NCBI GenBank assembly: GCA_948467675.1
Contig: CAOKFI010000001.1
Span: 25,159-89,158 of the forward strand
Length of the DNA: 64,000 bases
Reading direction: 5' to 3'
Source of the DNA: an uncultured Porphyromonadaceae bacterium
GTDB taxonomy: Bacteria > Bacteroidota > Bacteroidia > Bacteroidales > Muribaculaceae
Part shown: positions 1 to 64,000 of the stretch, piece after piece
Position numbering within the stretch: the stretch's first letter is position 1
Layout: every line of letters begins with the position of its first letter
Notes under the pieces: generated by a model
Databases searched by the model: none
Told to the model about the DNA's origin: nothing
The model's input: the letters and a program-made list of their open reading frames with translations, nothing else
Made by a program: the position numbers and the translations under genes

Positions 1-24
1 ACTAAACCTCAAAATATAACAGAC

Positions 25-558
25 ATGGATAACCTGCATCAACTGATCGTGGACCGACGCAGCATACGTAGATATATCGACAAACCTATTGACGGAGACT
101 GTGTAAAGACTATACTTGAAGCGGGTCTGATGGCTCCTACTTCCAAAAACTCGCGGGCATGGGAGTTTGTAGTGGTCGAGGACAAGGAGACGCTTGCGCG
201 TCTGGCGCACTGCAAGGAGATGGGGGCTGGGCCTATCGCCAACGCTCCCATTGCCGTGGTTGTATCTGTCGACATGACTGTCACGGATCCATGGATCGAG
301 GATGCCTCGATAGCATCTGCCTTCATGCAGTTGCAGGCCGCAGAGCTCGGCATCGGATCATGCTGGATTCAGGTGAGAGGCAGGTTTACTGCTGACGGAA
401 CCCCATCGGAAGATTATGTACGGGAATTGCTTGGAATGCCTGAGGCTCTTGGAGTTGTATGTGTGCTGACTTTCGGTTATCCTGACGAGCAGCGCAAACC
501 GCATGATCCGGAGAAAACGCTTTGGGAGAGAGTCCATCTGGGACAATGGAGCGAGTAA
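25..558 (+). CDS. nitroreductase family protein
   Basis: 177-aa ORF with an N-terminal RRSIRRY motif and the APTSKNSRAWEFVVV pattern typical of NfsB/NfnB-like FMN nitroreductases. Confidence 0.85.
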   Translation: MDNLHQLIVDRRSIRRYIDKPIDGDCVKTILEAGLMAPTSKNSRAWEFVVVEDKETLARLAHCKEMGAGPIANAPIAVVVSVDMTVTDPWIEDASIASAFMQLQAAELGIGSCWIQVRGRFTADGTPSEDYVRELLGMPEALGVVCVLTFGYPDEQRKPHDPEKTLWERVHLGQWSE

Positions 559-1337
559 GTCTGATAGGAGCCGGCAATGTGGCCACCCATCTGGCCAGGG
601 CTTTTGCATCCGCCGGATACAGGATAGGACAGGTATATGCTCCGCATATTGAGAGTGCGGCGCTGCTTGCAGGAGAGGTAGGAGCAGCATCGGTCGATTC
701 ATTGTCCGGGATTGACGGTGAGTCTGATCTTTATATTGTCAGCGTCAAGGACACGGCAGTAGCTGAAACTCTTGAAAAAGTCGTATCGTCCGGTAGTGGT
801 GCTGTATCTAAACTATGGGTTCATACTGCCGGCTCGATACCAGTCGATGTGTTTCCGCAAGAGTTTGCGCATTGCGGTGTGTTATACCCTCTTCAGACAT
901 TTTCCAAAAACGTGCTGGTCGATATGTCGCAGGTTCCGTTTTTTACTGAAGGACGCGATGAGGATTCGGAAGCAGCGATAAGGCGTGCGGCATACGTTAT
1001 CTCCGATCATGTATATCATGCGGATAGCGCCGGACGTCGGCAGTTGCATATAGCCGGAGTGCTCGGTTGCAATATGGCTATGTATATGTGGGCGTTGGCG
1101 GCCGATGTGCTTGATCGGGCTGGATATGGTTTCGAGGTGTTGCGCCCGTTGCTCCAGGCCACTCTTGACAAAGCCTGTACCTCGTCGCCTATGGCCGGTA
1201 TGACCGGCCCCGCACGGCGTGGCGATCTGGCTGTGCTTGAAGCCCATATCGCTGATTTGCCCGACAATATAGCTCCGGTCTATCGATTTGTCAACAATGA
1301 GATTTTGCGGCATTTTGGTTATGATGAACTTAAATAA
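546..1337 (+). CDS. Rossmann-fold NAD(P)-binding protein (ProC-like / DUF2520-type)
   Basis: The track ORF begins at TTG 522, but ATG 546 gives MERVSLIGAGNVATHLA, a GxGxxA dinucleotide-binding loop. It overlaps the upstream stop by 13 nt. Confidence 0.7.
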   Translation: MERVSLIGAGNVATHLARAFASAGYRIGQVYAPHIESAALLAGEVGAASVDSLSGIDGESDLYIVSVKDTAVAETLEKVVSSGSGAVSKLWVHTAGSIPVDVFPQEFAHCGVLYPLQTFSKNVLVDMSQVPFFTEGRDEDSEAAIRRAAYVISDHVYHADSAGRRQLHIAGVLGCNMAMYMWALAADVLDRAGYGFEVLRPLLQATLDKACTSSPMAGMTGPARRGDLAVLEAHIADLPDNIAPVYRFVNNEILRHFGYDELK

Positions 1338-1343
1338 CGGATT

Positions 1344-1868
1344 ATGAGCCGTATCAACTACGATCTTAAAAAAATAAAAGGTATCGCATTCGATGTAGAT
1401 GGAGTGTTGTCGCCCTCGACAATACCGCTCGGTTGTGATGGCGTACCGTCGCGTATGGTCAATATCAAGGATGGTTATGCGCTTCAGCTTGCCGTCAAAC
1501 ATGGATACCGTATAGCGATTATAACCGGAGCCGACTCCGAGGCTGTGCGCACAAGGTTTGCCGCACTCGGTATTGCTGATATATACATGCGGGCTTCGGT
1601 AAAACTTCCGATATTGCAGGAGTGGATGGAAAAGTACGGATTTCATCCGGAAGAAGTCGCGTTTGCCGGCGATGACATCCCTGATTATGAAGCTATGCGT
1701 TACGTCGGGCTTTCGGTAGCTCCATCAGATGCCGCGGTCGATATCAAGGCTATAGCCGGTTATATATCGCCTGTGGCCGGAGGTTGCGGAGTGGGGCGTG
1801 ACTTGCTGGAACAGATTATGAAAGCTAATGGCGAGTGGCTGTCATCGGCCAAGGCGTTCGGATGGTGA
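1344..1868 (+). CDS. kdsC: 3-deoxy-D-manno-octulosonate 8-phosphate phosphatase (HAD superfamily)
   Basis: 174 aa with HAD motif I FDVDGVLS, a C-terminal GDDIPD motif, and size and pattern typical of KdsC. Confidence 0.85.
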   Translation: MSRINYDLKKIKGIAFDVDGVLSPSTIPLGCDGVPSRMVNIKDGYALQLAVKHGYRIAIITGADSEAVRTRFAALGIADIYMRASVKLPILQEWMEKYGFHPEEVAFAGDDIPDYEAMRYVGLSVAPSDAAVDIKAIAGYISPVAGGCGVGRDLLEQIMKANGEWLSSAKAFGW

Positions 1869-1886
1869 TATAGATGAGCTGTTGTT

Positions 1887-2468
1887 ATGGATATGCTGAA
1901 CCGTAAATTCATTCTGGCGAGTGGATCGCCACGGCGCCGTGAACTTCTTGGCATGCTTGGCGTTGACTTTACTGTAGATACCTCGCGTCAGGTAGACGAA
2001 AGAATTCCGGATGGAGTGTATATAGAAGCCGAAAAGATTCCTGAGTATCTGTCGCAGGTCAAGGCCGAGGCGTATCTGTCGGATTTGACTGACGATAATG
2101 TGCTTGTCACAGCCGACACGGTCGTAATTCTCGATGGCGATGTGATAGGTAAACCGGTCGATGAAGGCGATGCCAGACGTATGCTACGCCGGCTGTCCGG
2201 CCGTGTCCATAAAGTGGTTACCGGAGTGACTGTGGTTTCGTCCGGGAAGCGGAAGACTTTTTCGGAGACGACGGAGGTAGAGTTCGCTCCCATTTCCGAT
2301 GGCGAGATCGATTATTATGTCGATACGTTCCATCCGGTCGATAAGGCCGGGGCATACGGTATACAGGAATGGATCGGGGCTGTCGCCGTAAAAGGGCTGA
2401 GAGGCAGTTATTACAATGTTATGGGACTTCCTGTCAACAGGCTTTACCGCGAGCTTAAAGACTGGTAG
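1887..2468 (+). CDS. maf: Maf family nucleoside triphosphate pyrophosphatase
   Basis: 193 aa with the ILASGSPRRRELL N-terminal signature and KAGAYGIQE motif. Confidence 0.9.
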   Translation: MDMLNRKFILASGSPRRRELLGMLGVDFTVDTSRQVDERIPDGVYIEAEKIPEYLSQVKAEAYLSDLTDDNVLVTADTVVILDGDVIGKPVDEGDARRMLRRLSGRVHKVVTGVTVVSSGKRKTFSETTEVEFAPISDGEIDYYVDTFHPVDKAGAYGIQEWIGAVAVKGLRGSYYNVMGLPVNRLYRELKDW

Positions 2469-3609
2469 GCTGTTGCTCTACGGCCAATGTCATTCTGAAT
2501 CCCGGATGTGGCGGAATGAGGTTGAGTGTGCCTGCGCACAGCCGGAATCCATCAGCGATGAAATTGTCGGCATAAACCTCATTCGGAGCATATCTTACGG
2601 ATAGGATTCCGTGTCTTCCTTCGCTCATAATCCGTTTGTATAATTTATGGGCAACAATACCCATGGTCATTCTTAAATTGATTTCTACAGCTGGATTTAT
2701 GAGTGGCTCTGAGCCGTCGGACGGACGATATACCATCATATCGACTCCGAAATATCCGTTGTAGTGGTGGTGTATGCCTGTTCGGGCAAGAACCGATGCG
2801 GTTTCGGCTGCCGTCGATACGACACATTGTTCATCGATATGGCGGCCTATGCATGCGAGCAATTCATCGTCGGAGGCGACATGATTGCCGGAATAAGCGG
2901 TAGTTCCGTGTGAATTGAAAAACATGGAGTAGCCGATATGTCTTATTCCATCGTAACTGGCATGGTATAACGATGCAAAATCAACGACCTTGTCAAGAGC
3001 CGGTTCGAGCATTACAGATCCCTGATGTCTTATGATTCCTTCGGCCTGGCGCAGGATCTGTTTGCGAGGTATGGCCGAGCAGTCCACAACGCCGCGTCCG
3101 CTGCTTGACCATGGCGCTTTCATGAAAAAATGCGGATGGGCTGTGGCAAATCGTTCGAGATCACTGATATTTCTGGCTTCTATCGGCGTGGATGGCAACC
3201 GGTAGGCGAGCCGGGAGCGCAGTTTCTCCATCAGTATCGCTGCCGTACGTCGATGGCTTAGATCACGCATCTTTCTGATTTTGTCATCCCATTTTGTCGG
3301 ATCTATGGCGACCCCCATCTTAATGTACTGGCGTAGTGCGTGCATTGAGAATCCCCATGGCGCAGGTCTGACATGTGGCTCGGAGTCGTACAGAGCCGCG
3401 GGCAGGCTGAATAGCTGCCGCCGGTTTTCTATCCATTCTGGACTTGCATGAGGGGCATATATCATGTCGCCGTCGGTATCGGCATACCATAGAGGTAGCG
3501 CGGCTCCGGCATCGTGGAAATCGCGCACTGCGCGTGTCGGAGTATAATTGCAGTCGGTCTGGCCGAGTGCTATATCATTTTCGGGATTGAATAGAAACAG
3601 GCGTCTCAT
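2455..3609 (-). CDS. conserved hypothetical protein, weakly ATP-grasp-like
   Basis: 384-aa ORF with clean coding potential. The KAPWSSSGRGV and FGVDMMV motifs resemble ATP-grasp nucleotide-binding elements. The function call is tentative. Confidence 0.6.
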   Translation of the reverse strand: MRRLFLFNPENDIALGQTDCNYTPTRAVRDFHDAGAALPLWYADTDGDMIYAPHASPEWIENRRQLFSLPAALYDSEPHVRPAPWGFSMHALRQYIKMGVAIDPTKWDDKIRKMRDLSHRRTAAILMEKLRSRLAYRLPSTPIEARNISDLERFATAHPHFFMKAPWSSSGRGVVDCSAIPRKQILRQAEGIIRHQGSVMLEPALDKVVDFASLYHASYDGIRHIGYSMFFNSHGTTAYSGNHVASDDELLACIGRHIDEQCVVSTAAETASVLARTGIHHHYNGYFGVDMMVYRPSDGSEPLINPAVEINLRMTMGIVAHKLYKRIMSEGRHGILSVRYAPNEVYADNFIADGFRLCAGTLNLIPPHPGFRMTLAVEQQPTSL

Positions 3610-3680
3610 TTACAGTCGTAATGGCAAGATAAAGTTACGCAATTATATCGAAGTGTGCAGTCTTATACATGAAATTTCAT

Positions 3681-3688
3681 TAACTTTG
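3681..3688 (+). promoter_or_regulatory. Bacteroidota -7 promoter box (TAnnTTTG) upstream of fabD
   Basis: TAACTTTG lies 36 nt upstream of the fabD ATG in a divergent intergenic region. Confidence 0.45.
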
Positions 3689-3723
3689 TGGCACTTTTAA
3701 TCATAAAGTAGACTATTTTTAAG

Positions 3724-4602
3724 ATGAAAGCATTTGTATTCCCGGGCCAAGGCGCCCAGTTCGTAGGCATGGGCAAGGACCTCTACGACAACAATGCCGA
3801 AGCTCGCGCTATGTTCGAGAAGGCCAACGAAATATTGGGTTTCCGCATCACAGACCTCATGTTTGAGGGAACCGACGAAGATCTTAAGCAGACCAAAGTG
3901 ACACAGCCCGCAGTATTTCTTCACTCTGTAATTCTGGCTAAATGTCTTGGCGATGAATTCGCGCCCGATATGGTGGCCGGTCATTCGCTCGGTGAGTTCT
4001 CTGCACTGGTTGCCGCCGGAGCATTGAGTTTCGAAGACGGACTGAAGCTCGTAGCCGCCCGTGCCAACGCGATGCAGAAGGCTTGTGAGCTGACTCCATC
4101 TACAATGGCGGCCGTACTTGCGCTTCCCGACGAGACCGTAGAGGAGATTTGCGCCGGAATTGAGGGCGTAGTGGTATGTGCCAACTATAACTGCCCCGGA
4201 CAGATCGTTATATCCGGCGAAGTTCCTGCTGTCGACGCTGCATGCGAAAAACTGCTTGCCGCAGGCGCGAAGCGCGCTCTCAAACTCAAGGTCGGAGGTG
4301 CGTTCCATTCTCCATGTATGGAACCCGCCCGTGCGGAACTTGCCGAAGCCATACAGGCTACAGAGTTCAAGACCCCGGTATGTCCGGTATATCAGAATGT
4401 AGATGCACTGCCTCATACCGACCCCGCAGAAATCAAGGGTAATCTCGTAGCTCAGCTTACCGCACCTGTACGTTGGACACAGACAGTGAAGAATATGGTA
4501 GCTGACGGAACTGACGAATTTGTCGAGGTTGGTCCCGGCAAGGTTCTCCAGGGACTTGTAGCCAAGATTGCCAAAGGTGTTCCGACCTCCGGCCATCAGT
4601 AA
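3724..4602 (+). CDS. fabD: malonyl CoA-ACP transacylase
   Basis: 292 aa with FPGQGAQ and the active-site GHSLGEFSA motif. Confidence 0.95.
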   Translation: MKAFVFPGQGAQFVGMGKDLYDNNAEARAMFEKANEILGFRITDLMFEGTDEDLKQTKVTQPAVFLHSVILAKCLGDEFAPDMVAGHSLGEFSALVAAGALSFEDGLKLVAARANAMQKACELTPSTMAAVLALPDETVEEICAGIEGVVVCANYNCPGQIVISGEVPAVDAACEKLLAAGAKRALKLKVGGAFHSPCMEPARAELAEAIQATEFKTPVCPVYQNVDALPHTDPAEIKGNLVAQLTAPVRWTQTVKNMVADGTDEFVEVGPGKVLQGLVAKIAKGVPTSGHQ

Positions 4603-4632
4603 AATCTACACGCAACTTTTCACTAATAGTTT

Positions 4633-5586
4633 TCAGAAAGGCTTCCGGTATTTATCGGGAGCCTTGTCTTGTAATATGCTCAGGTAAGAAGCGTAGCGTG
4701 ATTGGGCTATGCGGTTGTTGTCCAGAGCTTCGAGTACAGCGCATCCGGGCTCGTGGGTATGGGTGCAGTCGCTGTATCGGCACTCTGCTCCGGTCTCGAA
4801 TATCTCAGGAAAGAAATGCGCCACCTCGTTGGTGTCGAAGTCGATGGTGCCGAACCCTTTTACTCCGGGGGTGTCGATTATGTAGCCGCCGTCAGGCAAC
4901 GGAAACATCTGGGAAAAAGTAGTAGTGTGCATGCCGGTATCGTGCGATGCCGATACTGTGGCGGTGCGCAGGTCGAGCCCCGGCAGCAGTGCGTTGATCA
5001 GAGAGGATTTGCCTACGCCGGAATTGCCTGACATGAGGCTTACATTACCGTCAAGCATATTCCGCAATCTGTCAATCCCTTCTCCGGTTCTGGCCGATGT
5101 ATGTATCACATCATATCCAATAGAGTGGTACAGATATGTGACAGCCTCGAGCAATTCCCGGTCACAATCGTCTGTCAGCAGATCGGTTTTGTTGATGACT
5201 ATGGTCGCGGGAACCCTATAGGCCTCGGCTGTGGCGAGAAAGCGGTCTATGAATGTGGTCGATGTCGACGGATGCGCAAGTGACGCTACCAGAAAAGTTC
5301 TGTCGATATTGGCCGCGATGATATGAGCCTCTTTAGAGAGATTGCTGGCTTTACGTATTATGTAGTTGCGTCTTGGTTCGATGGCTGTAATGAATGCCGT
5401 CCCTTCGGGGGTGGGGGAGATCACGACTCGGTCTCCGACGGCTACCGGATTGGTGGTTCTTATTCCTTTAAGACGGAAATTGCCTTTTATCTTGCAGTTG
5501 TATTCCGCACCGTCATCGGTACGCACCATATACCAGCTTCCTGTGTTTTTTATTACAAGTCCATTCATCGACAACAAATTTACCAA
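4633..5586 (-). CDS. rsgA: ribosome small-subunit-dependent GTPase A
   Basis: 317 aa with an OB-fold N-terminus, circularly permuted GTPase (NKTD then [12 protein letters not shown]), and the zinc motif [16 protein letters not shown]. Confidence 0.93.
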
Positions 5587-5824
5587 TAAACAACTGATTA
5601 ACCAACTTTGATATGTAAATTTTGGTATGTGTGAACTAATAAGTTGTAAATTATTGTATTATGCTTGCCTGAACCAAATAGGTGGGAAACTTGTTGGGTA
5701 TATAACGTGAGAATATGCAAAATTTTTGTAAATTTGCAAAAAATTCTTACGGAATGTTATGACGCATGTATGCTGTCTATATTGGAATTTTATGCCACAT
5801 ATTATAAACCTAAAACATTAGAAA

Positions 5825-6043
5825 ATGAACACAGAAACTATTGGAAGCTGGGCAGGGCTTGTGTGGAATGCCCTCAATGAGGCTGAAGCGCTTGGAACCA
5901 AACAGATCAAAAAGATCACAAAGCTGAAAGACAAGGAGCTTTATGCCGCTTTAGGATGGTTGGCCCGTGAGGATAAGGTCAACATGATCCCTTCTGAAGA
6001 GGATCCCAAAGAGCTGATCGTATCGCTTGTACAGGATAAGTAA
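5825..6043 (+). CDS. small winged-helix DNA-binding protein (DUF2582-like)
   Basis: 72 aa. The pattern IGSWAGLVWNAL...ALGWLAREDKV is typical of small wHTH proteins. A TAAATTTG box lies at 5729-5736 upstream. Confidence 0.7.
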   Translation: MNTETIGSWAGLVWNALNEAEALGTKQIKKITKLKDKELYAALGWLAREDKVNMIPSEEDPKELIVSLVQDK

Positions 6044-6047
6044 AAAA

Positions 6048-6118
6048 ACACCTACCGATATATACAAAGAGGGCGGCAATCTGTAATTGCCGCCCTCTTT
6101 GTATATATCGGTAGGTGT
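6048..6118. terminator. 33-bp perfect inverted repeat, bidirectional terminator between convergent genes
   Basis: Left arm 6048-6080 (acacctaccgatatatacaaagagggcggcaat) is the exact reverse complement of 6086-6118, with loop ctgta. The A-tract at 6043-6048 gives a U-tract on the minus-strand transcript. Confidence 0.8.
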
Positions 6119-6753
6119 CAGAACATCCAGGCTGCTGTTACTGTCCAGTATTTGTTTTTGCCATCTATATTGGCTGCCTGCCCTCCGATGCCGACTGCCT
6201 TCATTGCCTTGGTCATACCGAGGCCGTAGCTCGCTCCTACCTGGAGTTTGCTGAACAACTGTATGCCGACGCCGAAGTTCCAGGCTGTATCGAAAGTCTT
6301 GTTCTGGAGTGCGGCGTTGATTGCTTTCTTGCTTGTGAGGAATGCGAAGCTCGGACCAGTAAATACGTAGGGAGTGAATACTTTGCCTACGATGGGCAAT
6401 CCGATTTTCCATTTGAGGTTGATGGGTACCTCGATGTAGTCACGTCCTGCCTCGGTCACGGCTATGCCTCCGTGGGGAGCGTCGCTGTTTCCTACCACAA
6501 TATCAGTAGTGCGGTGTACATACATTACCGACGCATCGAATCCGAGGTTGGCGATTGGAAGCATGACCTCGAGCATGAGACCTCCGGTGAAGCCTGCGCG
6601 GTTGTCGCTGCTGAGCAGAGCTTCTTTATTGAATGACAGACGGTCGATGGCTACACCGACTTTGGGTCCGAATGATATCTGTGCCGATGCCGGTACTACA
6701 GTTGCTGCGATTACAACTACGGCAAGCGCAATGCGTTTGATTGTTTTGATCAT
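6118..6753 (-). CDS. outer-membrane beta-barrel (porin-family/OmpW-like) protein
   Basis: 211 aa with a signal peptide ending ASAQ, alternating hydrophobic beta-strand pattern, and aromatic C-terminus WMF. Confidence 0.8.
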   Translation of the reverse strand: MIKTIKRIALAVVVIAATVVPASAQISFGPKVGVAIDRLSFNKEALLSSDNRAGFTGGLMLEVMLPIANLGFDASVMYVHRTTDIVVGNSDAPHGGIAVTEAGRDYIEVPINLKWKIGLPIVGKVFTPYVFTGPSFAFLTSKKAINAALQNKTFDTAWNFGVGIQLFSKLQVGASYGLGMTKAMKAVGIGGQAANIDGKNKYWTVTAAWMF

Positions 6754-6855
6754 AATTATGAAACGTGTTGATTAAGATTTTAATTATTTATGATTTAACA
6801 GCGAAGATAGTTAAAAAAATTGTAGCATGGGAAAATTTATGCTATAATATTCTAC

Positions 6856-8544
6856 TTATTTGCGAGGTATTTTTAGCTTTTGTCCGATTTGGATCTTGTC
6901 GCCGGCTGTCGGATTGGCTTTCCGTATATCGTCGGCGCTGACTCCGGGATATTTTTTTGCGATTTTCCAGTAGCTTTCGCCGCGTTTTACAGTATGGATT
7001 GTAGTGCCTCCGCTATTGTTGTTCGCTTTCTTGGGGGTGGTGGCGGTTTTCTTCTGTTCCTGTTTTGGCGATACTGTTTTGGGTTCTGATTTCTTTGGCT
7101 CTGATGCCTGTTTGCCGGCGGATACTGTAGAAGCCGTTTCCACTGATTGAGCTGTAGACACCGTTGTTGCAGCCGAATTATCATTAACCTGGCTGTCCGA
7201 TATGGCTGCAGTGGCTGTTGTCTTTTCTGCGACAGACAGTTCGTTGGCCGGTTCGTATGTGTGGATCTTGATGTTTTGTCCGCGTTTTAGCTTTGTACTC
7301 TTCAGTCTGTTCCACTTCTTGATATCGGCTACTGTCACTCTATATCGCGATGCGATCTTCTGCATGGTCTCACCTCTGGCAACTTTGTGTGTCTTTACCA
7401 CGAGCCTTGTTCCGGTAACCAACGCTGTATGATCGGTAGGCTCTACTACTGTCCGCCGTACATATCTGGACTGATTGTTGCTGAGGATAGAGTCTTCGCT
7501 CATGATATAGGCATAGACCAGTTTCGACGGCAGGCGTAATGCGTATGAACGTACATCGCCGGGGATTATATCTTTGCGATATTGCGGGTTCAGAGCGCGT
7601 ATCTCCTCGATAGGGATATTGAGTACATTGGCTATCTGGTTGAAATGCACACGTTTGTTGATGTGTACCGTGTCGGTCAGTATCGGACGTCGAGCCAATG
7701 CGGGACTTATGTTATGGCAATTGTAATAGTTCATTACATAGTTTGCCGCTATGAAGGCAGGCACGTATCCGCGTGTTTCGGCCGGGAGGTTGTAATATAT
7801 CGACCAGAAATCTTTCTGTATGGCGGCGGCATTGGGGTTGTCCATATCTATGCCGGCTCTGCGCAAGGCTTTGTTCACATTGCCGGGGCCGCAGTTATAT
7901 GCTGCTATAGCCAGAGACCAGTCTCCGTATATGTCATGCAGCTGGCGGAGATATTTTGCTGCGGCCTGAGTCGATGTCACGGGGTCGCGGCGTTCATCTA
8001 CGAGTGTGTTTATCTCTAACCCGAATCCCCTGGCGGTAGGGAGCATAAACTGCCATAGGCCTGCAGCGCCTGCACGCGATACGGCGTCGGGATTAAGGGC
8101 CGACTCGATAACTGGCAGATACCGCAGTTCCAGGGGGAGCCCTTCGCGTTCGAGAGCTTCTTCGAAAATAGGCATATAATAAAGACTCATTCCGAGCATG
8201 TTTTCAACCAGGCTGCGGCGCCTTTGGGTATACATGTCGATGTGAGACCGTACTATCTGGTTGAAAGGCATCTCGATGGTCGTAGGGATCTGGGCGAGAC
8301 GTTGTATCATGACCTCATCGGTGGCGTCGACGTCAGACTCACTGTCTGCTCTGGAGTCGAGCACTATGTAGTTTTGCAGATACCAGTTCTGCATCATGCG
8401 GTGTACGTCGGTTTCAAAACTTTCGGGATAAACGATCGCCGTGTCGGTGATCGTTTCGCTCAGATTTAGTATACCCTGTGATGCTTTTGCGCAGACGGGA
8501 GCTATAAGTATTGACGATAATATGAGTAGCTTGCTTAGTGTCAT
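6856..8544 (-). CDS. lytic murein transglycosylase with two LysM domains (MltD-like)
   Basis: 562 aa with the SLT motif ESALNPDAVSRAGAAGLWQFM and two LysM repeats (HKVARGETMQKIASRY..., HTVKRGESYWKIAKKY...) separated by a low-complexity linker. Confidence 0.9.
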   Translation of the reverse strand: MTLSKLLILSSILIAPVCAKASQGILNLSETITDTAIVYPESFETDVHRMMQNWYLQNYIVLDSRADSESDVDATDEVMIQRLAQIPTTIEMPFNQIVRSHIDMYTQRRRSLVENMLGMSLYYMPIFEEALEREGLPLELRYLPVIESALNPDAVSRAGAAGLWQFMLPTARGFGLEINTLVDERRDPVTSTQAAAKYLRQLHDIYGDWSLAIAAYNCGPGNVNKALRRAGIDMDNPNAAAIQKDFWSIYYNLPAETRGYVPAFIAANYVMNYYNCHNISPALARRPILTDTVHINKRVHFNQIANVLNIPIEEIRALNPQYRKDIIPGDVRSYALRLPSKLVYAYIMSEDSILSNNQSRYVRRTVVEPTDHTALVTGTRLVVKTHKVARGETMQKIASRYRVTVADIKKWNRLKSTKLKRGQNIKIHTYEPANELSVAEKTTATAAISDSQVNDNSAATTVSTAQSVETASTVSAGKQASEPKKSEPKTVSPKQEQKKTATTPKKANNNSGGTTIHTVKRGESYWKIAKKYPGVSADDIRKANPTAGDKIQIGQKLKIPRK

Positions 8545-8559
8545 AGCGTTGATTTCGGG

Positions 8560-9375
8560 TTAGAAAGTTAGAGCCCAGTTCAATCCTACAGAGGGACGGA
8601 CTCCGCGGGAGTCCTGGATCAGAGCCGGAGACCATTGCAGCGACAGATCGGGTGTGATATCGAAATGGCTCAGCGATGCGTCGACATAAGCGTCGACCAT
8701 GGCTATTAGATAGAGCCCGACCATACATATAATACATAGGTCGCGGTTGCGACGGAAGTAGTTCTTGCGTGATTTCAGGATATTTTCGAGCCATTGTCTG
8801 TCGAGATCTTCTTCCTTTGTCGTCGACGGGAAGAAGTTCATATAACTGTTGGTCGATGGGTCGTTGTCCATTATGTCCTGATATGCACGTGTATAGTCGT
8901 TCAACATGCCGTTGTTCCACGATGTGGCGTAGCCAAGCCCCATGTATCCGCCCACGACAAGTGGCAGTTTCCAGTATCGGCGGTTGTATATCTGTCCAAG
9001 TCCGGGAAACAGTGCCGACAGCCATACTGCACGGTTCGGATCGGGATTGAATGTGCGTTTGACTTCGATCCAGTCATCCCCGCTGTTGTCGGCTTTCCAT
9101 GCCGAATCGGCTTGCGCTATGCCGGCGAGGTTCAGGTCTACAGGTATTGTATCGGTATGAAGTACACGCAACGAGTCTCCGCTCAGTTCGAAATTTTCAT
9201 CTACCACTTCAGCCGGATGTGTAAGCGGTTGTCCGATCGGTATACTGTCGGGCAACTGGGTCAGAGACATAAGGTCGAACGGAAACAGAAGTACGGTTAC
9301 AAGCGCCCACGACACCACGCGGTATGCCCGCGAAGGTAGCGCATCAGGATGCCGTTCACGCCATATATGGGTCAT
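8560..9375 (-). CDS. DUF5683-like membrane protein
   Basis: 271 aa with the PGLGQIYNRRYWKLPLV motif, in the conserved Bacteroidales position downstream of parB. Confidence 0.75.
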   Translation of the reverse strand: MTHIWRERHPDALPSRAYRVVSWALVTVLLFPFDLMSLTQLPDSIPIGQPLTHPAEVVDENFELSGDSLRVLHTDTIPVDLNLAGIAQADSAWKADNSGDDWIEVKRTFNPDPNRAVWLSALFPGLGQIYNRRYWKLPLVVGGYMGLGYATSWNNGMLNDYTRAYQDIMDNDPSTNSYMNFFPSTTKEEDLDRQWLENILKSRKNYFRRNRDLCIICMVGLYLIAMVDAYVDASLSHFDITPDLSLQWSPALIQDSRGVRPSVGLNWALTF

Positions 9376-9391
9376 CTGCTAATCGGGATAG

Positions 9392-10285
9392 TCAGCTTTC
9401 TTGATTTTTTATGGTGTCAAAGATAGTGATTAATCGCTCAAGTTCGGCTTCATTTTTGAACGGAAATGTAATTTTTCCGCGTCCGGTGCGGTCGCAGCTG
9501 AAATGAACAGGGATTTTGAAAGCGGCCGTAAGATGATTTTTGAGCAGGTCGAAGTCATGGTTAGGCGCGTTTCGGGGTTTGGGCTCGTCCTGTAGTTCGC
9601 CTTTTTCGGCGGCTGCCTGATAAGCTTTGGCCAGTTCCTCGACTTTACGTACGGATAGTCCCTGGGCGATAGTCTCGTTGTATAGGCGAAGTTGCAGCGA
9701 CGGCTGGTCTATCGACAGCAATGCGCGGGCATGTCCCATGTCGACGAGTTTGTCGCGCAGTCCGAGCTGGACTTCGGCCGGCAGTTTAAGCAACCGGAGG
9801 AAATTGGCTATTGTGGCGCGTTTCTTGCCTATGCGTTCGCTCAGACGCTCCTGTGTCAGATTGTATTGTTCGATGAGTTTGCGGAATGTCAGCGCTATTT
9901 CTATGGCGTTCAGATCCTCACGCTGTATGTTTTCGATCAGGGCCATTTCGGTAAGCTCGCTGTCATTGGCCGTGCGTATATATGCCGGGACAGATGTAAG
10001 CCCTGCCGATATGGCGGCGCGGTAGCGGCGCTCACCTGCGATGATCTGGTAGGAGGATGGTCCGGTTTTGCGAAGCGATAAGGGCTGTATGATGCCAAGT
10101 TCGCGTATCGACATGGCCAGCTCGTCGAGAGCCTCCTGGTCGAAAGTGGTTCGCGGTTGTTCGGGATTAGGCGAGATCTGATCGAGAGGTATGTCGTTGA
10201 TGGCCGAGGATCCTGTTGCGGGAACATCGTCCATGGCGATTAGAGAGTCGAGACCGCGGCCTAAGGCGTTTCGTTTTTGTGCCAT
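9392..10285 (-). CDS. parB: chromosome partitioning protein ParB
   Basis: 297 aa with the GERRYRAA and ENIQREDLN motifs and a C-terminal dimerisation region. Confidence 0.93.
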   Translation of the reverse strand: MAQKRNALGRGLDSLIAMDDVPATGSSAINDIPLDQISPNPEQPRTTFDQEALDELAMSIRELGIIQPLSLRKTGPSSYQIIAGERRYRAAISAGLTSVPAYIRTANDSELTEMALIENIQREDLNAIEIALTFRKLIEQYNLTQERLSERIGKKRATIANFLRLLKLPAEVQLGLRDKLVDMGHARALLSIDQPSLQLRLYNETIAQGLSVRKVEELAKAYQAAAEKGELQDEPKPRNAPNHDFDLLKNHLTAAFKIPVHFSCDRTGRGKITFPFKNEAELERLITIFDTIKNQES

Positions 10286-10306
10286 AAGAGAGAATGAGCT
10301 TTAAGG

Positions 10307-11083
10307 TTATGACTGGTGTTTGCGGTGTTTGTTTATGATCTCCCGTGCGAGCTGTATATGGCTTGTGGCTCCGCGGCTCTCGGAATCGTAAAGGAGTGCC
10401 GGAAGTCCATGGCTCGGAGCTTCGCTCAGTCGTATATTGCGCGGGATAACCGTATTGAATACCATGTCGCTGAAATGTCCCTTGAGTTCTTCGTATATCT
10501 GGTTGGCAAGTCGCAGACGTGCGTCATACATCGTGAGCAGGAATCCTTCTATTTCCAGTTCGGGGTTGAGTTTGGACTTTATTATGCGTATGGTATTGAG
10601 GAGTTTGCTTATGCCTTCAAGGGCGAAATATTCGGCCTGTACAGGTATGATCACAGAATCGGCGGCTGTCAGCGCATTGACGGTGATCAGACCGAGCGAT
10701 GGCGAGCAGTCGATAAGGATATAGTCGTATCGTTCGCGCACCGGATCCAGCAGCCTCCGCAACACCGATTCGCGGTTGGGTTTGTTGACAAGTTCCAGTT
10801 CGGCACCGGCCAGGTCTATGCGTGACCCTACGAGCTGAAGGCCGTCGACGCATGTGTCGACCTGCGATCCGTCAAGAGGATAACCGTCGACCAGACATTC
10901 GTAGATCGACGAACTCATGGTGCGTGGATCTATGCCGTAGCCCGATGTGGCGTTGGCCTGTGGGTCGGCATCGATGATCAATACTTTTTTGCCTTCATTG
11001 GCGAGAGAGGCGGCCAGGTTGATGGTCGTAGTGGTTTTGCCTACGCCACCTTTCTGATTGGCTATTGCAATTATTTTACCCAT
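10307..11083 (-). CDS. parA: chromosome partitioning ATPase ParA/Soj
   Basis: ATG at 11083 gives [19 protein letters not shown] (deviant Walker A). The track ORF extends a further 15 codons upstream. Confidence 0.93.
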
Positions 11084-11238
11084 GTAATAATAAGGTGAAT
11101 AATTAAACGTAGCCACAAAGTAACACAAAAAAATGTGTATGTCAATACCCCTTCGGGGTTGAAAATGAGTTAAATGTTAATAACTGGCTCCAATTGTTGA
11201 TAACTCGTGGAACGCTGTGGAACGTCTGAGGATACCGC

Positions 11239-12384
11239 TTATCGCCTGCTGAGCCATTTATCCGACAGCCAACGGCGCACAGGTTCATCATATAGCCGCA
11301 GCGCTCCCCACGCGATCAGTATTATGGCGACGAAAATGCCTGCGCATACCGGCCATGCTTCTACTGGTGTGATGCCGTTGTTCCATACCCACGCATAGAA
11401 CAGGTACATCAGCGGATAGTGGACTATATAGACCGGATAAGACAGGCGCCCTAAAAATCCGCATACTCCGGTCGAGAATCTGTCCGTAGTGTTGCCGCAT
11501 GCTCCGATATATACTACAAGGGGGAATATCAACAGGGTGCAGACGGTATCGTATATGCCATTGAGTATGGACGGCTCTCCGTCACTACTTCCTACGTATG
11601 GACACGACAGAATAAGGATCAATATGGCCGAACATATCCAGAAGGCGCCACGTATGCGGCATGGACGGAAAACGCGAGTCATGAGCAATCCCGCGGAGAA
11701 CGAGAATGACACTCTGGCAAAGCCGCCGATAAATCCCCATTCGGCCATGCTCCAGCCTACACCGAGATGGTATGCGCCCGACATATTGCATACGGCGCAG
11801 GCACCCAGGGCTATGCCCGATGCTGCGACTACTGCGGCCAGTGCCCGTCGGGAAAGCCGGTGCAATATTACAGCATATAATATACTGCCGATATATTCGA
11901 AAAACAGAGACCAGCTCGGGCCGTTCAGAGGGAACATTTCGCCATTGCCTCTGACTTCTGCATCTACGCCTGGAATGAGCGGAATCATGACCAGTCCGAG
12001 CAATAGCGCTATCAATACGGAATGCAGCTGTACCGGCGTGCCGTCCCAGTGTACGCTGCCTTGAATAAGAAAGGCTATGGCACCGAATATGACCGCAAGG
12101 ACTACCATAGGCTGCAGTCTGATTATTCGTCTAAGCATGAAACGCCAGGCAGTCATGCCGCCGTTGCGCCAGCGGTCGTCGTAGGCATAGCCTATTACGA
12201 ATCCCGACAATACGAAAAAGAAGTCAACCGCCAGATATCCGTGGTTCATCATCTGGTCTACAGCGGAAGTCGCGAAACCTTCGCCGAAGTGATATAATAT
12301 TACTAACATGGCGGCTACTCCGCGTAGCCCGTCTAAAAGCTCGTAGCGGGGTCTGCATACCGCTTGCGATGGCGTTTGGGTCAT
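11239..12384 (-). CDS. acyltransferase family 3 integral membrane protein
   Basis: 381 aa, polytopic, with the N-terminal LDGLRGVAAMLVILYHF motif of acyltransferase_3 enzymes. Confidence 0.85.
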   Translation of the reverse strand: MTQTPSQAVCRPRYELLDGLRGVAAMLVILYHFGEGFATSAVDQMMNHGYLAVDFFFVLSGFVIGYAYDDRWRNGGMTAWRFMLRRIIRLQPMVVLAVIFGAIAFLIQGSVHWDGTPVQLHSVLIALLLGLVMIPLIPGVDAEVRGNGEMFPLNGPSWSLFFEYIGSILYAVILHRLSRRALAAVVAASGIALGACAVCNMSGAYHLGVGWSMAEWGFIGGFARVSFSFSAGLLMTRVFRPCRIRGAFWICSAILILILSCPYVGSSDGEPSILNGIYDTVCTLLIFPLVVYIGACGNTTDRFSTGVCGFLGRLSYPVYIVHYPLMYLFYAWVWNNGITPVEAWPVCAGIFVAIILIAWGALRLYDEPVRRWLSDKWLSRR

Positions 12385-12461
12385 GTGGTGATGTCTGTTT
12401 TGAAGTTCAGTGCAAAATTATTGCCAAAAGGCGATAATGTTTTTGTCCTAAATCAAAAAAA

Positions 12462-13061
12462 TCACTTTATGCTGCGTATGCGGCTCAATGTGGCCGGTGT
12501 GATTCCGAGATACGATGCGATATCCGTAAGTCTGGCTCTGCGGCACACATCGGGAAACTGGCGTGCGAACTCCCTGTATCTTTCCTGGGCTGGCAGTGTG
12601 AGGCGCTCTTTGTGCGAACGGTGTATGCGCCTGTATTCGTTCTGGTGTATTATACACCACCAGTTGCACAGATCCATATCGGACGTTATGAGCTGCCGCA
12701 GTTCGTCTATGCTTATACTCCAGGCTTTTACCGGTTCTACGGCTTCGACATATTCTTCGCTCGGAGTTCCGTAATACATTTCGTCCATACTGAACACGAG
12801 AGTGCCCTCTGTAGAGAATGATGTAGTTATCTCTTCGCCGTAGACTACCCAGTAGCTTCGGGTCATACCTGTCTCTATAAAATAGGCCTGTCCGTCGGTC
12901 GAGCCCTCGCTGACGAGAGCCTGTCGTTTGGCAAAATCGTGCGGAGTCAGCAGATCGATGATTTTGGCGAGCGACCTGTCGCTGATCGGCCAGGCTTTGC
13001 GCATGACGGCAATAAGGTTAGGGATCTGGATCGGAGCTGTCATAATGCAAAGATACGTCAT
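12462..13061 (-). CDS. Crp/Fnr family transcriptional regulator
   Basis: 199 aa (alternative start at 13043) with a cNMP-binding-like N-terminal region and C-terminal HTH RLTDIASYLGITPATLSRIR. Confidence 0.85.
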   Translation of the reverse strand: MTYLCIMTAPIQIPNLIAVMRKAWPISDRSLAKIIDLLTPHDFAKRQALVSEGSTDGQAYFIETGMTRSYWVVYGEEITTSFSTEGTLVFSMDEMYYGTPSEEYVEAVEPVKAWSISIDELRQLITSDMDLCNWWCIIHQNEYRRIHRSHKERLTLPAQERYREFARQFPDVCRRARLTDIASYLGITPATLSRIRSIK

Positions 13062-13174
13062 TTTTGTTCATGATCGATGATGTGGCATATATTCTGATTT
13101 TGGAGCGATAGGTATAATTGTCTACATTTGCAATATAAATTATGCACTGACTAACCTTATTAATACGTACTGAA

Positions 13175-14392
13175 ATGTTTTGTCCTGATTGTCTGCGGTC
13201 ATGCGCCGTGTCCGCTCTGTGTTTATTGGGTTCTGCTGTGTCGGCCGGTGTACCGCAATATATCAATCCCGCAGGTGATGAATTTCCCATATTGGCCTGG
13301 TATTCCATACTACCCGACAGTGCGCAGACGCCGGAGCGTTACCGCGAACTCCGTGAAGCGGGTTTCAATATATCGTTTTCGCATTTCAAGAGCAATGCTC
13401 AGGTGGAGCGAGCCTTGGGGGCTATGGCCGGAACAGGTGTCAGGCTTATGCTGACAAGCCATGAGCTTGTGGATGATACAGAGGCTACAGTCAACCGATT
13501 TAAAGACTGCGCGGATGTTGCCGGATGGTTTCTTCGCGATGAGCCTACAGCCTCGGGATTCCCTGAACTCAGGCAGTTCCGGAATCGGGTTTATGCTGCC
13601 GATTCCTCGCGTGTGGTCTATCTTAATCTTTTCCCGAGTATGGTGGATGCCAAGTCGCTTGAAGTAAAGGACTACGACGAGTATGTCAATCGTTTTATAG
13701 ACGAAGTCTCGCTTCCGATGGTCTCTTATGACTTTTATCCGATCGTCGATGAGGATGGCAGTATACATGTGCGTGAACAGTTTTATGACAACCTGGAGCG
13801 TGTCAGCAGAATATGCCGGGAGAGGGATATGCCGTTCTGGGCGTTCTGTCTGTCGACAGCGCATACTCCGTATCCGGTCCCCGACAATGTGCACATGCGC
13901 TTCGAGGCATTTTCGGCTTTGGCATACGGAGCGCAAGGCATACAGTATTTCACTTATTGGCAACCGTCTTCGGCGAGGTGGAATTTTCATCATGCGCCTA
14001 TAGATGAGACTGGACGCAGGACAAACGTGTATTATCTGATCAAAGACCTGAATCGTGAGATCCAGGCTCTGTCGTGGGTGTTTCTTGGCGCCCAGGTCGA
14101 GGCGGTAGGGCATACCGGAGAATCCATACCTGCGACCTCCGTGAGATTCGCTTCATATCCTCATGAAATACGGTCTGTCGAGTCTGATGGCCAAGGTGTC
14201 ATTGTCTCTCGTTTTGTCAACGGCGATAAACGGTTCCTGATGATCGTGAACCGCGATATAGACCATTCGCAGACTGTATTCGTCGACAAGGATGCCTGTG
14301 TGAAACGTGTGAGTTCCGACGGAAGAATTGTTACTGACCATGATTCTTCTGCCGTAGTCGGGCCGGGTGACTATATTTTATATACGTGGTGA
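13175..14392 (+). CDS. secreted TIM-barrel glycoside-hydrolase-like protein (family unassigned)
   Basis: 405 aa with a signal peptide. WFLRDEP resembles the clan GH-A acid/base NEP motif, and the beta/alpha alternation fits. The family call is tentative. Confidence 0.5.
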   Translation: MFCPDCLRSCAVSALCLLGSAVSAGVPQYINPAGDEFPILAWYSILPDSAQTPERYRELREAGFNISFSHFKSNAQVERALGAMAGTGVRLMLTSHELVDDTEATVNRFKDCADVAGWFLRDEPTASGFPELRQFRNRVYAADSSRVVYLNLFPSMVDAKSLEVKDYDEYVNRFIDEVSLPMVSYDFYPIVDEDGSIHVREQFYDNLERVSRICRERDMPFWAFCLSTAHTPYPVPDNVHMRFEAFSALAYGAQGIQYFTYWQPSSARWNFHHAPIDETGRRTNVYYLIKDLNREIQALSWVFLGAQVEAVGHTGESIPATSVRFASYPHEIRSVESDGQGVIVSRFVNGDKRFLMIVNRDIDHSQTVFVDKDACVKRVSSDGRIVTDHDSSAVVGPGDYILYTW

Positions 14393-14398
14393 TATCAG

Positions 14399-14425
14399 GC
14401 GGATGTTAATATTTTTAACATCCGC
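14399..14425 (+). terminator. rho-independent terminator
   Basis: gcggatgttaa / ttaacatccgc is an 11-bp stem with loop tattt, followed by tttt, just after the stop at 14392. Confidence 0.8.
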
Positions 14426-14498
14426 TTTTCGTAAAAATCGCAGTCCGTCGGAGATCTGCGGGTTTATCTTTGCCGTATGATCTTAATCAATACACACA

Positions 14499-15053
14499 AT
14501 GAAACAAAAATCATTTACTTTCCGCAGTTCATGGCTGGAAGCCATGCGTAATATGTCAGGTGAAATACGTCTGTCATTGATGGATGCTATATGCCGGTAT
14601 GCTTTCTATGGCGAACAGCCTGCCGGTCTGGATCCGGTGGCGGAGGTCGCGTTCATATTGATACGCGCGGAAATCGATTCATCGCCGTCGCGACGCAAGG
14701 CAGATGCCGGAGCCGATACGGCTGCTCATGATTCAGCGACGCCCGACAATGTTGAATCCGTGACTCGTGAGAATCTTCCTGATGGCAACGCCAGGGAAGC
14801 ATTCGACAGATCGTACGATGCTGTCGCGTCGAGGGTTAAAGGCAAGCCGGAATGGCGCGACATGGTCTATGCGAGAACCGGTGTCCTCGATATGGATATG
14901 GCTGTAGCTGATTTCAGGGAGTATCTTTTGAAGAATGGATCAGTGGCTGATTTTGTAGGGACTGAAATGCGTGAGAAGGTATTTTGCAATAAGCTGATAG
15001 CATATCTGAGCAGACCGGATGCCGCTATATGCCATATAAATGACGACAGATAG
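14499..15053 (+). CDS. hypothetical protein (DUF6291-like N-terminus)
   Basis: 184 aa. The N-terminal FRSSWLEAMRNMSGEIRLSLMDAICRYAFYGEQP resembles a domain I recall from Bacteroidota mobilome-associated proteins. A TATCTTTG box lies at 14465-14472. Confidence 0.55.
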   Translation: MKQKSFTFRSSWLEAMRNMSGEIRLSLMDAICRYAFYGEQPAGLDPVAEVAFILIRAEIDSSPSRRKADAGADTAAHDSATPDNVESVTRENLPDGNAREAFDRSYDAVASRVKGKPEWRDMVYARTGVLDMDMAVADFREYLLKNGSVADFVGTEMREKVFCNKLIAYLSRPDAAICHINDDR

Positions 15054-15097
15054 CGCAGACTTTGGCTGCGCGCAAAAAAAATGGTAACTTTGGCGTA

Positions 15098-16252
15098 ATG
15101 AAACGCAAGGTTACCATAGTGACTTCAACTCGTGCTGACTGGGGACTGCTGTCGCCGGTAGCATGCGAGTTGCGCTCCCGGGGCAATGTCGCATTGTCGA
15201 TTCTGGCCACAAACATGCATCTGGATCAGCGCTACGGCAATACATTGGCCGAGATAGAAGCCGATGGCTTTGCTGTCGATGCAATAGCGCCGATGCCTAC
15301 TGACGCAGCCGACGGCTGTGATACGGCAAAAGCCATGGGTACATGCATGATCTCGACAGCCGGTGCGCTTGCCGCTCTTGAACCTGACATGATCCTGTTG
15401 CTTGGCGACCGTTATGAGATGCTGGCTGTCGCTTCGACAGCAGTCGTAATGGGTATTCCGGTCGTGCACATGGCCGGAGGCGAGATTTCGGAGGGCGCTT
15501 TCGATGACTCTATACGCCATGCTATAACCAAGTTGTCGGCACTGCATCTTACATCGACCGAAGAGTATCGCCGACGGGTTATACAGCTCGGAGAGGATCC
15601 GGACCGTGTGATAAATACCGGTTCTACCGGGGTATACAATTGCATGAATGTGCCATTGATGTCGAAACCGGAACTTGAGCAGTCGATCGGAATGTCTCTT
15701 GGCGATAAGGCTCTGCTGGTGACTCTTCATCCTGCCACGCTGGATCCTGTGCCGGTTGTGGAGCGTGTCAGGTCATTGTGTGAGGCACTCGACCGTTTTC
15801 CCGACAGCAAGGTGCTGATCACGTATCCCAACAATGATCCTCAGGGGCGTGTGATTATCGATGAGATAGAACGCTATGCATCCTATTGGCCCGGCCGTGT
15901 GCTGACAGTCCCTTCGCTGGGACGCCGCCGTTATCTGTCGGCATTGAAATGTGTCCGTGCTGTTGTCGGCAATTCCTCGAGCGCTATAATAGAGGTTCCG
16001 TCTATGGGCATACCTACTGTGGACATCGGGATCCGTCAGCAGGGACGCATAGCCGCGGAGTCGGTCATACATTGCGATGCTGATGCCGACTCCATAGCCG
16101 ATGCTATAGCACGGGCGCTGGTCATGGATATGTCGGGGATTGACAATCCATATTTCCGGCCTGATACGGTAAGCCGTATAGCCGATGCGATAGAGAATAC
16201 CCCTGTCGGACAACTTAGATGTAAACGTTTTTACGATCTGCCGAACGTATGA
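15098..16252 (+). CDS. neuC: UDP-N-acetylglucosamine 2-epimerase (hydrolysing), NeuC/LegG family
   Basis: ATG 15098 (track ORF starts at TTG 15062) gives MKRKVTIVTSTRADWGLLSPV, the hydrolysing-epimerase N-terminal signature. The protein is ~384 aa. Confidence 0.85.
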   Translation: MKRKVTIVTSTRADWGLLSPVACELRSRGNVALSILATNMHLDQRYGNTLAEIEADGFAVDAIAPMPTDAADGCDTAKAMGTCMISTAGALAALEPDMILLLGDRYEMLAVASTAVVMGIPVVHMAGGEISEGAFDDSIRHAITKLSALHLTSTEEYRRRVIQLGEDPDRVINTGSTGVYNCMNVPLMSKPELEQSIGMSLGDKALLVTLHPATLDPVPVVERVRSLCEALDRFPDSKVLITYPNNDPQGRVIIDEIERYASYWPGRVLTVPSLGRRRYLSALKCVRAVVGNSSSAIIEVPSMGIPTVDIGIRQQGRIAAESVIHCDADADSIADAIARALVMDMSGIDNPYFRPDTVSRIADAIENTPVGQLRCKRFYDLPNV

Positions 16253-16971
16253 GACCGCTGTTTGTGATTCCGGCCAGGGGTGGAAGCCGTGGAATTCCCC
16301 ATAAAAATATCAGACCGCTTGCCGGCAAGCCGCTGATCTGCTACTCGATAGAGGTGGCTTTACAGCTGGCAGGAATGGAACGCGTCATAGTCAGCACCGA
16401 CGATGAGGCCATTGCATCCGTTGCCCGCGGTACGGGGATAGACCGTCCTCACCGCCGTCCGTCCGAGCTGGGGTCTGACACCGCAGGTACGCGTGAAGTA
16501 TTGCTCGATGCCATGGCCGAGGCCGGCCGCCGGGGTATCGGGTTCGACTGTGTTGTTCTGCTTCAGCCTACGTCTCCGTTTCGTACTGTATCGGATGTGA
16601 GGGCTTGTATGGATGCGTATACACCCGACATTGATATGTCGGTGACTGTTGTCGAGGCATCGTGTAATCCTTACTATGACTGTTTCGAGCGGAACGATGA
16701 AGGATTTCTGCGTGTGAGCAAGGGCGATGGCCTGCTTAGCCGCCGTCAGGATGCTCCGGAAGCATGGCAGCTCAATGGAGCCGTCTATGTGATAAATCCG
16801 GAGTCGCTTGCCCAACGTCCTATCGGAGCTATGATGCGCCGTCGTCCTGTGGTCATGCCGGCCGACCGCAGTATCGACCTTGACACACCGCGAGACTGGG
16901 CTGTAGCCGAGGCTATGGCTCCGTATGTGCTTGGAGCTGGCTTTGATGGCAAACATAGAGATGATCGCTGA
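16249..16971 (+). CDS. neuA: acylneuraminate (nonulosonate) cytidylyltransferase, NeuA/LegF family
   Basis: 240 aa with the IPARGGSRGIPHKNI motif. Its start shares an ATGA overlap with the neuC stop. Confidence 0.85.
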   Translation: MRPLFVIPARGGSRGIPHKNIRPLAGKPLICYSIEVALQLAGMERVIVSTDDEAIASVARGTGIDRPHRRPSELGSDTAGTREVLLDAMAEAGRRGIGFDCVVLLQPTSPFRTVSDVRACMDAYTPDIDMSVTVVEASCNPYYDCFERNDEGFLRVSKGDGLLSRRQDAPEAWQLNGAVYVINPESLAQRPIGAMMRRRPVVMPADRSIDLDTPRDWAVAEAMAPYVLGAGFDGKHRDDR

Positions 16972-16990
16972 CGTTAATAGATAGCAGACA

Positions 16991-18046
16991 ATGATGGCTG
17001 ATAATCACATAATAAACGATACGACATCGCTCCGCGACGCTCTTGCGGCGCTTAACCGGCTTTCGGGGGGAGAGATGACACTGCTGGCTGTCGATGATGA
17101 CGGGATTATGACTGGCACTCTGACAGACGGCGATGTGCGCCGGGCATTGCTCGATGGGGTCTCGCTCGATTCTCCGGTATCGGAGGCGATGCACCGCAAG
17201 TTCCGGGCGATACATGCGTCGGACGATGATCTGGATACAATGCGCCGATGCAGGAGTATGGGTATCGCATTGCTGCCACGGCTCGATGCCGCCGGACGTG
17301 TGGCCGAAGTCATAGATCTCACCAGAACACATACGAAACTGCCTCTCAGCGCCATTCTTATGGCCGGAGGAAGAGGGGAGAGGCTGCGTCCGCTTACCGA
17401 TACCTGTCCCAAACCGCTGCTTGAGATCGACGGGAAACCGATCATAGACTACAACATAGAGGCATTGTCGAAATGCGGTATACGCGACATTACTGTGACT
17501 ACACGCTATCTGGCTGATATGATAAAGGCACATTTCAGTGAACCCCGGTATGGTGTCGAGGTGGAATGCGTGGAGGAAACGGAACCGCTCGGCACTATCG
17601 GTGCAGTCTCGCTGGTATCTGAACGCACAGGTACTGAGGCTACCGTAGTGATGAATTCCGATCTTCTGACTACTATATCGTTTGAAGACATGTATCTTCA
17701 TCACAGAGCTGACAATGCCGACATAACGATCGCCGCTGTCCCTTATGTGGTAAGTGTGCCATATGCCATATTGACGACTGATGGAAACAGAGTTTCCGCC
17801 ATAGAGGAGAAACCGACGTATACTCATTACGCCAATGGAGGCATATATATGATAAGCAACAGTTTACTCAGAACTATAGAGGCCGGAAAACGCCTCGATG
17901 CGCCTGATTTCATAGACCGTGCGATAGCCGAAGGGCGCCGGGTGACGTATTACCCCGTGTCGGGTACATGGATAGACATAGGTTCGCCTGCCGATTTCCG
18001 TCAGGCGCAGGAGATAATGCGTCATCACCGCTATCTGAGTCATTGA
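16991..18046 (+). CDS. CBS-domain sugar-phosphate nucleotidyltransferase (PtmE-like)
   Basis: 351 aa with an N-terminal CBS pair followed by the NTP-transferase motif ILMAGGRGERLRPLTDTCPKPLL. Confidence 0.8.
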   Translation: MMADNHIINDTTSLRDALAALNRLSGGEMTLLAVDDDGIMTGTLTDGDVRRALLDGVSLDSPVSEAMHRKFRAIHASDDDLDTMRRCRSMGIALLPRLDAAGRVAEVIDLTRTHTKLPLSAILMAGGRGERLRPLTDTCPKPLLEIDGKPIIDYNIEALSKCGIRDITVTTRYLADMIKAHFSEPRYGVEVECVEETEPLGTIGAVSLVSERTGTEATVVMNSDLLTTISFEDMYLHHRADNADITIAAVPYVVSVPYAILTTDGNRVSAIEEKPTYTHYANGGIYMISNSLLRTIEAGKRLDAPDFIDRAIAEGRRVTYYPVSGTWIDIGSPADFRQAQEIMRHHRYLSH

Positions 18047-18076
18047 CAATAATAACCATAATCACATATATAATAT

Positions 18077-19273
18077 ATGGCTGATTCCAATTTTATAGAT
18101 TACGTAAAGATATTTTGCCGCTCTGGTAAGGGTGGAGCAGGATCAAGACACTTCTACAGAGCCAAATACATACCCAAGGGAGGACCTGACGGTGGCGACG
18201 GTGGTCGTGGCGGTCACATCATATTGCGTGGCAATCAGAATATGTGGACATTGTTGCCCCTGAAATACCAGCGGCATCTGTTTGCCGGAAATGGTCAGAG
18301 TGGTTCAGGAGGACGTTCGTCAGGTAAAGACGGAGACGATGTCATTGTCGATGTGCCTTGCGGAACCGTGGTGTTCGATGCCGAGACAGGCGACTATCTG
18401 GCTGAGGTAACGGAGGACGGACAGGAGCTCAAACTGTTGCGTGGTGGCCGTGGAGGTCTGGGCAACTGGCATTTCAAAAGCGCTACCAACCGTACGCCGC
18501 GCTATGCACAGCCTGGTGAGCCGGCTATCGAAAAGACCGTGATTCTGGAGTTGAAACTGCTGGCCGATGTCGGTCTGGTAGGTCTGCCAAATGCCGGAAA
18601 GTCCACATTGTTGTCGGCGGTATCCGCTGCACGGCCTAAAATCGCCGATTATCCGTTCACGACTATGGAGCCTCAGCTTGGTATCGTTGGTTATCGTGAC
18701 AACCGTTCGTTTGTCATGGCCGATATTCCAGGTATTATCGAAGGCGCAAGCGAAGGGCGTGGTCTTGGTCTGCGTTTTCTGCGGCATATCGAACGCAATG
18801 CCGTGCTGCTGTTTATGGTGCCGGCCGATGCCGATGATATACGGGCGGAATATGAACTTTTGCTCAACGAATTGCGTCAGTTTAATCCTGAACTGGTCGA
18901 TAAACCGCGTGTATTGGCTGTATCGAAGAGCGATATGCTCGACGAGGAACTGATCGAAGCCATCACACAGGAACTCCCGGAAGGTGTCCCTCATGTGTTT
19001 ATTTCAGCTGTGACAGGATTCGGTCTGCAGGCGTTGAAAGATATGCTGTGGCGTGAAATCACCTCTGAAGACAACCGTCTGTTGGCGGAACAGGCGGTGC
19101 ACCGTCGCCTCGACGGCCGCCATCGCGTTCCCGACGAAGATGCGTTCATATTCGAGAATATCCCGGCGCCGGTGCCCGATGAAGATGAGCTGGCCGAAGG
19201 TGAGGACGAGGAATGGGACGACCTCGACTATGACTGGGACGAGGATACAGAACCGATCGATTTCTCCAATTGA
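18077..19273 (+). CDS. obg: GTPase Obg/CgtA
   Basis: 398 aa with the Obg fold glycine-rich N-terminus ([12 protein letters not shown]), G1 [12 protein letters not shown], and an acidic C-terminal tail. Confidence 0.95.
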
Positions 19274-19275
19274 TT

Positions 19276-21684
19276 ATGGGCTGGGTGAGGAGCGCTGCAG
19301 TGGCGGCTTTGGCCTGGTGCGGTGTTGCAGCTATACATGCGGCGGCCTATGATATTGTGTTCGATACTCCTGAGCCGTATCCGCCTGTGCTGTCAGGGCA
19401 GAAAGATATATCGTGGGAAAGCCGTTCACTGCCGATAGGCAACGGAAGCATCGGTGCCAATATATTCGGATCGATAACTACAGAGCGTATTACGTTCAAT
19501 GAGAAATCCTTGTGGTGCGGGGGACCGAACGTCAGCGATGATCCGTCGTATTACTGGGATGTCGACAAGAAGTCGGCTCACTGGTTGCCGGAGATACGCC
19601 GGGCATTTGTCGATGGAGATTCATTGCGGGCCGATTCGCTGGTAAGGAAGCATTTCAATAGCGGAGTGTCGTATGTGGCCGGTGACGAATCGCCATATCG
19701 GTTCGGTAATTTCACCTGGATTGGTGAGTTCCTTATAGGTACGGGAATCAATCAGAAAGAGGTCTCGGGATATACACGGTCACTGTCTCTTGACTCGGCT
19801 GTAGTCACAGTGGCGTTTGAAGCACAGGGAATCCGATATAAACGTGAATATTTCGTATCGTATCCCGACAATGTGATGGTGGTCAGGTTCAGTGCTGATG
19901 CGCCTCAGCATCTGTCGTTCGTCTATGACTCTAACAGAATATCATCTGGGAAGTTCAGCAGGACAGGATCGGACGGACTGCTTTATGACGGGCGGCTGGA
20001 TGACAACAGAATGCAGTATGCTGTAAGGATCAGGGCTATAGCCCGGGAGGGTTCTGTAAGCAATCGCGACGACCGGCTTGTCGTCGACGGAGCCCGTGAC
20101 GTGGTTTTCCTGATTGCCGCCGATACTGATTATAAAGTCAATTTTAATCCTGATTTCACAGATCCGGCTACGTATGTAGGTGTGGATCCGGTTGAGACTA
20201 CACAGGGATGGATATCATCGGCTGTTGATGCTGGCTATGACCGGTTGTTGCAGACACATATACAGGATTACAGGCGGCTGTTCGACAGAGTGAGCCTTTC
20301 GCTTGGTTCAGGCGAACCGGAGCCTGTCTCCACACCCGAAAGGCTGAGGCGCTACCGCGAGGGAGCTGCTGACCGTTATCTCGAGGAACTGTATTATCAG
20401 TTCGGCCGATATCTCCTTATCGCAAGTTCCAGACCCGGGAATATGCCTGCCAATCTGCAGGGTATATGGCATAATGATGTGGATGGACCATGGCATGTCG
20501 ATTACCATAACAATATCAACATTCAGATGAATTATTGGCCGGCATGCATGACCGGACTGTCTGAATGTGTGGAACCGATGATAGATTTCATAAGGACATT
20601 GGAAAAGCCCGGAAAGAATACAGCCCGGTCATATTTCGGAGCCGACGGCTGGACAGCATCGATATCAGGCAATATATTCGGGTTTACGGCTCCTCTCAGC
20701 AGTGAGGATATGTCGTGGAATTTCAATCCCATGGCCGGTCCGTGGTTGGCGACACATCTGTGGGACTATTACGACTATACCCGTGATACTACCTATCTCA
20801 GGGATGTGGCCTACGATCTGATAAAAGGCAGTGCCGATTTCGTGTGCGATTATCTTTGGCTCGCGCCTGACGGCAGATACACGGCATGTCCGTCGACTTC
20901 CCCTGAGCATGGCCCTGTCGACAAAGGAGCTACGTTCGTCCATGCCGTGTGTCGTGAACTGTTGCTCGATGCTGTCGAAGCGTCATCAGTGCTCGGAGTC
21001 GATGCCGGTGATCGTGAACGTTGGATGGGAGTACTTGACAATATCGCACCATACCGTATAGGCCGTTACGGTCAGCTGATGGAATGGTCGGAGGATATCG
21101 ACGACCCCACCGACGAGCACCGGCATGTGAATCATCTGTTCGGGCTGCATCCGGGCAGAACCATAACCGTGGAAGATACGCCGGAACTGGTCGATGCCTG
21201 CCGTGTGGTGCTTGAACATCGCGGCGACGGCGCTACAGGCTGGAGCATGGGATGGAAACTGAACCAGTGGGCTAGGCTGCATGACGGAGACCATGCATAT
21301 AAACTGTATGGCAACCTGCTTAAAAACGGCACTCTCGACAACCTGTGGGACACCCATCCGCCGTTCCAGATCGATGGTAATTTCGGTGGTACTGCCGGTG
21401 TCACTGAAATGCTTATGCAGAGTCATACAGGCACGGTGCATCTGCTTCCCGCATTGCCGTCGGCATGGCCCGCAGGACGAGTGACGGGACTGGAGGCCAA
21501 AGGCAATTTCGTTGTGGACATCGAATGGGCTGACGGAGTCCCTTCCGATGTGATTGTGACATCGCGTTCAGGAGGTGTGTGTCGCCTGCGTTATGGTAAA
21601 TCGGTTTTGACTTTCGATACAACCGCAGGAACAATCTACCATATAGGTTACAACGCCGTGCGCGGACTGTATAGAGTAAAGTGA
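19276..21684 (+). CDS. glycoside hydrolase family 95 (alpha-L-fucosidase-like)
   Basis: ~802 aa from ATG 19276 (track ORF starts at TTG 19270), with a signal peptide, the N-terminal LPIGNGSIGANIFG motif, and length typical of GH95. Confidence 0.8.
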   Translation: MGWVRSAAVAALAWCGVAAIHAAAYDIVFDTPEPYPPVLSGQKDISWESRSLPIGNGSIGANIFGSITTERITFNEKSLWCGGPNVSDDPSYYWDVDKKSAHWLPEIRRAFVDGDSLRADSLVRKHFNSGVSYVAGDESPYRFGNFTWIGEFLIGTGINQKEVSGYTRSLSLDSAVVTVAFEAQGIRYKREYFVSYPDNVMVVRFSADAPQHLSFVYDSNRISSGKFSRTGSDGLLYDGRLDDNRMQYAVRIRAIAREGSVSNRDDRLVVDGARDVVFLIAADTDYKVNFNPDFTDPATYVGVDPVETTQGWISSAVDAGYDRLLQTHIQDYRRLFDRVSLSLGSGEPEPVSTPERLRRYREGAADRYLEELYYQFGRYLLIASSRPGNMPANLQGIWHNDVDGPWHVDYHNNINIQMNYWPACMTGLSECVEPMIDFIRTLEKPGKNTARSYFGADGWTASISGNIFGFTAPLSSEDMSWNFNPMAGPWLATHLWDYYDYTRDTTYLRDVAYDLIKGSADFVCDYLWLAPDGRYTACPSTSPEHGPVDKGATFVHAVCRELLLDAVEASSVLGVDAGDRERWMGVLDNIAPYRIGRYGQLMEWSEDIDDPTDEHRHVNHLFGLHPGRTITVEDTPELVDACRVVLEHRGDGATGWSMGWKLNQWARLHDGDHAYKLYGNLLKNGTLDNLWDTHPPFQIDGNFGGTAGVTEMLMQSHTGTVHLLPALPSAWPAGRVTGLEAKGNFVVDIEWADGVPSDVIVTSRSGGVCRLRYGKSVLTFDTTAGTIYHIGYNAVRGLYRVK

Positions 21685-21734
21685 GCAATCGCTCTATGAT
21701 ATTTGTTTGAATCGTGTCGGTATTGCCGGTTTCA

Positions 21735-21752
21735 TAATTTTGTGTAATTTTG
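21735..21752 (+). promoter_or_regulatory. tandem TAnnTTTG -7 boxes, promoter of the riboswitch-led operon
   Basis: TAATTTTG occurs at 21735-21742 and again at 21745-21752, immediately upstream of the riboswitch aptamer. Confidence 0.5.
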
Positions 21753-21759
21753 TCGGCGT

Positions 21760-21955
21760 AATGGTTGCTCTGTCGTGAAGAGTCGCGGCTTTAAGGAGCA
21801 TCAAAAGGGAACGGGGTGAGATTCCCCGACAGTACCCGCTGCTGTAATTCCCGCTCACCGGTGGTGAGCAGACGAGTGTCGCAATATGTCACTGGCCGTA
21901 TCAAGGCCGGGAAGGCGTGACTACTCCGGGATAAGTCAGAAGACCTGCCATATAC
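21760..21955 (+). promoter_or_regulatory. cobalamin (B12) riboswitch aptamer
   Basis: Conserved elements AAAAGGGAACGGGGTGAGATTCC, CAGTACCCGCTGCTGTAA and GTCACTGG...GGGAAGGC are present, plus the B12 box AGTCAGAAGACCTGCC at 21934-21949. The boundaries are approximate. Confidence 0.88.
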
Positions 21956-22045
21956 GCCACTATAAGATTCGCCTACGGGATTATGGGCACAGGTCTCTGA
22001 TTAGAACATCCGTTCGAGATTGTTTTATCGTATATACACGTATAT

Positions 22046-22091
22046 ACTCCCGTTATAGCCCTCTTTGTGTGGCAATGACGGGAGTTTTTTT
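22046..22091 (+). terminator. riboswitch expression-platform intrinsic terminator (attenuator)
   Basis: actcccgt (22046-22053) pairs with acgggagt (22078-22085), followed by a T7 tract 26 nt before the receptor ATG. Confidence 0.7.
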
Positions 22092-22117
22092 GTATACCGA
22101 TAAACCGATTCAACCCA

Positions 22118-24112
22118 ATGAGGGCTAAATTATCCATACTGTTGATCCTTTTTTTTGCGTGGCAGTTGCCGGCAAAAGCCTACGATGCGGCCGATACTAC
22201 TCTGGTACTGAATGAAGTATCGGTTACCGCTGTGCGTCCACGAACTGAAATAATTCCGGCGCAGCAGCTGAGCGGCATTGAACTGCAGAAACTCAACAGC
22301 AACAGTGTGGCCGATGCTCTCCGTTATTTTTCAGGTGTGCAGGTCAAAGATTATGGTGGGGTAGGCGGTATAAAGACAGTGAATATACGGTCGATGGGAA
22401 CCAACCATACCGGTGTGGTCTACGACGGCGTGGAGCTTGGCAATGCACAGAACGGCCAGATCGATCTCGGTCAGTTCTCGCTTGACAATATCGAAGCGAT
22501 ATCGCTGTACAATGGTCAGAAAAGCGAGATATTGCAGCCTGCCAAAGACTTCGGTTCCGCAGGCAGCATATATATGCGTACACGTACGCCTCATTTTGAT
22601 ATCGGTGAAAGCTATCATCTCCGCGCTACCGTGCGTACCGGATCGTTCGGCCTGTTGAATCCCTCGGCGCTGGTGGAATTGAAACTTACGGAATGCGTCA
22701 GCGCGTCATTGAGCGCCGAATGGATCACATCGACAGGTAAATACAAATTTCGTTACCGCCGGGTGAATCCGGCCGGTGAGCTTGCCTACGATACCACAGC
22801 GGTGCGCGAGAACGGAGATATCAACGCTACCCGTATGGAATGCAACCTTAACGGAAACATAGCCGGCGGTGAATGGCATTTCAAAGTCTATAATTATAAC
22901 TCGGAGCGAGGTGTGCCCGGAGCTATTGTCAATAATGTGTGGCGCCGCGGCGAGAGGATCTGGGATACGAACTCGTTTGCACAAGGGCGTTTTACACGGA
23001 CATGGAATAGATTCACTACGCTGGCCAATATGAAGTATGCGTTTTACCGGACCCATTATGTCAACAACGATGACAAGCAGATAAAGATCGACAATCTTTA
23101 CCGTCAGCGAGAGTTGTATCTGTCATCGGCCAATGAGTATGCGTTCAGTTCTTGGTGGCGAGTATCGGTAAGTTATGATCTGCAGTGGAATGCCTTGCAG
23201 GCCGATATGTACGGCTTTGCGCGTCCCGACCGTCTGACCAATATGCTGTCGGCTGCCACAGCGATTGATCTCGGTCGTATGAAGGTGCAGGGCAGTGCTC
23301 TCGGCACATGGGTACATGATATATTGCGCGGCCAGCAGTCTCCGCCAGACAGGCATGTGTTTACTCCGGCGGTATATATGAGTTACGAACCGTTGCGTAA
23401 CCGGAATTTCGCTGTAAGGGCTTTCTATAAGCGGTCATTCCGTATGCCGACTTTCAATGATCTGTATTATGCCGATATGGGTAACTCAAAACTCAATCCT
23501 GAACGTGTGACACAATATAATGCAGGCATAGTCTACCGGCATGCCGGACGTGGAACTGTAAAGGCGGTGCGATTGAGCGCCGATGTCTACTATAATCATG
23601 TCCGCGATAAGATAGTGGCGTATCCGAAGGGACAGCAGTTCCGCTGGACCATGCTTAATCTCGGACTGGTGGATATACGCGGAGCAGATATCAGCGGTCT
23701 GCTGACATTGACTCCGGCTGAGGAGCTTGATGTGACGGTGAGAGGGCAGTATACATATCAGCGGGCTATAGATGTGACAGATCCGGCCGATAACTATTAT
23801 CGCGACCAGATTCCGTATATACCCCATCACTCAGGATCGGCTGTGGTGAATCTGTCGTGGCGCAGATGGGGGCTGAACTATAGTTTCATATATGTCGGTT
23901 CACGATACAACCAGCAGGAAAACATCAGATATAACTATACCCAGCCCTGGTATACGAGCGATGTTTCCGTGAGCCGAGACATTACTTTCGGTCGTGTGTC
24001 GATGCGTGCACTGCTTGAAATCAACAACCTGCTCAGTCAGGACTACGATGTGATTCTCAATTATCCGATGCCGAAACGTAATTTCAGGGTTACACTGACT
24101 GTGGAGATATGA
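22118..24112 (+). CDS. btuB: TonB-dependent receptor, BtuB-like (riboswitch-controlled)
   Basis: 664 aa with a signal peptide and a plug-domain pattern (NIRSMGTNHTGVVYDGVELGN). The long beta-barrel has alternating strands. The B12 assignment comes from the upstream riboswitch. Confidence 0.8.
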   Translation: MRAKLSILLILFFAWQLPAKAYDAADTTLVLNEVSVTAVRPRTEIIPAQQLSGIELQKLNSNSVADALRYFSGVQVKDYGGVGGIKTVNIRSMGTNHTGVVYDGVELGNAQNGQIDLGQFSLDNIEAISLYNGQKSEILQPAKDFGSAGSIYMRTRTPHFDIGESYHLRATVRTGSFGLLNPSALVELKLTECVSASLSAEWITSTGKYKFRYRRVNPAGELAYDTTAVRENGDINATRMECNLNGNIAGGEWHFKVYNYNSERGVPGAIVNNVWRRGERIWDTNSFAQGRFTRTWNRFTTLANMKYAFYRTHYVNNDDKQIKIDNLYRQRELYLSSANEYAFSSWWRVSVSYDLQWNALQADMYGFARPDRLTNMLSAATAIDLGRMKVQGSALGTWVHDILRGQQSPPDRHVFTPAVYMSYEPLRNRNFAVRAFYKRSFRMPTFNDLYYADMGNSKLNPERVTQYNAGIVYRHAGRGTVKAVRLSADVYYNHVRDKIVAYPKGQQFRWTMLNLGLVDIRGADISGLLTLTPAEELDVTVRGQYTYQRAIDVTDPADNYYRDQIPYIPHHSGSAVVNLSWRRWGLNYSFIYVGSRYNQQENIRYNYTQPWYTSDVSVSRDITFGRVSMRALLEINNLLSQDYDVILNYPMPKRNFRVTLTVEI

Positions 24113-25284
24113 CAATAGCCTTTCCGATGAAACATTTTATATTAATAATTCTTTCTATTCTGCCGCTCCTTACGGTCATCACGGGCTGTCGCGAGGACGA
24201 GCTCGTGGTGCCTTCGGAGTATGATATCATTCCGGAATCGCCATTGCCGGACACCTCCATCCGCGGATTCTATCTGGTGAATGAAGGCAACATGGGCTCG
24301 AATAAATGCACGCTCGATTATTTCGACTATTTCACCGGACTTTATGCACGCAATTTTTATGCTGAACGCAATCCGTCAGTGGTCAAGGAACTCGGTGATG
24401 TGGGCAATGACATTGGTATATACGGCTCACGGCTTTATGTGGTGGTCAATTGTTCCCATAAAGTCGAGGTGCTAGATGCACGCAGTGGTGTCAGGATCGG
24501 TCAGGTCGACATACCGAACTGCCGTTATGTGCGTTTTCACAGAGGCAAGGCATACGTAAGTTCTTATGTCGGCCCGGTTCTGATCGATCCGGCGGCTCCG
24601 AAGGGCGCTGTATATGAGGTAGACACGTTGTCGCTTCAGGTGACTAGGAAAGTTACGGTAGGGTATCAGCCCGAGGAGATGGAAGTGGTCGATGACTATA
24701 TGTATGTGGCAAATTCCGGTGGTTACAGAGCGCCTGATTATGACCGGACTGTATCTGTGATACAGATGATCGATTTCAAACAGGTACGGCAGATCGATGT
24801 CGGGATAAATCTCCACCGTCTGAAACAGGACCGTTATAAAAAACTGTGGGTATCGTCGCGTGGCGATTATCAGAGCCGCCCATCCAGACTGTATGTGCTG
24901 GAGAAGAGACCGGGTTACAATCAGATGGTCGTGTCGGATACTATACCGGTGGCATGTTCCAACATGGCGATACACGGCGATTCGCTATATTACTATGCTA
25001 CCGAATGGAACCAGTACACCGCCTCCAACACTATATCCTATGGCATAATCGATGTGCGGTCACGTGAGATTGTCTCGACTAATTTCATCACCGACGGTAC
25101 TGAGCGGGATATAACCGTGCCATACGGTATCGCTGTGCATCCGGAGACAGGCGACATATTCGTGACCGATGCGAAAAATTATGTAAGCAGCGGCACTCTG
25201 TATTGTTTCACCCGCGATGGCCGCCGTAAATGGAGCGTGCGTACCGGCGATATTCCTGCTCACATGGTATTTCTGAGACGATGA
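24109..25284 (+). CDS. surface beta-propeller lipoprotein (YncE/DUF5074-like; BtuG-type candidate)
   Basis: 391 aa (alternative start at 24127) with lipobox LTVITGC and the motif GFYLVNEGNMGSNKCTLDY. Its start shares an ATGA overlap with the receptor stop. The BtuG analogy rests on position only. Confidence 0.65.
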   Translation: MTIAFPMKHFILIILSILPLLTVITGCREDELVVPSEYDIIPESPLPDTSIRGFYLVNEGNMGSNKCTLDYFDYFTGLYARNFYAERNPSVVKELGDVGNDIGIYGSRLYVVVNCSHKVEVLDARSGVRIGQVDIPNCRYVRFHRGKAYVSSYVGPVLIDPAAPKGAVYEVDTLSLQVTRKVTVGYQPEEMEVVDDYMYVANSGGYRAPDYDRTVSVIQMIDFKQVRQIDVGINLHRLKQDRYKKLWVSSRGDYQSRPSRLYVLEKRPGYNQMVVSDTIPVACSNMAIHGDSLYYYATEWNQYTASNTISYGIIDVRSREIVSTNFITDGTERDITVPYGIAVHPETGDIFVTDAKNYVSSGTLYCFTRDGRRKWSVRTGDIPAHMVFLRR

Positions 25285-26471
25285 AGACAATGCGATATAT
25301 CTTTCCGATAGCGGCAGCGGTTATGGTAACCAGTTCGTGTACTGACGAAATACCGACGGTAAACCTCGGTATAGACGATGTATATTATGTGTACCGGATG
25401 CAGAAACTGCCGCTCGAATCGGCTCTGACAGGTGCAGAATACAGATGGACTGTCGATGGACAGCCGGTCTCTGATGAACGTTCCTATATATTTCTTGCCG
25501 GGACAGAGGGTGTGTATGATCTTACGTTCGATATAATAGATGACGATACGCCGTATCACTTCGAGTTTACGGTAAATGTTGTTCACGAGGAGGTGGAGTA
25601 CAGCCCGTACATATCCCGGGTATATGAGTACTGTCCGGCTCCCGGCCAGTTCATCAACAAGATGCCGCAGTACGATGCCGGCGATACGTATGCCGATATT
25701 CTTCGTAAGGCGGAGGAGTCGATTTCGGGCACGAACGATGTGATGATTTCGCTCGGAGGGTTCGGCGGCTACGTTACATTCGGGTTCGATCATACTGTTG
25801 TCAACGTGTACGGTGAATATGATTTCAGGATATGGGGCAATTCGTTTTATGAACTTACCGATCCGATCCGCCGCGGCGGATCGGCAGAACCGGGTATCGT
25901 AGCAGTAAGCTATGATGCAAATTGCAATGGACTTCCTGACGATCCGTTCTATGAGCTTGCCGGAAGCGAGTATTACAAGCCGTCGACCGTTCACGGATAT
26001 TCGATAACCTATATGTGTCCTGATCCTGACCGGGAACCCGATGCCGGCGATGACGGTTTTATTACCGATTCCAGATATATCTCATGGCATGATTCCGATG
26101 GTGGTAACGGATATATCGGCAAGAATCAGTTTCACGATCAGTCTTATTGGCCTGAATGGATTTCAGCAGCCAGTATGGATTTTTCAGGGACGAGGTTGGC
26201 CGACAATGGTATTGATACAAGCGGTACTGGGCGTTACTACATACTTTATTGCTATGACTGGGGGTATGTGGACAATCATCCAAACGACTATCCGGAACTG
26301 TGTTCGTTCGATATCGGATGGGCAGTGGATGATACCGGTATGCCGGTATTTCTTCCCGGTGTCGATTTCGTTCGTGTATATACCGGACTGAACCAACAAT
26401 GCGGCTGGCTCGGAGAGACCTCGACAGAGCTGTCGCGTGCTCAGGATTTACATATCGATCCACTTTTTTAA
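25281..26471 (+). CDS. lipoprotein of unknown function (PKD/Ig-like N-terminal domain plus unknown domain)
   Basis: ATG 25281 gives MKTMRYIFPIAAAVMVTSSC (lipobox). Its start shares an ATGA overlap with the upstream stop. The protein is 396 aa. Confidence 0.7.
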   Translation: MKTMRYIFPIAAAVMVTSSCTDEIPTVNLGIDDVYYVYRMQKLPLESALTGAEYRWTVDGQPVSDERSYIFLAGTEGVYDLTFDIIDDDTPYHFEFTVNVVHEEVEYSPYISRVYEYCPAPGQFINKMPQYDAGDTYADILRKAEESISGTNDVMISLGGFGGYVTFGFDHTVVNVYGEYDFRIWGNSFYELTDPIRRGGSAEPGIVAVSYDANCNGLPDDPFYELAGSEYYKPSTVHGYSITYMCPDPDREPDAGDDGFITDSRYISWHDSDGGNGYIGKNQFHDQSYWPEWISAASMDFSGTRLADNGIDTSGTGRYYILYCYDWGYVDNHPNDYPELCSFDIGWAVDDTGMPVFLPGVDFVRVYTGLNQQCGWLGETSTELSRAQDLHIDPLF

Positions 26472-26486
26472 TAATAAACCAATAGT

Positions 26487-29400
26487 ATGAGAATTAGACA
26501 TTTACTTTTATCTGCGGTAATTGCTGCAGGTGCGGTACCCGACAGTACTGCGACAGTAGATCTTGATGCTATCAGGAACTGGGCCGGCACAGGCGAAAAG
26601 CGAGCCGCTCTGGTAATTGATTTTCATGATGAGAAAGGCAACGATCAGGCTCTGGTGTGGGGTTACCGGTGGGACGGTAACGCATCGGGTGAGGATATGA
26701 TCCGTGCGATTGCCCGTTCGAGCCGTGTACTCGTGCTGATGACTCAGTATACGGGCAATATGGGTTCTACTGTCAATGGTGTAGGCATAGCGGCAGACCG
26801 TAATGAACTGTTAAGCTATCTGCGTTATGATTTCGATGGCGCGAGCAGTTCCGACAAAGTTGCGTTCGGATATTATGAACCGGAAACAGTCATGGGACAG
26901 ACTTCAGCTCCAGGTGCTAAAACTCCTGAACTCGTGCAATCGGCGATAGATGCCGCACGTATGACAGGTATCATAGATCATCCTCTCAATTTTTTGCGTT
27001 ACGGTTATGCGGCATACGATTATGATTTCTGGCAGTTGGATCCGGTAGTCGCCGATAGTCCCAACTATCGCTGGGAAGCGGCCTGGTACAAGGGGTACTG
27101 GCAGTTCTTTACCGGTGACGCCGACGGGGATCTGTCGTACTCCGGGCTCGGAATGTCGAGTGTGCAGCTATCGGACGGAATGGTAAATATGTGGACATTC
27201 GCGCCTGATTTCCAGCACAAGGATATGAGTCCGATAGACTATACAATAGAGGATTTCGGAGAGGAAATGACTCCGGGTCAGGAAGAAGCCTGCGCCATAG
27301 ACCTGTCGAAAATCCGGTTCTGGGTAGGAGACGGCGAGAAAGAAGCTGCTGTGGTACTTCAGTTCAATGATGGCAAAGGCCCTGAGAATCTGGTTTACGG
27401 TTATCGCTGGAGCGGCGGCTATGATAAAAGCTGTCAGGATGTGATCAAGGACATAGCCGAAGCTGATCCACGTATGACTCTTTCGGATAACGGGACGGTT
27501 ACGTATGAGTGCAATGATGACGGCAATCTGAACTATAACGACCATAATGCGACCAACGGAAACTGGAACGGCTATCTGCGCCGTAAGGTAGATACGGAAT
27601 ATCTGCGTGTGGCTGATATGAAGAAAGTTTTCGTGGCACCCGGTTCGGTATTTGTATATGCAAATTCCACTGATGACACTGTAGAACTTCCGTTTACTCT
27701 TTTCCGTCCTGCTTCCGACGACACACAGATCATATATCTGCCTGAGACACTGACTTACAGTATCAACGATACCCAGTGCGTGATACCAGCTTTCATACAG
27801 TATACACCGGATGTGGTGTCGCATGCGTCGACTGCGACGTGGGCTGTAGAGGGAGCTGCAAACGGTCTGCTTAAACTGACGGGCACCCAGATGCTATGCA
27901 AGGTAACACATAATGAACTGAAGCCGACCGAAGGTGATGTGACACTTAAAATCCGTGTGAATTACGAAGGGGGGAATGCCGACTATGTGTCCTCCAATGT
28001 ATGCCGTCTTATCGTCGCTGCGCCGGAGCGTCCCATAACATCGATGTCGTTTGAGAGTGCGACTATGGAGGTGGCTCTGAACAAGGCAGTCGTTAACCCG
28101 CTGGTAACAGATCCGGAAAATCCGACATATACGAAGGTCACATACACTACGTCGGATGCGTCGGTGATCAAAGTGAACTCCTACAACAATACTCTGACAG
28201 CGACTACGACTCCCGGTACTGCTGTCATTACAGCGACCTACGACTATGATCCGGAAATCAAGGCTGAGTTTACTGTAACTTCCAGGCTGATGAATCCTGT
28301 GACGGATATAAAGCTGCCGTTCGAGGGCAATGATGTGACTATCCCGTATAAGGGTGTTTTTGCCCTTCATGTATCTGTCGAGCCTGACGATGCCGATATC
28401 GCGGACTATAATATTGAGATCGCCGATCCGGATATAGTATCTGATTTCGGCAAAGGCAAATATGCATACGTGACTCTCGTCGCCCATAAACCGGGAGCAA
28501 CAACCGTGACCTTGACTGCGGCTGACGGATCCGGAGCTGAACGTGTGCTGAATGTGACTGTCGAGAAACCGGAGGACCAGGATCTGGACTTTACCAGCGG
28601 TACGTTCATTCTTAATGAAGAGTGGTTTGGTCATACCAACGGTTCGATCAACTATGTAGATGCTGACGGCATGATGCATTACCGTGTGGTGGGTTCCCGC
28701 AATGACGGACTGTCATTCGGTGCCACTTCCTGCTACGGTATGGTATGGGGCGGCAAGCTGTATGTCATGTCAAAGCAGCATCAGGACGGTGGCGATCCCA
28801 ATACCGGCGGCGGCCGTCTGGTCGTAGCTGATGAAAAGACTATGAAGATCGTGGCCAGATTCGACAATATAGGCGGAGGAGACGGTCGTGCCTGTGTAGG
28901 TGTAAACGAGTCGAAGATATATTACGGCTCGACTGCCGGTATCTTTACTTTCGATGTCGATAATCTGACCACAGGTTCTCTCATAGAGGGGACAGCCGGC
29001 AAGAACGCTTATTCAGGCCAGATAGGTGACATGGTATGTACCGGAAGCCGAGTATATGCCGTACAGCAGTCTACTGGTGTGCTGGTAATCGATACAGAAT
29101 CCGACTTGCTGATAAAGAAGATCGATGACACTACTGTGCAGGGTATAGCCCGTTCGATGGATGGAAATGTCTGGGTTGCATCCAAATCGAAGCTCACATG
29201 CATAGATCCTGCTACTGCTGAGATAATAGAAACCGTGGATCTGCCGTCAGGTCAGACCATAACCTGCGACTGGGGTTCATGGCGTCCGACACAGTTCTTT
29301 GCGTCAACTACTGAAAACCGTCTGTTCTGGGGCTTCACATCGTGGGAGATCGGAACCGATATAGCGACTGTGGCAGACAATACTTATGTGACGTCAGTCA

Positions 29401-30134
29401 AGGAGCTTCCGGGTGAAAATAACGGTATGCGCTACGGTACCTCCCGTCTGGATGAACGTACCGGCGAGGTGATAGTCATGACCACGAAGTCGTACGGACT
29501 CGATGCGGTGTTCAATACTTATCATTGGGTAGATTATAAGACAGGCGAGGTGAAAAACACTATAGTACCACAGGACTATTTCTGGTTCCAGGCGATGCCG
29601 GTTTTCCCTGATGCCCATGATCCTGAGATCTCACTTGCCAGGATCGATCTAAAGCCGTCGGATGAGCCGCTTGAGATAGACCTGGCCGATATCGTGACAG
29701 ACGGCGATGTCAATTTCCATCCGATGTCAATCGAGTGCCGTGTGGATGCTCCCGATAACGATGTCGTTTCGATCGATAAAGACGGCGGTCTGCTCCGTGT
29801 GTCTCCTAAAGCGGAAGGCGAGACTTCGTTTGTTCTGACAGCCCAGTCCAACGGCAAGGTGGTTTCGGCACGGATTCCGGTGACGGTTTCCAACACTACC
29901 AGTGTGGATGGTATCTCTACAAATATACATTCGATAACAGCAGCAGACGGATTGTTGACGGTCAAGGGATGTGCCGGATATGATATTGAGATCATATCGA
30001 TGTCGGGGCGTGCGGTATGTGCGTTCGGATGCGGTTCCGATCATGAGACTATACGTCCGGTCGTAGAGCCAGGTATCTATATCGTACGTGCAATGTCAAA
30101 TGAAGATACAATAATTGCTAAAGTAAAACTGTAA
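26487..30134 (+). CDS. 1215-aa multidomain cell-surface protein, T9SS cargo
   Basis: It has a signal peptide and two copies of an unknown module (from aa 23 and aa 270). Big_2-like Ig domains follow at ~aa 520-700. A DUF5074-like beta-propeller runs from F702 (TFILNEEWFGHTNGSINY) to ~aa 1042. A T9SS type-A CTD spans 29907-30131 (..GIYIVRAMSNEDTIIAKVKL). Confidence 0.8.
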   Translation: MRIRHLLLSAVIAAGAVPDSTATVDLDAIRNWAGTGEKRAALVIDFHDEKGNDQALVWGYRWDGNASGEDMIRAIARSSRVLVLMTQYTGNMGSTVNGVGIAADRNELLSYLRYDFDGASSSDKVAFGYYEPETVMGQTSAPGAKTPELVQSAIDAARMTGIIDHPLNFLRYGYAAYDYDFWQLDPVVADSPNYRWEAAWYKGYWQFFTGDADGDLSYSGLGMSSVQLSDGMVNMWTFAPDFQHKDMSPIDYTIEDFGEEMTPGQEEACAIDLSKIRFWVGDGEKEAAVVLQFNDGKGPENLVYGYRWSGGYDKSCQDVIKDIAEADPRMTLSDNGTVTYECNDDGNLNYNDHNATNGNWNGYLRRKVDTEYLRVADMKKVFVAPGSVFVYANSTDDTVELPFTLFRPASDDTQIIYLPETLTYSINDTQCVIPAFIQYTPDVVSHASTATWAVEGAANGLLKLTGTQMLCKVTHNELKPTEGDVTLKIRVNYEGGNADYVSSNVCRLIVAAPERPITSMSFESATMEVALNKAVVNPLVTDPENPTYTKVTYTTSDASVIKVNSYNNTLTATTTPGTAVITATYDYDPEIKAEFTVTSRLMNPVTDIKLPFEGNDVTIPYKGVFALHVSVEPDDADIADYNIEIADPDIVSDFGKGKYAYVTLVAHKPGATTVTLTAADGSGAERVLNVTVEKPEDQDLDFTSGTFILNEEWFGHTNGSINYVDADGMMHYRVVGSRNDGLSFGATSCYGMVWGGKLYVMSKQHQDGGDPNTGGGRLVVADEKTMKIVARFDNIGGGDGRACVGVNESKIYYGSTAGIFTFDVDNLTTGSLIEGTAGKNAYSGQIGDMVCTGSRVYAVQQSTGVLVIDTESDLLIKKIDDTTVQGIARSMDGNVWVASKSKLTCIDPATAEIIETVDLPSGQTITCDWGSWRPTQFFASTTENRLFWGFTSWEIGTDIATVADNTYVTSVKELPGENNGMRYGTSRLDERTGEVIVMTTKSYGLDAVFNTYHWVDYKTGEVKNTIVPQDYFWFQAMPVFPDAHDPEISLARIDLKPSDEPLEIDLADIVTDGDVNFHPMSIECRVDAPDNDVVSIDKDGGLLRVSPKAEGETSFVLTAQSNGKVVSARIPVTVSNTTSVDGISTNIHSITAADGLLTVKGCAGYDIEIISMSGRAVCAFGCGSDHETIRPVVEPGIYIVRAMSNEDTIIAKVKL

Positions 30135-30136
30135 TC

Positions 30137-31603
30137 ATGAACGTTACAAAAACCTTAATATCGGGAGCCATTATGATGTGGCTTCCGGTATTATCGGCCG
30201 ACGCGGCCGATATCGATTATACCGCTGGTATATTTGTTGTCAACGAAGACTGGTATGGACATCAGAATTCGACAGTGAACTATCTTCTTCCTGACGATCC
30301 GGACGGGAACTGGTGGCACTATCGTGTGATCCAGACCGAGAATCCCGGTAAGGAGCTGGGATGTACCAACCAGTACGGTGCTATCTGGGACGGCCGTTTC
30401 TATCTGATCGCGAAACAGGACAAGGATCCGGGCGCTTCTATAACCGGAGGACGCATAACGGTGGCCGATGCCTCGACAATGCAGATCGTGAAACAGCTAC
30501 AGCTTATAGATCCGTCGGGCAGTCAGTGCGATGGCCGTGCATTTGTCGGGGTGAGTACCACTAAGGGCTATGTCTCGTCGAGTAACGGTGTCTGGATTCT
30601 GGATCTGACGGCTCTGGAAATTACCGGACAGGTGGATGGAACCGGCAATTCGTCAGGCTCTCTCTATCTGGGTCAGGTCGGAACCATGGTGCTGGCCGAA
30701 GGAAAAGTATTTGCCGTGCATCAGCAGAATGGACTGCTCGTGATAGATCCGGAGTCAGACAGTGTGATAAAAGTCATAGATATGGATATTGTAGATGATG
30801 CTGTCGAGAATGCGACCGGCAAGCGTCCGACCAAGCCGTCCGGCATAGGATCGACAATAGTGCGTTCGAAGGACGGCTCCCTTTGGATCAATCTGGCCAC
30901 GAATGTGTCAGGGGGCGGTAGCGCACTGCCGTATCTGCTTCATGTCGATCCTGCCACACTTGATACAGAGGTCGTATCGCTCTCTGGCGATGGGATATAT
31001 CCGCCTTCCAACTCATGGTATGCGTGGACTCCGGATCCGTTCTGCGCGTCGTCGGAGACAAACACTCTCTATTGGTGCGGCGGAACGAGCAGTTGGTTTT
31101 CAGGCAAGATGATATTCCGTTATGATATCGATGCCGGTATATGTACGAAGATTGCCGATTTCAATACATTGGACGGAAACTGGCAGGTGTACGGCTGTTC
31201 GTTAGGCATACACCCGGATACCGATGAACTGTATGCGTCGCTGTATCATTCGTTTGGGGACAATACCTATATTGTGCGCCGTTTTAATAATGAGGGCGAG
31301 GTGATCCGGGACTATGAAATGATAGCGAACTACTGGTTTCCGTCACTTTTCGTGTTCCCGCAGGCCGGAGGTATCTCCGGTATAGATGCGCTGACTCCGG
31401 CGCAGGGCGGATACGTCGCCGTTTCGGGAGATAAGATCATGTTGCATGGGTTTGCCGGATGCGATGCCGCTGTGTATACGTTGTCGGGACAGTGTGTGTG
31501 CCGTATCCCTGTCACCGATGATATTCAACAGATCCCGGCGGCTCTTATTTCCGGCATCTATGTTGTACGAGTGGGCAATACCGTCAGCAAGGTCGTGATA
31601 TAA
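30137..31603 (+). CDS. 488-aa beta-propeller protein (DUF5074-like), T9SS cargo
   Basis: It has a signal peptide and the motif GIFVVNEDWYGHQNSTVNY. Its propeller is paralogous to that of the 1215-aa protein. A T9SS CTD spans 31373-31600 (..GIYVVRVGNTVSKVVI). Only 2 nt separate it from the upstream stop. Confidence 0.8.
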   Translation: MNVTKTLISGAIMMWLPVLSADAADIDYTAGIFVVNEDWYGHQNSTVNYLLPDDPDGNWWHYRVIQTENPGKELGCTNQYGAIWDGRFYLIAKQDKDPGASITGGRITVADASTMQIVKQLQLIDPSGSQCDGRAFVGVSTTKGYVSSSNGVWILDLTALEITGQVDGTGNSSGSLYLGQVGTMVLAEGKVFAVHQQNGLLVIDPESDSVIKVIDMDIVDDAVENATGKRPTKPSGIGSTIVRSKDGSLWINLATNVSGGGSALPYLLHVDPATLDTEVVSLSGDGIYPPSNSWYAWTPDPFCASSETNTLYWCGGTSSWFSGKMIFRYDIDAGICTKIADFNTLDGNWQVYGCSLGIHPDTDELYASLYHSFGDNTYIVRRFNNEGEVIRDYEMIANYWFPSLFVFPQAGGISGIDALTPAQGGYVAVSGDKIMLHGFAGCDAAVYTLSGQCVCRIPVTDDIQQIPAALISGIYVVRVGNTVSKVVI

Positions 31604-31622
31604 ATCAGCCTCTTACATATTA

Positions 31623-31665
31623 CCACATATAAAAGCACGGATAATCTCCGTGCTTTTATATGTGG
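31623..31665 (+). terminator. rho-independent terminator of the B12 operon
   Basis: A 19-bp perfect stem ccacatataaaagcacgga / tccgtgcttttatatgtgg with loop taatc lies 20 nt after the stop. Confidence 0.8.
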
Positions 31666-31884
31666 CATGAGGCCATTATATTTCAGCAATTTTATTTATT
31701 GATGAATGCTACATCCATCAATAAACTAATATAGGTCATGTTGAATTTGTAAATTATTTATTACAGTGGATAGTGCTGTTGTAATTCTTATTCTGATTTT
31801 GGAGTAACGGAGTGATGAACATATTTGTCTATTTGCAGGTGAATATGCAAATAGAATAAAAAGTATAATAGAATGCATTATAAA

Positions 31885-31916
31885 AATTGGCGTATATGCC
31901 AATTTTATTATCTTTG
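31885..31916 (+). promoter_or_regulatory. candidate promoter (TATCTTTG at 31909-31916) with adjacent palindrome aattggc-N6-gccaatt (31885-31904)
   Basis: A TAnnTTTG box lies 59 nt upstream of ATG 31975, and a 7-bp-arm palindrome lies immediately upstream. This suggests an operator for the HTH protein. Confidence 0.4.
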
Positions 31917-31974
31917 TAGCGAATTTTATCAACAAAGGAAGTGGCAGCAACACTTAAAATATGGCATTCTAACT

Positions 31975-32466
31975 ATGAATAAAAAAATCAAAGAATTCAT
32001 GAAGCGGGATTTCCAGTCAAAGGCCCTAATTGTGGATACAAAAATGGTGAAAGTAGAAGCTCCTGATGGAGAAGTATTTACTTTGTGCTGCGATATTGGG
32101 AAATATATTAGTGAGGAAACCCGAGAATATATGCTTCATATGCTTGAAGCAATATTCGATAAGAATTTCTCTATGGATAAGGAACAAATGGTTAATGCTA
32201 TTTGGCGTGATTCTTTTGTTTATGGAGTTTCTTTCTTAGGTATCAATTCAGGTGACAGACATGGGGAAAGAATAAGAATAGGCAATAAAATTAAGCAAAT
32301 TCGTGAGGAAAGAAATATGGATGCACGAGATTTAGCTAAGCTGGCGAATATTGATGCAGCAAATCTTAGTCGGATTGAAAAAGGAAAATATTCTGTTGGA
32401 CTTGATATCTTATCTAAAATTGCAGCCGTTTTAGGGAAAAAAATTGATTTTGTTGATTTAGCATAA
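31975..32466 (+). CDS. XRE-family HTH protein with unknown ~100-aa N-terminal domain
   Basis: ATG 31975 is preferred over 31873 because the promoter box lies between them. The C-terminal HTH_3 motif is IGNKIKQIREERNMDARDLAKLANIDAANLSRIEKGK. The protein is 163 aa. Confidence 0.7.
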   Translation: MNKKIKEFMKRDFQSKALIVDTKMVKVEAPDGEVFTLCCDIGKYISEETREYMLHMLEAIFDKNFSMDKEQMVNAIWRDSFVYGVSFLGINSGDRHGERIRIGNKIKQIREERNMDARDLAKLANIDAANLSRIEKGKYSVGLDILSKIAAVLGKKIDFVDLA

Positions 32467-32472
32467 GTCGTT

Positions 32473-33522
32473 ATGGTGGATATAGATGATTTCAAAGTCG
32501 AAGTGATTTGTGAATATAAAGGTGAAACGTATTCAGTACGTGATAATGGTGCTATTATGAGACATCATAAGTGTAATTCACGGTTAAGACCTTTGGATGG
32601 CAAATGGACTTTTGGCATTAAGAACAAAGATAATGGATATATGTTTTTTGCTTCAAATGTCCGTGTTCACCAAGTTGTGGCGACTGCTTTCTGGGGGCAT
32701 ATGAAAGAGGATGGTATGGTCGTTGATCATAAAGATACTAATAGGTGTAATAATAGAGCTGAAAATTTGCATTGGGTGACAAAACTCGAAAATGTTTTGA
32801 ATAATCCGATTACTCGTCGCAGAATAATTAATATATGTGGAAGTATAGTTGCCTTTCTTGAAGATCCGACTTTGTTGCGAGAAAGTACAGCAGATTATAA
32901 TTTCACATGGATGCGTACAGTATCTAGAGAGGAGGCTGCAAAATGCAAGGCGAATTTAGAAAAATGGAGTCAAGAAGATGCAGATTTTATTTCTACTGTG
33001 CGCGGTAATGGTATTGGTGAATGGATATTCAGTGACATACGTCCGATGAGACAAAATAATGATATGGATCAAGGAATTGCAAGATCTGGATTCCCGATAA
33101 AACAAAACAAAGAACTTGAGAAAAAAGCTATGTCATCATTAATAGAGTCATTAACTGCCAATGCTATGCAACAGTATTGGCTAACACCTACTGAGTTTCC
33201 CTTATGTCCGATTGATATTTTGTCATTGGAAACTTACTACTCATCTTTGGAAAAAGGAAAAGTTTTTTCAAAAAATATTCATGGTGCACAAACAATCATA
33301 GAGATTGCTATATCTAATGATAATAAGGAGTTGTGTGTTGCTACTCATAATCCTGAAGGCATAAAGCATTGGTATATAACATACGTATATATATCAGACG
33401 ATAAGTATATTCATAAAAATGGAGGCTCTTTTTTTGACGAAAATGGAGTATTAAAAGAGATAACATTATTTCAAGGTAAAGAATGGACTGGTGGTGATTG
33501 TATAGATGATTACTGCTTATAA
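32473..33522 (+). CDS. NUMOD4/HNH (HNH_3) endonuclease fused to unknown C-terminal domain
   Basis: 349 aa with the NUMOD4-like GETYSVRDNGAIMR and the HNH core VHQVVATAFWG...VDHKDTNRCNNRAENLHWVTKLEN. It starts 6 nt after the upstream stop. Confidence 0.75.
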   Translation: MVDIDDFKVEVICEYKGETYSVRDNGAIMRHHKCNSRLRPLDGKWTFGIKNKDNGYMFFASNVRVHQVVATAFWGHMKEDGMVVDHKDTNRCNNRAENLHWVTKLENVLNNPITRRRIINICGSIVAFLEDPTLLRESTADYNFTWMRTVSREEAAKCKANLEKWSQEDADFISTVRGNGIGEWIFSDIRPMRQNNDMDQGIARSGFPIKQNKELEKKAMSSLIESLTANAMQQYWLTPTEFPLCPIDILSLETYYSSLEKGKVFSKNIHGAQTIIEIAISNDNKELCVATHNPEGIKHWYITYVYISDDKYIHKNGGSFFDENGVLKEITLFQGKEWTGGDCIDDYCL

Positions 33523-33992
33523 ATAGAACTACATAATGTTAGTCATTTTGATAGATTTCTAATAGATAGGTTGATATAAACATTTAATCAAATGTGTTAA
33601 ATTTAGATTTATTATGTGTAGATTTCGCATACACAGAAATGTACATACTTTTGGTGGCTTGTGATATAGAATCGTCATAGGAATTGTGATATTTGTTATG
33701 GATGTCGGGATGTGGAGTCCGGTGCATTTCTATAGCGTGTTGGAATCAGGATCTTCGGCTCCGCGTTCTTGCGTTGGGTCTATGAATGTGTGATTTCGCC
33801 ACATGCTAACTGATTGAGCTACACACTAAATCGGCATGTCTTTAGGCGAGGCTCTATATCAGTATTGCTGAGACACTGGTCTCAAGCGTACTTATTTGCT
33901 TAATGAAATAACTTGGGTGCAGAACAGATCGCCGCTACGATTATGGTAGAACGGACTGTAGGAGCAGTAGTAGGAGCAGACAAGGCTATTGA

Positions 33993-34730
33993 TCAATGAT
34001 TGAATGTGGTGTCGTTGAGGGGGTGGAATGCGGCGGCGTGGCGGCGGCAGTCGCGCGATGAGAGGTAGGTGTCGATGGCATCGGCGTGACGGTGGTTGTG
34101 GAGGTCGGTGCCGATGAAGTCGGCCATTCCTTTTTCGATAAGCCATTCGGCTATGGCTTTCTCTTCTTTGCCGTAATATCCGGCTAAGCTAAGAAGGTTG
34201 ATCTGGAACATTGTGCCTGCGGCATGTATGGCTTCGTAACGCTTGCGGTTGGAGGAGTGGTAGTATCGGTAGCGTTCCGGATGTGCGAGTATCGGTCTGA
34301 AGCCTTTTACTTTAAGATCGAACAACAGCTGGTCGATATTCCACGGTTCCTGAATGAATGAGTTTTCGACGAGCAGATAGTCGTGAGCGATCGGTATAAG
34401 GATCTCATTTTCGACGTGGGTCAGAAAATTATCATCCATGCGGTATTCGGCACTGTAGCTGACCTGAATGTCGATGTCTTTAGAGATCAGTGCGGATTTC
34501 AGTTCCGCAAACGCAGGTGCGAGTGTGGCCGGTGTGTTCTCGAATGTGTCCTGAGTGACATGCGGGCTGGCAATAATGCGTTTCAGTCCCCAGCCCTGCA
34601 TGCGCCGGACTAGTTCGGCAGACGTGTCCGGATCAGGTGATCCGTCATCGACTCCCGGTATTATGTGGCAGTGGATGTCGGTGGTGAACCATAATTGCAT
34701 CGGTTCCTTTTTCTTGAATATGCTAAACAT
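33993..34730 (-). CDS. PHP-family tyrosine-protein phosphatase (CpsB/YwqE-like)
   Basis: 245 aa with the N-terminal metal-binding motif DIHCHIIPGVDDGS. Confidence 0.85.
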   Translation of the reverse strand: MFSIFKKKEPMQLWFTTDIHCHIIPGVDDGSPDPDTSAELVRRMQGWGLKRIIASPHVTQDTFENTPATLAPAFAELKSALISKDIDIQVSYSAEYRMDDNFLTHVENEILIPIAHDYLLVENSFIQEPWNIDQLLFDLKVKGFRPILAHPERYRYYHSSNRKRYEAIHAAGTMFQINLLSLAGYYGKEEKAIAEWLIEKGMADFIGTDLHNHRHADAIDTYLSSRDCRRHAAAFHPLNDTTFNH

Positions 34731-34744
34731 GGTCCGGATATATA

Positions 34745-35608
34745 TCAGAAAATGAGGTTGGTGATTACGGGTATGATATATTCAATTATAACGATATATG
34801 AGACCATGGCCGGCGCCACAAGCAGCAGAGAGTCGATCCGGTCGAGTATGCCTCCGTGTCCGGGTATTATATTGCCGGAATCTTTTACTCCGAGTGTACG
34901 TTTGATTAAAGATTCCACGAGGTCTCCCCATGTGGCGAATGCCGCTACTACGGCTCCTGCAACAGCGAGCTGTATGGTATCGAGTCCGCTGAAAAAGTGC
35001 TGAAAGCATGTGCCGAACAATATACCTGCGGCAATGGCGAATACTACGCCTCCCCAGAATCCTTCCCATGATTTCTTGGGCGATATGCGCGGAAACAGTC
35101 TGTGTCGGCCGATAGCTGATCCTACTATGAATGCGCCGGTATCGTTAAGCCATATCATGATAAATATGCCGAGTACCAGATGGGGGGTGCCGCACCGGCT
35201 GTACAGCAGGGTCATGAGCGATATGGGGAGTGCTATATATATCTGGCTGAAAAAGGAATATCCCAAAGACCGTATTGCGTCGAGAGCCGGCAGATATAAC
35301 TGACAGACCAGTCTGGCGACAAGATACAAGATGTAAAGGGTGGCAAAACACCAAGCTATGGACGGGGATCCGATGAGATTGGCGGCTATGAATCCTGAGA
35401 TCATGAATATTGTGCCAGCGACATCAAGGGTGGTTGTGAGTGCGGTGGAGGCTTTCTGTCCGGCGAGCAGCCGTGAGAACTCGATGGAGGCTGTTATGCC
35501 GAGCAGCAGCAGGAGTGATGAATATGCCGATGTTCCGCACAGTATTCCGGCTATGATGATGGCAATATAGACAATTCCGGATATTGACCGTTTGATGATT
35601 CCGTTCAT
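34745..35608 (-). CDS. cdsA: phosphatidate cytidylyltransferase
   Basis: 287 aa, polytopic, with the signature SLIKRTLGVKDSGNIIPGHGGILDRIDS. Confidence 0.92.
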   Translation of the reverse strand: MNGIIKRSISGIVYIAIIIAGILCGTSAYSSLLLLLGITASIEFSRLLAGQKASTALTTTLDVAGTIFMISGFIAANLIGSPSIAWCFATLYILYLVARLVCQLYLPALDAIRSLGYSFFSQIYIALPISLMTLLYSRCGTPHLVLGIFIMIWLNDTGAFIVGSAIGRHRLFPRISPKKSWEGFWGGVVFAIAAGILFGTCFQHFFSGLDTIQLAVAGAVVAAFATWGDLVESLIKRTLGVKDSGNIIPGHGGILDRIDSLLLVAPAMVSYIVIIEYIIPVITNLIF

Positions 35609-35617
35609 GAGATCAGT

Positions 35618-36127
35618 TTAAACGTTATGTTTTATGTGGTTAAGAGGACGCAGCAGGTTGCATAGCGTCTGGCTCCAGTAATTGTCAAAATCCTCGCGCA
35701 ATGCGGTAAGCGCTTCTTTGATGAGGTCGGTAGGGGCATCCTTGATGGTTTCGATGAAGTTGTACAGCACCTGGAATATGTCGGCAATTCCTTCCGATAT
35801 CGATGCGGCGATGGGTGTATCGCTATATTTCATGTCTTCTTCGAATACTTCAAGATATATGTCGTCAGGTTCCATCAGGGCGGCTACATTGCTGCGTACG
35901 GTATTATAATAGTCTTCGTCGAGAGCCTGATCGATATAGAACATTTCGTCCTCGAGCGATGGATCTATCTGCAGATCAGCTGCCGATATGTACAGTCTTG
36001 GCAATAACCGTAGCATTGATGCGATAAAGTCATCACGTTCGGACTCGCTGGCGTGTTCTACGGTCTGACAATATTCATTGCACAGTGCAATAAGAGCTAT
36101 AGAGTTTGTGTTTAGTTCAGTATTCAT
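35618..36127 (-). CDS. conserved hypothetical acidic protein (DUF5063-like)
   Basis: 169-aa ORF in operon position between nadD and cdsA. The family name is from memory and tentative. Confidence 0.6.
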   Translation of the reverse strand: MNTELNTNSIALIALCNEYCQTVEHASESERDDFIASMLRLLPRLYISAADLQIDPSLEDEMFYIDQALDEDYYNTVRSNVAALMEPDDIYLEVFEEDMKYSDTPIAASISEGIADIFQVLYNFIETIKDAPTDLIKEALTALREDFDNYWSQTLCNLLRPLNHIKHNV

Positions 36128-36159
36128 CGTTATTAATGACCGGTTCTAAATGAATCGGG

Positions 36160-36735
36160 CTATTTCAGATACAGTTTTCTTGAAACGATATATTTGTATA
36201 CTCCTTGCGGAAGGAAAAAGTTCATGTCCTTGCCGCTGCGGATTGCCCGACGTATAAATGTGCTCGACAGAGAACATTCGGGAGCGTCAATCACTGTCAC
36301 GCCGTCCTGATATATGTTTGATACGGGATATCCCGGACGCGGGTAAACTATGACTCCGTATTCGGATATGATGCGTTCGTAGTCTTTCCACTGAGTGAAT
36401 ATCTTCCAGTTATCGCTTCCTATGATCAGATGGAACTTTTTGGCGGGATGCCGTTTGCTCAGCAGATCGAGGGTGTTGATCGTATATGAGGGTTTAGGCA
36501 TGGCCAGTTCGATGTCGCATACCTCGACCCTGTCAAGATCACGTGTGGCCAGTTCGAGCATGGCCAGGCGCTGCATGTCGGGTATCAGTCCGTCGGGTTC
36601 CTTGAGAGGATTGCGCGGCGACAGGGTGAGCCATACTTTGTCGAGCGATGTCCACTGCACTATGTAGCTGGCGAGCATCATGTGTCCTATATGAACCGGA
36701 TTGAATGATCCGCCGAGTATACCGATATGTTCCAT
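36160..36735 (-). CDS. nadD: nicotinate-nucleotide adenylyltransferase
   Basis: 191 aa with the GGSFNPVHIGH (HxGH) motif. Confidence 0.92.
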   Translation of the reverse strand: MEHIGILGGSFNPVHIGHMMLASYIVQWTSLDKVWLTLSPRNPLKEPDGLIPDMQRLAMLELATRDLDRVEVCDIELAMPKPSYTINTLDLLSKRHPAKKFHLIIGSDNWKIFTQWKDYERIISEYGVIVYPRPGYPVSNIYQDGVTVIDAPECSLSSTFIRRAIRSGKDMNFFLPQGVYKYIVSRKLYLK

Positions 36736-36760
36736 AGCAATGCTCAGTGAATGTGTTCTG

Positions 36761-37327
36761 TCAGTTAAGGAACTGTGTTATGACCGACCGGGTTTCGGCA
36801 ATGGCGGCCGACAGGTAGTCGTTGACCACACATGCTTCGTATTTCTTGCCTTGTCCGATTTCGTATTCCGCACGGGCAACACGTTGCTCTATCACGTCGG
36901 GGGCATCAGTGCCTCGGTTTATCAGCCGCTGACGCAGTGTCTCGATATCGGGTGGGGCTATGAATATGCCTAATGCCTGTGATCCGAGTTGCTTTTTCAC
37001 GTTTATTCCGCCATTTACGTCGATATCCATTATCACGTTGTGGCCGGCTGATGTGATGCGTTCGATCTCGCTGCGCAGTGTTCCGTAGAAACGTCCCGGA
37101 TATACTTCTTCGTATTCGATGAATTTACCGTCGGCTATGTTCTGACGGAATTCGTCGTCGGTCAGGAAGAAGTAGTTTACTCCGTGGCTTTCACCTTCAC
37201 GAGGCGGTCTGTTTGTGGCCGATATGGAGAACTGCATGTCGATATCGCCTTCGGCCAATATCGCGTTGATTATGGTAGATTTGCCGCAGCCAGATGGCGC
37301 TGATATTATGATGACTTTACCTTTCAT
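36761..37327 (-). CDS. gmk: guanylate kinase
   Basis: 188 aa with P-loop SAPSGCGKST. Confidence 0.95.
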   Translation of the reverse strand: MKGKVIIISAPSGCGKSTIINAILAEGDIDMQFSISATNRPPREGESHGVNYFFLTDDEFRQNIADGKFIEYEEVYPGRFYGTLRSEIERITSAGHNVIMDIDVNGGINVKKQLGSQALGIFIAPPDIETLRQRLINRGTDAPDVIEQRVARAEYEIGQGKKYEACVVNDYLSAAIAETRSVITQFLN

Positions 37328-37337
37328 TTGTGTCGGC

Positions 37338-38213
37338 TTACATTACGTTGAGAACCTGCTCTTTGATCTGTTCGAGCTCGTCTTTCATCCGGACTACGGT
37401 CTTCTGCATTTCGGCATGGTTGCTTTTCGATCCGAGAGTGTTGATCTCACGACCCATTTCCTGGCTTATGAAGCCTAATTTCTTGCCTTGGCCCGGTGCG
37501 CCTTCCATTGTCTCGATGAAGTAGTTCATGTGTTGTGTCAGGCGCTGTTTCTCTTCGTTGATGTCGAGTTTCTCGATATAGAATATCATCTCCTGCTCAA
37601 GGCGGGATTTGTCGTGGTCTACCGCCGGAATCTTGGCGAGTCCGTCTTCGATCCGAGAACGGATCTTTTCGATGCGTTCGTTTTCCCATTGAGGTATTTC
37701 GGCCAGTAGGTCTCTGATACGTGCGATACGTTTAGCGAAGAATTCCTCAAGTTTGATACCTTCCTGACGACGGAAATTCATAAGTTCGTCGACGGCTTCA
37801 TCGGTGGCTTTGAGCAGAGCGGCGATTTCTGTTTCGTCGACAGTGGCGGTGCTTTCCTGCCTGATGGTGTCGGGGAGTCTGAGCAACAGGCTGTACCAGT
37901 CGTCGGGGGAGGGTAGCCCCAGAGTTTGTCCGAGCTGTTCGATCTGCTGCTTATATGATGCGATCATCGGAATGTTGAGTGCGGCGTTGGTTTCGGTGCA
38001 CTGACTCTCGACATATACGTTCATATCGGCTTTGCCGCGTTCGAGCCGCCGGGCTACATGATTGCGCAGCTCAAGTTCTTTTTCACGGTATGCCGCCGGT
38101 ATGCGTGTGGCTAAATCCATCTGTTTGCTATTGAGGGATTTTATCTCGACAGTGATTTTTTGATTCGGCAACTGAACTACGGCTTTGCCGAAACCGGTCA
38201 TTGAAAGTAGCAT
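37338..38213 (-). CDS. yicC: YicC/YloC family endoribonuclease
   Basis: 291 aa with the MLLSMTGFGKA N-terminus and C-terminal DUF1732-like region (EMGREINTLGSKSN). Confidence 0.9.
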   Translation of the reverse strand: MLLSMTGFGKAVVQLPNQKITVEIKSLNSKQMDLATRIPAAYREKELELRNHVARRLERGKADMNVYVESQCTETNAALNIPMIASYKQQIEQLGQTLGLPSPDDWYSLLLRLPDTIRQESTATVDETEIAALLKATDEAVDELMNFRRQEGIKLEEFFAKRIARIRDLLAEIPQWENERIEKIRSRIEDGLAKIPAVDHDKSRLEQEMIFYIEKLDINEEKQRLTQHMNYFIETMEGAPGQGKKLGFISQEMGREINTLGSKSNHAEMQKTVVRMKDELEQIKEQVLNVM

Positions 38214-38240
38214 ATCGTCTTACGTTTTTCGCAAAATTAG

Positions 38241-38936
38241 TCAAAATACGGGATTCTTAGGCTTGGTGGCCTGAAATTCTTTAAGGTAAAGTGGCACAGA
38301 GTATGCTCTGTCAAGGAAATCGTTTTCCCGGAACGCTTTTTCGGAAAGAGCCAGCATGTCGGATGCCAGCGGCACTATGCCCGATACGAATACCGCATTG
38401 GGATGGCGTATGATGTCGCGGGCTTTGCCACTCCCGTTTCCGAACAGTAGAAGCGGACCGCTCTCCAACAGGTCATGATAGCTGCCGGGGGTGAGTATGA
38501 GCGGCTGTGTTGGCATAATTTCGTGGAGCCACATATCGAGTACGCATGTATATACTTCCATGCGCCGTGCGTCGATCATTGGAGCAAACCTTGTCTCGAG
38601 GTTTACTCCGGGATATCCGAACATGACCGATGTAGCCATGATCTGGAGAGTGGGGATTCCTATAAGCGGAATGTCAAGGGCATAGGCGAGGCCTTTTGCT
38701 TCGGACAGGCCGATACGCAGTCCGGTATAACTTCCCGGTCCGATAGATACGGCTATTGCGTCGAGCTGTTTATCTTCAAGTTTTGCCTGGTCGAGGCATT
38801 GTTTTATAAATCCGCTGAGCACTGCGGCATGATTCTGCCCTTTGAATTCTTCAAAATGGCAGGCTACTGCCATGTCTGTGGTAAGTGCTACCGAACATAC
38901 GTCGGTCGATGTTTCTATATTGAGTATGGTAGCCAT
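38241..38936 (-). CDS. tsaB: tRNA t6A biosynthesis protein TsaB
   Basis: 231 aa with the ILNIETSTDVCSVAL and GPGSYTGLRIG motifs. Confidence 0.9.
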   Translation of the reverse strand: MATILNIETSTDVCSVALTTDMAVACHFEEFKGQNHAAVLSGFIKQCLDQAKLEDKQLDAIAVSIGPGSYTGLRIGLSEAKGLAYALDIPLIGIPTLQIMATSVMFGYPGVNLETRFAPMIDARRMEVYTCVLDMWLHEIMPTQPLILTPGSYHDLLESGPLLLFGNGSGKARDIIRHPNAVFVSGIVPLASDMLALSEKAFRENDFLDRAYSVPLYLKEFQATKPKNPVF

Positions 38937-38960
38937 GATCTGTAGTCAGTTAGGGTTATA

Positions 38961-40829
38961 TTATGGGATTTTGTCGGCCGGTTTGTCCTGGCCGGTTGAA
39001 ATCGATACCGGATCTGTGTCAGGCTGGATATCCGGCTCCGGTTCGTGTTCCGGTTCCGGTTCAATCTGCGTGTCTCTGACTGCTGCCGGTGTATCGATAT
39101 CGTTTTCCCCTGTTGCGGATGGTGCCGCCGGCTGTTCTGCTGACGGTGGTACAAGTCGGGTCGGGGTATCCAGTTGCCTGATGTTTGCCTGTTCCGGCTG
39201 GGCGAAGAGGTCTATCATTTCCTGCGGGATGCGGAATATGTCGTCGGGTGATGTAGGGCGAATCGGTTCGTACCATTGGAACTTAGGCAGATAGTACATG
39301 GATTTCTTGGACAGATACAGCGGCACTGTATTCGTTGTGGTGTTAGGCCATGTTATGCCTTTTTCGATTGCGTTTTTTCTAAAATCGGCCGACATGAAGC
39401 TGCTTTCCAGCGATGTGATCTTGTTGTATGTGGAATCGCTTTCCATCGGAAGCATTATGGCCTGCACATTTCCGCTGACGTCAAGATGACGCAACTCTCC
39501 GTCTTCCATGAAGGCCACCATCTCTTTTCCGCTCAGCTGATTGTAGAATTCTTCGTCGATATGTTCTGCGGAAAAGGCAAAATCCGGCAGCCGAGCCCAG
39601 TCGACTGTGGAGTCGTTTAAGTGCACATGTATTATGTTGCCGAAAATCTGGCGCTGGCCGGTCCAAACGATGGGATGCTTATGCATGTAGAGTATCGAGT
39701 CGCGCTCCATGAAACTCAGAGAGTCGCATACTCCCTGAAGATCTACGCGGTAGAAGCGTACGCGCGGATTCGCGATCATCACATGAGTGGAGTCTTCGGC
39801 CAATGTGAATGAACGGATGGTATCGCCGTGCATGTACAGTGTGTCCTGGCGGGAGTATTCCAGGGCTCTGGCACGTCCTGTGACGAATGCGCTGTCTGTC
39901 ACCTCATTGTAGAATCCGTAATCTCCTTCGATGGCTGTCTGACGTGCGGAGTCGGTCAATACCATGTTGCCGAATGCTTCGCCGTAGCCTGCGTTGCGGT
40001 CGTAAAACAGAGTATCGCCGGTAAGAGTATTGCCGTTGTTGGTCCGAACCGTTGAACGATCGTAAAGATCCGCAATATCAGTGTTTGTGTCGTATACACC
40101 GTTGGAGGTATAGATTGTTCCGTCGCGGTTTATGATTTCGGACGGACATGTCAGTTCGGCTATGTGTGTGTCGGTATTGTACGATAAAGTATCGGTGTAT
40201 ATATACAGGGTGTCGGATTGTTTTTCCGAGATGCTCTGTAGCTTGACGTCGATGTAGAAGTTGGCATCTTTGGTAGACGGGCTGTATTCTCCCTGCAGTG
40301 AGGTCAGTCTGTTCTGCCGGTCGGTAAGAGTGCCCCATACTTCATAATATCCGAGATCGATTCCGAGGTCGTAGTTGAACACGTCGGTCTCAAGCATTAC
40401 GTCACGGTTAATCAGGCGTACTTTTTTATGTTCGTCGGCATATAGGACGGCCATTTCCGTAGGTCCGTCGTAGTTCAGTATATCGGCGAAGACAAACAAT
40501 GTGTCGCCTTGCTCCATACGTACGTTTCCGAAAGCGTCGAGCGAGTTTGTCTTGTCGTAGAAGTAGGCGCTGTCGCAATACATGAACATGTCGCCTTTGC
40601 GGAATTCGACGTTGCCTATGAGTACCTGGTAGTCTACGCCCCGGTTCTCGTCGGTCCACAACCGGTCTGCTCTTTCAAGAAATATCTTTCCCGGCTGGTG
40701 ACGGTCGGCTGTCGGGATCATAGGCTGTATTGTCTGGGACTTGCCTGAAGCGACAGGTTTCTGTGCCAGCACCGCCAATGCTGCCGCTACGGACAGAAGG
40801 GCAGGGAGTATGTGTCTAATCCCCGACAT
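38961..40829 (-). CDS. OstA/LptD-N-like periplasmic protein with acidic Pro/Glu-rich tail
   Basis: 622 aa with a signal peptide and repeated OstA-like beta-jellyroll pattern. Its position downstream of SurA-like chaperones is typical of Bacteroidales. Confidence 0.65.
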   Translation of the reverse strand: MSGIRHILPALLSVAAALAVLAQKPVASGKSQTIQPMIPTADRHQPGKIFLERADRLWTDENRGVDYQVLIGNVEFRKGDMFMYCDSAYFYDKTNSLDAFGNVRMEQGDTLFVFADILNYDGPTEMAVLYADEHKKVRLINRDVMLETDVFNYDLGIDLGYYEVWGTLTDRQNRLTSLQGEYSPSTKDANFYIDVKLQSISEKQSDTLYIYTDTLSYNTDTHIAELTCPSEIINRDGTIYTSNGVYDTNTDIADLYDRSTVRTNNGNTLTGDTLFYDRNAGYGEAFGNMVLTDSARQTAIEGDYGFYNEVTDSAFVTGRARALEYSRQDTLYMHGDTIRSFTLAEDSTHVMIANPRVRFYRVDLQGVCDSLSFMERDSILYMHKHPIVWTGQRQIFGNIIHVHLNDSTVDWARLPDFAFSAEHIDEEFYNQLSGKEMVAFMEDGELRHLDVSGNVQAIMLPMESDSTYNKITSLESSFMSADFRKNAIEKGITWPNTTTNTVPLYLSKKSMYYLPKFQWYEPIRPTSPDDIFRIPQEMIDLFAQPEQANIRQLDTPTRLVPPSAEQPAAPSATGENDIDTPAAVRDTQIEPEPEHEPEPDIQPDTDPVSISTGQDKPADKIP

Positions 40830-42180
40830 TCTTTATCCATCCTTTGTGCTTGAAGTCGCAGTTTCTCCATCCGTCTTCGATACGGATGTAGGTTTCCCGT
40901 ATCTTTTTCTCAGTCCAGTCACGTATGATTTTCTCGCGTGCGTTGTCTTCATACATGCCTTTGATCTGCTGGTAGTCGTCGCTGAGATTTGCTTTATGGG
41001 CATCGATACGATTGGTTAGCTTGACGATAGCCACTATGTCGCGGTTTCGTTTAGGATCTTTCATTATGAAGGCTTTCGAGATCTCTCCGGGCTCCATCGT
41101 GTTTACTACTTTGGCGACCTCCTGTGGCAGTTCGGACATCTCGAAGCGTGTGGTGCCGTTGTTTTCGTTGACCATCACGCCACGGCTGTTGCGTGTGTCT
41201 TTGTCCTGCGAGATATACGGAGTGGCTTCTTCGAACGAGAATTTTCCTTCGACGATGTCGGCACGTATCGAATCGAGGCGGTTAAGCGCGTCGGTCAGAT
41301 CTTTGTCGCTGACTTTAGGACGAAGCAGTATGTGGCGAGTATTGATGCGGTCGCCGCGTTTCTCGATGAGCTGTATGATGTGGAATCCGTATTCTGTCTC
41401 TACGATTTTAGATGCCTTTTTCGGGTCGTTGAGGTTGAAAGCCACTGCGGCGTATTCCGGCACCAGCTGACCGCGTCCGCTGAATCCGAGTTCTCCGCCG
41501 TATACTGAGCTGCCGTCCTCGCTATACATGACAGCAAGTGTGGAGAAGTTGGCTTCGCCACGGTTCACACGGTCTGCATAATCTCGCAGACGGGCTTTGA
41601 CGTCTTCTATCTCCTGACGAGGAATTATGGGGTTCAGGGTCATGATCTGCGCTTCGACCTGCAACGGTACGAACGGGATACTGTCTTCCGGCAATGAGGC
41701 GAAATATTTGCGTACATCGCTTGGCGTGGTCTTTATGTCTTTGGTAAGGCCGGACTGAACCTGCTGTATGCGAGCCTGATTACGTGTCATCTCCATCATA
41801 GTCTCACGTATTGCCGGCAATGGTTTCCGGTAGAATGACTCCAGTTTCTCACGTGATCCTACTCCTGCGATCATGGCGTTGATCCTTGCATCGACCTGTT
41901 GCGCCACCATGCCCTCGGATACCTCTACAGTATCGAGTTCGGCCTGATGCAAGAACAGTTTCTCCAATGCCATCTGTTCGGGCAATACACAGAACGGATC
42001 TCCATCGATCGGCATGCGCTCGTACTGCATCTGCTGGTACAGTTCTTCAATCTCCGATTTCCAGATCGGCTGGTCTCCGATCATCCAGGCGACTTCTTCT
42101 GCGATATTATTATTTTGAGCCAAGGCTGCCAATGACATGGCAGCAAATGCACCTAAAAAGGCTTTTCTCTTGATATTCAC
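40816..42180 (-). CDS. SurA-like peptidyl-prolyl isomerase (parvulin)
   Basis: GTG 42180 gives a good signal peptide (VNIKRKAFLGAFAAMSLAALA), whereas the track ORF uses upstream TTG 42246. The parvulin motif is GGELGFSGRGQLVPEYAAVAF...FGFHIIQ. Confidence 0.85.
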   Translation of the reverse strand: MNIKRKAFLGAFAAMSLAALAQNNNIAEEVAWMIGDQPIWKSEIEELYQQMQYERMPIDGDPFCVLPEQMALEKLFLHQAELDTVEVSEGMVAQQVDARINAMIAGVGSREKLESFYRKPLPAIRETMMEMTRNQARIQQVQSGLTKDIKTTPSDVRKYFASLPEDSIPFVPLQVEAQIMTLNPIIPRQEIEDVKARLRDYADRVNRGEANFSTLAVMYSEDGSSVYGGELGFSGRGQLVPEYAAVAFNLNDPKKASKIVETEYGFHIIQLIEKRGDRINTRHILLRPKVSDKDLTDALNRLDSIRADIVEGKFSFEEATPYISQDKDTRNSRGVMVNENNGTTRFEMSELPQEVAKVVNTMEPGEISKAFIMKDPKRNRDIVAIVKLTNRIDAHKANLSDDYQQIKGMYEDNAREKIIRDWTEKKIRETYIRIEDGWRNCDFKHKGWIKNVGD

Positions 42181-42232
42181 GTTATGTCGGTATTTTAGGA
42201 TGCAAATATAGCAAATATTTGCGTGCGGGTTG

Positions 42233-43096
42233 TCAGTATACCACAATTTCGCCCGATTTTATCGCCATGTCGTACAATTCTTTCCGCAACTTACGGTCAT
42301 ATTCCATGCGACGTGTGGCAATAAGGCGCTCCAGAATTTCCGGTTTTGCGATTTCCAGCGGTTTGACTGATCCTACAGGGAGGTATTCAGTGATTGCGAG
42401 CAGATATACAGATCCCCCCCGGGATGTGTCAAGAAATTTATGAGTCCGCAGAAAGTGGTCTGGATTCGTTCCGAAATCATACGGAATCATGTTTTTCACG
42501 GCGCTCCATTCGACCCATCGGTCGCGGAAGTATTCGTAACTCACGTCAGTGTCGTCGCATGCTTTCTCAAGGCGGTCTATATCGTCGGCTTTGTCGGACC
42601 GGTACCATTTCCGAATGTCGGACAGTGAATGCGAATCGTCCGGCAGCCTGACATAAATGCCTTTTATCAACGGCTCGGAGGTGCGCAGCTGTTGCTTGTG
42701 GGTTTCGTAATATGTTTCGATTTCGTCATCACCCGGAGCTGCGTCGGTATTCTGGTCGAACATCCGTCTGCGGTACTCACGCATGATCAAATCCCGGCGG
42801 TATTCGGCCACCATAGCGTCGATATCGCGAGTATCATTAATGTTTGCAATGGCGAGTTCGTCGATGATCTCGTCGTCGATCCAATTTGCAATAAAGGATT
42901 TTGCGAATTTCACACTATCCTCCGGAGTCAGTCCGTAGGGGATCGCTTTCTGCAGGTCCTGGCGTGACAGGGTGGCAGAGCCTACTTTAACCAGTATATC
43001 CCCTTGGCCGGATGTCTCTTGTGGGCTGCACGAGACGGCAGCCAGCGCAGTCAACGCGGCAAAGGGGATATACAGAACCGGAATCCGGAACATCAT
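42233..43096 (-). CDS. SurA-N-domain-like chaperone lipoprotein (no obvious parvulin motif)
   Basis: 287 aa with lipobox AAVSC. It sits in the PPIase cluster, and its start overlaps the stop of the upstream PpiD-like gene by 4 nt. Confidence 0.65.
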   Translation of the reverse strand: MMFRIPVLYIPFAALTALAAVSCSPQETSGQGDILVKVGSATLSRQDLQKAIPYGLTPEDSVKFAKSFIANWIDDEIIDELAIANINDTRDIDAMVAEYRRDLIMREYRRRMFDQNTDAAPGDDEIETYYETHKQQLRTSEPLIKGIYVRLPDDSHSLSDIRKWYRSDKADDIDRLEKACDDTDVSYEYFRDRWVEWSAVKNMIPYDFGTNPDHFLRTHKFLDTSRGGSVYLLAITEYLPVGSVKPLEIAKPEILERLIATRRMEYDRKLRKELYDMAIKSGEIVVY

Positions 43097-45036
43097 TTGA
43101 TCTGTTTGAGTATCTTTTTGTTGATTTTTACGGGATATTTCTTCTTGAGAGCCTTGATCCAGTCTTTCTCAAGAGCGGCCTGATAATCGGTGGTGACAGG
43201 GCCGCGTACATCGGCCGCTTCTTCGGGAGCTGCGATGACCTTTCCCAAGTACGGGGTGTATGCTTTCCATTTTTCAGCTGAGCGATCCGGAGCCGGCTGG
43301 CCGAAGGCGATGGCATCTATTACCGGATTGTCGCCCATGGCCATCACGACGCGTTCGGTCTTTACCTCGCGGCCGAATTCCTGACGCATCTTCTTTGCGA
43401 CTGAGTCGGCTTCGAGTTTATTGTCGTCGAGGTATCTGTTGACTTCGGCGAGTATGGAGTCGCTTGTGGCGTAGATTACGAATCCTTTGTATCTTGGAGA
43501 ATCCCATTTGTAATCCGATTTATGTTTATTGAAGAACGCTTCGAGTCCTTCTTTATCTTTCGACGATTTTTCCCAGACGTTGCGGTTGCTGATCTCAAAC
43601 AGCATCATGCCGTCGCGGTATTCATTGACAAGATTCCGGAATTCGGGATATTTGTTCTCCAATTGTCCTTTTTCGTATTCTATGGTCGCTGCATCAGCCT
43701 GCCGGTCGAGAGTCGAAGATATCACTTTGAATCCTATTTCTGACGGTACGACAGTGGAGAACGGAACATTGGCCATGACCTGTGACAGCGGAACGGTCTG
43801 ATCGGCTACCTGAATGGCCGGAAGGTCGCTTTTACGCAATTCTGCAACGATAGTCGAGTCATACGAGCCGTTTCTGTCCAGCTGCTGGCGGATGTAATCA
43901 AGAGTCGAGTCTATGATCCGTGTGCCATAGGCGGCTTTGAGTTTGCCGAGCTGTGCATTGTCAGCCTCCATTGCGCGTTCATCGCCGGCTATCGCATTCA
44001 AAATCGTCGGTCTGGCTTCGTCGATAGGCACTACCGGACGGGCGTCGATGCGCTGGATTATGTGATAACCGAATGAGGATGCGAACGGTTTCGAGATGTC
44101 GCCGTTTTTCAGTGCGAAAGCTACTGTCTCAAATTCCTTGACCATGCGTCCGGATCCGAACCAAGGCAGTTCTCCGCCGTTGCGTGCCGATCCTGGATCT
44201 TCGCTTTCTGTCTTGGCGACTTCGGCGAAATCAGCTCCGGATGATGTCACGATGGTGTATATGGAATCGATTCGGGCTTTGGTCGCGGCATCACCTTCTG
44301 CGGTGCGCGGTCGGGGGAACTGTTTGAGGATATGCCGTACAAGTACTTCTCCCTGGTCTGGACGGCGTGCATTGACGCGTATCAGATGATATCCGAAACG
44401 AGTCTTGAATACGGGCGACAGTTCTCCTACAGGTGTTTCATACATCATTTTTTCAAACGCGTATGGATATTGGTTGGCTCCGGCCCAGCCGGTATGTCCG
44501 CTGTTATATTGCACAGCCGGATCTATCGAATAGGCTTTTGCTATTTCATAGAAATCGCTGCCATCGACAATGGCCTGGCGCAGACTGTCGGCAAGGTGTT
44601 TGTTCGGATGGCCGGTGGAATGGCTGTCGTCGAGACGCAACATAAGGTGGTTGATGTCGACGTTTTCTTTCATGTGCGCGTATGCCTCGTTTATGAGTTT
44701 TTCCTCTACGGAATTGTCGCGGAGATATGGTCGGGCAAGCTCGTCGCGGTATCCGTTGAATTCGCGGATAAAGGCCGCTGTAGTATCAATGCCGGCAGTT
44801 TTGGCATCGGCGACTTTCAGCTTGTATGTGACAAACATGTCGAGATATTCGTCGAGGCTCTGCGGTTTGACCTGCTGGCTGTTGTTCTTGTTGTATAGAT
44901 ACTTGAATTCGCTCAGGGGCACAGCATTCCCGTTAACTGTCATCAGTGTAGGGTCGTCATCACCGGCGGTTCTGGCCCATGATGCCGATGTAATGGCGAG
45001 GGCGCACAATGCCACTGTCAAAAAACGTTTTTCCAT
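43093..45036 (-). CDS. PpiD/SurA-like peptidyl-prolyl isomerase with two parvulin domains
   Basis: 647 aa with a signal peptide and motifs FGYHLIRV and GGELPWFGSGRMVKEFE...FGYHIIQ. Confidence 0.85.
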   Translation of the reverse strand: MEKRFLTVALCALAITSASWARTAGDDDPTLMTVNGNAVPLSEFKYLYNKNNSQQVKPQSLDEYLDMFVTYKLKVADAKTAGIDTTAAFIREFNGYRDELARPYLRDNSVEEKLINEAYAHMKENVDINHLMLRLDDSHSTGHPNKHLADSLRQAIVDGSDFYEIAKAYSIDPAVQYNSGHTGWAGANQYPYAFEKMMYETPVGELSPVFKTRFGYHLIRVNARRPDQGEVLVRHILKQFPRPRTAEGDAATKARIDSIYTIVTSSGADFAEVAKTESEDPGSARNGGELPWFGSGRMVKEFETVAFALKNGDISKPFASSFGYHIIQRIDARPVVPIDEARPTILNAIAGDERAMEADNAQLGKLKAAYGTRIIDSTLDYIRQQLDRNGSYDSTIVAELRKSDLPAIQVADQTVPLSQVMANVPFSTVVPSEIGFKVISSTLDRQADAATIEYEKGQLENKYPEFRNLVNEYRDGMMLFEISNRNVWEKSSKDKEGLEAFFNKHKSDYKWDSPRYKGFVIYATSDSILAEVNRYLDDNKLEADSVAKKMRQEFGREVKTERVVMAMGDNPVIDAIAFGQPAPDRSAEKWKAYTPYLGKVIAAPEEAADVRGPVTTDYQAALEKDWIKALKKKYPVKINKKILKQIK

Positions 45037-45075
45037 TGTATGTTTACGATGAGGTTAAATTGTTCCGAAAATAAT

Positions 45076-45096
45076 AACGGGCATTGCTGCCCGTTT
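45076..45096 (-). terminator. intrinsic terminator of guaB
   Basis: Core stem aacgggca / tgcccgtt with loop ttgc. On the minus strand it is followed by a U-rich tract (attatttt). Confidence 0.6.
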
Positions 45097-45145
45097 ATTA
45101 TTTCAATTATATGTATATAATAGCATTAATGCTTACGATTGCGTA

Positions 45146-46639
<1,494 letters not shown>

Positions 46640-46722
46640 TTATTGCATGCAAAGATAGTGCTTTTTTCGCAATTATGAGAGATGGCGTGCTATAAAATCA
46701 CAAGCATTTTTGATGCGGATGG

Positions 46723-47346
46723 TCATTCAGGGATTTTGCCGTCGATGAGGCTGTCGAATAAATCGTCAGGAATTCCGACTGTTATGACTTCGGCTTCGTC
46801 GAATTCACACATCATGCGGTATAGTTTCAGAATCCGTTCGGCATATCTGTTATTGGCAGCCCAGCGTCCGCTTAATTTTTCCCAGTCTTTGGCGCATCCG
46901 CGTATCACCTGACCGAAACGCGGATCGACAAGTGTTTCGCCGTCGGGCAGCGGTGCTTTGGTGGCGTATGCGTACAGATGCTGTATCTGTGCGGTCACGC
47001 CTTCGTCTATTCCGGAGAATGCGCACCCTTTCATGCCTTTGGCCAGAACTCCCAGGCCGCAGTAGTTGAATTGCTGTCCATCGACTGCTGTTCCGTCGGA
47101 AAACCGGAACCAGCCGGTCTCAAGAATTGCCTGGCACAACGCGATATCGCCACGTATTCCATAACGGTTTCCCACGCGATGGAATGTTTCTGCAATTTCA
47201 CGCTGAAAGTCACTGTTTCGTGATTTTACGAACTGATACATGCGTTCGACCGACAATTCAGTGTCGCCCATGATAGGTGTCGCCCCATATATATATGGTG
47301 CGGAGACAAGCCATATAGCCAATATGAGTATAATCGTTCGTTTCAT
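46723..47346 (-). CDS. glucosaminidase (mannosyl-glycoprotein endo-beta-N-acetylglucosaminidase) domain protein
   Basis: 207 aa with a signal peptide and the AILETGWF motif. Confidence 0.75.
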   Translation of the reverse strand: MKRTIILILAIWLVSAPYIYGATPIMGDTELSVERMYQFVKSRNSDFQREIAETFHRVGNRYGIRGDIALCQAILETGWFRFSDGTAVDGQQFNYCGLGVLAKGMKGCAFSGIDEGVTAQIQHLYAYATKAPLPDGETLVDPRFGQVIRGCAKDWEKLSGRWAANNRYAERILKLYRMMCEFDEAEVITVGIPDDLFDSLIDGKIPE

Positions 47347-47648
47347 TCAGCAGCAGTAACCGGTACCGGTTCGTCAAGAGGATTGCGTGATGGAGTGGAT
47401 CCGGAGTGTTTTTTTGAGGATCGGGACTTTCGTAGGCCTTTGCTTTTGTCCTGATGCCGGTTGTCTGATGCGGCTGTCGAATCCGGCTGGTTTTCAATGA
47501 AGCATGTAACCGTATCGCGCACTATAACGACGGGGCGCTGAGATCCATAGGAGTGCAGTGCCAGAGCTATGACTATTGCGGTCATGACCAGCAGCAGGAT
47601 CAACAGCCCGCGTTTTTCAGCATATGTGAACCGGTCGGTCAGTCGCAT
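47343..47648 (-). CDS. small membrane-anchored hypothetical protein (ComEA-N-terminus-like, no HhH domain)
   Basis: 101 aa with a single TM segment then a basic low-complexity tail. Its stop overlaps the start of the downstream gene by 4 nt. Confidence 0.5.
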   Translation of the reverse strand: MRLTDRFTYAEKRGLLILLLVMTAIVIALALHSYGSQRPVVIVRDTVTCFIENQPDSTAASDNRHQDKSKGLRKSRSSKKHSGSTPSRNPLDEPVPVTAAE

Positions 47649-47651
47649 GGC

Positions 47652-49013
47652 TTACAGAAGCGGGGTTATTAGTACGCAAGCGATGAGGACCGGAGCCAGA
47701 TAGCGGATAATGAATCTGATCAATGCCGGCATACGGCTTTGGATGGTGCCGTAGTTGCCGAGTTCCGATATCAGGAGATTCTTCGGTACATACCATCCCA
47801 TATAGATGCACAAAAGCAATGATCCGGCCGGGAGCATTATATTGGATGTGAGATTGTCGAGAAAGTCGAATATGTTGAGTCCGAATATCGTGACATGGCT
47901 CAGCGATCCTTGCGACAACGAGCATAGCGCGCTCAGCACAAACAGTGGTAAAATCACTATAAGGCATGATTTTATGCGCGACATACTGAATCTGTCCTGT
48001 ATGAATTTTACCGAGACTTCGGCTATGGATATGGTCGAAGTGAGGGCGGCAACAGTCAGTAGCAGGAAGAATAAACCGGACCATAACGGTGCGTTGCCCA
48101 TGCGGGCGAACACTTCAGGCAGTGTTACGAAAACAAGGGTGGGGCCGGCCAGTGAATGATCTTCCATGCCGAATGATTTTATTGCCGGAAATATAATGAT
48201 ACCCATCATTACTGCGACAAGCAGATCGAGCAATGATACGGTTACGGCTGTACGCGTCAGATTTGTAGTTCGCGGGTAATAAGCGGAATATGTAATCAAT
48301 ATGCCCATTCCGAGACTCAGCGAGAAAAATGCCTGGCCGAGAGCATTCAGGCATACTCCTGGTGTGATATGCGACAGATCCGGTCTGAGAAAAAAGGCGA
48401 GGCCCTCTTCTGCCCGAGGCAGCGAGAGTGATACCCCACAAAATATGACAAGCAGTATGAACAGCACGGGCATCAATATATTGCTGAGGCGCTCAATCCC
48501 TTTGCGGACACCTCCTATAAGTATGCCCAGATTCAACAGAATCATAATGTATGTATTGATGAGCGGTGCTGTATCGTCCTGAATGAATTCGTGCATGCGC
48601 GCGGAGAACTGCATACCGTAGTTGCCGCCTGTTTCTACAGGAGTATACAGATAGCCGGTTACTGACTGCCACATATATTCGAAGGTCCATCCGGCCACTA
48701 CCATGTAGAAACATAATATGAGATAGGATGTAAGTATGGCTGCGGCTCCTACGATCCACCAATGCGATTTCCGCGACAGATTCCTGAATGCGCCTATGGC
48801 ATCTGTGCCTCCGGCTCTGCCGAGTGAAAATTCGGCGAGCATCACAGGGATGCCGAGCAGCAATATGCAAAGTATATATATCAGCAGGAATGCAGCACCG
48901 CCTCCAGCCTGTGCTTCGGCCGGAAACCGCCATACATTGCCTAAGCCGACAGCTGACCCGACAGTGGCGGCTATCAGTCCGATGCGGGATCCGAATTGTT
49001 GCTTATGCGACAT
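47652..49013 (-). CDS. sodium-dependent transporter, SNF (neurotransmitter:sodium symporter) family
   Basis: 453 aa, polytopic, with the GLGNVWRFP signature. Confidence 0.92.
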   Translation of the reverse strand: MSHKQQFGSRIGLIAATVGSAVGLGNVWRFPAEAQAGGGAAFLLIYILCILLLGIPVMLAEFSLGRAGGTDAIGAFRNLSRKSHWWIVGAAAILTSYLILCFYMVVAGWTFEYMWQSVTGYLYTPVETGGNYGMQFSARMHEFIQDDTAPLINTYIMILLNLGILIGGVRKGIERLSNILMPVLFILLVIFCGVSLSLPRAEEGLAFFLRPDLSHITPGVCLNALGQAFFSLSLGMGILITYSAYYPRTTNLTRTAVTVSLLDLLVAVMMGIIIFPAIKSFGMEDHSLAGPTLVFVTLPEVFARMGNAPLWSGLFFLLLTVAALTSTISIAEVSVKFIQDRFSMSRIKSCLIVILPLFVLSALCSLSQGSLSHVTIFGLNIFDFLDNLTSNIMLPAGSLLLCIYMGWYVPKNLLISELGNYGTIQSRMPALIRFIIRYLAPVLIACVLITPLL

Positions 49014-49111
49014 TGGTGTATCGTTAGATGTTGGTTTGTGCGTGCAAATTTATAAGATATCGGCGAAGTATGGTGAAGAAATTGTATTTTTGTGATGATA
49101 AATGCGGGATA

Positions 49112-49522
49112 ATGAAAGATTTTTTGAAAAATATGCCGCAGTTCCTTGTGTCAGGAACCGTTGTCGCGGCTGTGTTGTATCTGACATTGGCGCCAAAGCC
49201 TTTGCCTGATAATGATATCAATTGGTTCAAGCATACGGACAAGATTGTCCATGCTGTAATGATGGCAGGGGTCTATCTTGCGGTCGCATTGGATTATATA
49301 AAACACCGGCGGCAACCTTGCGGGTTGCCGCCGGCGGCTCTGGGATGTATTCTTGCCGCCGTGATAGTGCTTGGCGGATCTATAGAGTTGCTTCAGGGAG
49401 CTATGGATATGGGGCGCGGATGCGATCTGTATGATTTTATAGCCGATTCTGCCGGCGCATGTTCGGGCTATCTGATATCCATGCGATATTCCGGGCGGAT
49501 GGCGTCGTGGCTTTACGGTTAA
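49112..49522 (+). CDS. VanZ family membrane protein
   Basis: ATG 49112 (MKDFLKNMPQFLV...) is preferred over 49028, which lies 15 nt from the divergent gene. The protein has 4 TM segments and the DKIVHAVMM motif. Confidence 0.65.
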   Translation: MKDFLKNMPQFLVSGTVVAAVLYLTLAPKPLPDNDINWFKHTDKIVHAVMMAGVYLAVALDYIKHRRQPCGLPPAALGCILAAVIVLGGSIELLQGAMDMGRGCDLYDFIADSAGACSGYLISMRYSGRMASWLYG

Positions 49523-50562
49523 TATTCCAGTCCATCCATTACCTGACGAACGGCATCGCGGAGGCTGTCATCCTGTAGGTCGCGGCTTACGATATTGCCT
49601 TTCGGATCGAATAGAATTATGCACGGTATTCCCGATATGCCGTAAAGATCCGTGGGTATGGCCTGGGCGTTCAGTATCTGCGGCCATGGGAGTTTATGCC
49701 GCTGTATGGCTTCGCGTGTGTTGTCTGGATCATCCCATACCGCAACTCCGAGCACATCGAGTCCTTTGTCATGATATTCATCGTATAGCTCTTTGATTAC
49801 TGCAATCTCGCGTATACACGGTCCGCACCAGCTCGCCCAGAAGTCGACAAGGGTGTATTTCCCTTTTCCGACATAGTCGCTCAGGCGGGATACCGAATCA
49901 TTGTATGTTATTTCGAAGTCGGTGAACATCTGTCCCGGAGATGTGGCCAGTTTGCGCTGCTGGGCATCCAGAAGTTTCTGTATGCGCCGGTGCTTTTTCA
50001 TCGACGGATTGGCTTGTAATGCAGAGTCGAGTTCTTCGGGACTATAGCCGTATGCGTCCTGCAGGAACAGATAATAGCCAATGGGATTGTCCATATTGTC
50101 TTTGGCCAGCAATTCTTTGGCTGTGTTGAACTGTGCAATTATTGCTTCTGCCTGATCTTTTGAGCTTTCATCCTGAGGCAGGGACTGCATCTGCTGTGCG
50201 AGTGACTGATACAGTTCGTCGAAGCGCTGGTAGCGGTCGTTGAGTTCCGATCCGCTTACTATGCCGGCATCATCGACAGATAATGTGCCGGGTTCGAGAA
50301 TGAACATGCCGTGGCGCTCTCCGTCGACAATGAACCGAACCCATGCCGGCTCGGCAATGGCACCCTTGAATGTCAGTATCCTTTCATCGACAACGGTGCT
50401 GTCGAGTTTTTCTTCTGTATCGAAATTGACCAGGTATGCCATGGCGCCTTCGGTGTCGGCAGGCGCCGGAATGGTTACTGTATAGGCTGATCCTCCGTCG
50501 GCTGCACAAGCCGACATGGCCAACATGGCAAGTGATGCCCCTATGATAGATTTCCTTTTCAT
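49519..50562 (-). CDS. TlpA-family thiol:disulfide oxidoreductase (DUF4369 N-domain plus thioredoxin fold)
   Basis: 347 aa with a signal peptide and the active site WASWCGPC. Confidence 0.88.
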   Translation of the reverse strand: MKRKSIIGASLAMLAMSACAADGGSAYTVTIPAPADTEGAMAYLVNFDTEEKLDSTVVDERILTFKGAIAEPAWVRFIVDGERHGMFILEPGTLSVDDAGIVSGSELNDRYQRFDELYQSLAQQMQSLPQDESSKDQAEAIIAQFNTAKELLAKDNMDNPIGYYLFLQDAYGYSPEELDSALQANPSMKKHRRIQKLLDAQQRKLATSPGQMFTDFEITYNDSVSRLSDYVGKGKYTLVDFWASWCGPCIREIAVIKELYDEYHDKGLDVLGVAVWDDPDNTREAIQRHKLPWPQILNAQAIPTDLYGISGIPCIILFDPKGNIVSRDLQDDSLRDAVRQVMDGLEY

Positions 50563-50661
50563 TATGAGTTGACTATAAATTTATAAGTGCAAAGGTACTA
50601 TACTTATGCTGTAAATCGCACTTTTTATGCTTCTGATTTGTTATGATACTGGAAATATGGC

Positions 50662-50669
50662 TAATTTTG
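50662..50669 (+). promoter_or_regulatory. TAnnTTTG -7 box upstream of the acyl-CoA ligase gene
   Basis: TAATTTTG lies 39 nt upstream of ATG 50708. Confidence 0.4.
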
Positions 50670-50707
50670 TCAATTATTTATGCTTATCTTAATAACAACT
50701 CTGTAAT

Positions 50708-52363
50708 ATGGTTACCAGTCTGATTAAGATGATAGAGGATTCCGTGCGTACTAACTGGGATCAGTTGGCGCTTACCGATTTCAACGGATCTTCGTTTCAA
50801 TACCGTGATGTGGCACGCAAGATCGCGAAACTCCATCTGCTGTTTGAACATGCCGGAATCAAAAGCGGTGACAAGATCGCCTTGTGCGGTCGCAATAGCG
50901 CACAATGGTCTGTCGCTTTTCTTGCCGCAGTGACCTATGGCGCTGTCGCGGTGCCGATACTCCATGAATTCAAGGCCGACAACATACACCATCTTGTCAC
51001 TCACAGCGATGCCCGCCTCTTGTTCGTAAGCAATAGCAACTGGGAAAATCTTGACCAATCGGCGATGCCGGGACTCGAGGGGGTGTTCCGTATAAGCGAT
51101 TATTCCCTGCTGATGTGCCGCAACAAGGCGCTCGAGGAGGCTCGTGCCCGTCTTAATGAATATTTCGGGATGCGTTATCCGGAACGATTTACTCCAGAAG
51201 ATGTAAAATATGCTGAGGAGGAACCGGATCGGCTTGCGTTGATCAATTATACTTCTGGATCGACAGGCTTTTCGAAGGGCGTCATGCTGTCGTATCGCAA
51301 TTTGTGGAGTAATGTTCAGTTTACGATCGACGGCCTGACATTCTTGCGTCCGGGCGATGGTATAGTATGTATGTTGCCTTTGGCTCACATGTATGGTCTT
51401 GTGGTGGAATTGCTGCAACCGATAGTCAAGGGGTGTCATGTCTATTTCCTGACCCGCATTCCGTCGCCTAAGGTCATTATGGATGCGTTTGCCACAGTCA
51501 AGCCCAAGCTGATTGTGACTGTTCCGCTTATAATTGAAAAGATTATCAAGACCAAGGTTTTCCCGCTGCTCGACAAGCCATTGATGAAACTGCTTCTGCA
51601 TGTGCCGTTTGTCGATGACCGTCTGCTTGGCAGAATCAAGGATAAGCTGACAGAGACTTTCGGTGGCAATCTACAGGAAATAATTGTTGGCGGTGCCGCA
51701 TTGAACAAGGATGTAGAAGCGTTTCTTAGGCGCATAGGCTTTCCGTATACAGTCGGTTACGGTATGACTGAATGCGCTCCGCTTGTAGCGTATGCGCCGT
51801 GGGATCAGCAGCGTGCCGGATCGTGCGGCAAGGCTGTTGACCGCATGACGGTACGGATCGATTCGCCTGATCCTGAACATCAGGCTGGAGTGCTGTGGGT
51901 GAAAGGCGACAACGTGATGCAGGGATATTATAAGAATCAGGAGGCTACTGATGCTATAATGAAAGACGGATGGATGAATACCGGCGATCTGTGCAATATC
52001 GATGCCGACGGATACATTTATATACGCGGACGTGACAAAAATATGATTCTCGGACCTTCCGGTCAGAATATATATCCTGAAGAGATCGAACAGCGGCTTA
52101 ACAATATGCCATACGTGAGCGAGTCGCTGATCGTCGATGATAAGGATCATAAGCTCGTAGCCCTGATATATCCGGATATAGAATCGGCTACACGTCAGGG
52201 TATATCGATGTCTGATCTGGAGAAAATGATGTCTGACAATGTGACTCAGCTCAATAAGGAACTGCCGTCATACAGCCAGATATCGCGTACCAAAATATTC
52301 CATGAGGAGTTTGAAAAGACTCCTAAACGTTCGATCAAGCGCTATCTGTATACAAATATCTGA
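50708..52363 (+). CDS. AMP-binding long-chain fatty acid-CoA ligase
   Basis: 551 aa with the AMP-binding motif YTSGSTGFSKGV and GYGMTE. Confidence 0.9.
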   Translation: MVTSLIKMIEDSVRTNWDQLALTDFNGSSFQYRDVARKIAKLHLLFEHAGIKSGDKIALCGRNSAQWSVAFLAAVTYGAVAVPILHEFKADNIHHLVTHSDARLLFVSNSNWENLDQSAMPGLEGVFRISDYSLLMCRNKALEEARARLNEYFGMRYPERFTPEDVKYAEEEPDRLALINYTSGSTGFSKGVMLSYRNLWSNVQFTIDGLTFLRPGDGIVCMLPLAHMYGLVVELLQPIVKGCHVYFLTRIPSPKVIMDAFATVKPKLIVTVPLIIEKIIKTKVFPLLDKPLMKLLLHVPFVDDRLLGRIKDKLTETFGGNLQEIIVGGAALNKDVEAFLRRIGFPYTVGYGMTECAPLVAYAPWDQQRAGSCGKAVDRMTVRIDSPDPEHQAGVLWVKGDNVMQGYYKNQEATDAIMKDGWMNTGDLCNIDADGYIYIRGRDKNMILGPSGQNIYPEEIEQRLNNMPYVSESLIVDDKDHKLVALIYPDIESATRQGISMSDLEKMMSDNVTQLNKELPSYSQISRTKIFHEEFEKTPKRSIKRYLYTNI

Positions 52364-52369
52364 TCGCGG

Positions 52370-52738
52370 ATGAATATCGAGGAGATCCGGGAATATTGCC
52401 TGTCGTTGCCGTTGACCACTGAAGATTCGGCTTTCGGCGAGGAGTATCTGTTGTTTCGCGTGTGCGATAAAATATATGCCTGCATAGGACTGGAGCGCCC
52501 TGACTACTTCGTTGTCAAATGCGATGCGGACTATGCGATAGATCTCCGGGATCGCCATGGGGAAATAGTTCCGGCATGGCATTGGAATAAGAGGTACTGG
52601 AATCAGATCAGTCTCCGGGGAAGTCTGGATGATGAATTCATACGTTCGCTTATCAGGCATAGCTATAGCGAGGTGGTAAAGAAACTGACCCTGGCTGTCA
52701 GGGGCTCGTATCCGCAGATTACAGAAGTCAGACAATAA
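52370..52738 (+). CDS. MmcQ/YjbR family DNA-binding protein
   Basis: 122 aa with the N-terminal pattern IREYCLSLPLTTEDSAFGEEYLLFRV. Confidence 0.8.
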   Translation: MNIEEIREYCLSLPLTTEDSAFGEEYLLFRVCDKIYACIGLERPDYFVVKCDADYAIDLRDRHGEIVPAWHWNKRYWNQISLRGSLDDEFIRSLIRHSYSEVVKKLTLAVRGSYPQITEVRQ

Positions 52739-52740
52739 CA

Positions 52741-52789
52741 TTCAATAGCATCGATGGCCGTATCAATTACGGCCATCGATGCTATTGAA
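52741..52789. terminator. 22-bp perfect hairpin, bidirectional terminator
   Basis: ttcaatagcatcgatggccgta (52741-52762) is the exact reverse complement of 52768-52789, with loop tcaat, between convergent genes. Confidence 0.75.
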
Positions 52790-52799
52790 TGTTATAAGG

Positions 52800-53183
52800 T
52801 TATGTGTTAATTGTGTCGGAGTTCTGGTTGTAGGCCTTGGCTACGCATTTCCATTCGCCGTCGAGTTTGAGCAGCAGCAGGAAATCGGTGAAGTCGATGC
52901 GACCGCCCCATTTTTCTTCGAGAACACGCACAACGGCGACAGTTTCCTCAACTGCGAGTACATCTATCCGGGCTTTGAAGTCGGAACCGGCGCCTACGGT
53001 GTCGACATTGTGATAGAATTGTTCGATCGATCCATGTTCGAGCACTCCGTCGAGTATACCGAACAGGACAGCATCGTCGGTAAACAGCTTTTTGGCGTAT
53101 TTGCTGTCGCCTTCGGCCACGCTTTTTACGAAATTTTCAGCCGCTTTGGCCACTGCTTCGTATTCTTTGATGTCGTCTCTCAT
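52800..53183 (-). CDS. NTF2-like (SnoaL/lumazine-binding-like) protein
   Basis: 127 aa with an alpha+beta cone pattern (..VAVVRVLEEKWGGRIDFTDFLLLLKLDGEWKCV). It is preferred over the overlapping 197-aa plus-strand ORF. Confidence 0.7.
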   Translation of the reverse strand: MRDDIKEYEAVAKAAENFVKSVAEGDSKYAKKLFTDDAVLFGILDGVLEHGSIEQFYHNVDTVGAGSDFKARIDVLAVEETVAVVRVLEEKWGGRIDFTDFLLLLKLDGEWKCVAKAYNQNSDTINT

Positions 53184-53337
53184 AATTTGATTGCTTTTTA
53201 TGTGATTTTATGTCGGCAAAGGTATGACAGTATATCACTTATGTCAAGTACCGAAAAATTATTCAGGTATGGAAAATTTTTTCGGTATACTGTATTTCAG
53301 GCATATTACATATCTTTGTCGGATAATATTTTGAAAT

Positions 53338-53697
53338 ATGGCATACGAAAAGAAGATACCTGTAGATCTTGATTGTCCGTTGAGACTTACGATGAGTCTG
53401 ATTGAGTCGAAATGGAAGTCGTGTATATTGGATGAGTTGCGTAATGGCGATCCGATGAGACCGAGCGAGATTCACAAATGCCTTCCCGAAGCAACTCCCA
53501 GGGTTCTGGATATTCAACTCAAAGAGATGGTGGAGGATGGACTCGTGGGTAAGACGATATTTCCGGAGCTGCCTCCGCGGTCGGAATACCATATCACAGA
53601 TCTCGGTAAAACACTGATTCCTATTATAGATGCTATGTTGAGATGGGGAGAGGATCATTATGATATATTCGAGAAAAAATATGGTGCGGGCAATTAG
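53338..53697 (+). CDS. HxlR family transcriptional regulator
   Basis: 119 aa with the CPLRLTMSLIESKWKSCIL signature. Confidence 0.9.
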   Translation: MAYEKKIPVDLDCPLRLTMSLIESKWKSCILDELRNGDPMRPSEIHKCLPEATPRVLDIQLKEMVEDGLVGKTIFPELPPRSEYHITDLGKTLIPIIDAMLRWGEDHYDIFEKKYGAGN

Positions 53698-54106
53698 ATT
53701 ATTGACAACAGTATTTATATCAGTAATATTATGTCATTCGGCTATGGCTCATAGTGTGACGAAGGAACAGATGCATGATGATGGCATTGTGCGCCTGTCA
53801 AAAATAGAAGTGTATCCGCAGTATCGTGATGAGTATATTGAATTGGCAAAAGAGGTCGGTGAGATATCGCTGCTTTCGGAGGCCGGGGTTCTTGCAATGT
53901 ATGCTATGGCCGAGACCGATAATCTGTGTCTGATCACGATTCTGGAAATATATTCAAGTCAGGCGGCATATAGCAGGCACATAGAATCCGGACATTTCAA
54001 AAAGTACAAACGTGAGACCCTGCATATGGTGAAGTCTCTTGAGCTATGTGATCAGACACCGCTTAACCCAAGGAGTGAAATTGCCAATGTCATAAATGCG
54101 GATTGA
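53660..54106 (+). CDS. ABM (antibiotic biosynthesis monooxygenase) domain protein with N-terminal signal/anchor
   Basis: 148 aa (alternative start at 53681) with the hydrophobic leader LLTTVFISVILCHSAMA, then the ABM pattern ..ILEIYSSQAAYSRHIESGHFKKYK. Confidence 0.7.
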   Translation: MIYSRKNMVRAIRLLTTVFISVILCHSAMAHSVTKEQMHDDGIVRLSKIEVYPQYRDEYIELAKEVGEISLLSEAGVLAMYAMAETDNLCLITILEIYSSQAAYSRHIESGHFKKYKRETLHMVKSLELCDQTPLNPRSEIANVINAD

Positions 54107-54107
54107 T

Positions 54108-54761
54108 ATGTATAAAGTGAGGAATATAATATTCGACTTCGACGGTACACTTGCCGATACGGCGCCATTGATCATCGCTACGATGCAGGCTGCCATAAGG
54201 GAATTAGACCTGCCATTGCGCACGAATGAAGAGTGTCGTGCGTCGATAGGTCTGCGTCTTGAGGATATTCCGGCAGCATTGTGGCCTGGTTTACCTGATC
54301 TGAGCGCACGATATGCTGCTGCTTACCGTCGTATTTTCGATGAGATGAAACACCAGTTGCATGTGACTTTATTTCCCGGAGTGTCTGAAACTTTGCGCTG
54401 TCTGAAAGCCGATGGTATAAATATGGCGATAGCCAGCAGCCGCAGTCACGGCTCGCTTGTGGAATATGTCGGCGGATTCGATATGTCCGGTTACTTCGGA
54501 ATGCTGATAGGTGGCAATGATGTCGAGAAGGGTAAACCTGCGCCTGATCCGGTGATAAAGATATTGAATACGTTGGGCTGGAATGCCGCCGACACTCTGG
54601 TGGTCGGCGATGCCGCCGTTGACATCCTGATGGGGCGTTCGGCAGGAACTGTGACCTGTGGTGTGACGTATGGCAACGGTACACGCCGGGCATTGGCCGA
54701 GGCGGGAGCGGATTTTATAATAGACCGATTCGTAGATATAACCGGCTGTCTTGGAAAATAG
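54108..54761 (+). CDS. HAD family hydrolase (phosphoglycolate phosphatase-like)
   Basis: ATG 54108 gives MYKVRNIIFDFDGTLADT (HAD motif I). A later VGDAAVDI motif is also present. Confidence 0.85.
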   Translation: MYKVRNIIFDFDGTLADTAPLIIATMQAAIRELDLPLRTNEECRASIGLRLEDIPAALWPGLPDLSARYAAAYRRIFDEMKHQLHVTLFPGVSETLRCLKADGINMAIASSRSHGSLVEYVGGFDMSGYFGMLIGGNDVEKGKPAPDPVIKILNTLGWNAADTLVVGDAAVDILMGRSAGTVTCGVTYGNGTRRALAEAGADFIIDRFVDITGCLGK

Positions 54762-54827
54762 GTGACATTTGCTATCGGTTCTATCGATTTGCAACCCATA
54801 GATGGTGCTTGTTTGGGCGAAAACACG

Positions 54828-54835
54828 TAACTTTG
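54828..54835 (+). promoter_or_regulatory. TAnnTTTG -7 box upstream of typA
   Basis: TAACTTTG lies 22 nt upstream of ATG 54857. Confidence 0.45.
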
Positions 54836-54856
54836 CAAACTGAAATCAATTTTGGT

Positions 54857-56653
54857 ATGCAGAAAATCAGAAATATCGCCATTATAGCCCATGTGGATCA
54901 TGGCAAAACCACGGTAGTTGACAAAATGCTTTTGGCCGGAAATCTTTTCCGCGACAACCAGACAACCGGAGAACTCATACTTGACAACAATGATCTGGAA
55001 CGGGAAAGGGGTATAACGATCCTGTCCAAGAACGTTTCGATAGATTATAAAGGATATAAGATCAATATAATCGATACTCCGGGGCATGCCGACTTCGGTG
55101 GCGAGGTGGAGCGTGTGCTGAATATGGCCGACGGATGTCTGCTGCTTGTAGATGCTTTTGAAGGGCCTATGCCTCAGACCCGTTTCGTGCTTCAGAAAGC
55201 CATACAGATGGGACTGAAGCCGGTGGTCGTGGTCAATAAGGTCGATAAGCCAAATTGCCGCCCGGATGAGGTGCAGGAGATGGTGTTCGACCTGATGTTC
55301 AACCTCAATGCAACAGAGGATCAGCTTGACTTCCCAACAATATTCGGGTCGGCCAAACAGGGCTGGATGGGCACAGACTGGCAGAAGCCGACTGATAATA
55401 TACTGCCTCTTCTCGATGCTATAATAGAATATATTCCGGAACCGGAAACCCTTGAGGGTCCGGCTCAGATGCTGATCACGTCGCTTGATTTTTCAAGCTA
55501 TGTGGGTCGTATCGCCATAGGGCGTGTGCATCGCGGTGAATTGCGTGAAGGCATGGATATAGCGCTGTGCAAGCGTGACGGTTCCATTGTGAAACAGCGT
55601 ATAAAGGAGCTGCATACATTCGAGGGCATGGGACGCAAGAAGGTGCAGTCGGTAAAGAGCGGCGATATCTGCGCTCTTGTGGGCATAGACGGATTCGAGA
55701 TCGGCGATACCGTGGCTGATCTGGCTACTCCGGAGCCGCTTCCCCGCATAGCTATCGACGAGCCTACAATGTCGATGACATTTACTATAAACGACAGTCC
55801 GTTTTTCGGACGCGACGGCAAATTCGTGACATCGCGTCATATCGGCGACCGTCTTACCAAGGAACTCGACCGAAATCTTGCTCTGCGTGTGACCAAGGCT
55901 GACCACGAGGATGTATGGACCGTGTTCGGACGTGGTGTGCTGCACCTTTCTGTGCTTATCGAGACAATGCGCCGTGAGGGTTATGAATTGCAGGTCGGTC
56001 AGCCGCAGGTTATCATCAAAGAGATCGATGGCCTTAAGTGCGAGCCTGTAGAGTTGCTTACAATCAATGTCACCGAGGAATATTCGAGCAAGATCATAGA
56101 CATGATAACCCGGCGCAAGGGCGAGATGGTGTCGATGACCGCTCAGAACGATCGCGTGCACATGGAGTTTCACATACCTTCGCGTGGTATAATAGGTCTG
56201 CGCAACAATGTTCTGACTGCGTCGGCCGGCGAGGCTATAATGGCTCACAGATTCCTGGAATATCAGCCATGGAAGGGCGATATCGAGCGCCGAACCAACG
56301 GATCGCTTATAGCCATGGAGGCCGGTACGGCTTATGCATACGCTATCGACAAACTTCAGGATCGCGGACGGTTCTTTATATTCCCTCAGGAGGAGGTGTA
56401 TGCGGGACAGGTCGTAGGTGAGAACGCCAAGGACAATGACATTGTAGTCAATGTTACCAAGTCGAAAAAACTGACCAATATGCGTGCATCGGGCGCTGAC
56501 GATAAGGCCCGTATTATTCCTCCGGTCGTTTTTTCGCTTGAAGAAGCTCTCGAATATATAAAAGAAGATGAATATGTCGAGGTGACTCCGAATCACTTGC
56601 GTCTGCGTAAGATCATTCTTGACGAGCTTGAGCGCAAGCGTGCGTCCAAATAA
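54857..56653 (+). CDS. typA: translational GTPase TypA/BipA
   Basis: ATG 54857 (track ORF starts at TTG 54809) gives [19 protein letters not shown]. The DTPGHADF motif is present and the protein is ~598 aa. Confidence 0.96.
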
Positions 56654-56654
56654 A

Positions 56655-57077
56655 ATGAAGACAGTTTACCGTTCGCGTATCGACTGGTGGGTGTGGGGTG
56701 TGGTTGTCTTTTCCGCGGCCGTCATATACGTGTGCAGTATAGATATCTCGTGGATATTCACTGCTATTTACGGTACGTTTATCATAGGACTGGAGATCGT
56801 TTCATTTTTTGGCGTGTGGTACACTATCGAAGATGATACCCTGACAGTGTACAATCTTTTCAGACCCCACCGAATGCCGATAAACAAGATTTCGGAGGTG
56901 CGTTACTGCCGTGGCTGTATAGCAGGACCGGCCTTGTCGCTGACAAGGCTGTCGATACAGTTCAAAGACCGGTCGGTGCTTAAAAGTTTTTCGCCGATCG
57001 AAATTTCTCCTAAAGACAGGGATGCGTTTGTGGCTCATCTTCTCCGGATCAATCCGGATATAAATGTGGTCTGTTAG
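56655..57077 (+). CDS. membrane protein with bacterial PH-like domain
   Basis: ATG 56655 gives MKTVYRSRIDWWVWGVVVF. Two TM helices are followed by a small beta-rich domain. Confidence 0.55.
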   Translation: MKTVYRSRIDWWVWGVVVFSAAVIYVCSIDISWIFTAIYGTFIIGLEIVSFFGVWYTIEDDTLTVYNLFRPHRMPINKISEVRYCRGCIAGPALSLTRLSIQFKDRSVLKSFSPIEISPKDRDAFVAHLLRINPDINVVC

Positions 57078-57838
57078 TGCCCGAGTCTTGAATTGACATA
57101 ACGTGCGAGTCCGTAGATGTAGCGGCGGAATCCCGGTCGGTAATACAGCATTCTGTCAAACCATCCGAGATGTTTTGATATCAGTTTGACCATGAATCCT
57201 ACGTAGACCATGGCGAACAGAGTCCCGATACCTACGACATTCCACATCCATCGTCCGAAAAACATGTATCCGGATATTACGGCAAGAGCCACGAGGCAGA
57301 TGTCGATGTAGATCTTGATGTCGGCAAATGGTTTGCCTGTGGCTTTGCTGATTGCAGCCGGAAGGCCTTCGCCAGGCATAGTTATGGAGCCGCACCGCAT
57401 TTCCAGCGCGATGCCGATGGCCATTATAGAGCAACCGGCGATCTGGGTCATGATCTGGGATGCAGTGGAACTGCATGTCATGGCCGATGTCATGGCCATG
57501 TTAAGGTCGATCATAGCACCGAATACGAATCCTATCAGCAGCTGCAGAAGCTGTATGATCTGGAATTTCCGTCGCAATACTATAATCTGTCCGATTACGA
57601 GCAGGCAATTGAGTATGTTCGTATATGTTCCTAATGAAAGAGGTTGTGCCATACCGGCAGAGCCGGCGAGAGTGAATGCAAGCGGACACGATGAAATTAC
57701 GCTGCTCCCGAGATTGGATCGTACGCAAAGTACGACTCCGAGTGTCATTATGAAGAGTGATACAAGCAGCAGGATGTGCTGCCATAGGAATGATACTGTT
57801 CTTTCTTTTGTCGGGAATTTTATACTTATATTGGTCAT
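57074..57838 (-). CDS. polytopic membrane protein (YczE/YitT-like)
   Basis: 254 aa with ~6 TM segments and the N-terminal pattern LGVVLCVRSNLGSSVISS. The family call is tentative. Confidence 0.55.
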   Translation of the reverse strand: MTNISIKFPTKERTVSFLWQHILLLVSLFIMTLGVVLCVRSNLGSSVISSCPLAFTLAGSAGMAQPLSLGTYTNILNCLLVIGQIIVLRRKFQIIQLLQLLIGFVFGAMIDLNMAMTSAMTCSSTASQIMTQIAGCSIMAIGIALEMRCGSITMPGEGLPAAISKATGKPFADIKIYIDICLVALAVISGYMFFGRWMWNVVGIGTLFAMVYVGFMVKLISKHLGWFDRMLYYRPGFRRYIYGLARYVNSRLGH

Positions 57839-57879
57839 GTATGAGATTGGAATTTAATTGCAAAATTAGCAAAGAATCC

Positions 57880-58251
57880 CTACTTCATGAATACGAAATA
57901 TACAGCTAAAATCAGGCAGCAGAATGCTGCGAAATGATTCCAGTGTAGTGCTTCGCCTTTGAAAAACACGACGGTGAACAGCGTGAATATGACAAGGGTG
58001 ATCGCTTCCTGGATTACTTTTAGCTGCATCAGGGAAAACGGACCTCCGTTTTCATGAAATCCGATGCGGTTGGCAGGAACCATGAATATGTATTCGAAAA
58101 AGGCTATGAGCCAGCTGAAAGCGATCACACCAATCAGAGGCAATGCCGCAAACCAGCTGAATTCCTGTTTCATTTTCAAGTGTCCATACCATGCGAATGT
58201 CATGAATGAGTTCGACACTATGAGAAGTAATATAGTGTATATTCCTTTCAT
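57880..58251 (-). CDS. DMT-superfamily small membrane protein (DUF486)
   Basis: 123 aa with 4 TM segments and the FMTFAWYGHLK motif. Confidence 0.75.
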   Translation of the reverse strand: MKGIYTILLLIVSNSFMTFAWYGHLKMKQEFSWFAALPLIGVIAFSWLIAFFEYIFMVPANRIGFHENGGPFSLMQLKVIQEAITLVIFTLFTVVFFKGEALHWNHFAAFCCLILAVYFVFMK

Positions 58252-58334
58252 ATCCGGATCGTTTGGCGTTTTCTGTATGTTTCGTTTTTTATTGAGCGGT
58301 GCAAAATTAGCGGAATTTTTGCTAAGTTTGCGTT

Positions 58335-59102
58335 ATGAATGAGAATTTGCTGACCAATCGTATCCGCAAGGAGGTGGCGTCGCTCGGCGATGCACGTAGC
58401 CGCCGTGAGTCAGGATGTTTCGTTGCGGAGGGCTCTAAATGCGTGCGCGATACATGGGGTCATTTTGAGTGTGTGCATCTATTTGCTACATTACGTTGGT
58501 ATGACGAGAACCGTAGCCGGCTTGCCGGATTTGAGCCGATAGTCGTGTCGCATGGTGAGATCGGGCGTATGTCGCAGCTTAAAACTCCGGGAGAAGTGAT
58601 AGCGGTGTATCGGATTCCGGAACGGCAATTTGAAGCAGAGCGTTTTTCTTCAGGTCTGGCTATTGCGCTTGATGGTGTGCAGGATCCGGGAAATCTTGGT
58701 ACGATAATGCGTGTGGCCGATTGGTTCGGTGTTGAAAACATATTGTGCAGCCCGGATACCGTGGACTGTTTCAATCCCAAAGTCGTCCAGGCTACGATGG
58801 GAGCGATAGCCCGTGTCAATGTCGTGTACGCTGATCTGTGTGAGGCATTCGGTCAATTGCCTGGAGTGCCGTTGTTCGGTACTTTTCTTGACGGGAATGA
58901 TATTTATAAGGAACGACTGCCTGAAAGCGGAATCATAGTGATGGGTAACGAGGGCAAGGGTATTTCCCCGGGAGTGAGCGGGATAATCAATAACCGTCTG
59001 CTCATACCGTCGTATCCTGCCGGACGCCCGACTTCGGAATCGCTCAATGTGGCTATGGCCACAGGTATAGTCTTGTCGGAATTCAGACGTCGTTCATTAT
59101 AA
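58335..59102 (+). CDS. TrmH/SpoU family RNA 2'-O-methyltransferase
   Basis: 255 aa with SpoU motifs DGVQDPGNLGTIMRVADWFG, IVMGNEGKGIS and SLNVAMATGI. Confidence 0.88.
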   Translation: MNENLLTNRIRKEVASLGDARSRRESGCFVAEGSKCVRDTWGHFECVHLFATLRWYDENRSRLAGFEPIVVSHGEIGRMSQLKTPGEVIAVYRIPERQFEAERFSSGLAIALDGVQDPGNLGTIMRVADWFGVENILCSPDTVDCFNPKVVQATMGAIARVNVVYADLCEAFGQLPGVPLFGTFLDGNDIYKERLPESGIIVMGNEGKGISPGVSGIINNRLLIPSYPAGRPTSESLNVAMATGIVLSEFRRRSL

Positions 59103-59110
59103 GTTGCAGT

Positions 59111-60481
59111 ATGGCGAAGAACAATATAAAAAGTGTATGGGTGTGCAGTAACTGCGGCAATGATTCTTCCAAGTGGGAGGGCCGTTGTCCGGCCTGTGGT
59201 GAATGGAACTCGATGGTTGAGGAACGGATATCCGTCAAAGGCAAAAGCTCCGACAAGGGTCGTTTGCTGGCATCCCGTAGCACGCCGCAGAGAGTAAGCG
59301 ATATACAGCCTTTGCAGGAACCACGCATTGCAATGCCGAGTCAGGAACTCAACCGTGTGCTGGGCGGAGGTCTTGTGGCGGGATCGCTTGTGCTGATAGG
59401 GGGTGAGCCCGGAATCGGCAAGTCTACGCTCGTGTTGCAGAATATACTTTCGATACGTAACCGGAATATATTGTATGTATCGGGCGAGGAGAGTGCTTCA
59501 CAGTTGAAACTGCGTGCCGACCGTATAGGGCGGCAGAGCGATAACTGCTATATCGTCTGCGAGACGTCGCTTGAAGCGATTTTCGACCATATCAGATCAG
59601 TGGATCCTAAACTTGTGATAGTCGATTCCATCCAGACTGTGGCTTCGGATGCCATAGAGTCTTCGGCGGGCAGTGTGAGTCAGGTCCGCGAATGTGCCGC
59701 GCAGTTGCTCAAATATGCCAAAGAGAGCGGCGTTCCGGTACTGCTGATAGGGCATATAAACAAGGAGGGGAGTATAGCCGGTCCGAAAGTCCTTGAACAC
59801 ATTGTCGATGCTGTGCTGCAGTTCGAGGGCGACCGTCATTACATGTATCGCATACTCCGCTCGATCAAGAACCGTTTCGGAAGTACATCCGAGCTTGGGA
59901 TCTACGAGATGTGCCAGCGCGGACTTCGGGAAGTGACGAATCCGTCGGAGATGCTACTCTCACAGTCGGAAGAAGAATTGTCGGGTATTTCGATCGGCGT
60001 CACGCTTGAAGGCATGCGCCCGTTCCTGATAGAAGCGCAGGCGCTTGTAAGCACAGCTGCTTATGGTACTCCGCAGCGTTCTGTGACAGGTTTCGATTCC
60101 AAGAGGATGAATATGCTTCTTGCTGTGCTTGAGAAGCGTGTCGGCTTCAAACTTGCGCAGAAGGACGTGTTTCTCAATATTGCCGGGGGCCTCAAAGTAA
60201 ATGATCCGGCATTGGATCTGGCGGTGATCTGTGCCATTCTGTCGAGCAATGTCGATATGGTTGTGCCACGCCGGACGTGTATGTCGGGCGAGATCGGTCT
60301 GTCGGGCGAGATCCGTCCCATAACAAGGATAGAACAGCGTATCATGGAGGCTGAAAAATTAGGTATGGATACGATATTGATTCCTCGCAACAATCTGAAA
60401 GGAATCGATACATCGAAGCTGAATATCAATATAGTAGAGGTCTCGAAAGTAGAGGAGGCATTCCGGCAGCTTTTTGCTTGA
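59111..60481 (+). CDS. radA: DNA repair protein RadA
   Basis: 456 aa with the zinc finger CSNCGNDSSKWEGRCPACGEW, Walker A GGEPGIGKST, the KNRFG motif, and a Lon-like C-terminal domain. Confidence 0.96.
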   Translation: MAKNNIKSVWVCSNCGNDSSKWEGRCPACGEWNSMVEERISVKGKSSDKGRLLASRSTPQRVSDIQPLQEPRIAMPSQELNRVLGGGLVAGSLVLIGGEPGIGKSTLVLQNILSIRNRNILYVSGEESASQLKLRADRIGRQSDNCYIVCETSLEAIFDHIRSVDPKLVIVDSIQTVASDAIESSAGSVSQVRECAAQLLKYAKESGVPVLLIGHINKEGSIAGPKVLEHIVDAVLQFEGDRHYMYRILRSIKNRFGSTSELGIYEMCQRGLREVTNPSEMLLSQSEEELSGISIGVTLEGMRPFLIEAQALVSTAAYGTPQRSVTGFDSKRMNMLLAVLEKRVGFKLAQKDVFLNIAGGLKVNDPALDLAVICAILSSNVDMVVPRRTCMSGEIGLSGEIRPITRIEQRIMEAEKLGMDTILIPRNNLKGIDTSKLNINIVEVSKVEEAFRQLFA

Positions 60482-60551
60482 TCTGCGAGTTGTATTTTTT
60501 AACATTGGTGTGCCTGAAATTCGGCGTTTCGGCGCCTATCTTTGTATCGCT

Positions 60552-61829
60552 ATGACTGAACAGACTCTGGAGAAATTACGTATATTGGCTGAATCGGCAA
60601 AATACGATGTCAGTTGCTCGTCGAGCGGTACGGTGCGGCGCAACAGCGGTGGCGGCGTGGGCAATACTGTAGGGGGTGTAGGCATCTGCCATAGTTTTGC
60701 GGATGACGGCCGTTGTATATCGCTGTTGAAAGTCATGCTCACCAATGTCTGTATGTATGACTGCGCATACTGTATAAACCGTCGCAGCAATGATATACCG
60801 AGAGCGACTCTGTCTGTGACGGAACTGGTGGAGCTGACCATGGAATTTTACAGGCGTAATTATATAGAGGGGCTGTTTCTGAGTTCCGGAGTTGTACGCA
60901 ATCCGGATTACACGATGGAGCGTCTGGTGCGTGTGGCTAAGGATCTTCGCACGATACACCGGTTCAATGGCTATATCCATCTGAAAAGCATACCCGGAGC
61001 ATCGCGCGAACTGGTCAGTGAGGCCGGGCGTTATGCTGACAGGATGAGTGTCAATATAGAGATTCCGAACGAACAGTCACTGAAGTATCTTGCTCCAGAG
61101 AAGGATTTCGAGAGCGTATACCGTCCGATGGGTTATATAAGGCAAGGTGTGCTTGAGAGTGCTGAAGACAGGCGGAAATACCGCAAGGCACCCCGTTTCG
61201 TTCCTGCCGGACAGAGCACCCAGATGATTGTAGGCGCCTCGCCGGAGCGTGATCGCGACATACTCAGGCTGTCGTCGGCATTGTACGGAACGCCGACCAT
61301 GCGGCGTGTATATTACTCAGGTTATGTTGCGGTTAATACATACGATACACGTCTGCCGATGCTGAAGCAACCTCCGCTGGTACGTGAACACCGCCTGTAC
61401 CAGGCCGACTGGCTGCTGCGCTTTTATAATTTTAAGGTGGATGAGATCGTTGATGACTCGTATCCGGATCTCGATCTTGAGCTTGATCCCAAGACCGGGT
61501 GGGCATTGCGCCATCCTGAATTGTTTCCGGTAGATGTGAACAGGGCTGATTATGAAATGATATTGCGTATTCCCGGCATAGGTGTCAAGTCGGCTATGCT
61601 GATAATCAATGCGCGCAGGTTCCGCAGGCTTACGTCCGATCACCTCAGGCGTATGGGGGTGGTAATGAAGCGTGCGCGCTATTTCATTACATGCGGCGAA
61701 TTGCAATCGGCATGTGTGGCAGATGTTTCGCCGGAGTATGTCCGCCGTCAACTCACGGCACCTTCCCAACGGCATTTGAGAAAGGGGGCCGTTCATCCTG
61801 ATCAACTGACTTTGGATTTCGGATCATGA
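60552..61829 (+). CDS. putative DNA modification/repair radical SAM protein
   Basis: ATG 60552 (track ORF starts at TTG 60474) gives MTEQTLEKLRILAESAKYDVSC. The radical-SAM cluster motif CMYDCAYC is present, with a C-terminal HhH-like region. Confidence 0.8.
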   Translation: MTEQTLEKLRILAESAKYDVSCSSSGTVRRNSGGGVGNTVGGVGICHSFADDGRCISLLKVMLTNVCMYDCAYCINRRSNDIPRATLSVTELVELTMEFYRRNYIEGLFLSSGVVRNPDYTMERLVRVAKDLRTIHRFNGYIHLKSIPGASRELVSEAGRYADRMSVNIEIPNEQSLKYLAPEKDFESVYRPMGYIRQGVLESAEDRRKYRKAPRFVPAGQSTQMIVGASPERDRDILRLSSALYGTPTMRRVYYSGYVAVNTYDTRLPMLKQPPLVREHRLYQADWLLRFYNFKVDEIVDDSYPDLDLELDPKTGWALRHPELFPVDVNRADYEMILRIPGIGVKSAMLIINARRFRRLTSDHLRRMGVVMKRARYFITCGELQSACVADVSPEYVRRQLTAPSQRHLRKGAVHPDQLTLDFGS

Positions 61830-62599
61830 AATCGGGGATATTCGTTTTCGACGGAACATGGGAGGGAATGCTGACCGCGGTGTTCGATGCGTTTTCGATG
61901 AAGATACAGCCGCAGGAGCTGGTGCGCATTGGTGCGCAATTGCCGATCTTTGCCGATACTATACATGAAGTGCAGACTGATTCCGGCCATGCCGGACGTG
62001 TGTGGAAAGGATTGACGGCCAAACTGCAGTCAGAGGCTCTGGCTGCATTGACGGCATCCTTTCTGTCGGAACTGGAGGAGATGGATATGCCGATATTCCG
62101 TTATATAGTCAAAGTTTTCATATCGCAATCCGGTATTGAGCGTGACTTTACAGATCCGGATATGCTGTCGGTTTTTTCGACAGCTCGGAAAGTCCGTGGC
62201 GAGAAGCATCGTGTGCTTCAGTTCATGCGTTTTCAGAAGGCGGCTGACGGGACGTATTTCGGTATTATGGAACCGCTTTATAATGTTATGCCGCTTACTG
62301 TAGCCCATTTTGCCGACCGTTTTGCCGATCAGAAGTTCATATTGTACGATAAGCGTCGCGGATTCGGATATTATTACGATGGTGACAGACCGGTCGAAAT
62401 AACGATGCCTGAGAATCTTAGCCATATATCTACCGGAAAACTCGATTCCGACATAATGGATTCTGATGAGCGGCTTTTCCAGCAGATGTGGAAAACATAT
62501 TTTAAGGCGATAGCAATAAAAGAACGTATGAATCCGCGCAAACAGCGTCAGGATATGCCGGTACGATTTTGGAAATATCTGGTTGAAAAGCAGGATTGA
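61826..62599 (+). CDS. DUF4130-type putative DNA repair protein (partner of the radical SAM protein)
   Basis: 257 aa. Its start shares an ATGA overlap with the radical SAM gene stop. The C-terminal NPRKQRQDMPVRFWKYL motif is typical of this partner family as I recall it. Confidence 0.7.
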   Translation: MKSGIFVFDGTWEGMLTAVFDAFSMKIQPQELVRIGAQLPIFADTIHEVQTDSGHAGRVWKGLTAKLQSEALAALTASFLSELEEMDMPIFRYIVKVFISQSGIERDFTDPDMLSVFSTARKVRGEKHRVLQFMRFQKAADGTYFGIMEPLYNVMPLTVAHFADRFADQKFILYDKRRGFGYYYDGDRPVEITMPENLSHISTGKLDSDIMDSDERLFQQMWKTYFKAIAIKERMNPRKQRQDMPVRFWKYLVEKQD

Positions 62600-62710
62600 A
62601 AATGTTAACTGGTGTTATTATTTAGGCGCTGTTGGAAATAATACTAATTATGTGGTAGTGGATTTTGTTGAAAAATGCGGATATTTGCAAGCTAAAACAT
62701 TAATCGTATA

Positions 62711-64000
62711 ATGAGACTGTCTGATCTTACAGCCGGAGAATCGGCTATTATCGTCAAGATATTGGGTCACGGCGCATTCCGTAAGCGCGTCATTGAGATG
62801 GGATTCGTCAGGGGACGGCACATCAAGGCATTGCTTACAGCACCGTTACGCGATCCGGTAAAATACAGTCTCATGGGCTACGAGGTCTCGTTGCGCCGTA
62901 GTGAGGCTGATCTTGTCGAGGTGATGCCGATAGAAGAGGGTGCGGCGGATATGAATAGTAAACATCCATCGACAATAGAAGACTGCGATGATGAGCTGAC
63001 ACGCCGTTATGACGGGCAGAGCCATACCATAAATGTCGCTCTGATAGGAAATCCTAACTGCGGCAAGACGTCACTGTTCAATATTGTTTCTGGCGCGCGC
63101 GAGCATGTAGGGAACTACAGCGGTGTGACGGTCGATGCCAAGGCCGGACGGTTCAAGCATAAAGGCTACAATATAAACATCGTGGATCTTCCCGGTACCT
63201 ATAGCCTGTCGGCATATTCTCCGGAGGAACTGTATGTGCGCCGTTATCTACGCGATCAGACTCCCGACGTGATTGTAAACGTAGTCGTGGCGTCGAATCT
63301 CGAGCGTAATCTGTATCTGACGACCGAGCTAATCGATATGGACCGCAGTATGGTCATTGCCTTGAACATGTATGATGAGCTGAACGCAATCGGGTCGGAG
63401 GTCGATTACAAGACTCTTGGCGAGATGATCGGTGTGCCTATTGTCCCAACGGTGTCCAGGACCGGCCAGGGCGTCGGGGAGCTGTTCGATACCGTGATAC
63501 GCGTGTATGAAGGGCGTGAACGGTCAGTGCGTCATGTGCATGTAAATCTCGGCGACGAGATAGAACGCGGTGTGCGTGCTATAAAAGACCGGATCAAGAC
63601 GGCCGGGGATGTCGAGCCTCACTTTTCGCCACGATATCTTGCCATCAAGTTTCTTGAAAACGACAAGGAAGTCGATTCGATATTGTCGCATGCCGCGGAT
63701 TACGGCCAGCTGAAAGAGATCCGTGACCGTGAGCGTTTACGTATAGAGCGTTTGCGAGACGAGGATATAACATCGGCTATAGCCAATGAAAAATATGGAT
63801 TTATTGCCGGTGCTCTTGCCGAGACGATGACGCATAGCGACAGGGAGGCAGCCCGTTCCACTCATATAATAGATGCTTTCGTCACGAACAAACTGTTCGG
63901 ATTTCCGATATTTATAGCTGTCATGCTGTTCATGTTCTGGACAACATTCAAGATCGGTTCTTATCCGATGGGATGGATAGAAGCTGGCGTGGCGTGGCTC
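62711..64000 (+). CDS. feoB: ferrous iron transporter FeoB with N-terminal FeoA fusion (3' truncated by window end)
   Basis: ATG 62711 gives MRLSDLTAGESAIIVKILG (FeoA SH3-like), then the G-domain GNPNCGKTSLFN and DLPGTYS. The frame stays open to position 64000, and the ORF is absent from the track because it has no stop. Confidence 0.92.
   Translation, partial: MRLSDLTAGESAIIVKILGHGAFRKRVIEMGFVRGRHIKALLTAPLRDPVKYSLMGYEVSLRRSEADLVEVMPIEEGAADMNSKHPSTIEDCDDELTRRYDGQSHTINVALIGNPNCGKTSLFNIVSGAREHVGNYSGVTVDAKAGRFKHKGYNINIVDLPGTYSLSAYSPEELYVRRYLRDQTPDVIVNVVVASNLERNLYLTTELIDMDRSMVIALNMYDELNAIGSEVDYKTLGEMIGVPIVPTVSRTGQGVGELFDTVIRVYEGRERSVRHVHVNLGDEIERGVRAIKDRIKTAGDVEPHFSPRYLAIKFLENDKEVDSILSHAADYGQLKEIRDRERLRIERLRDEDITSAIANEKYGFIAGALAETMTHSDREAARSTHIIDAFVTNKLFGFPIFIAVMLFMFWTTFKIGSYPMGWIEAGVAWL

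Follow-up and report, generated by a model that had tools for sequence, protein, structure and literature searches.

A cobalamin riboswitch-led uptake operon of a Muribaculaceae bacterium whose BtuK-like proteins carry type IX secretion-type C-terminal domains

Introduction

The locus considered here lies within a 64,000-nucleotide stretch of DNA (the window) from a Muribaculaceae bacterium, and raises the question of what kind of surface apparatus a cobalamin riboswitch controls when the distal genes of its operon seem to encode not lipoproteins but cargo of the type IX secretion system (T9SS). A preliminary description of the sequence had suggested a corrinoid-scavenging apparatus displayed through that system. 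With a probability of about 0.8, we regard the locus as an outer-membrane uptake operon for corrinoids (the vitamin B12 family), which has the core of Btu operon 1 of Bacteroides thetaiotaomicron and displays its accessory binders differently. In the following sections we examine its control region, its core genes and its two distal proteins, and then weigh a possible mode of action against the alternatives.

Riboswitch Leader and Operon Layout

Five tightly packed plus-strand genes follow a riboswitch leader, and a strong hairpin closes the unit:

21745..21966, + strand: cobalamin riboswitch aptamer (RF00174, 93.9 bits, E 4.5e-22, full model matched)
22046..22092, + strand: leader intrinsic terminator (expression platform), hairpin 22046-22085 plus U7 tract
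22118..24112, + strand: btuB, 664 aa
24109..25284, + strand: btuG, 391 aa
25281..26471, + strand: btuH, 396 aa from the MKTMRY start (longest open reading frame from 25230)
26487..30134, + strand: ORF4, 1215 aa, with Sec signal, several domains and C-terminal sorting domain
30137..31603, + strand: ORF5, 488 aa, with Sec signal, BtuK-type propeller and C-terminal domain (CTD)
31623..31665, + strand: operon-closing terminator hairpin, 19-bp stem, inner GC-rich stem followed by UUUUAU

The aptamer is the sole Rfam match in the window and scores well above the gathering score of 31.5 bits, and the B12 box AGTCAGAAGACCTGCC is read exactly at 21934-21949. The expression platform, between the aptamer and the first start codon, is a stable terminator; its U7 tract ends 26 nt ahead of that codon, and its hairpin folds at -22.4 kcal/mol (z -5.55; 0 of 200 shuffles as stable). 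The closing hairpin is more stable still (-30.8 kcal/mol, z -10.0). A simple terminator scanner returned 10 sites in the region and 8.8 in shuffled sequence, which is no excess, and both terminators therefore rest on their fold energies. A short repeat of the 3' arm of the leader terminator, ACGGGA, is found at about 21975-21980 and could, judging from its sequence, be a candidate antiterminator partner.

The genes are joined by two overlaps of 4 nt, at btuB/btuG and btuG/btuH, in which an ATGA places the start codon over the preceding stop codon, and then by gaps of 15 nt (btuH/ORF4) and 2 nt (ORF4/ORF5). The riboswitch, B12 box, both terminators and all five closely spaced genes thus lie where the preliminary description had placed them. 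Its further point, the absence of btuFCD, is borne out in that neither the window nor the 10 kb on each side of it contains such genes; this is not a distinctive feature, since B. thetaiotaomicron operon 1 lacks them too (PMC12751083).

Conservation supports the layout. Searches of species-representative genomes yielded 411 relatives, and the best 80 loci among them are all of the Muribaculaceae type, with the gene order riboswitch-B-G-H-(N)-(NK/K)-K, where N denotes the N module described below and K the BtuK-type propeller. A cobalamin riboswitch precedes the genes in 49 of the 49 loci with enough upstream DNA. Homologous loci that consistently lack the element, which would have spoken against the proposal, were thus not what the comparison returned, and riboswitch linkage of these loci is essentially universal.

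The BtuB-BtuG-BtuH Core

Sequence matches to solved structures show the first three gene products to be clearly orthologous to BtuB1, BtuG and BtuH of B. thetaiotaomicron, which gives names to the receptor and the two lipoproteins noted earlier. The btuB product matches BtuB1 (8blw_A) with E 5e-124 over aa 44-662 and contains the plug and barrel Pfam domains; it scores under the NCBIfam cut-offs for E. coli-type BtuB, as expected for this lineage. The btuG product, a seven-bladed propeller surface lipoprotein, matches the propeller region of 8blw_B (aa 35-362) with E 1.1e-39 and also the BtuG structures 8bmz, 8p97 and 3dsm. Its N-terminus (..LLTVITGC-REDE), judged by inspection rather than by SignalP, has a lipobox Cys followed by acidic residues, a pattern which recurs in relatives. 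The btuH product, likewise a lipoprotein (..TSSC, then TDE), combines a PKD-like domain (PKD_3) with a BtuH-type B12-binding domain and matches the remaining part of 8blw_B (aa 393-662, E 2.9e-73) as well as BtuH2 (7biz, E 5.5e-44). Together, genes 2 and 3 are the split form of the BtuGH fusion.

The B. thetaiotaomicron operon 1 (BT1486-BT1491) reads btuK1-btuK2-btuH1, riboswitch, btuB1-btuGH-btuJ1. Both operons have a cobalamin riboswitch, a BtuB1-type transporter, a BtuG propeller, a BtuH domain and two BtuK-type DUF5074 propeller proteins, and neither contains btuFCD. They differ in that BtuG and BtuH are encoded by two genes here, that BtuJ (DUF4465) is absent here, that the BtuK-type genes lie downstream rather than upstream of btuB, and that ORF4 carries additional N modules and Ig-like repeats. 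Furthermore, the accessory proteins of B. thetaiotaomicron are all lipoproteins, whereas the BtuK-type proteins of the present operon have Sec signals and T9SS-type CTDs.

BtuK-Type Propellers in the Distal Proteins

Both distal proteins contain a DUF5074 propeller (PF16819; 384 bits in ORF5, 326 bits in ORF4). The preliminary description had named DUF5074 as a family to look for in the accessory proteins, and the domain is indeed present; the family is, however, no longer uncharacterised, as it corresponds to BtuK, of which BtuK1 was characterised in 2025 as binding cyanocobalamin (PMC12751083, PMC13616437). In ORF5 the propeller covers aa 26-410 (30212-31366) and matches the BtuK1-CNCbl structure 9s6c with E 2.9e-9, and ORF4 matches the same structure with E 3.4e-7. 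Overall similarity to BtuK1 is low (E around 1e-9, alignment accuracy 0.69).

The contacts of BtuK1 with its ligand are Glu23, Trp25, His28, Thr60, residue 62, Lys76, Glu77 and residue 102 (PMC13616437). ORF5 retains all eight, one of them as a Glu to Gln exchange, in the form of E37, W39, H42, T77, Q79, K93, Q94 and Q120, and all eight positions are invariant columns among 36 homologues. In ORF4, which has the loop as NEEWFGH, its E, W and H are kept, as are the Thr and the Lys, and one contact is Cys instead of the Gln of BtuK1 and ORF5. Within the propeller family no motif is more strongly conserved than the binding loop, NE[DE]W[YF]GH, which served as the search pattern for relatives. BtuK1 itself (BT1486; PDB 9S6C) is a lipoprotein composed of a PKD domain and a seven-bladed propeller. 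The signal peptides of ORF4 and ORF5 lack the Cys of a BtuK-type lipoprotein signal, and ORF5, in which the propeller begins at aa 26, has no N-terminal PKD domain; for these reasons we file both proteins as BtuK-like and not as BtuK proper.

The N Module, a Domain Without a Pfam Family

ORF4 is assembled from several parts:

26547..27296, + strand: N module 1 (aa 21-270), a domain without a Pfam family
27297..27776, + strand: N module 2 (aa 271-430), a partial second copy
27777..28586, + strand: middle region (aa 431-700), probably Ig-like repeats
28587..29621, + strand: DUF5074 (BtuK-type) propeller (aa 701-1045)
29622..29891, + strand: presumed Ig-like spacer (aa 1046-1135) preceding the C-terminal domain
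29892..30131, + strand: C-terminal sorting domain, T9SS type A-like (TIGR04183 21.7 bits for the tail alone)

N module 1 has no sequence match in the PDB and none in Pfam even at E <= 1, and it belongs to a family of 1562 representative clusters. Its AlphaFold2 model is confident (pLDDT 91.9), and Foldseek returned only weak matches, dominated by the beta domains of the B12 carriers transcobalamin and intrinsic factor and by DUF4430 (5NO0, 3U7Z), with TM scores of 0.63-0.69 normalised to targets of about 100 aa. An assignment of the module to either of these domains was rejected: no sequence or structure match is significant (best Foldseek E 0.53), and the module, of about 250 aa, contains a large helical insertion and has no sequence similarity to them. 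The modelled resemblance to the transcobalamin beta domain may therefore serve as a lead only. The first 63 aa of N module 2 are 46% identical to N module 1 (E 3e-14); its model is poor (pLDDT 65) and uninformative on this likeness.

The middle region is probably made of Ig-like repeats, as its homologues carry Big_2 (PF02368) and are annotated as Ig-like. In ORF4 itself the region has no Pfam match, and Big_2, which had been named as a candidate for this protein, went undetected at E <= 0.01. The presumed Ig-like spacer segment ahead of the C-terminal domain also recurs in homologues.

Distant homologues of the N module lie downstream of a B12 riboswitch in 5 of the 6 contexts examined. A linkage of this kind is found in a seemingly non-Bacteroidota genome, in which a PEP-CTERM protein comes next, and in other lineages (L089, L094, L095) both N-module genes and DUF5074-CTD genes have a cobalamin riboswitch of their own directly upstream. 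The N module is a previously undescribed domain whose association with B12 riboswitches extends over several groups of bacteria.

Signal Peptides, C-Terminal Domains and a Possible Type IX Route

By inspection, the two distal proteins begin with Sec (SPI) signals, MNVTKTLISGAIMMWLPVLSADA/AD and MRIRHLLLSAVIAAGAVPDSTA/TV, without a lipobox Cys, in agreement with the earlier view that they are not lipoproteins. An SPI-type signal is found in 179 of 191 relatives, and in ORF4, ORF5 and at least 170 relatives the signal peptide is of the non-lipoprotein type. Tail-bearing proteins consistently have no lipobox, whereas BtuG and BtuH of the same operons have one.

It had also been claimed that both proteins end in T9SS type A sorting domains, and this holds for the family more firmly than for the two proteins taken individually. 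Against the curated TIGR04183 cut-off of 23 bits, ORF4 reaches 16.9 bits and its isolated tail 21.7 (E 1.5e-4), while ORF5, whose CTD spans aa 411-488 (31367-31600, + strand), reaches 16.4 bits; the ORF4 tail also scores 22 bits with DUF6383. Among 140 related tails, TIGR04183 matches 69 (E < 0.01, best E 2e-9), PF18962 13 and DUF6383 25. The tail profile A3, of which the ORF5 CTD is a member, matches the gingipain CTDs 7pq4 (E 7.8e-8) and 5hfs (E 2.6e-6) as well as 5ag8/5ag9, 8glk_D and the C-terminus of 9x1i; these are the CTDs of RgpA/RgpB and two other C-terminal T9SS tails. The domain always occupies the extreme C-terminus, and the motif G-[IV]-Y-[IV]...K is kept in 83 of 98 propeller-only proteins, in 42 of 45 with N module and propeller, and in 38 of 48 with the N module only. 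Distant relatives in operons of this kind receive a direct PF18962 assignment, and the PGAP annotation of one homologue in Muribaculaceae reads T9SS type A sorting domain protein. Unrelated T9SS-type cargo is encoded in the flanking DNA of related genomes, in one example with a TIGR04183 score above the cut-off (28.7 bits), and a preprint predicts T9SS cargo in Muribaculaceae (PMC13404670).

The inspected 84 kb of this genome contain no gene of the T9SS machinery (porK/L/M/N, sprA, porU, porV). The sole hint of it there is a 537-aa FadL-like protein, which gives a sub-threshold PorV/PorQ match (33 vs 90 bits) and has no PDB match.

The two distal proteins resemble T9SS type A cargo of Porphyromonas gingivalis, such as RgpA, RgpB and the haem-binding HBP35, in their N-terminal Sec signal, in a presumed Ig-like domain ahead of a C-terminal beta-sandwich signal of about 70-80 aa, and in a presumed function in acquiring nutrients at the cell surface and on vesicles. 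Unlike these, they are homologues of corrinoid binders under riboswitch control, for which secretion, CTD cleavage and attachment to anionic lipopolysaccharide are predicted. The searched literature contained no paper linking T9SS with Btu proteins or B12 uptake, in keeping with the impression that the arrangement is uncharacterised.

A Possible Corrinoid Relay and Its Alternatives

When intracellular cobamide is plentiful, the aptamer would bind it and the leader terminator would form, so that transcription would halt ahead of btuB; when it is scarce, the five-gene unit would be transcribed whole, and expression as a single transcript is plausible. By homology, BtuB would act as the TonB-dependent channel, BtuG as the surface lipoprotein lid that caps it, and BtuH as a second lipoprotein binder. 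ORF4 and ORF5 are predicted to cross the inner membrane via Sec, after which their C-terminal domains may steer them through the T9SS. The CTD would then be expected to be removed and the proteins either to become attached to anionic lipopolysaccharide (A-LPS), at the surface of the cell and on outer-membrane vesicles, or to be released into the medium. Once exported, their propellers of the BtuK type would catch corrinoids and hand them inward to BtuH, BtuG and BtuB, and the N modules of ORF4 would probably also take part in capture and passage. As a tentative proposal, whose odds we place a little short of even, Muribaculaceae and some environmental Bacteroidota would possess a T9SS-dependent Btu relay, in which secreted or A-LPS-anchored BtuK-like propellers and the N module serve as surface or vesicle corrinoid traps, the latter being a new B12-binding domain with a possibly transcobalamin beta-related fold and a distribution across phyla.

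Homology alone is no proof that ORF4 and ORF5 bind B12, since BtuK2 does not do so although it is closely paralogous to BtuK1 (PMC12751083). Rather than binding free corrinoids, both could be T9SS surface proteins which dock on host or microbial B12 carriers, cells or particles, or which organise vesicle release in the manner of BtuL, a protein that promotes such release without binding B12 (PMC12751083); the Ig-like repeats of ORF4 are typical of adhesins, and one of its contact residues is altered. Set against the family-invariant contacts of ORF5, the strict conservation of the binding loop and the B12 riboswitch at every assessable locus, we consider this unlikely. It is also conceivable that the operon serves B12 uptake as proposed while the CTDs are structural Ig-like or beta-sandwich modules, ORF4 and ORF5 being periplasmic or surfaced by another route. 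The sub-cut-off scores of both proteins, the missing machinery in the inspected DNA and the better fit of some tails to DUF6383, whose function is unknown, than to PF18962 would agree with such an arrangement, which nevertheless appears quite improbable in view of the invariably terminal position and retained motif of the domain, the end-to-end match of its profile to solved gingipain CTDs, the lipobox distribution within the operons, the same tail on unrelated flanking proteins and the PGAP annotation.

A separate transcription unit for the distal genes, downstream of btuBGH and outside riboswitch control, would find a precedent in the internal promoter of B. thetaiotaomicron operon 1 (PMC12751083), and a sigma-70-like match does lie just before ORF4 (26447-26475), although such matches occur at chance frequency. 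Given the narrow gaps with no intervening terminator, a gene order kept across the 80 loci and the riboswitches directly upstream of such genes in other lineages, we regard this as very improbable; those riboswitches would in either case place N-module and DUF5074-CTD genes under B12 control.

Under the relay proposed above, these bacteria would deploy extra B12-capture proteins with type IX sorting tails in place of the lipid anchors used in Bacteroides. If it is true, the N module, linked to riboswitches also in a seemingly non-Bacteroidota genome, would amount to a corrinoid-capture domain that crosses phyla and has so far escaped notice.

Organization of the riboswitch-led operon

The operon proposed in the preliminary description was fully confirmed, from the riboswitch with its B12 box and leader terminator, through five packed open reading frames, to the closing hairpin. 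Its elements are as follows.

21745-21966, +, cobalamin riboswitch RF00174 (93.9 bits against a gathering threshold of 31.5, E 4.5e-22, 189 of 189 model positions)
21934-21949, +, B12 box, its sequence exactly where it had been placed before
22046-22085, +, leader hairpin followed by UUUUUUU (-22.4 kcal/mol, z -5.55, 0 of 200 shuffles as stable)
22118-24112, +, ORF1, btuB
24109-25284, +, ORF2, btuG
25281-26471, +, ORF3, btuH
26487-30134, +, ORF4, 1215-aa multidomain protein
26547-27296, +, N module 1 (ORF4 aa 21-270), an extracytoplasmic domain of about 250 aa without a Pfam family
30137-31603, +, ORF5, 488-aa propeller protein
31623-31665, +, operon-closing hairpin with a 19-bp stem (-30.8 kcal/mol, z -10.0)

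The riboswitch is the sole Rfam family match in the 64-kb window, and 26 nt separate the end of the leader terminator from the first ATG. The junctions between the five genes consist of two ATGA overlaps, followed by gaps of 15 nt and 2 nt. A promoter and terminator scanner returned counts equal to chance for this region; its output was discarded, and the operon elements rest on other evidence.

The stretch directly past the operon terminator (31870-33530) is an island of low GC (0.36 versus about 0.50) with genes for an HTH protein of the XRE type and for an HNH endonuclease protein. All four of the exact-match contigs that were examined contain this island, which resembles a small insertion of foreign DNA. 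Elsewhere in the window, two conserved ORFs on the reverse strand could not be placed convincingly in any Pfam or NCBIfam family, namely 2455-3609 (384 aa) and 42233-43096 (287 aa), the latter located between two PPIase (SurA-like) genes.

A lipoprotein core related to BtuBGH

The first three genes correspond to a known corrinoid uptake complex. ORF1 carries Plug and TonB-barrel domains (Pfam) and matches BtuB1 of Bacteroides thetaiotaomicron (PDB 8blw chain A) over almost its full length (E 5e-124). ORF2 matches aa 35-362 of 8blw chain B, the propeller half of a BtuGH fusion (E 1e-39), as well as other BtuG structures, while ORF3 matches the other half (aa 393-662, E 3e-73) and also BtuH2 (7biz, E 5.5e-44). 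As they match the two halves of a single chain, ORF2 and ORF3 together represent a split form of BtuGH. By inspection, both proteins start with a lipobox cysteine followed by acidic residues (..ITGC-REDE in ORF2, ..TSSC-TDE in ORF3), which is the pattern of surface-exposed Bacteroidota lipoproteins.

BtuK-type propellers in ORF4 and ORF5

The two distal proteins share a DUF5074 propeller (Pfam; 326 bits in ORF4, 384 bits in ORF5), and their sole sequence relative in the PDB is 9s6c (E 3e-7 and 3e-9, respectively). This structure is BtuK1 (BT1486) with bound cyanocobalamin (PMC13616437, a 2026 review). BtuK1 binds in the nM-pM range, its paralogue BtuK2 shows no binding, and both carry lipoprotein signals (PMC12751083). 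The reported contact residues of BtuK1 are Glu23, Trp25, His28, Thr60, residue 62, Lys76, Glu77 and residue 102 (PMC13616437), where the numbering equals the 9s6c chain index plus 12, an offset that fits all six of the named residues. These contacts align to E37, W39, H42, T77, Q79, K93, Q94 and Q120 of ORF5, and all eight are invariant columns in an alignment of 36 homologues. In the alignment of ORF4 to 9s6c, the NEEWFGH loop, the Thr and the Lys are retained, and a Cys occupies the position of Gln79. Within the ORF5 family, Gln is invariant at the positions matching BtuK1 62 and 102. The review prints Asn62 and Asn102, and the deposited chain has Gln at both by the fitted offset; this mismatch stems from a slip of numbering or naming on the side of the review, or else from an indexing flaw in our analysis.

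Predicted C-terminal sorting domains of the type IX secretion system

No cysteine is present in the signal peptide of ORF4 or ORF5 (signal peptides were assigned by eye and by regular expression, not by SignalP). Over their last 80 or so residues, ORF4 ends in ...EPGIYIVRAMSNEDTIIAKVKL and ORF5 in ...ISGIYVVRVGNTVSKVVI. These tails had been described as type IX secretion system (T9SS) type A sorting domains. Their scores against TIGR04183, 16.9 bits for ORF4 (21.7 for the tail alone) and 16.4 for ORF5, all lie under the cut-off of 23, and a pooled alignment was therefore made from the last 90 residues of each of 140 related proteins. TIGR04183 matched 69 of these 140 tails at E < 0.01 (best 2e-9), DUF6383 matched 25 and PF18962 matched 13. 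Furthermore, the profile of the pooled tails matches the solved T9SS C-terminal domains (CTDs) of gingipains (7pq4, E 7.8e-8; 5hfs, 2.6e-6; 5ag8/5ag9) and two other C-terminal T9SS tails (8glk_D, 9x1i). On the profile and the related-tail matches, the tail of ORF4 and ORF5 is thus predicted, at the level of the family, to belong to the T9SS type A CTDs.

A search of the window and of 10 kb beyond each end with Pfam, NCBIfam and precomputed annotations detected no T9SS machinery. About 8.5 kb past the right end of the window, the same contig encodes a 537-aa FadL/Toluene_X-like outer-membrane protein (L087:19058-20671), which scores a sub-threshold 33 bits against the PorV/PorQ family (cut-off 90) and matches no PDB sequence; its upstream neighbour is a 429-aa protein without a family match. 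The literature searched on Muribaculaceae or Muribaculum together with T9SS or PorV comprised one preprint only, which predicts a T9SS cargo. The flanks of related loci (L060:11505-21327, L072:13188-21193, L061:14239-20016, L063:18989-21367) hold clusters of further large proteins that end in the same CTD motif, including an M6-type metalloprotease and one protein above the TIGR04183 cut-off. At the sequence level, this indicates that Muribaculaceae have a sizeable repertoire of T9SS-type cargo.

Conservation of the two-part design

Relatives of ORF5 were sought in one genome per species, which yielded 411 encoded relatives. The best 80 loci all come from Muribaculaceae-type genomes by the submitters' labels, and the window's own proteins are on record from Muribaculaceae MAGs. 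The operon also occurs in the complete genomes OX620685.1, CP091725.1 and Muribaculum intestinale YL27. Mapping the window proteins on the best 80 loci revealed a constant order of riboswitch, btuB, btuG, btuH and one to four genes of N modules and/or DUF5074 propellers, with an ORF5-like gene at the end of the operon. RF00174 was present upstream on the same strand in six of the seven loci tested with Rfam, and a covariance model built from these six detected the riboswitch in 49 of the 80 loci. In all 31 negative loci, the first recognised operon gene is at most 267 nt from the edge of the available sequence, so that the leader is simply missing there.

Across these loci, BtuG and BtuH carry lipoboxes, and the proteins with N module only, N module plus propeller, or propeller only carry plain signal peptides. 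The C-terminal G-[IV]-Y-[IV]...K motif occurs in 38/48, 42/45 and 83/98 of the latter three classes, respectively. The division into a lipoprotein core and a periphery of CTD proteins is thus a family-wide design and not an oddity of the window. In five loci (L008, L017, L036, L055 and L073) the riboswitch runs directly into btuG and the operon has no btuB; the unit thus does not always include the transporter gene. One locus carries an extra btuB-btuG pair downstream of the ORF5-like gene (L082:11367-14644).

The N module as a candidate B12-binding domain

After the first N module, ORF4 contains an incomplete second copy that shares 46% identity with it over the initial 63 aa. Many relatives encode the module separately, in a gene of about 320 aa whose product has a signal peptide and a CTD of its own. 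It matched nothing in Pfam at E <= 1, and a 32-sequence profile matched no PDB sequence; membership in BtuJ/DUF4465 or DUF4430 was rejected. Big_2 was not directly detected in ORF4 with Pfam. When 1.84 billion representative proteins were searched with a profile, 1562 clusters (50% identity) were returned at E <= 1e-3, and in many of them a single protein carries the first 90-100 residues in 2 to 10 copies. Conserved motifs are WxGxG, VWGYRW, YGYPAYDYDxW and GWYxGYWSYW.

The AlphaFold2 model of the first copy is confident (pLDDT 91.9, pTM 0.90), and Foldseek found nothing significant for it in the PDB (best E 0.53). About one third of its 44 weak matches are transcobalamin or intrinsic-factor chains, plus one DUF4430 protein, with TM 0.63-0.69 relative to these small targets. 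A model of the second copy, aimed at a bare transcobalamin-beta-like core, was of low confidence (pLDDT 65) and its Foldseek matches were noise. The modelled likeness to the transcobalamin beta fold is a lead only.

For this module, the genomic evidence is stronger than the fold evidence. Distant homologues (30-38% identity) were found in six distinct contexts, five of which have RF00174 upstream on the same strand; the sole exception is L096. The five riboswitch-linked N modules are:

L089:10001-10987, in riboswitch, N-CTD, DUF5074-PF18962 (L089/L090)
L092:10001-10990, in riboswitch, Peripla_BP_2, TBDT, DUF5074, Big_2, N, 1294-aa DUF5074-PF18962 protein (L092/L093)
L094:7941-8858, riboswitch immediately before the N gene
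L095:802-1710, in the termite-gut Bacteroidales bacterium Barb6XT
L091:10001-10897, with SBP_bac_10 and a PEP-CTERM protein as neighbours

The neighbours of the last module suggest that it stems from another, non-Bacteroidota phylum. The N module is a candidate new B12-binding domain.

Proposed mechanism

The computational analysis established the operon's parts with their homologies, two sorting-signal classes and a conserved linkage to the riboswitch; onto these, a route of corrinoid capture can be projected. From what is known of the riboswitch family, a cobamide bound to the aptamer would favour the leader terminator and thereby switch the operon off. BtuB and BtuG would form a pedal-bin transporter (as in PMC10404256), with BtuH as a putative surface relay. 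ORF4 and ORF5 would leave via Sec and then the T9SS, their CTD would be cut off by the PorU sortase, and the proteins would then be linked to anionic LPS or released. There, they may trap corrinoids at the BtuK-type site and pass them inward. In Porphyromonas gingivalis, CTD proteins are enriched on vesicles. The same has been described for BtuK, BtuJ, BtuH and BtuL of B. thetaiotaomicron (PMC12751083). Given vesicle enrichment in both species, a vesicle-borne corrinoid trap formed by ORF4 and ORF5 would be a reasonable extension.

Comparison with known systems

The closest system is operon 1 of B. thetaiotaomicron, which shares the core with the window operon. They differ in that the BtuK-like proteins are anchored differently, BtuJ is absent, N modules are present and the gene order is not the same. 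The absence of btuFCD had been put forward as a contrast to Bacteroides loci. This contrast does not hold and was rejected, since btuFCD is missing from B. thetaiotaomicron operon 1 as well. The DUF5074 propeller family, too, has already been characterised since 2025. The view that a T9SS-displayed B12 apparatus is uncharacterised was upheld, as the literature searched contained no paper linking the T9SS to Btu proteins or B12 uptake. To our knowledge, the current model of the Bacteroidota B12 relay is built on one species without a T9SS. The newest review (September 2026) describes the Bacteroidota system as "lipoprotein-assisted relay systems", and one paper on Chryseobacterium includes a DUF5074 protein in its list of T9SS-associated genes, with no link to B12. 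The window operon is an altered form of the known Btu system, to which a possibly new binding domain is attached.

Implications for corrinoid competition in the gut

Gut bacteria compete for B12 and related corrinoids, and this competition shapes their communities, in which Muribaculaceae are dominant in mice and common in humans. If the T9SS exports the accessory binders, corrinoid capture would hang on a second secretion machine, and B12 riboswitches would control T9SS cargo. Covalent tethering to LPS or shedding would then be possible, which would change who gains from the captured B12. In addition, the N module, whose family exceeds 1500 sequence clusters, is a candidate for a new class of B12-binding domain.

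Follow-up and report, generated by a model that had tools for sequence, protein, structure and literature searches.

An AT-rich islet with only two genes, one for an XRE-type helix-turn-helix (HTH) regulator and one for an HNH nuclease, interrupts the 64-kb stretch of DNA analysed here (the window) between a cobalamin-riboswitch operon and the cpsB/PHP phosphatase gene, a minus-strand gene starting at 33993. The locus raises the questions of where the pair came from, what its two products are, and what role, if any, has kept it intact.

Composition and edges of the islet

Windowed analysis revealed a GC fraction of 0.28-0.38 in fourteen consecutive 300-nt windows (31650-33749) versus 0.45-0.56 on either side; the islet as a whole (31666-33750) had 0.334 GC, the window 0.496, and the flanks ~50-52%. 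The GC3 of the cassette genes was 0.26 versus 0.52-0.63 in four flanking genes. Upstream, the cobalamin riboswitch (21745-21966) heads an operon whose last gene is the DUF5074 gene, and the hairpin 3′ of this gene, directly past which the GC content falls, is the terminator of the operon and the left edge of native composition. The edges comprise the following features:

31623-31665, + strand: perfect 19-bp hairpin, an inverted repeat with 19-nt arms (100% complementary) and a 5-nt loop
31666-31881, no strand assigned: left AT-rich orphan segment, GC 0.29-0.37, holding a 14-nt hairpin at 31695-31725
33523-33750, no strand assigned: right AT-rich orphan segment, GC back to the flank level by ~33750

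Judged from its composition and codon usage, the islet is foreign, horizontally acquired DNA. This bears out an earlier note on this DNA, which had described an AT-rich foreign islet and had made that idea hinge on non-native codon usage: the GC profile and GC3 both agree with it, and its boundaries proved correct in the 300-nt windows, while its value of ~57% GC for the flanks was too high. Its further statement that integrase, transposase and tRNA are missing also held, in that the open reading frame survey yielded two genes only and no integrase or transposase in the islet, and ARAGORN detected no tRNA or tmRNA anywhere in the window. Searches at the islet edges found no relaxase, att repeats or tRNA target, and Rfam at E ≤ 1 left the islet empty apart from miRNA-like hits on the terminator hairpin that are due to chance. 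Insertion at a tRNA or att site was rejected on the ARAGORN result and on the flanking direct repeats, which were at chance level (best 22 nt at 73%); a tRNA-like string near 33800, spotted by eye, was without support. Neither orphan segment gave a blastn match among ~150 related loci.

All contigs that carry an identical CpsB and reach far enough into the junction have the islet, and the sampled contigs with this locus are all nearly identical. In the nearest relative by CpsB (78%), synteny extends to the end of cpsB and is followed by different sequence, with neither the cassette beside cpsB nor the left-hand neighbour gene, so the cassette is not conserved at this locus in all relatives, in line with the earlier idea of an acquired pair. 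Synteny was lost entirely in a second relative, P0393, and a CdsA-based genome scan recovered relatives at ≤54% identity only, without conserved synteny; the relatives compared yielded no allele that lacks the cassette and has a matching junction. By these alignments, the islet is located at a synteny breakpoint. The chromosome is that of a gut Bacteroidales, probably related to Muribaculaceae.

The two genes and their control region

Homologues together with the aligned promoter set the start of the regulator gene at 31975, which was favoured over the longest ORF, of 197 aa from 31873. Its stop codon (32464-32466) is followed after a gap of 6 nt by the ATG of the HNH gene at 32473; ORFs and Pfam confirmed the two linked genes, XRE-HTH first, as they had been read originally. 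The cassette is laid out as follows:

31886-31903, + strand: candidate palindromic operator ATTGGCGTATATGCCAAT (ATTGG-N8-CCAAT), which overlaps the cassette promoter at the -33 region
31909-31916, + strand: putative Bacteroidetes-type -7 box TATCTTTG, directly after the palindrome, TAnCTTTG being kept in six aligned cassettes
31941-31960, + strand: conserved 5′-leader element GTGGCAGCAACACTTAAAAT, near-invariant in the alignment of six cassettes
31975-32466, + strand: regulator gene, 163 aa, Pfam HTH_3 at 5.6e-13; 964 homologues of 162-166 aa
32473-32805, + strand: HNH gene, catalytic part (aa 1-111), I-HmuI-class beta-beta-alpha-metal, with D85, H86, N98 and N107
32806-32997, + strand: HNH gene, helical middle region (aa 112-175), helices in the AF2 model, conserved among homologues
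32998-33132, + strand: HNH gene, disordered linker (aa 176-220), pLDDT <50 for residues 174-220
33133-33522, + strand: HNH gene, alpha+beta C-terminal domain (CTD; aa 221-349, 129 aa, pLDDT >90) and stop codon

The regulator consists of an N-terminal domain (aa 1-92, nt 31975-32250) and a C-terminal XRE-type HTH (aa 95-160, nt 32257-32454), with a pLDDT of 83.8 in its AF2 model. In Foldseek the HTH fold matches ClgR, C.BclI, C.AhdI, C.Esp1396I and HipB; the N-terminal domain had no PDB fold match and is unrelated to the nuclease C-terminal domain by hhalign. PADLOC assigned the regulator generic HTH models only, with 'Control_protein' at 4.2e-10, and the HipB, MqsA and HigA models scored far below their cutoffs and on the HTH domain only.

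The promoter region aligns at 72.6% nucleotide identity, a copy on a Chryseobacterium plasmid included, and both ATTGG and CCAAT are invariant across the six aligned cassettes, with ATTGGCGTATATGCCAAT being the sole perfect match in the window. We take TATCTTTG to be a -7 box of the Bacteroidetes type, for which the consensus is TAnnTTTG. No stable RNA fold was predicted for the conserved leader (z-score -0.23). An XRE-type controller upstream of a nuclease, together with a palindromic box, is a feature of C-protein-controlled restriction-modification (R-M), and from this analogy and the conserved palindrome we infer that the XRE protein binds ATTGG-N8-CCAAT and represses the operon.

The nuclease (349 aa) is composed of a catalytic core, a helical region, a linker and the CTD. 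Pfam HNH_3 passed its gathering score over aa 64-108 (9.9e-17, 60.8 bits versus a cutoff of 24.8), and the core matched I-HmuI (PDB 1U3E) by profile (3.8e-9) as well as by Foldseek (7.6e-4). D85, H86, N98 and N107 align with D74, H75, N87 and N96 of I-HmuI and are invariant in 24 homologues; as predicted from these alignments, the product of the second gene is an I-HmuI-class HNH DNA endonuclease whose catalytic residues are all intact. The protein had initially been labelled NUMOD4/HNH, of which the HNH part stands. As to NUMOD4, no match at E ≤ 0.1 was returned by Pfam, and the N-terminal strands are covered only by two profiles of homing endonucleases, HEase of PADLOC (aa 17-111) and PHROG 59 (aa 8-111), with residues 8-60 also falling within the structural alignment to 1U3E. 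Of 75 representatives, 69 have both the middle region and the HNH core, and the linker varies in both length and sequence among homologues.

The CTD has eight invariant residues (Q233, W236, C245, P246, Y255, H314, F321 and K328) and, over aa 221-349, no match in Pfam, in PDB sequences by profile search, or among PDB or BFVD folds by Foldseek; OB, SH3 and CHAP-like matches were weak and not significant. Pfam and fold searches likewise matched it to none of the modified-base readers (SRA, EVE, YTH, ASCH, SBD or winged helix), and its invariant Q/C/H/K set could have a role other than DNA recognition. The domain is carried by 547 representative proteins, in tandem in some and stand-alone in others, with stand-alone genes on Agrobacterium, Rhizobium and Legionella plasmids. 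The idea of a promiscuous sensor attached to other effectors was dropped, as among the best 147 representatives the CTD was always joined to the HNH core, repeated in tandem, or by itself. Both proteins thus bear an accessory domain without a Pfam, NCBIfam, PADLOC, PDB or BFVD match, as the earlier note had supposed.

Selection on the cassette was estimated by dN/dS, which was 0.06-0.18 for the cassette genes with chromosome-to-chromosome comparisons included, 0.06-0.15 for the regulator, and 0.5-0.75 for the linker. On these ratios, the regulator and nuclease genes are under purifying selection.

Copies of the pair in other replicons

Homology searches gave ~2,100 protein matches to the nuclease and ~960 to the regulator; in public records the cassette proteins go by 'hypothetical protein' and 'HTH transcriptional regulator'. 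The closest DNA relative (81.6% identity over 31882-33520 of the window) resides in a mobilizable element that also encodes a relaxase, MobC and an integrase, and copies at 65-77% HNH identity were distributed over Bacteroides conjugative or mobilizable elements, the Chryseobacterium plasmid, prophage-like contigs and two chromosomal islets. In the Bacteroides elements the pair is placed between tra genes (TraG, DUF4134) and mob/integrase genes; on the plasmid it sits near replication genes; one pair lies directly upstream of a phage tape-measure gene, and another between UmuDC and a primase. The two other chromosomal islets are without mobility genes, which with the present one makes at least three such chromosomal copies; two chromosomal copies keep neighbouring element DNA, comprising a third gene and a partial fourth one. 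The 226-aa secreted protein encoded after the HNH gene in other copies has left no remnant in the window by tblastn. An annotated plasmid collection contained one full-length pair plus stand-alone CTD genes, and an annotated phage collection a distant core match only.

Across 15 distinct contexts, the HTH accompanies the HNH protein in 10, down to 35% HNH identity, with the intergenic gap being 5-8 nt or the genes overlapping, and the nuclease occurs without this regulator in the other five; a full-length HTH without HNH was never seen among the homologues. In one regulator-less context (L113) a different upstream protein is present, which is HTH-like by eye only. The unit common to the contexts is HTH plus HNH only; it is sharply bounded (L011:5231-7090), stands in unrelated contexts without any recombinase, and is AT-rich relative to the host locus everywhere except on the plasmid. 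Judging by these occurrences, the pair is a portable two-gene operon that Bacteroidota conjugative or mobilizable elements, plasmids and prophages carry as cargo, and the co-occurrence expected at the outset is seen in many unrelated genomes and replicons. The nuclease itself might be behind the recombinase-free spread among conjugative elements, plasmids, phages and chromosomes.

Possible roles and known systems

Our best reading, put forward tentatively, is a tightly repressed nuclease cassette for defence or for competition between mobile elements. The XRE protein would keep a potentially genotoxic nuclease almost silent, with its N-terminal domain sensing a trigger or contacting the nuclease; once repression is relieved, the nuclease would nick or cut DNA chosen by the CTD, most likely that of an incoming phage or a rival mobile element, and the pair would so serve in defence or exclusion. 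It would be because of this proposed benefit that intact chromosomal copies without mobility genes persist. Recognised defence genes adjoin the pair in 5 of the 15 contexts, a raw count with no background control: type I R-M with NERD; Mrr-STAND and SoFic; and PD-(D/E)XK with MmeI-type R-M and FRG, as well as a GHKL ATPase. MutH/Dcm lies ~4 kb from one copy. The neighbourhood evidence leans to defence or conflict. The catalytic class, which outside this cassette is familiar chiefly from selfish homing endonucleases, counts against such a role. Neither the islet nor the conserved cassette contains a methyltransferase.

Of the alternatives, the one that survives best is a homing endonuclease gene, selfish and free-standing, that gained its own repressor; we consider it unlikely. 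The nuclease would cut cassette-free relatives of its carrier and repair would copy the cassette in, chromosomal copies being dead ends or products of illegitimate repair. The I-HmuI/HNH_3 core fits this origin, as do the sharp bounds of the unit, its recombinase-free contexts and its AT-richness against every host locus but the plasmid; regulator-less homologues also hold typical prophage positions, antisense between structural genes or bordering a mosaic block, and the succession of core, variable flexible linker and CTD, at times with tandem CTDs, resembles what we take to be the modular build of homing endonucleases. Homing, however, needs homologous flanks, and the chromosomal, plasmid, conjugative-element and phage contexts are non-homologous; the failure to recover a cassette-free allele with a matching junction among the relatives compared speaks against it as well. 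Homing endonuclease genes, moreover, are usually without a dedicated, strongly conserved regulator, the strong purifying selection on both genes extends to the chromosomal copies, and the third gene and partial fourth one beside two of these copies point to fragments of larger elements more than to precise homing.

Addiction of the toxin-antitoxin type, in which an XRE antitoxin represses the operon and neutralises an HNH toxin through its N-terminal domain, so that loss of the cassette kills and the carrier element is stabilised, appears improbable to us. The nuclease occurs without the regulator in five of 15 contexts and so is not intrinsically lethal alone, which argues against an obligate pair, and an HNH_3 enzyme of 349 aa and several domains does not resemble known type II toxins; no toxin-antitoxin model of NCBIfam or PADLOC reached its threshold. 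In its favour, the putative antitoxin gene comes first, with the short gap or overlap and the conserved promoter palindrome, its HTH resembles HipB-type and MqsA-type antitoxin domains, and the layout of an extra domain followed by a C-terminal HTH presumably resembles that of MqsA. The plasmid copy near replication genes fits too, as do three independent chromosomal copies that keep the pair intact, with adjacent element genes gone, shortened or in pieces in at least two of them. Divergence of the regulator N-terminal domain and the nuclease C-terminal parts is correlated (Spearman 0.79-0.83), a value confounded by shared ancestry. Least probable of all, and very unlikely, is a neutral relic of an integrated element or of recombination that is intact only because it is recent and has no present role in the host: wholly unameliorated composition suggestive of recent arrival, near-identity of the sampled contigs, AT-rich orphan flanks that look like debris and the synteny breakpoint would suit it, but ORFs, promoter, candidate operator and catalytic residues are all intact, the pair is intact in two other independent chromosomal copies amid truncated or fragmentary element genes, and dN/dS between chromosomal copies is 0.06-0.18.

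Whether the defence or competition cassette favoured here belongs to a described system was approached through databases and literature. PADLOC-DB v2 returned the generic 'HEase' only for the nuclease and generic HTH models for the regulator, with no system-specific model matched, and a full-text literature search found no description of a regulator plus HNH pair; Ambrosia, which has five genes (XRE, HNH, methylase and two-component regulators), is a different system. The surmise in the earlier note of a possible undescribed system is thereby strengthened, as the PADLOC, NCBIfam and literature searches gave no described system that matches the pair. A more specific proposal is conceivable though rather doubtful: that the pair is a nuclease-based immunity or exclusion system of two genes, so far undescribed and common among gut Bacteroidota, with a CTD of new fold whose invariant Q-W-C-P-Y-H-F-K constellation would be a sensor or a second active site. 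Were the pair a working defence or exclusion module, it would be a compact, widespread and so far unannotated addition to the immune repertoire of gut Bacteroidota, and its nuclease would be a second homing-endonuclease-type HNH enzyme, after NixI of the PLE satellite, to be recruited to mobile-element conflict. The cassette also points to two domains without structural or family assignment, one of them also found on proteobacterial plasmids, and the repeated survival of just two genes in chromosomes without the remainder of the carrier element offers a simple test case for whether small nuclease cassettes persist by host benefit, addiction or self-propagation.

Of the known systems compared, I-HmuI (PDB 1U3E), the intron-encoded HNH nicking homing endonuclease of phage SPO1, has the same core (32% identity over 117 columns in Foldseek), and in both enzymes the nuclease domain is followed by a separate downstream module. 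This downstream region is unrelated, however, the cassette enzyme having the helical region, the disordered linker and the 129-aa CTD; its gene lies outside any intron and has a dedicated XRE regulator, and it is found on conjugative elements, plasmids and chromosomes besides phages. The C proteins C.BclI, C.AhdI and C.Esp1396I superpose on the cassette HTH at 1.7-2.2 Å over 59-67 residues, and share with the cassette a regulator gene directly upstream of the nuclease gene, probably co-transcribed, and a palindrome at the promoter; unlike them, the cassette is without a methyltransferase, its regulator bears an extra 92-aa N-terminal domain, and its nuclease is of HNH_3 rather than a typical type II enzyme.

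With the XRE type II antitoxins HipB, MqsA and HigA, the regulator has in common the XRE HTH, a bicistronic operon (here putatively autoregulated) and an extra domain beside the HTH, but its partner is a large multidomain HNH endonuclease, of which homologues exist without the regulator. Modification-dependent (type IV) enzymes such as McrA and the EVE-HNH enzyme VcaM4I join an HNH nuclease and a separate recognition domain in a single polypeptide and do so without a methyltransferase, and the cassette too stands among defence genes; it differs in that its CTD matches no known modified-base reader and its HNH is a member of the homing-endonuclease subfamily HNH_3. The PLE satellite of Vibrio cholerae encodes NixI, an I-HmuI-like HNH/N nickase that serves as an anti-phage effector versus ICP1, is toxic on overexpression, and has ~10% identity even with I-HmuI (PMC9410903). 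It is without an XRE partner and without such a CTD, and its expression follows satellite induction. As an I-HmuI-like nuclease that is encoded on an integrative mobile element and used against another mobile element, NixI is, by analogy, the best functional counterpart for a nuclease cassette of the kind proposed here.

A foreign AT-rich islet at a synteny breakpoint

Sliding-window analysis determined GC contents of 0.28-0.38 in 14 consecutive 300-nt windows (31650-33749) and 0.45-0.56 on both flanks, confirming the AT-rich islet of the earlier note, whose flank estimate of ~57% was too high (about 50-52% measured). The islet as a whole (31666-33750) has a GC of 0.334 versus 0.496 for the whole window, and its two genes a GC3 of 0.26 versus 0.52-0.63 in four flanking genes; the islet DNA is foreign. 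As that note had placed it, the drop starts right after the B12-operon terminator, the hairpin being so assigned because the second DUF5074 gene closes the operon headed by a cobalamin riboswitch, which extends through two DUF5074 genes (26487-31603):

21745-21966, + strand: cobalamin riboswitch (Rfam RF00174, 93.9 bits), heading the operon that ends at the islet-bordering hairpin
31623-31665: perfect 19-bp hairpin, 3′ of the second DUF5074 gene, with the GC drop directly after it

The islet holds two same-strand ORFs exactly 6 nt apart, and the claimed tight linkage and lack of integrase, transposase or tRNA both stood: neither integrase nor transposase ORFs nor Rfam families were detected in the islet, and no tRNA or tmRNA in the window. 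No convincing flanking repeats were found at the islet, and the orphan AT-rich segments 31666-31881 and 33523-33750 matched none of the related loci compared. A strain variant (L018, GCA_948964345.1) is 99.3% identical over 31401-34100 with ~20 extra bases (2720 versus 2700 aligned columns). Several independent metagenome assemblies of the host break at the islet right edge or in the conserved promoter region (window 33743, 33960 and 31943-31977; ends of contigs L019, L021 and L022-L024). This fits either poor coverage of AT-rich DNA or a cassette that several taxa within a sample have in common.

The host is a Bacteroidales lineage, probably a relative of Muribaculaceae; searches for a close representative genome found none (best CdsA match 54%, Muribaculaceae-named CpsB matches 59-64%). 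The nearest contig found, L187 (CpsB 78%), is syntenic with the window at 75-81% nucleotide identity from 42183 down to 34011 (~8 kb) and then diverges, the synteny stopping exactly at the 3′ end of cpsB, the minus-strand PHP phosphatase gene to the right of the islet (window 34011 = L187 8720). L187 carries an OMP beta-barrel gene and an unrelated 493-aa gene in place of the islet and the B12/DUF5074 operon. In the junction comparison proposed earlier, the cassette is absent from L187, but so are the DUF5074 genes at that position. Synteny thus breaks where the islet lies, and none of the relatives compared offered a clean empty site.

The regulator, its promoter and the nuclease

The first gene, named 'helix-turn-helix transcriptional regulator' in the public record, starts at ATG 31975 and encodes 163 aa rather than the 197 aa of the longest ORF, because close homologues are all 162-166 aa and alignment of the upstream regions points to the same ATG. 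An XRE-type HTH occupies its C-terminus (Pfam HTH_3, 5.6e-13) and superposes on ClgR, C.BclI, C.AhdI, C.Esp1396I (R-M controller proteins) and HipB, while in the AF2 model (pLDDT 83.8) roughly the first 92 residues form an alpha/beta domain that matches no PDB structure. The DNA-binding half is the most conserved part, with 59-91% identity across the set, whereas the N-terminal domain drops to 22-24%. Upstream of the gene, alignment of six cassettes revealed a promoter block:

31886-31903: palindrome ATTGG-N8-CCAAT, candidate operator, invariant in all six
31909-31916: Bacteroidetes-type -7 box TAnCTTTG, directly downstream of the palindrome
31941-31960: conserved leader between the -7 box and the ATG

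On the left, all homology ends abruptly at this block (about 31881), which is recognisable even in a Chryseobacterium plasmid copy. The palindrome, unique within the 64-kb window and conserved as a putative operator, suggests that the cassette could be autorepressed.

The second gene (349 aa, 'hypothetical protein' in the public record) matches Pfam HNH_3 at 60.8 bits, so that the XRE-HTH and HNH identities read from the sequence earlier both held; it also matches the PADLOC homing-endonuclease model HEase and PHROG HNH families, and Pfam did not report NUMOD4. A 24-homologue profile matched I-HmuI (PDB 1U3E), the HNH nicking homing endonuclease of phage SPO1, at 3.8e-9, and Foldseek concurred; D85, H86, N98 and N107 line up with the catalytic residues of I-HmuI and do not vary within the family. 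By Pfam model, catalytic residues and fold, the protein belongs to the HNH_3/I-HmuI class, and it is intact. Its AF2 model (pLDDT 79.9) was split into four parts:

aa 1-111: HNH core
aa 112-175: conserved helical region
aa 174-220: disordered linker of variable length
aa 221-349: alpha+beta C-terminal domain (CTD), pLDDT >90

In a sister branch (IMG/VR contigs L118, L120 and L121, with HNH ORFs that begin near 5974-5986), a different C-terminus replaces the CTD behind a retained HNH core and helical middle.

The CTD yielded no Pfam match and no PDB or BFVD fold match, and its profile collected 547 representative proteins among 1.84 billion. When the best 147 of these 547 were classified with local HMMs, 75 had this same HNH core, about ten carried two tandem CTDs and the remainder were short, with no other catalytic domain fused to the CTD. 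The tandem members (P0242, P0244, P0245, P0248, P0253, P0256, P0325, P0342, P0354; L122 2429-3901) are 439-497 aa long, with both CTDs after the HNH core. Some of the short proteins come from genuine stand-alone genes (137-142 aa) on plasmids of Agrobacterium, Rhizobium and Legionella, such as L177 4977-5390 (Agrobacterium plasmid CP039921.1) and L178 4938-5366 (Legionella plasmid NZ_CP016875.1). The plasmids inspected with such a gene were typed conjugative; one of these two copies adjoins a DUF262 type IV restriction gene and ParDE, and the other is divergent from a CGNR zinc-finger protein. Fused and stand-alone forms alike keep Q233, W236, C245, P246, Y255, H314, F321 and K328 invariant, suggesting a defined pocket, not merely a DNA-backbone surface.

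A conserved, portable operon

At least 23 contigs, assembled from different samples, encode the exact HNH protein, each time in the context described here. Bacteroides conjugative or mobilizable elements carry HNH proteins of 75-77% identity, encoded after a 163-166-aa HTH gene and before a 226-aa secreted protein, with tra genes (TraG, DUF4134) on one side and, on the other, a block of relaxase, MobC, excisionase-like HTH_17 and integrases; one such element holds the DNA most similar to the window copy (81.6% identity over 31882-33520). A prophage-like contig carries the two-gene unit alone (L011:5231-7090, 82% nucleotide identity), directly upstream of the phage tape-measure gene; another copy has UmuD/UmuC on one side and a primase on the other; and on a Chryseobacterium oryzae plasmid the pair (HNH 38.5% identity, 5-nt gap) lies between an Mrr-STAND NTPase and a SoFic gene. 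Two further chromosomal islets carry the cassette with no mobility genes within 6-7 kb, the third gene being truncated in one and present with ~150 nt of a fourth gene in the other. The cassette persists without mobility genes in three lineages, and it is AT-rich in all four Bacteroidales loci tested (L011, L105, L179 and L107; GC 0.37-0.39 versus 0.47-0.58 surrounding).

That third gene (L011 7074-7754; L105 7092-7772; L179 8074-8751) encodes 225-226 aa with a signal-peptide-like N-terminus and no family match. It follows the nuclease in many copies (81-90% identity among those compared), is absent from the window and phage-borne copies, and may be separate cargo. Directly upstream of another chromosomal copy lies a GC-rich 123-nt tandem repeat (L107 4379-5067; 5.7 copies, 88% matches), which the gene caller translated as a 226-aa ORF.

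Distant HNH homologues (36-48% identity) occur without the dedicated regulator:

in a prophage, antisense between structural genes
adjoining a type I R-M system and a NERD protein
between a PD-(D/E)XK nuclease and an MmeI-type R-M enzyme with an FRG protein
adjoining a GHKL ATPase and a serine recombinase
in an element with a MobV relaxase, where a different protein of 208 aa (no Pfam match, HTH-like by eye only) precedes it

Two related prophages with a solo HNH gene (L183 7001-8110 and L184 4834-5943) share the left genes and a right 75-aa gene and then diverge, which recalls the reported tendency of phage nuclease genes to sit at genetic-exchange boundaries (PMC10448857).

The co-occurrence check bore the pairing out: the regulator accompanied the nuclease in 10 of 15 distinct contexts, and its full-length form was never found without the nuclease among the loci compared, so the regulator is dedicated to the nuclease and the two genes form a conserved, portable operon. 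Pairwise dN/dS values, chromosomal-copy pairs included, ranged over 0.06-0.15 in the regulator and 0.05-0.18 in the nuclease, with only the nuclease linker relaxed (0.5-0.75), indicating purifying selection on both genes. The cassette is real and more widespread than the earlier note could know.

Candidate functions and known systems

Recognised defence genes adjoin the cassette or nuclease in 5 of 15 contexts. Together with the cassette's place as cargo of mobile elements, its conserved regulator and the NixI precedent, these neighbourhoods lead us tentatively to favour a tightly repressed nuclease, which would act on the DNA of incoming phages or rival elements. The Vibrio cholerae PLE satellite uses NixI, a nickase resembling I-HmuI, against phage ICP1, and overexpression of NixI is toxic (PMC9410903). 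A selfish homing endonuclease that carries its own repressor would suit an enzyme of this catalytic class and modular layout, as well as the copies found in phages, but is rather unlikely given that the insertion contexts are non-homologous. Still less probable is a toxin-antitoxin-like addiction module. The way the operon is laid out agrees with it, as does the persistence of both genes in chromosomes that lack the remainder of the carrier element, whereas the regulator-free nuclease homologues and the lack of a match to TA models do not. A neutral relic is very doubtful, three independent intact copies being hard to reconcile with it.

Compared with known systems, the cassette is not a C-protein-controlled R-M system because no methyltransferase is present, nor is the nuclease a known type IV restriction enzyme because no reader domain is recognisable; it is a member neither of the curated TA families nor of the PADLOC systems, and our literature search found no published description of this HTH and HNH pair. 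The nuclease shares its catalytic residues and HNH fold with I-HmuI, and the pair constitutes a regulated nuclease cassette with two unassigned domains.
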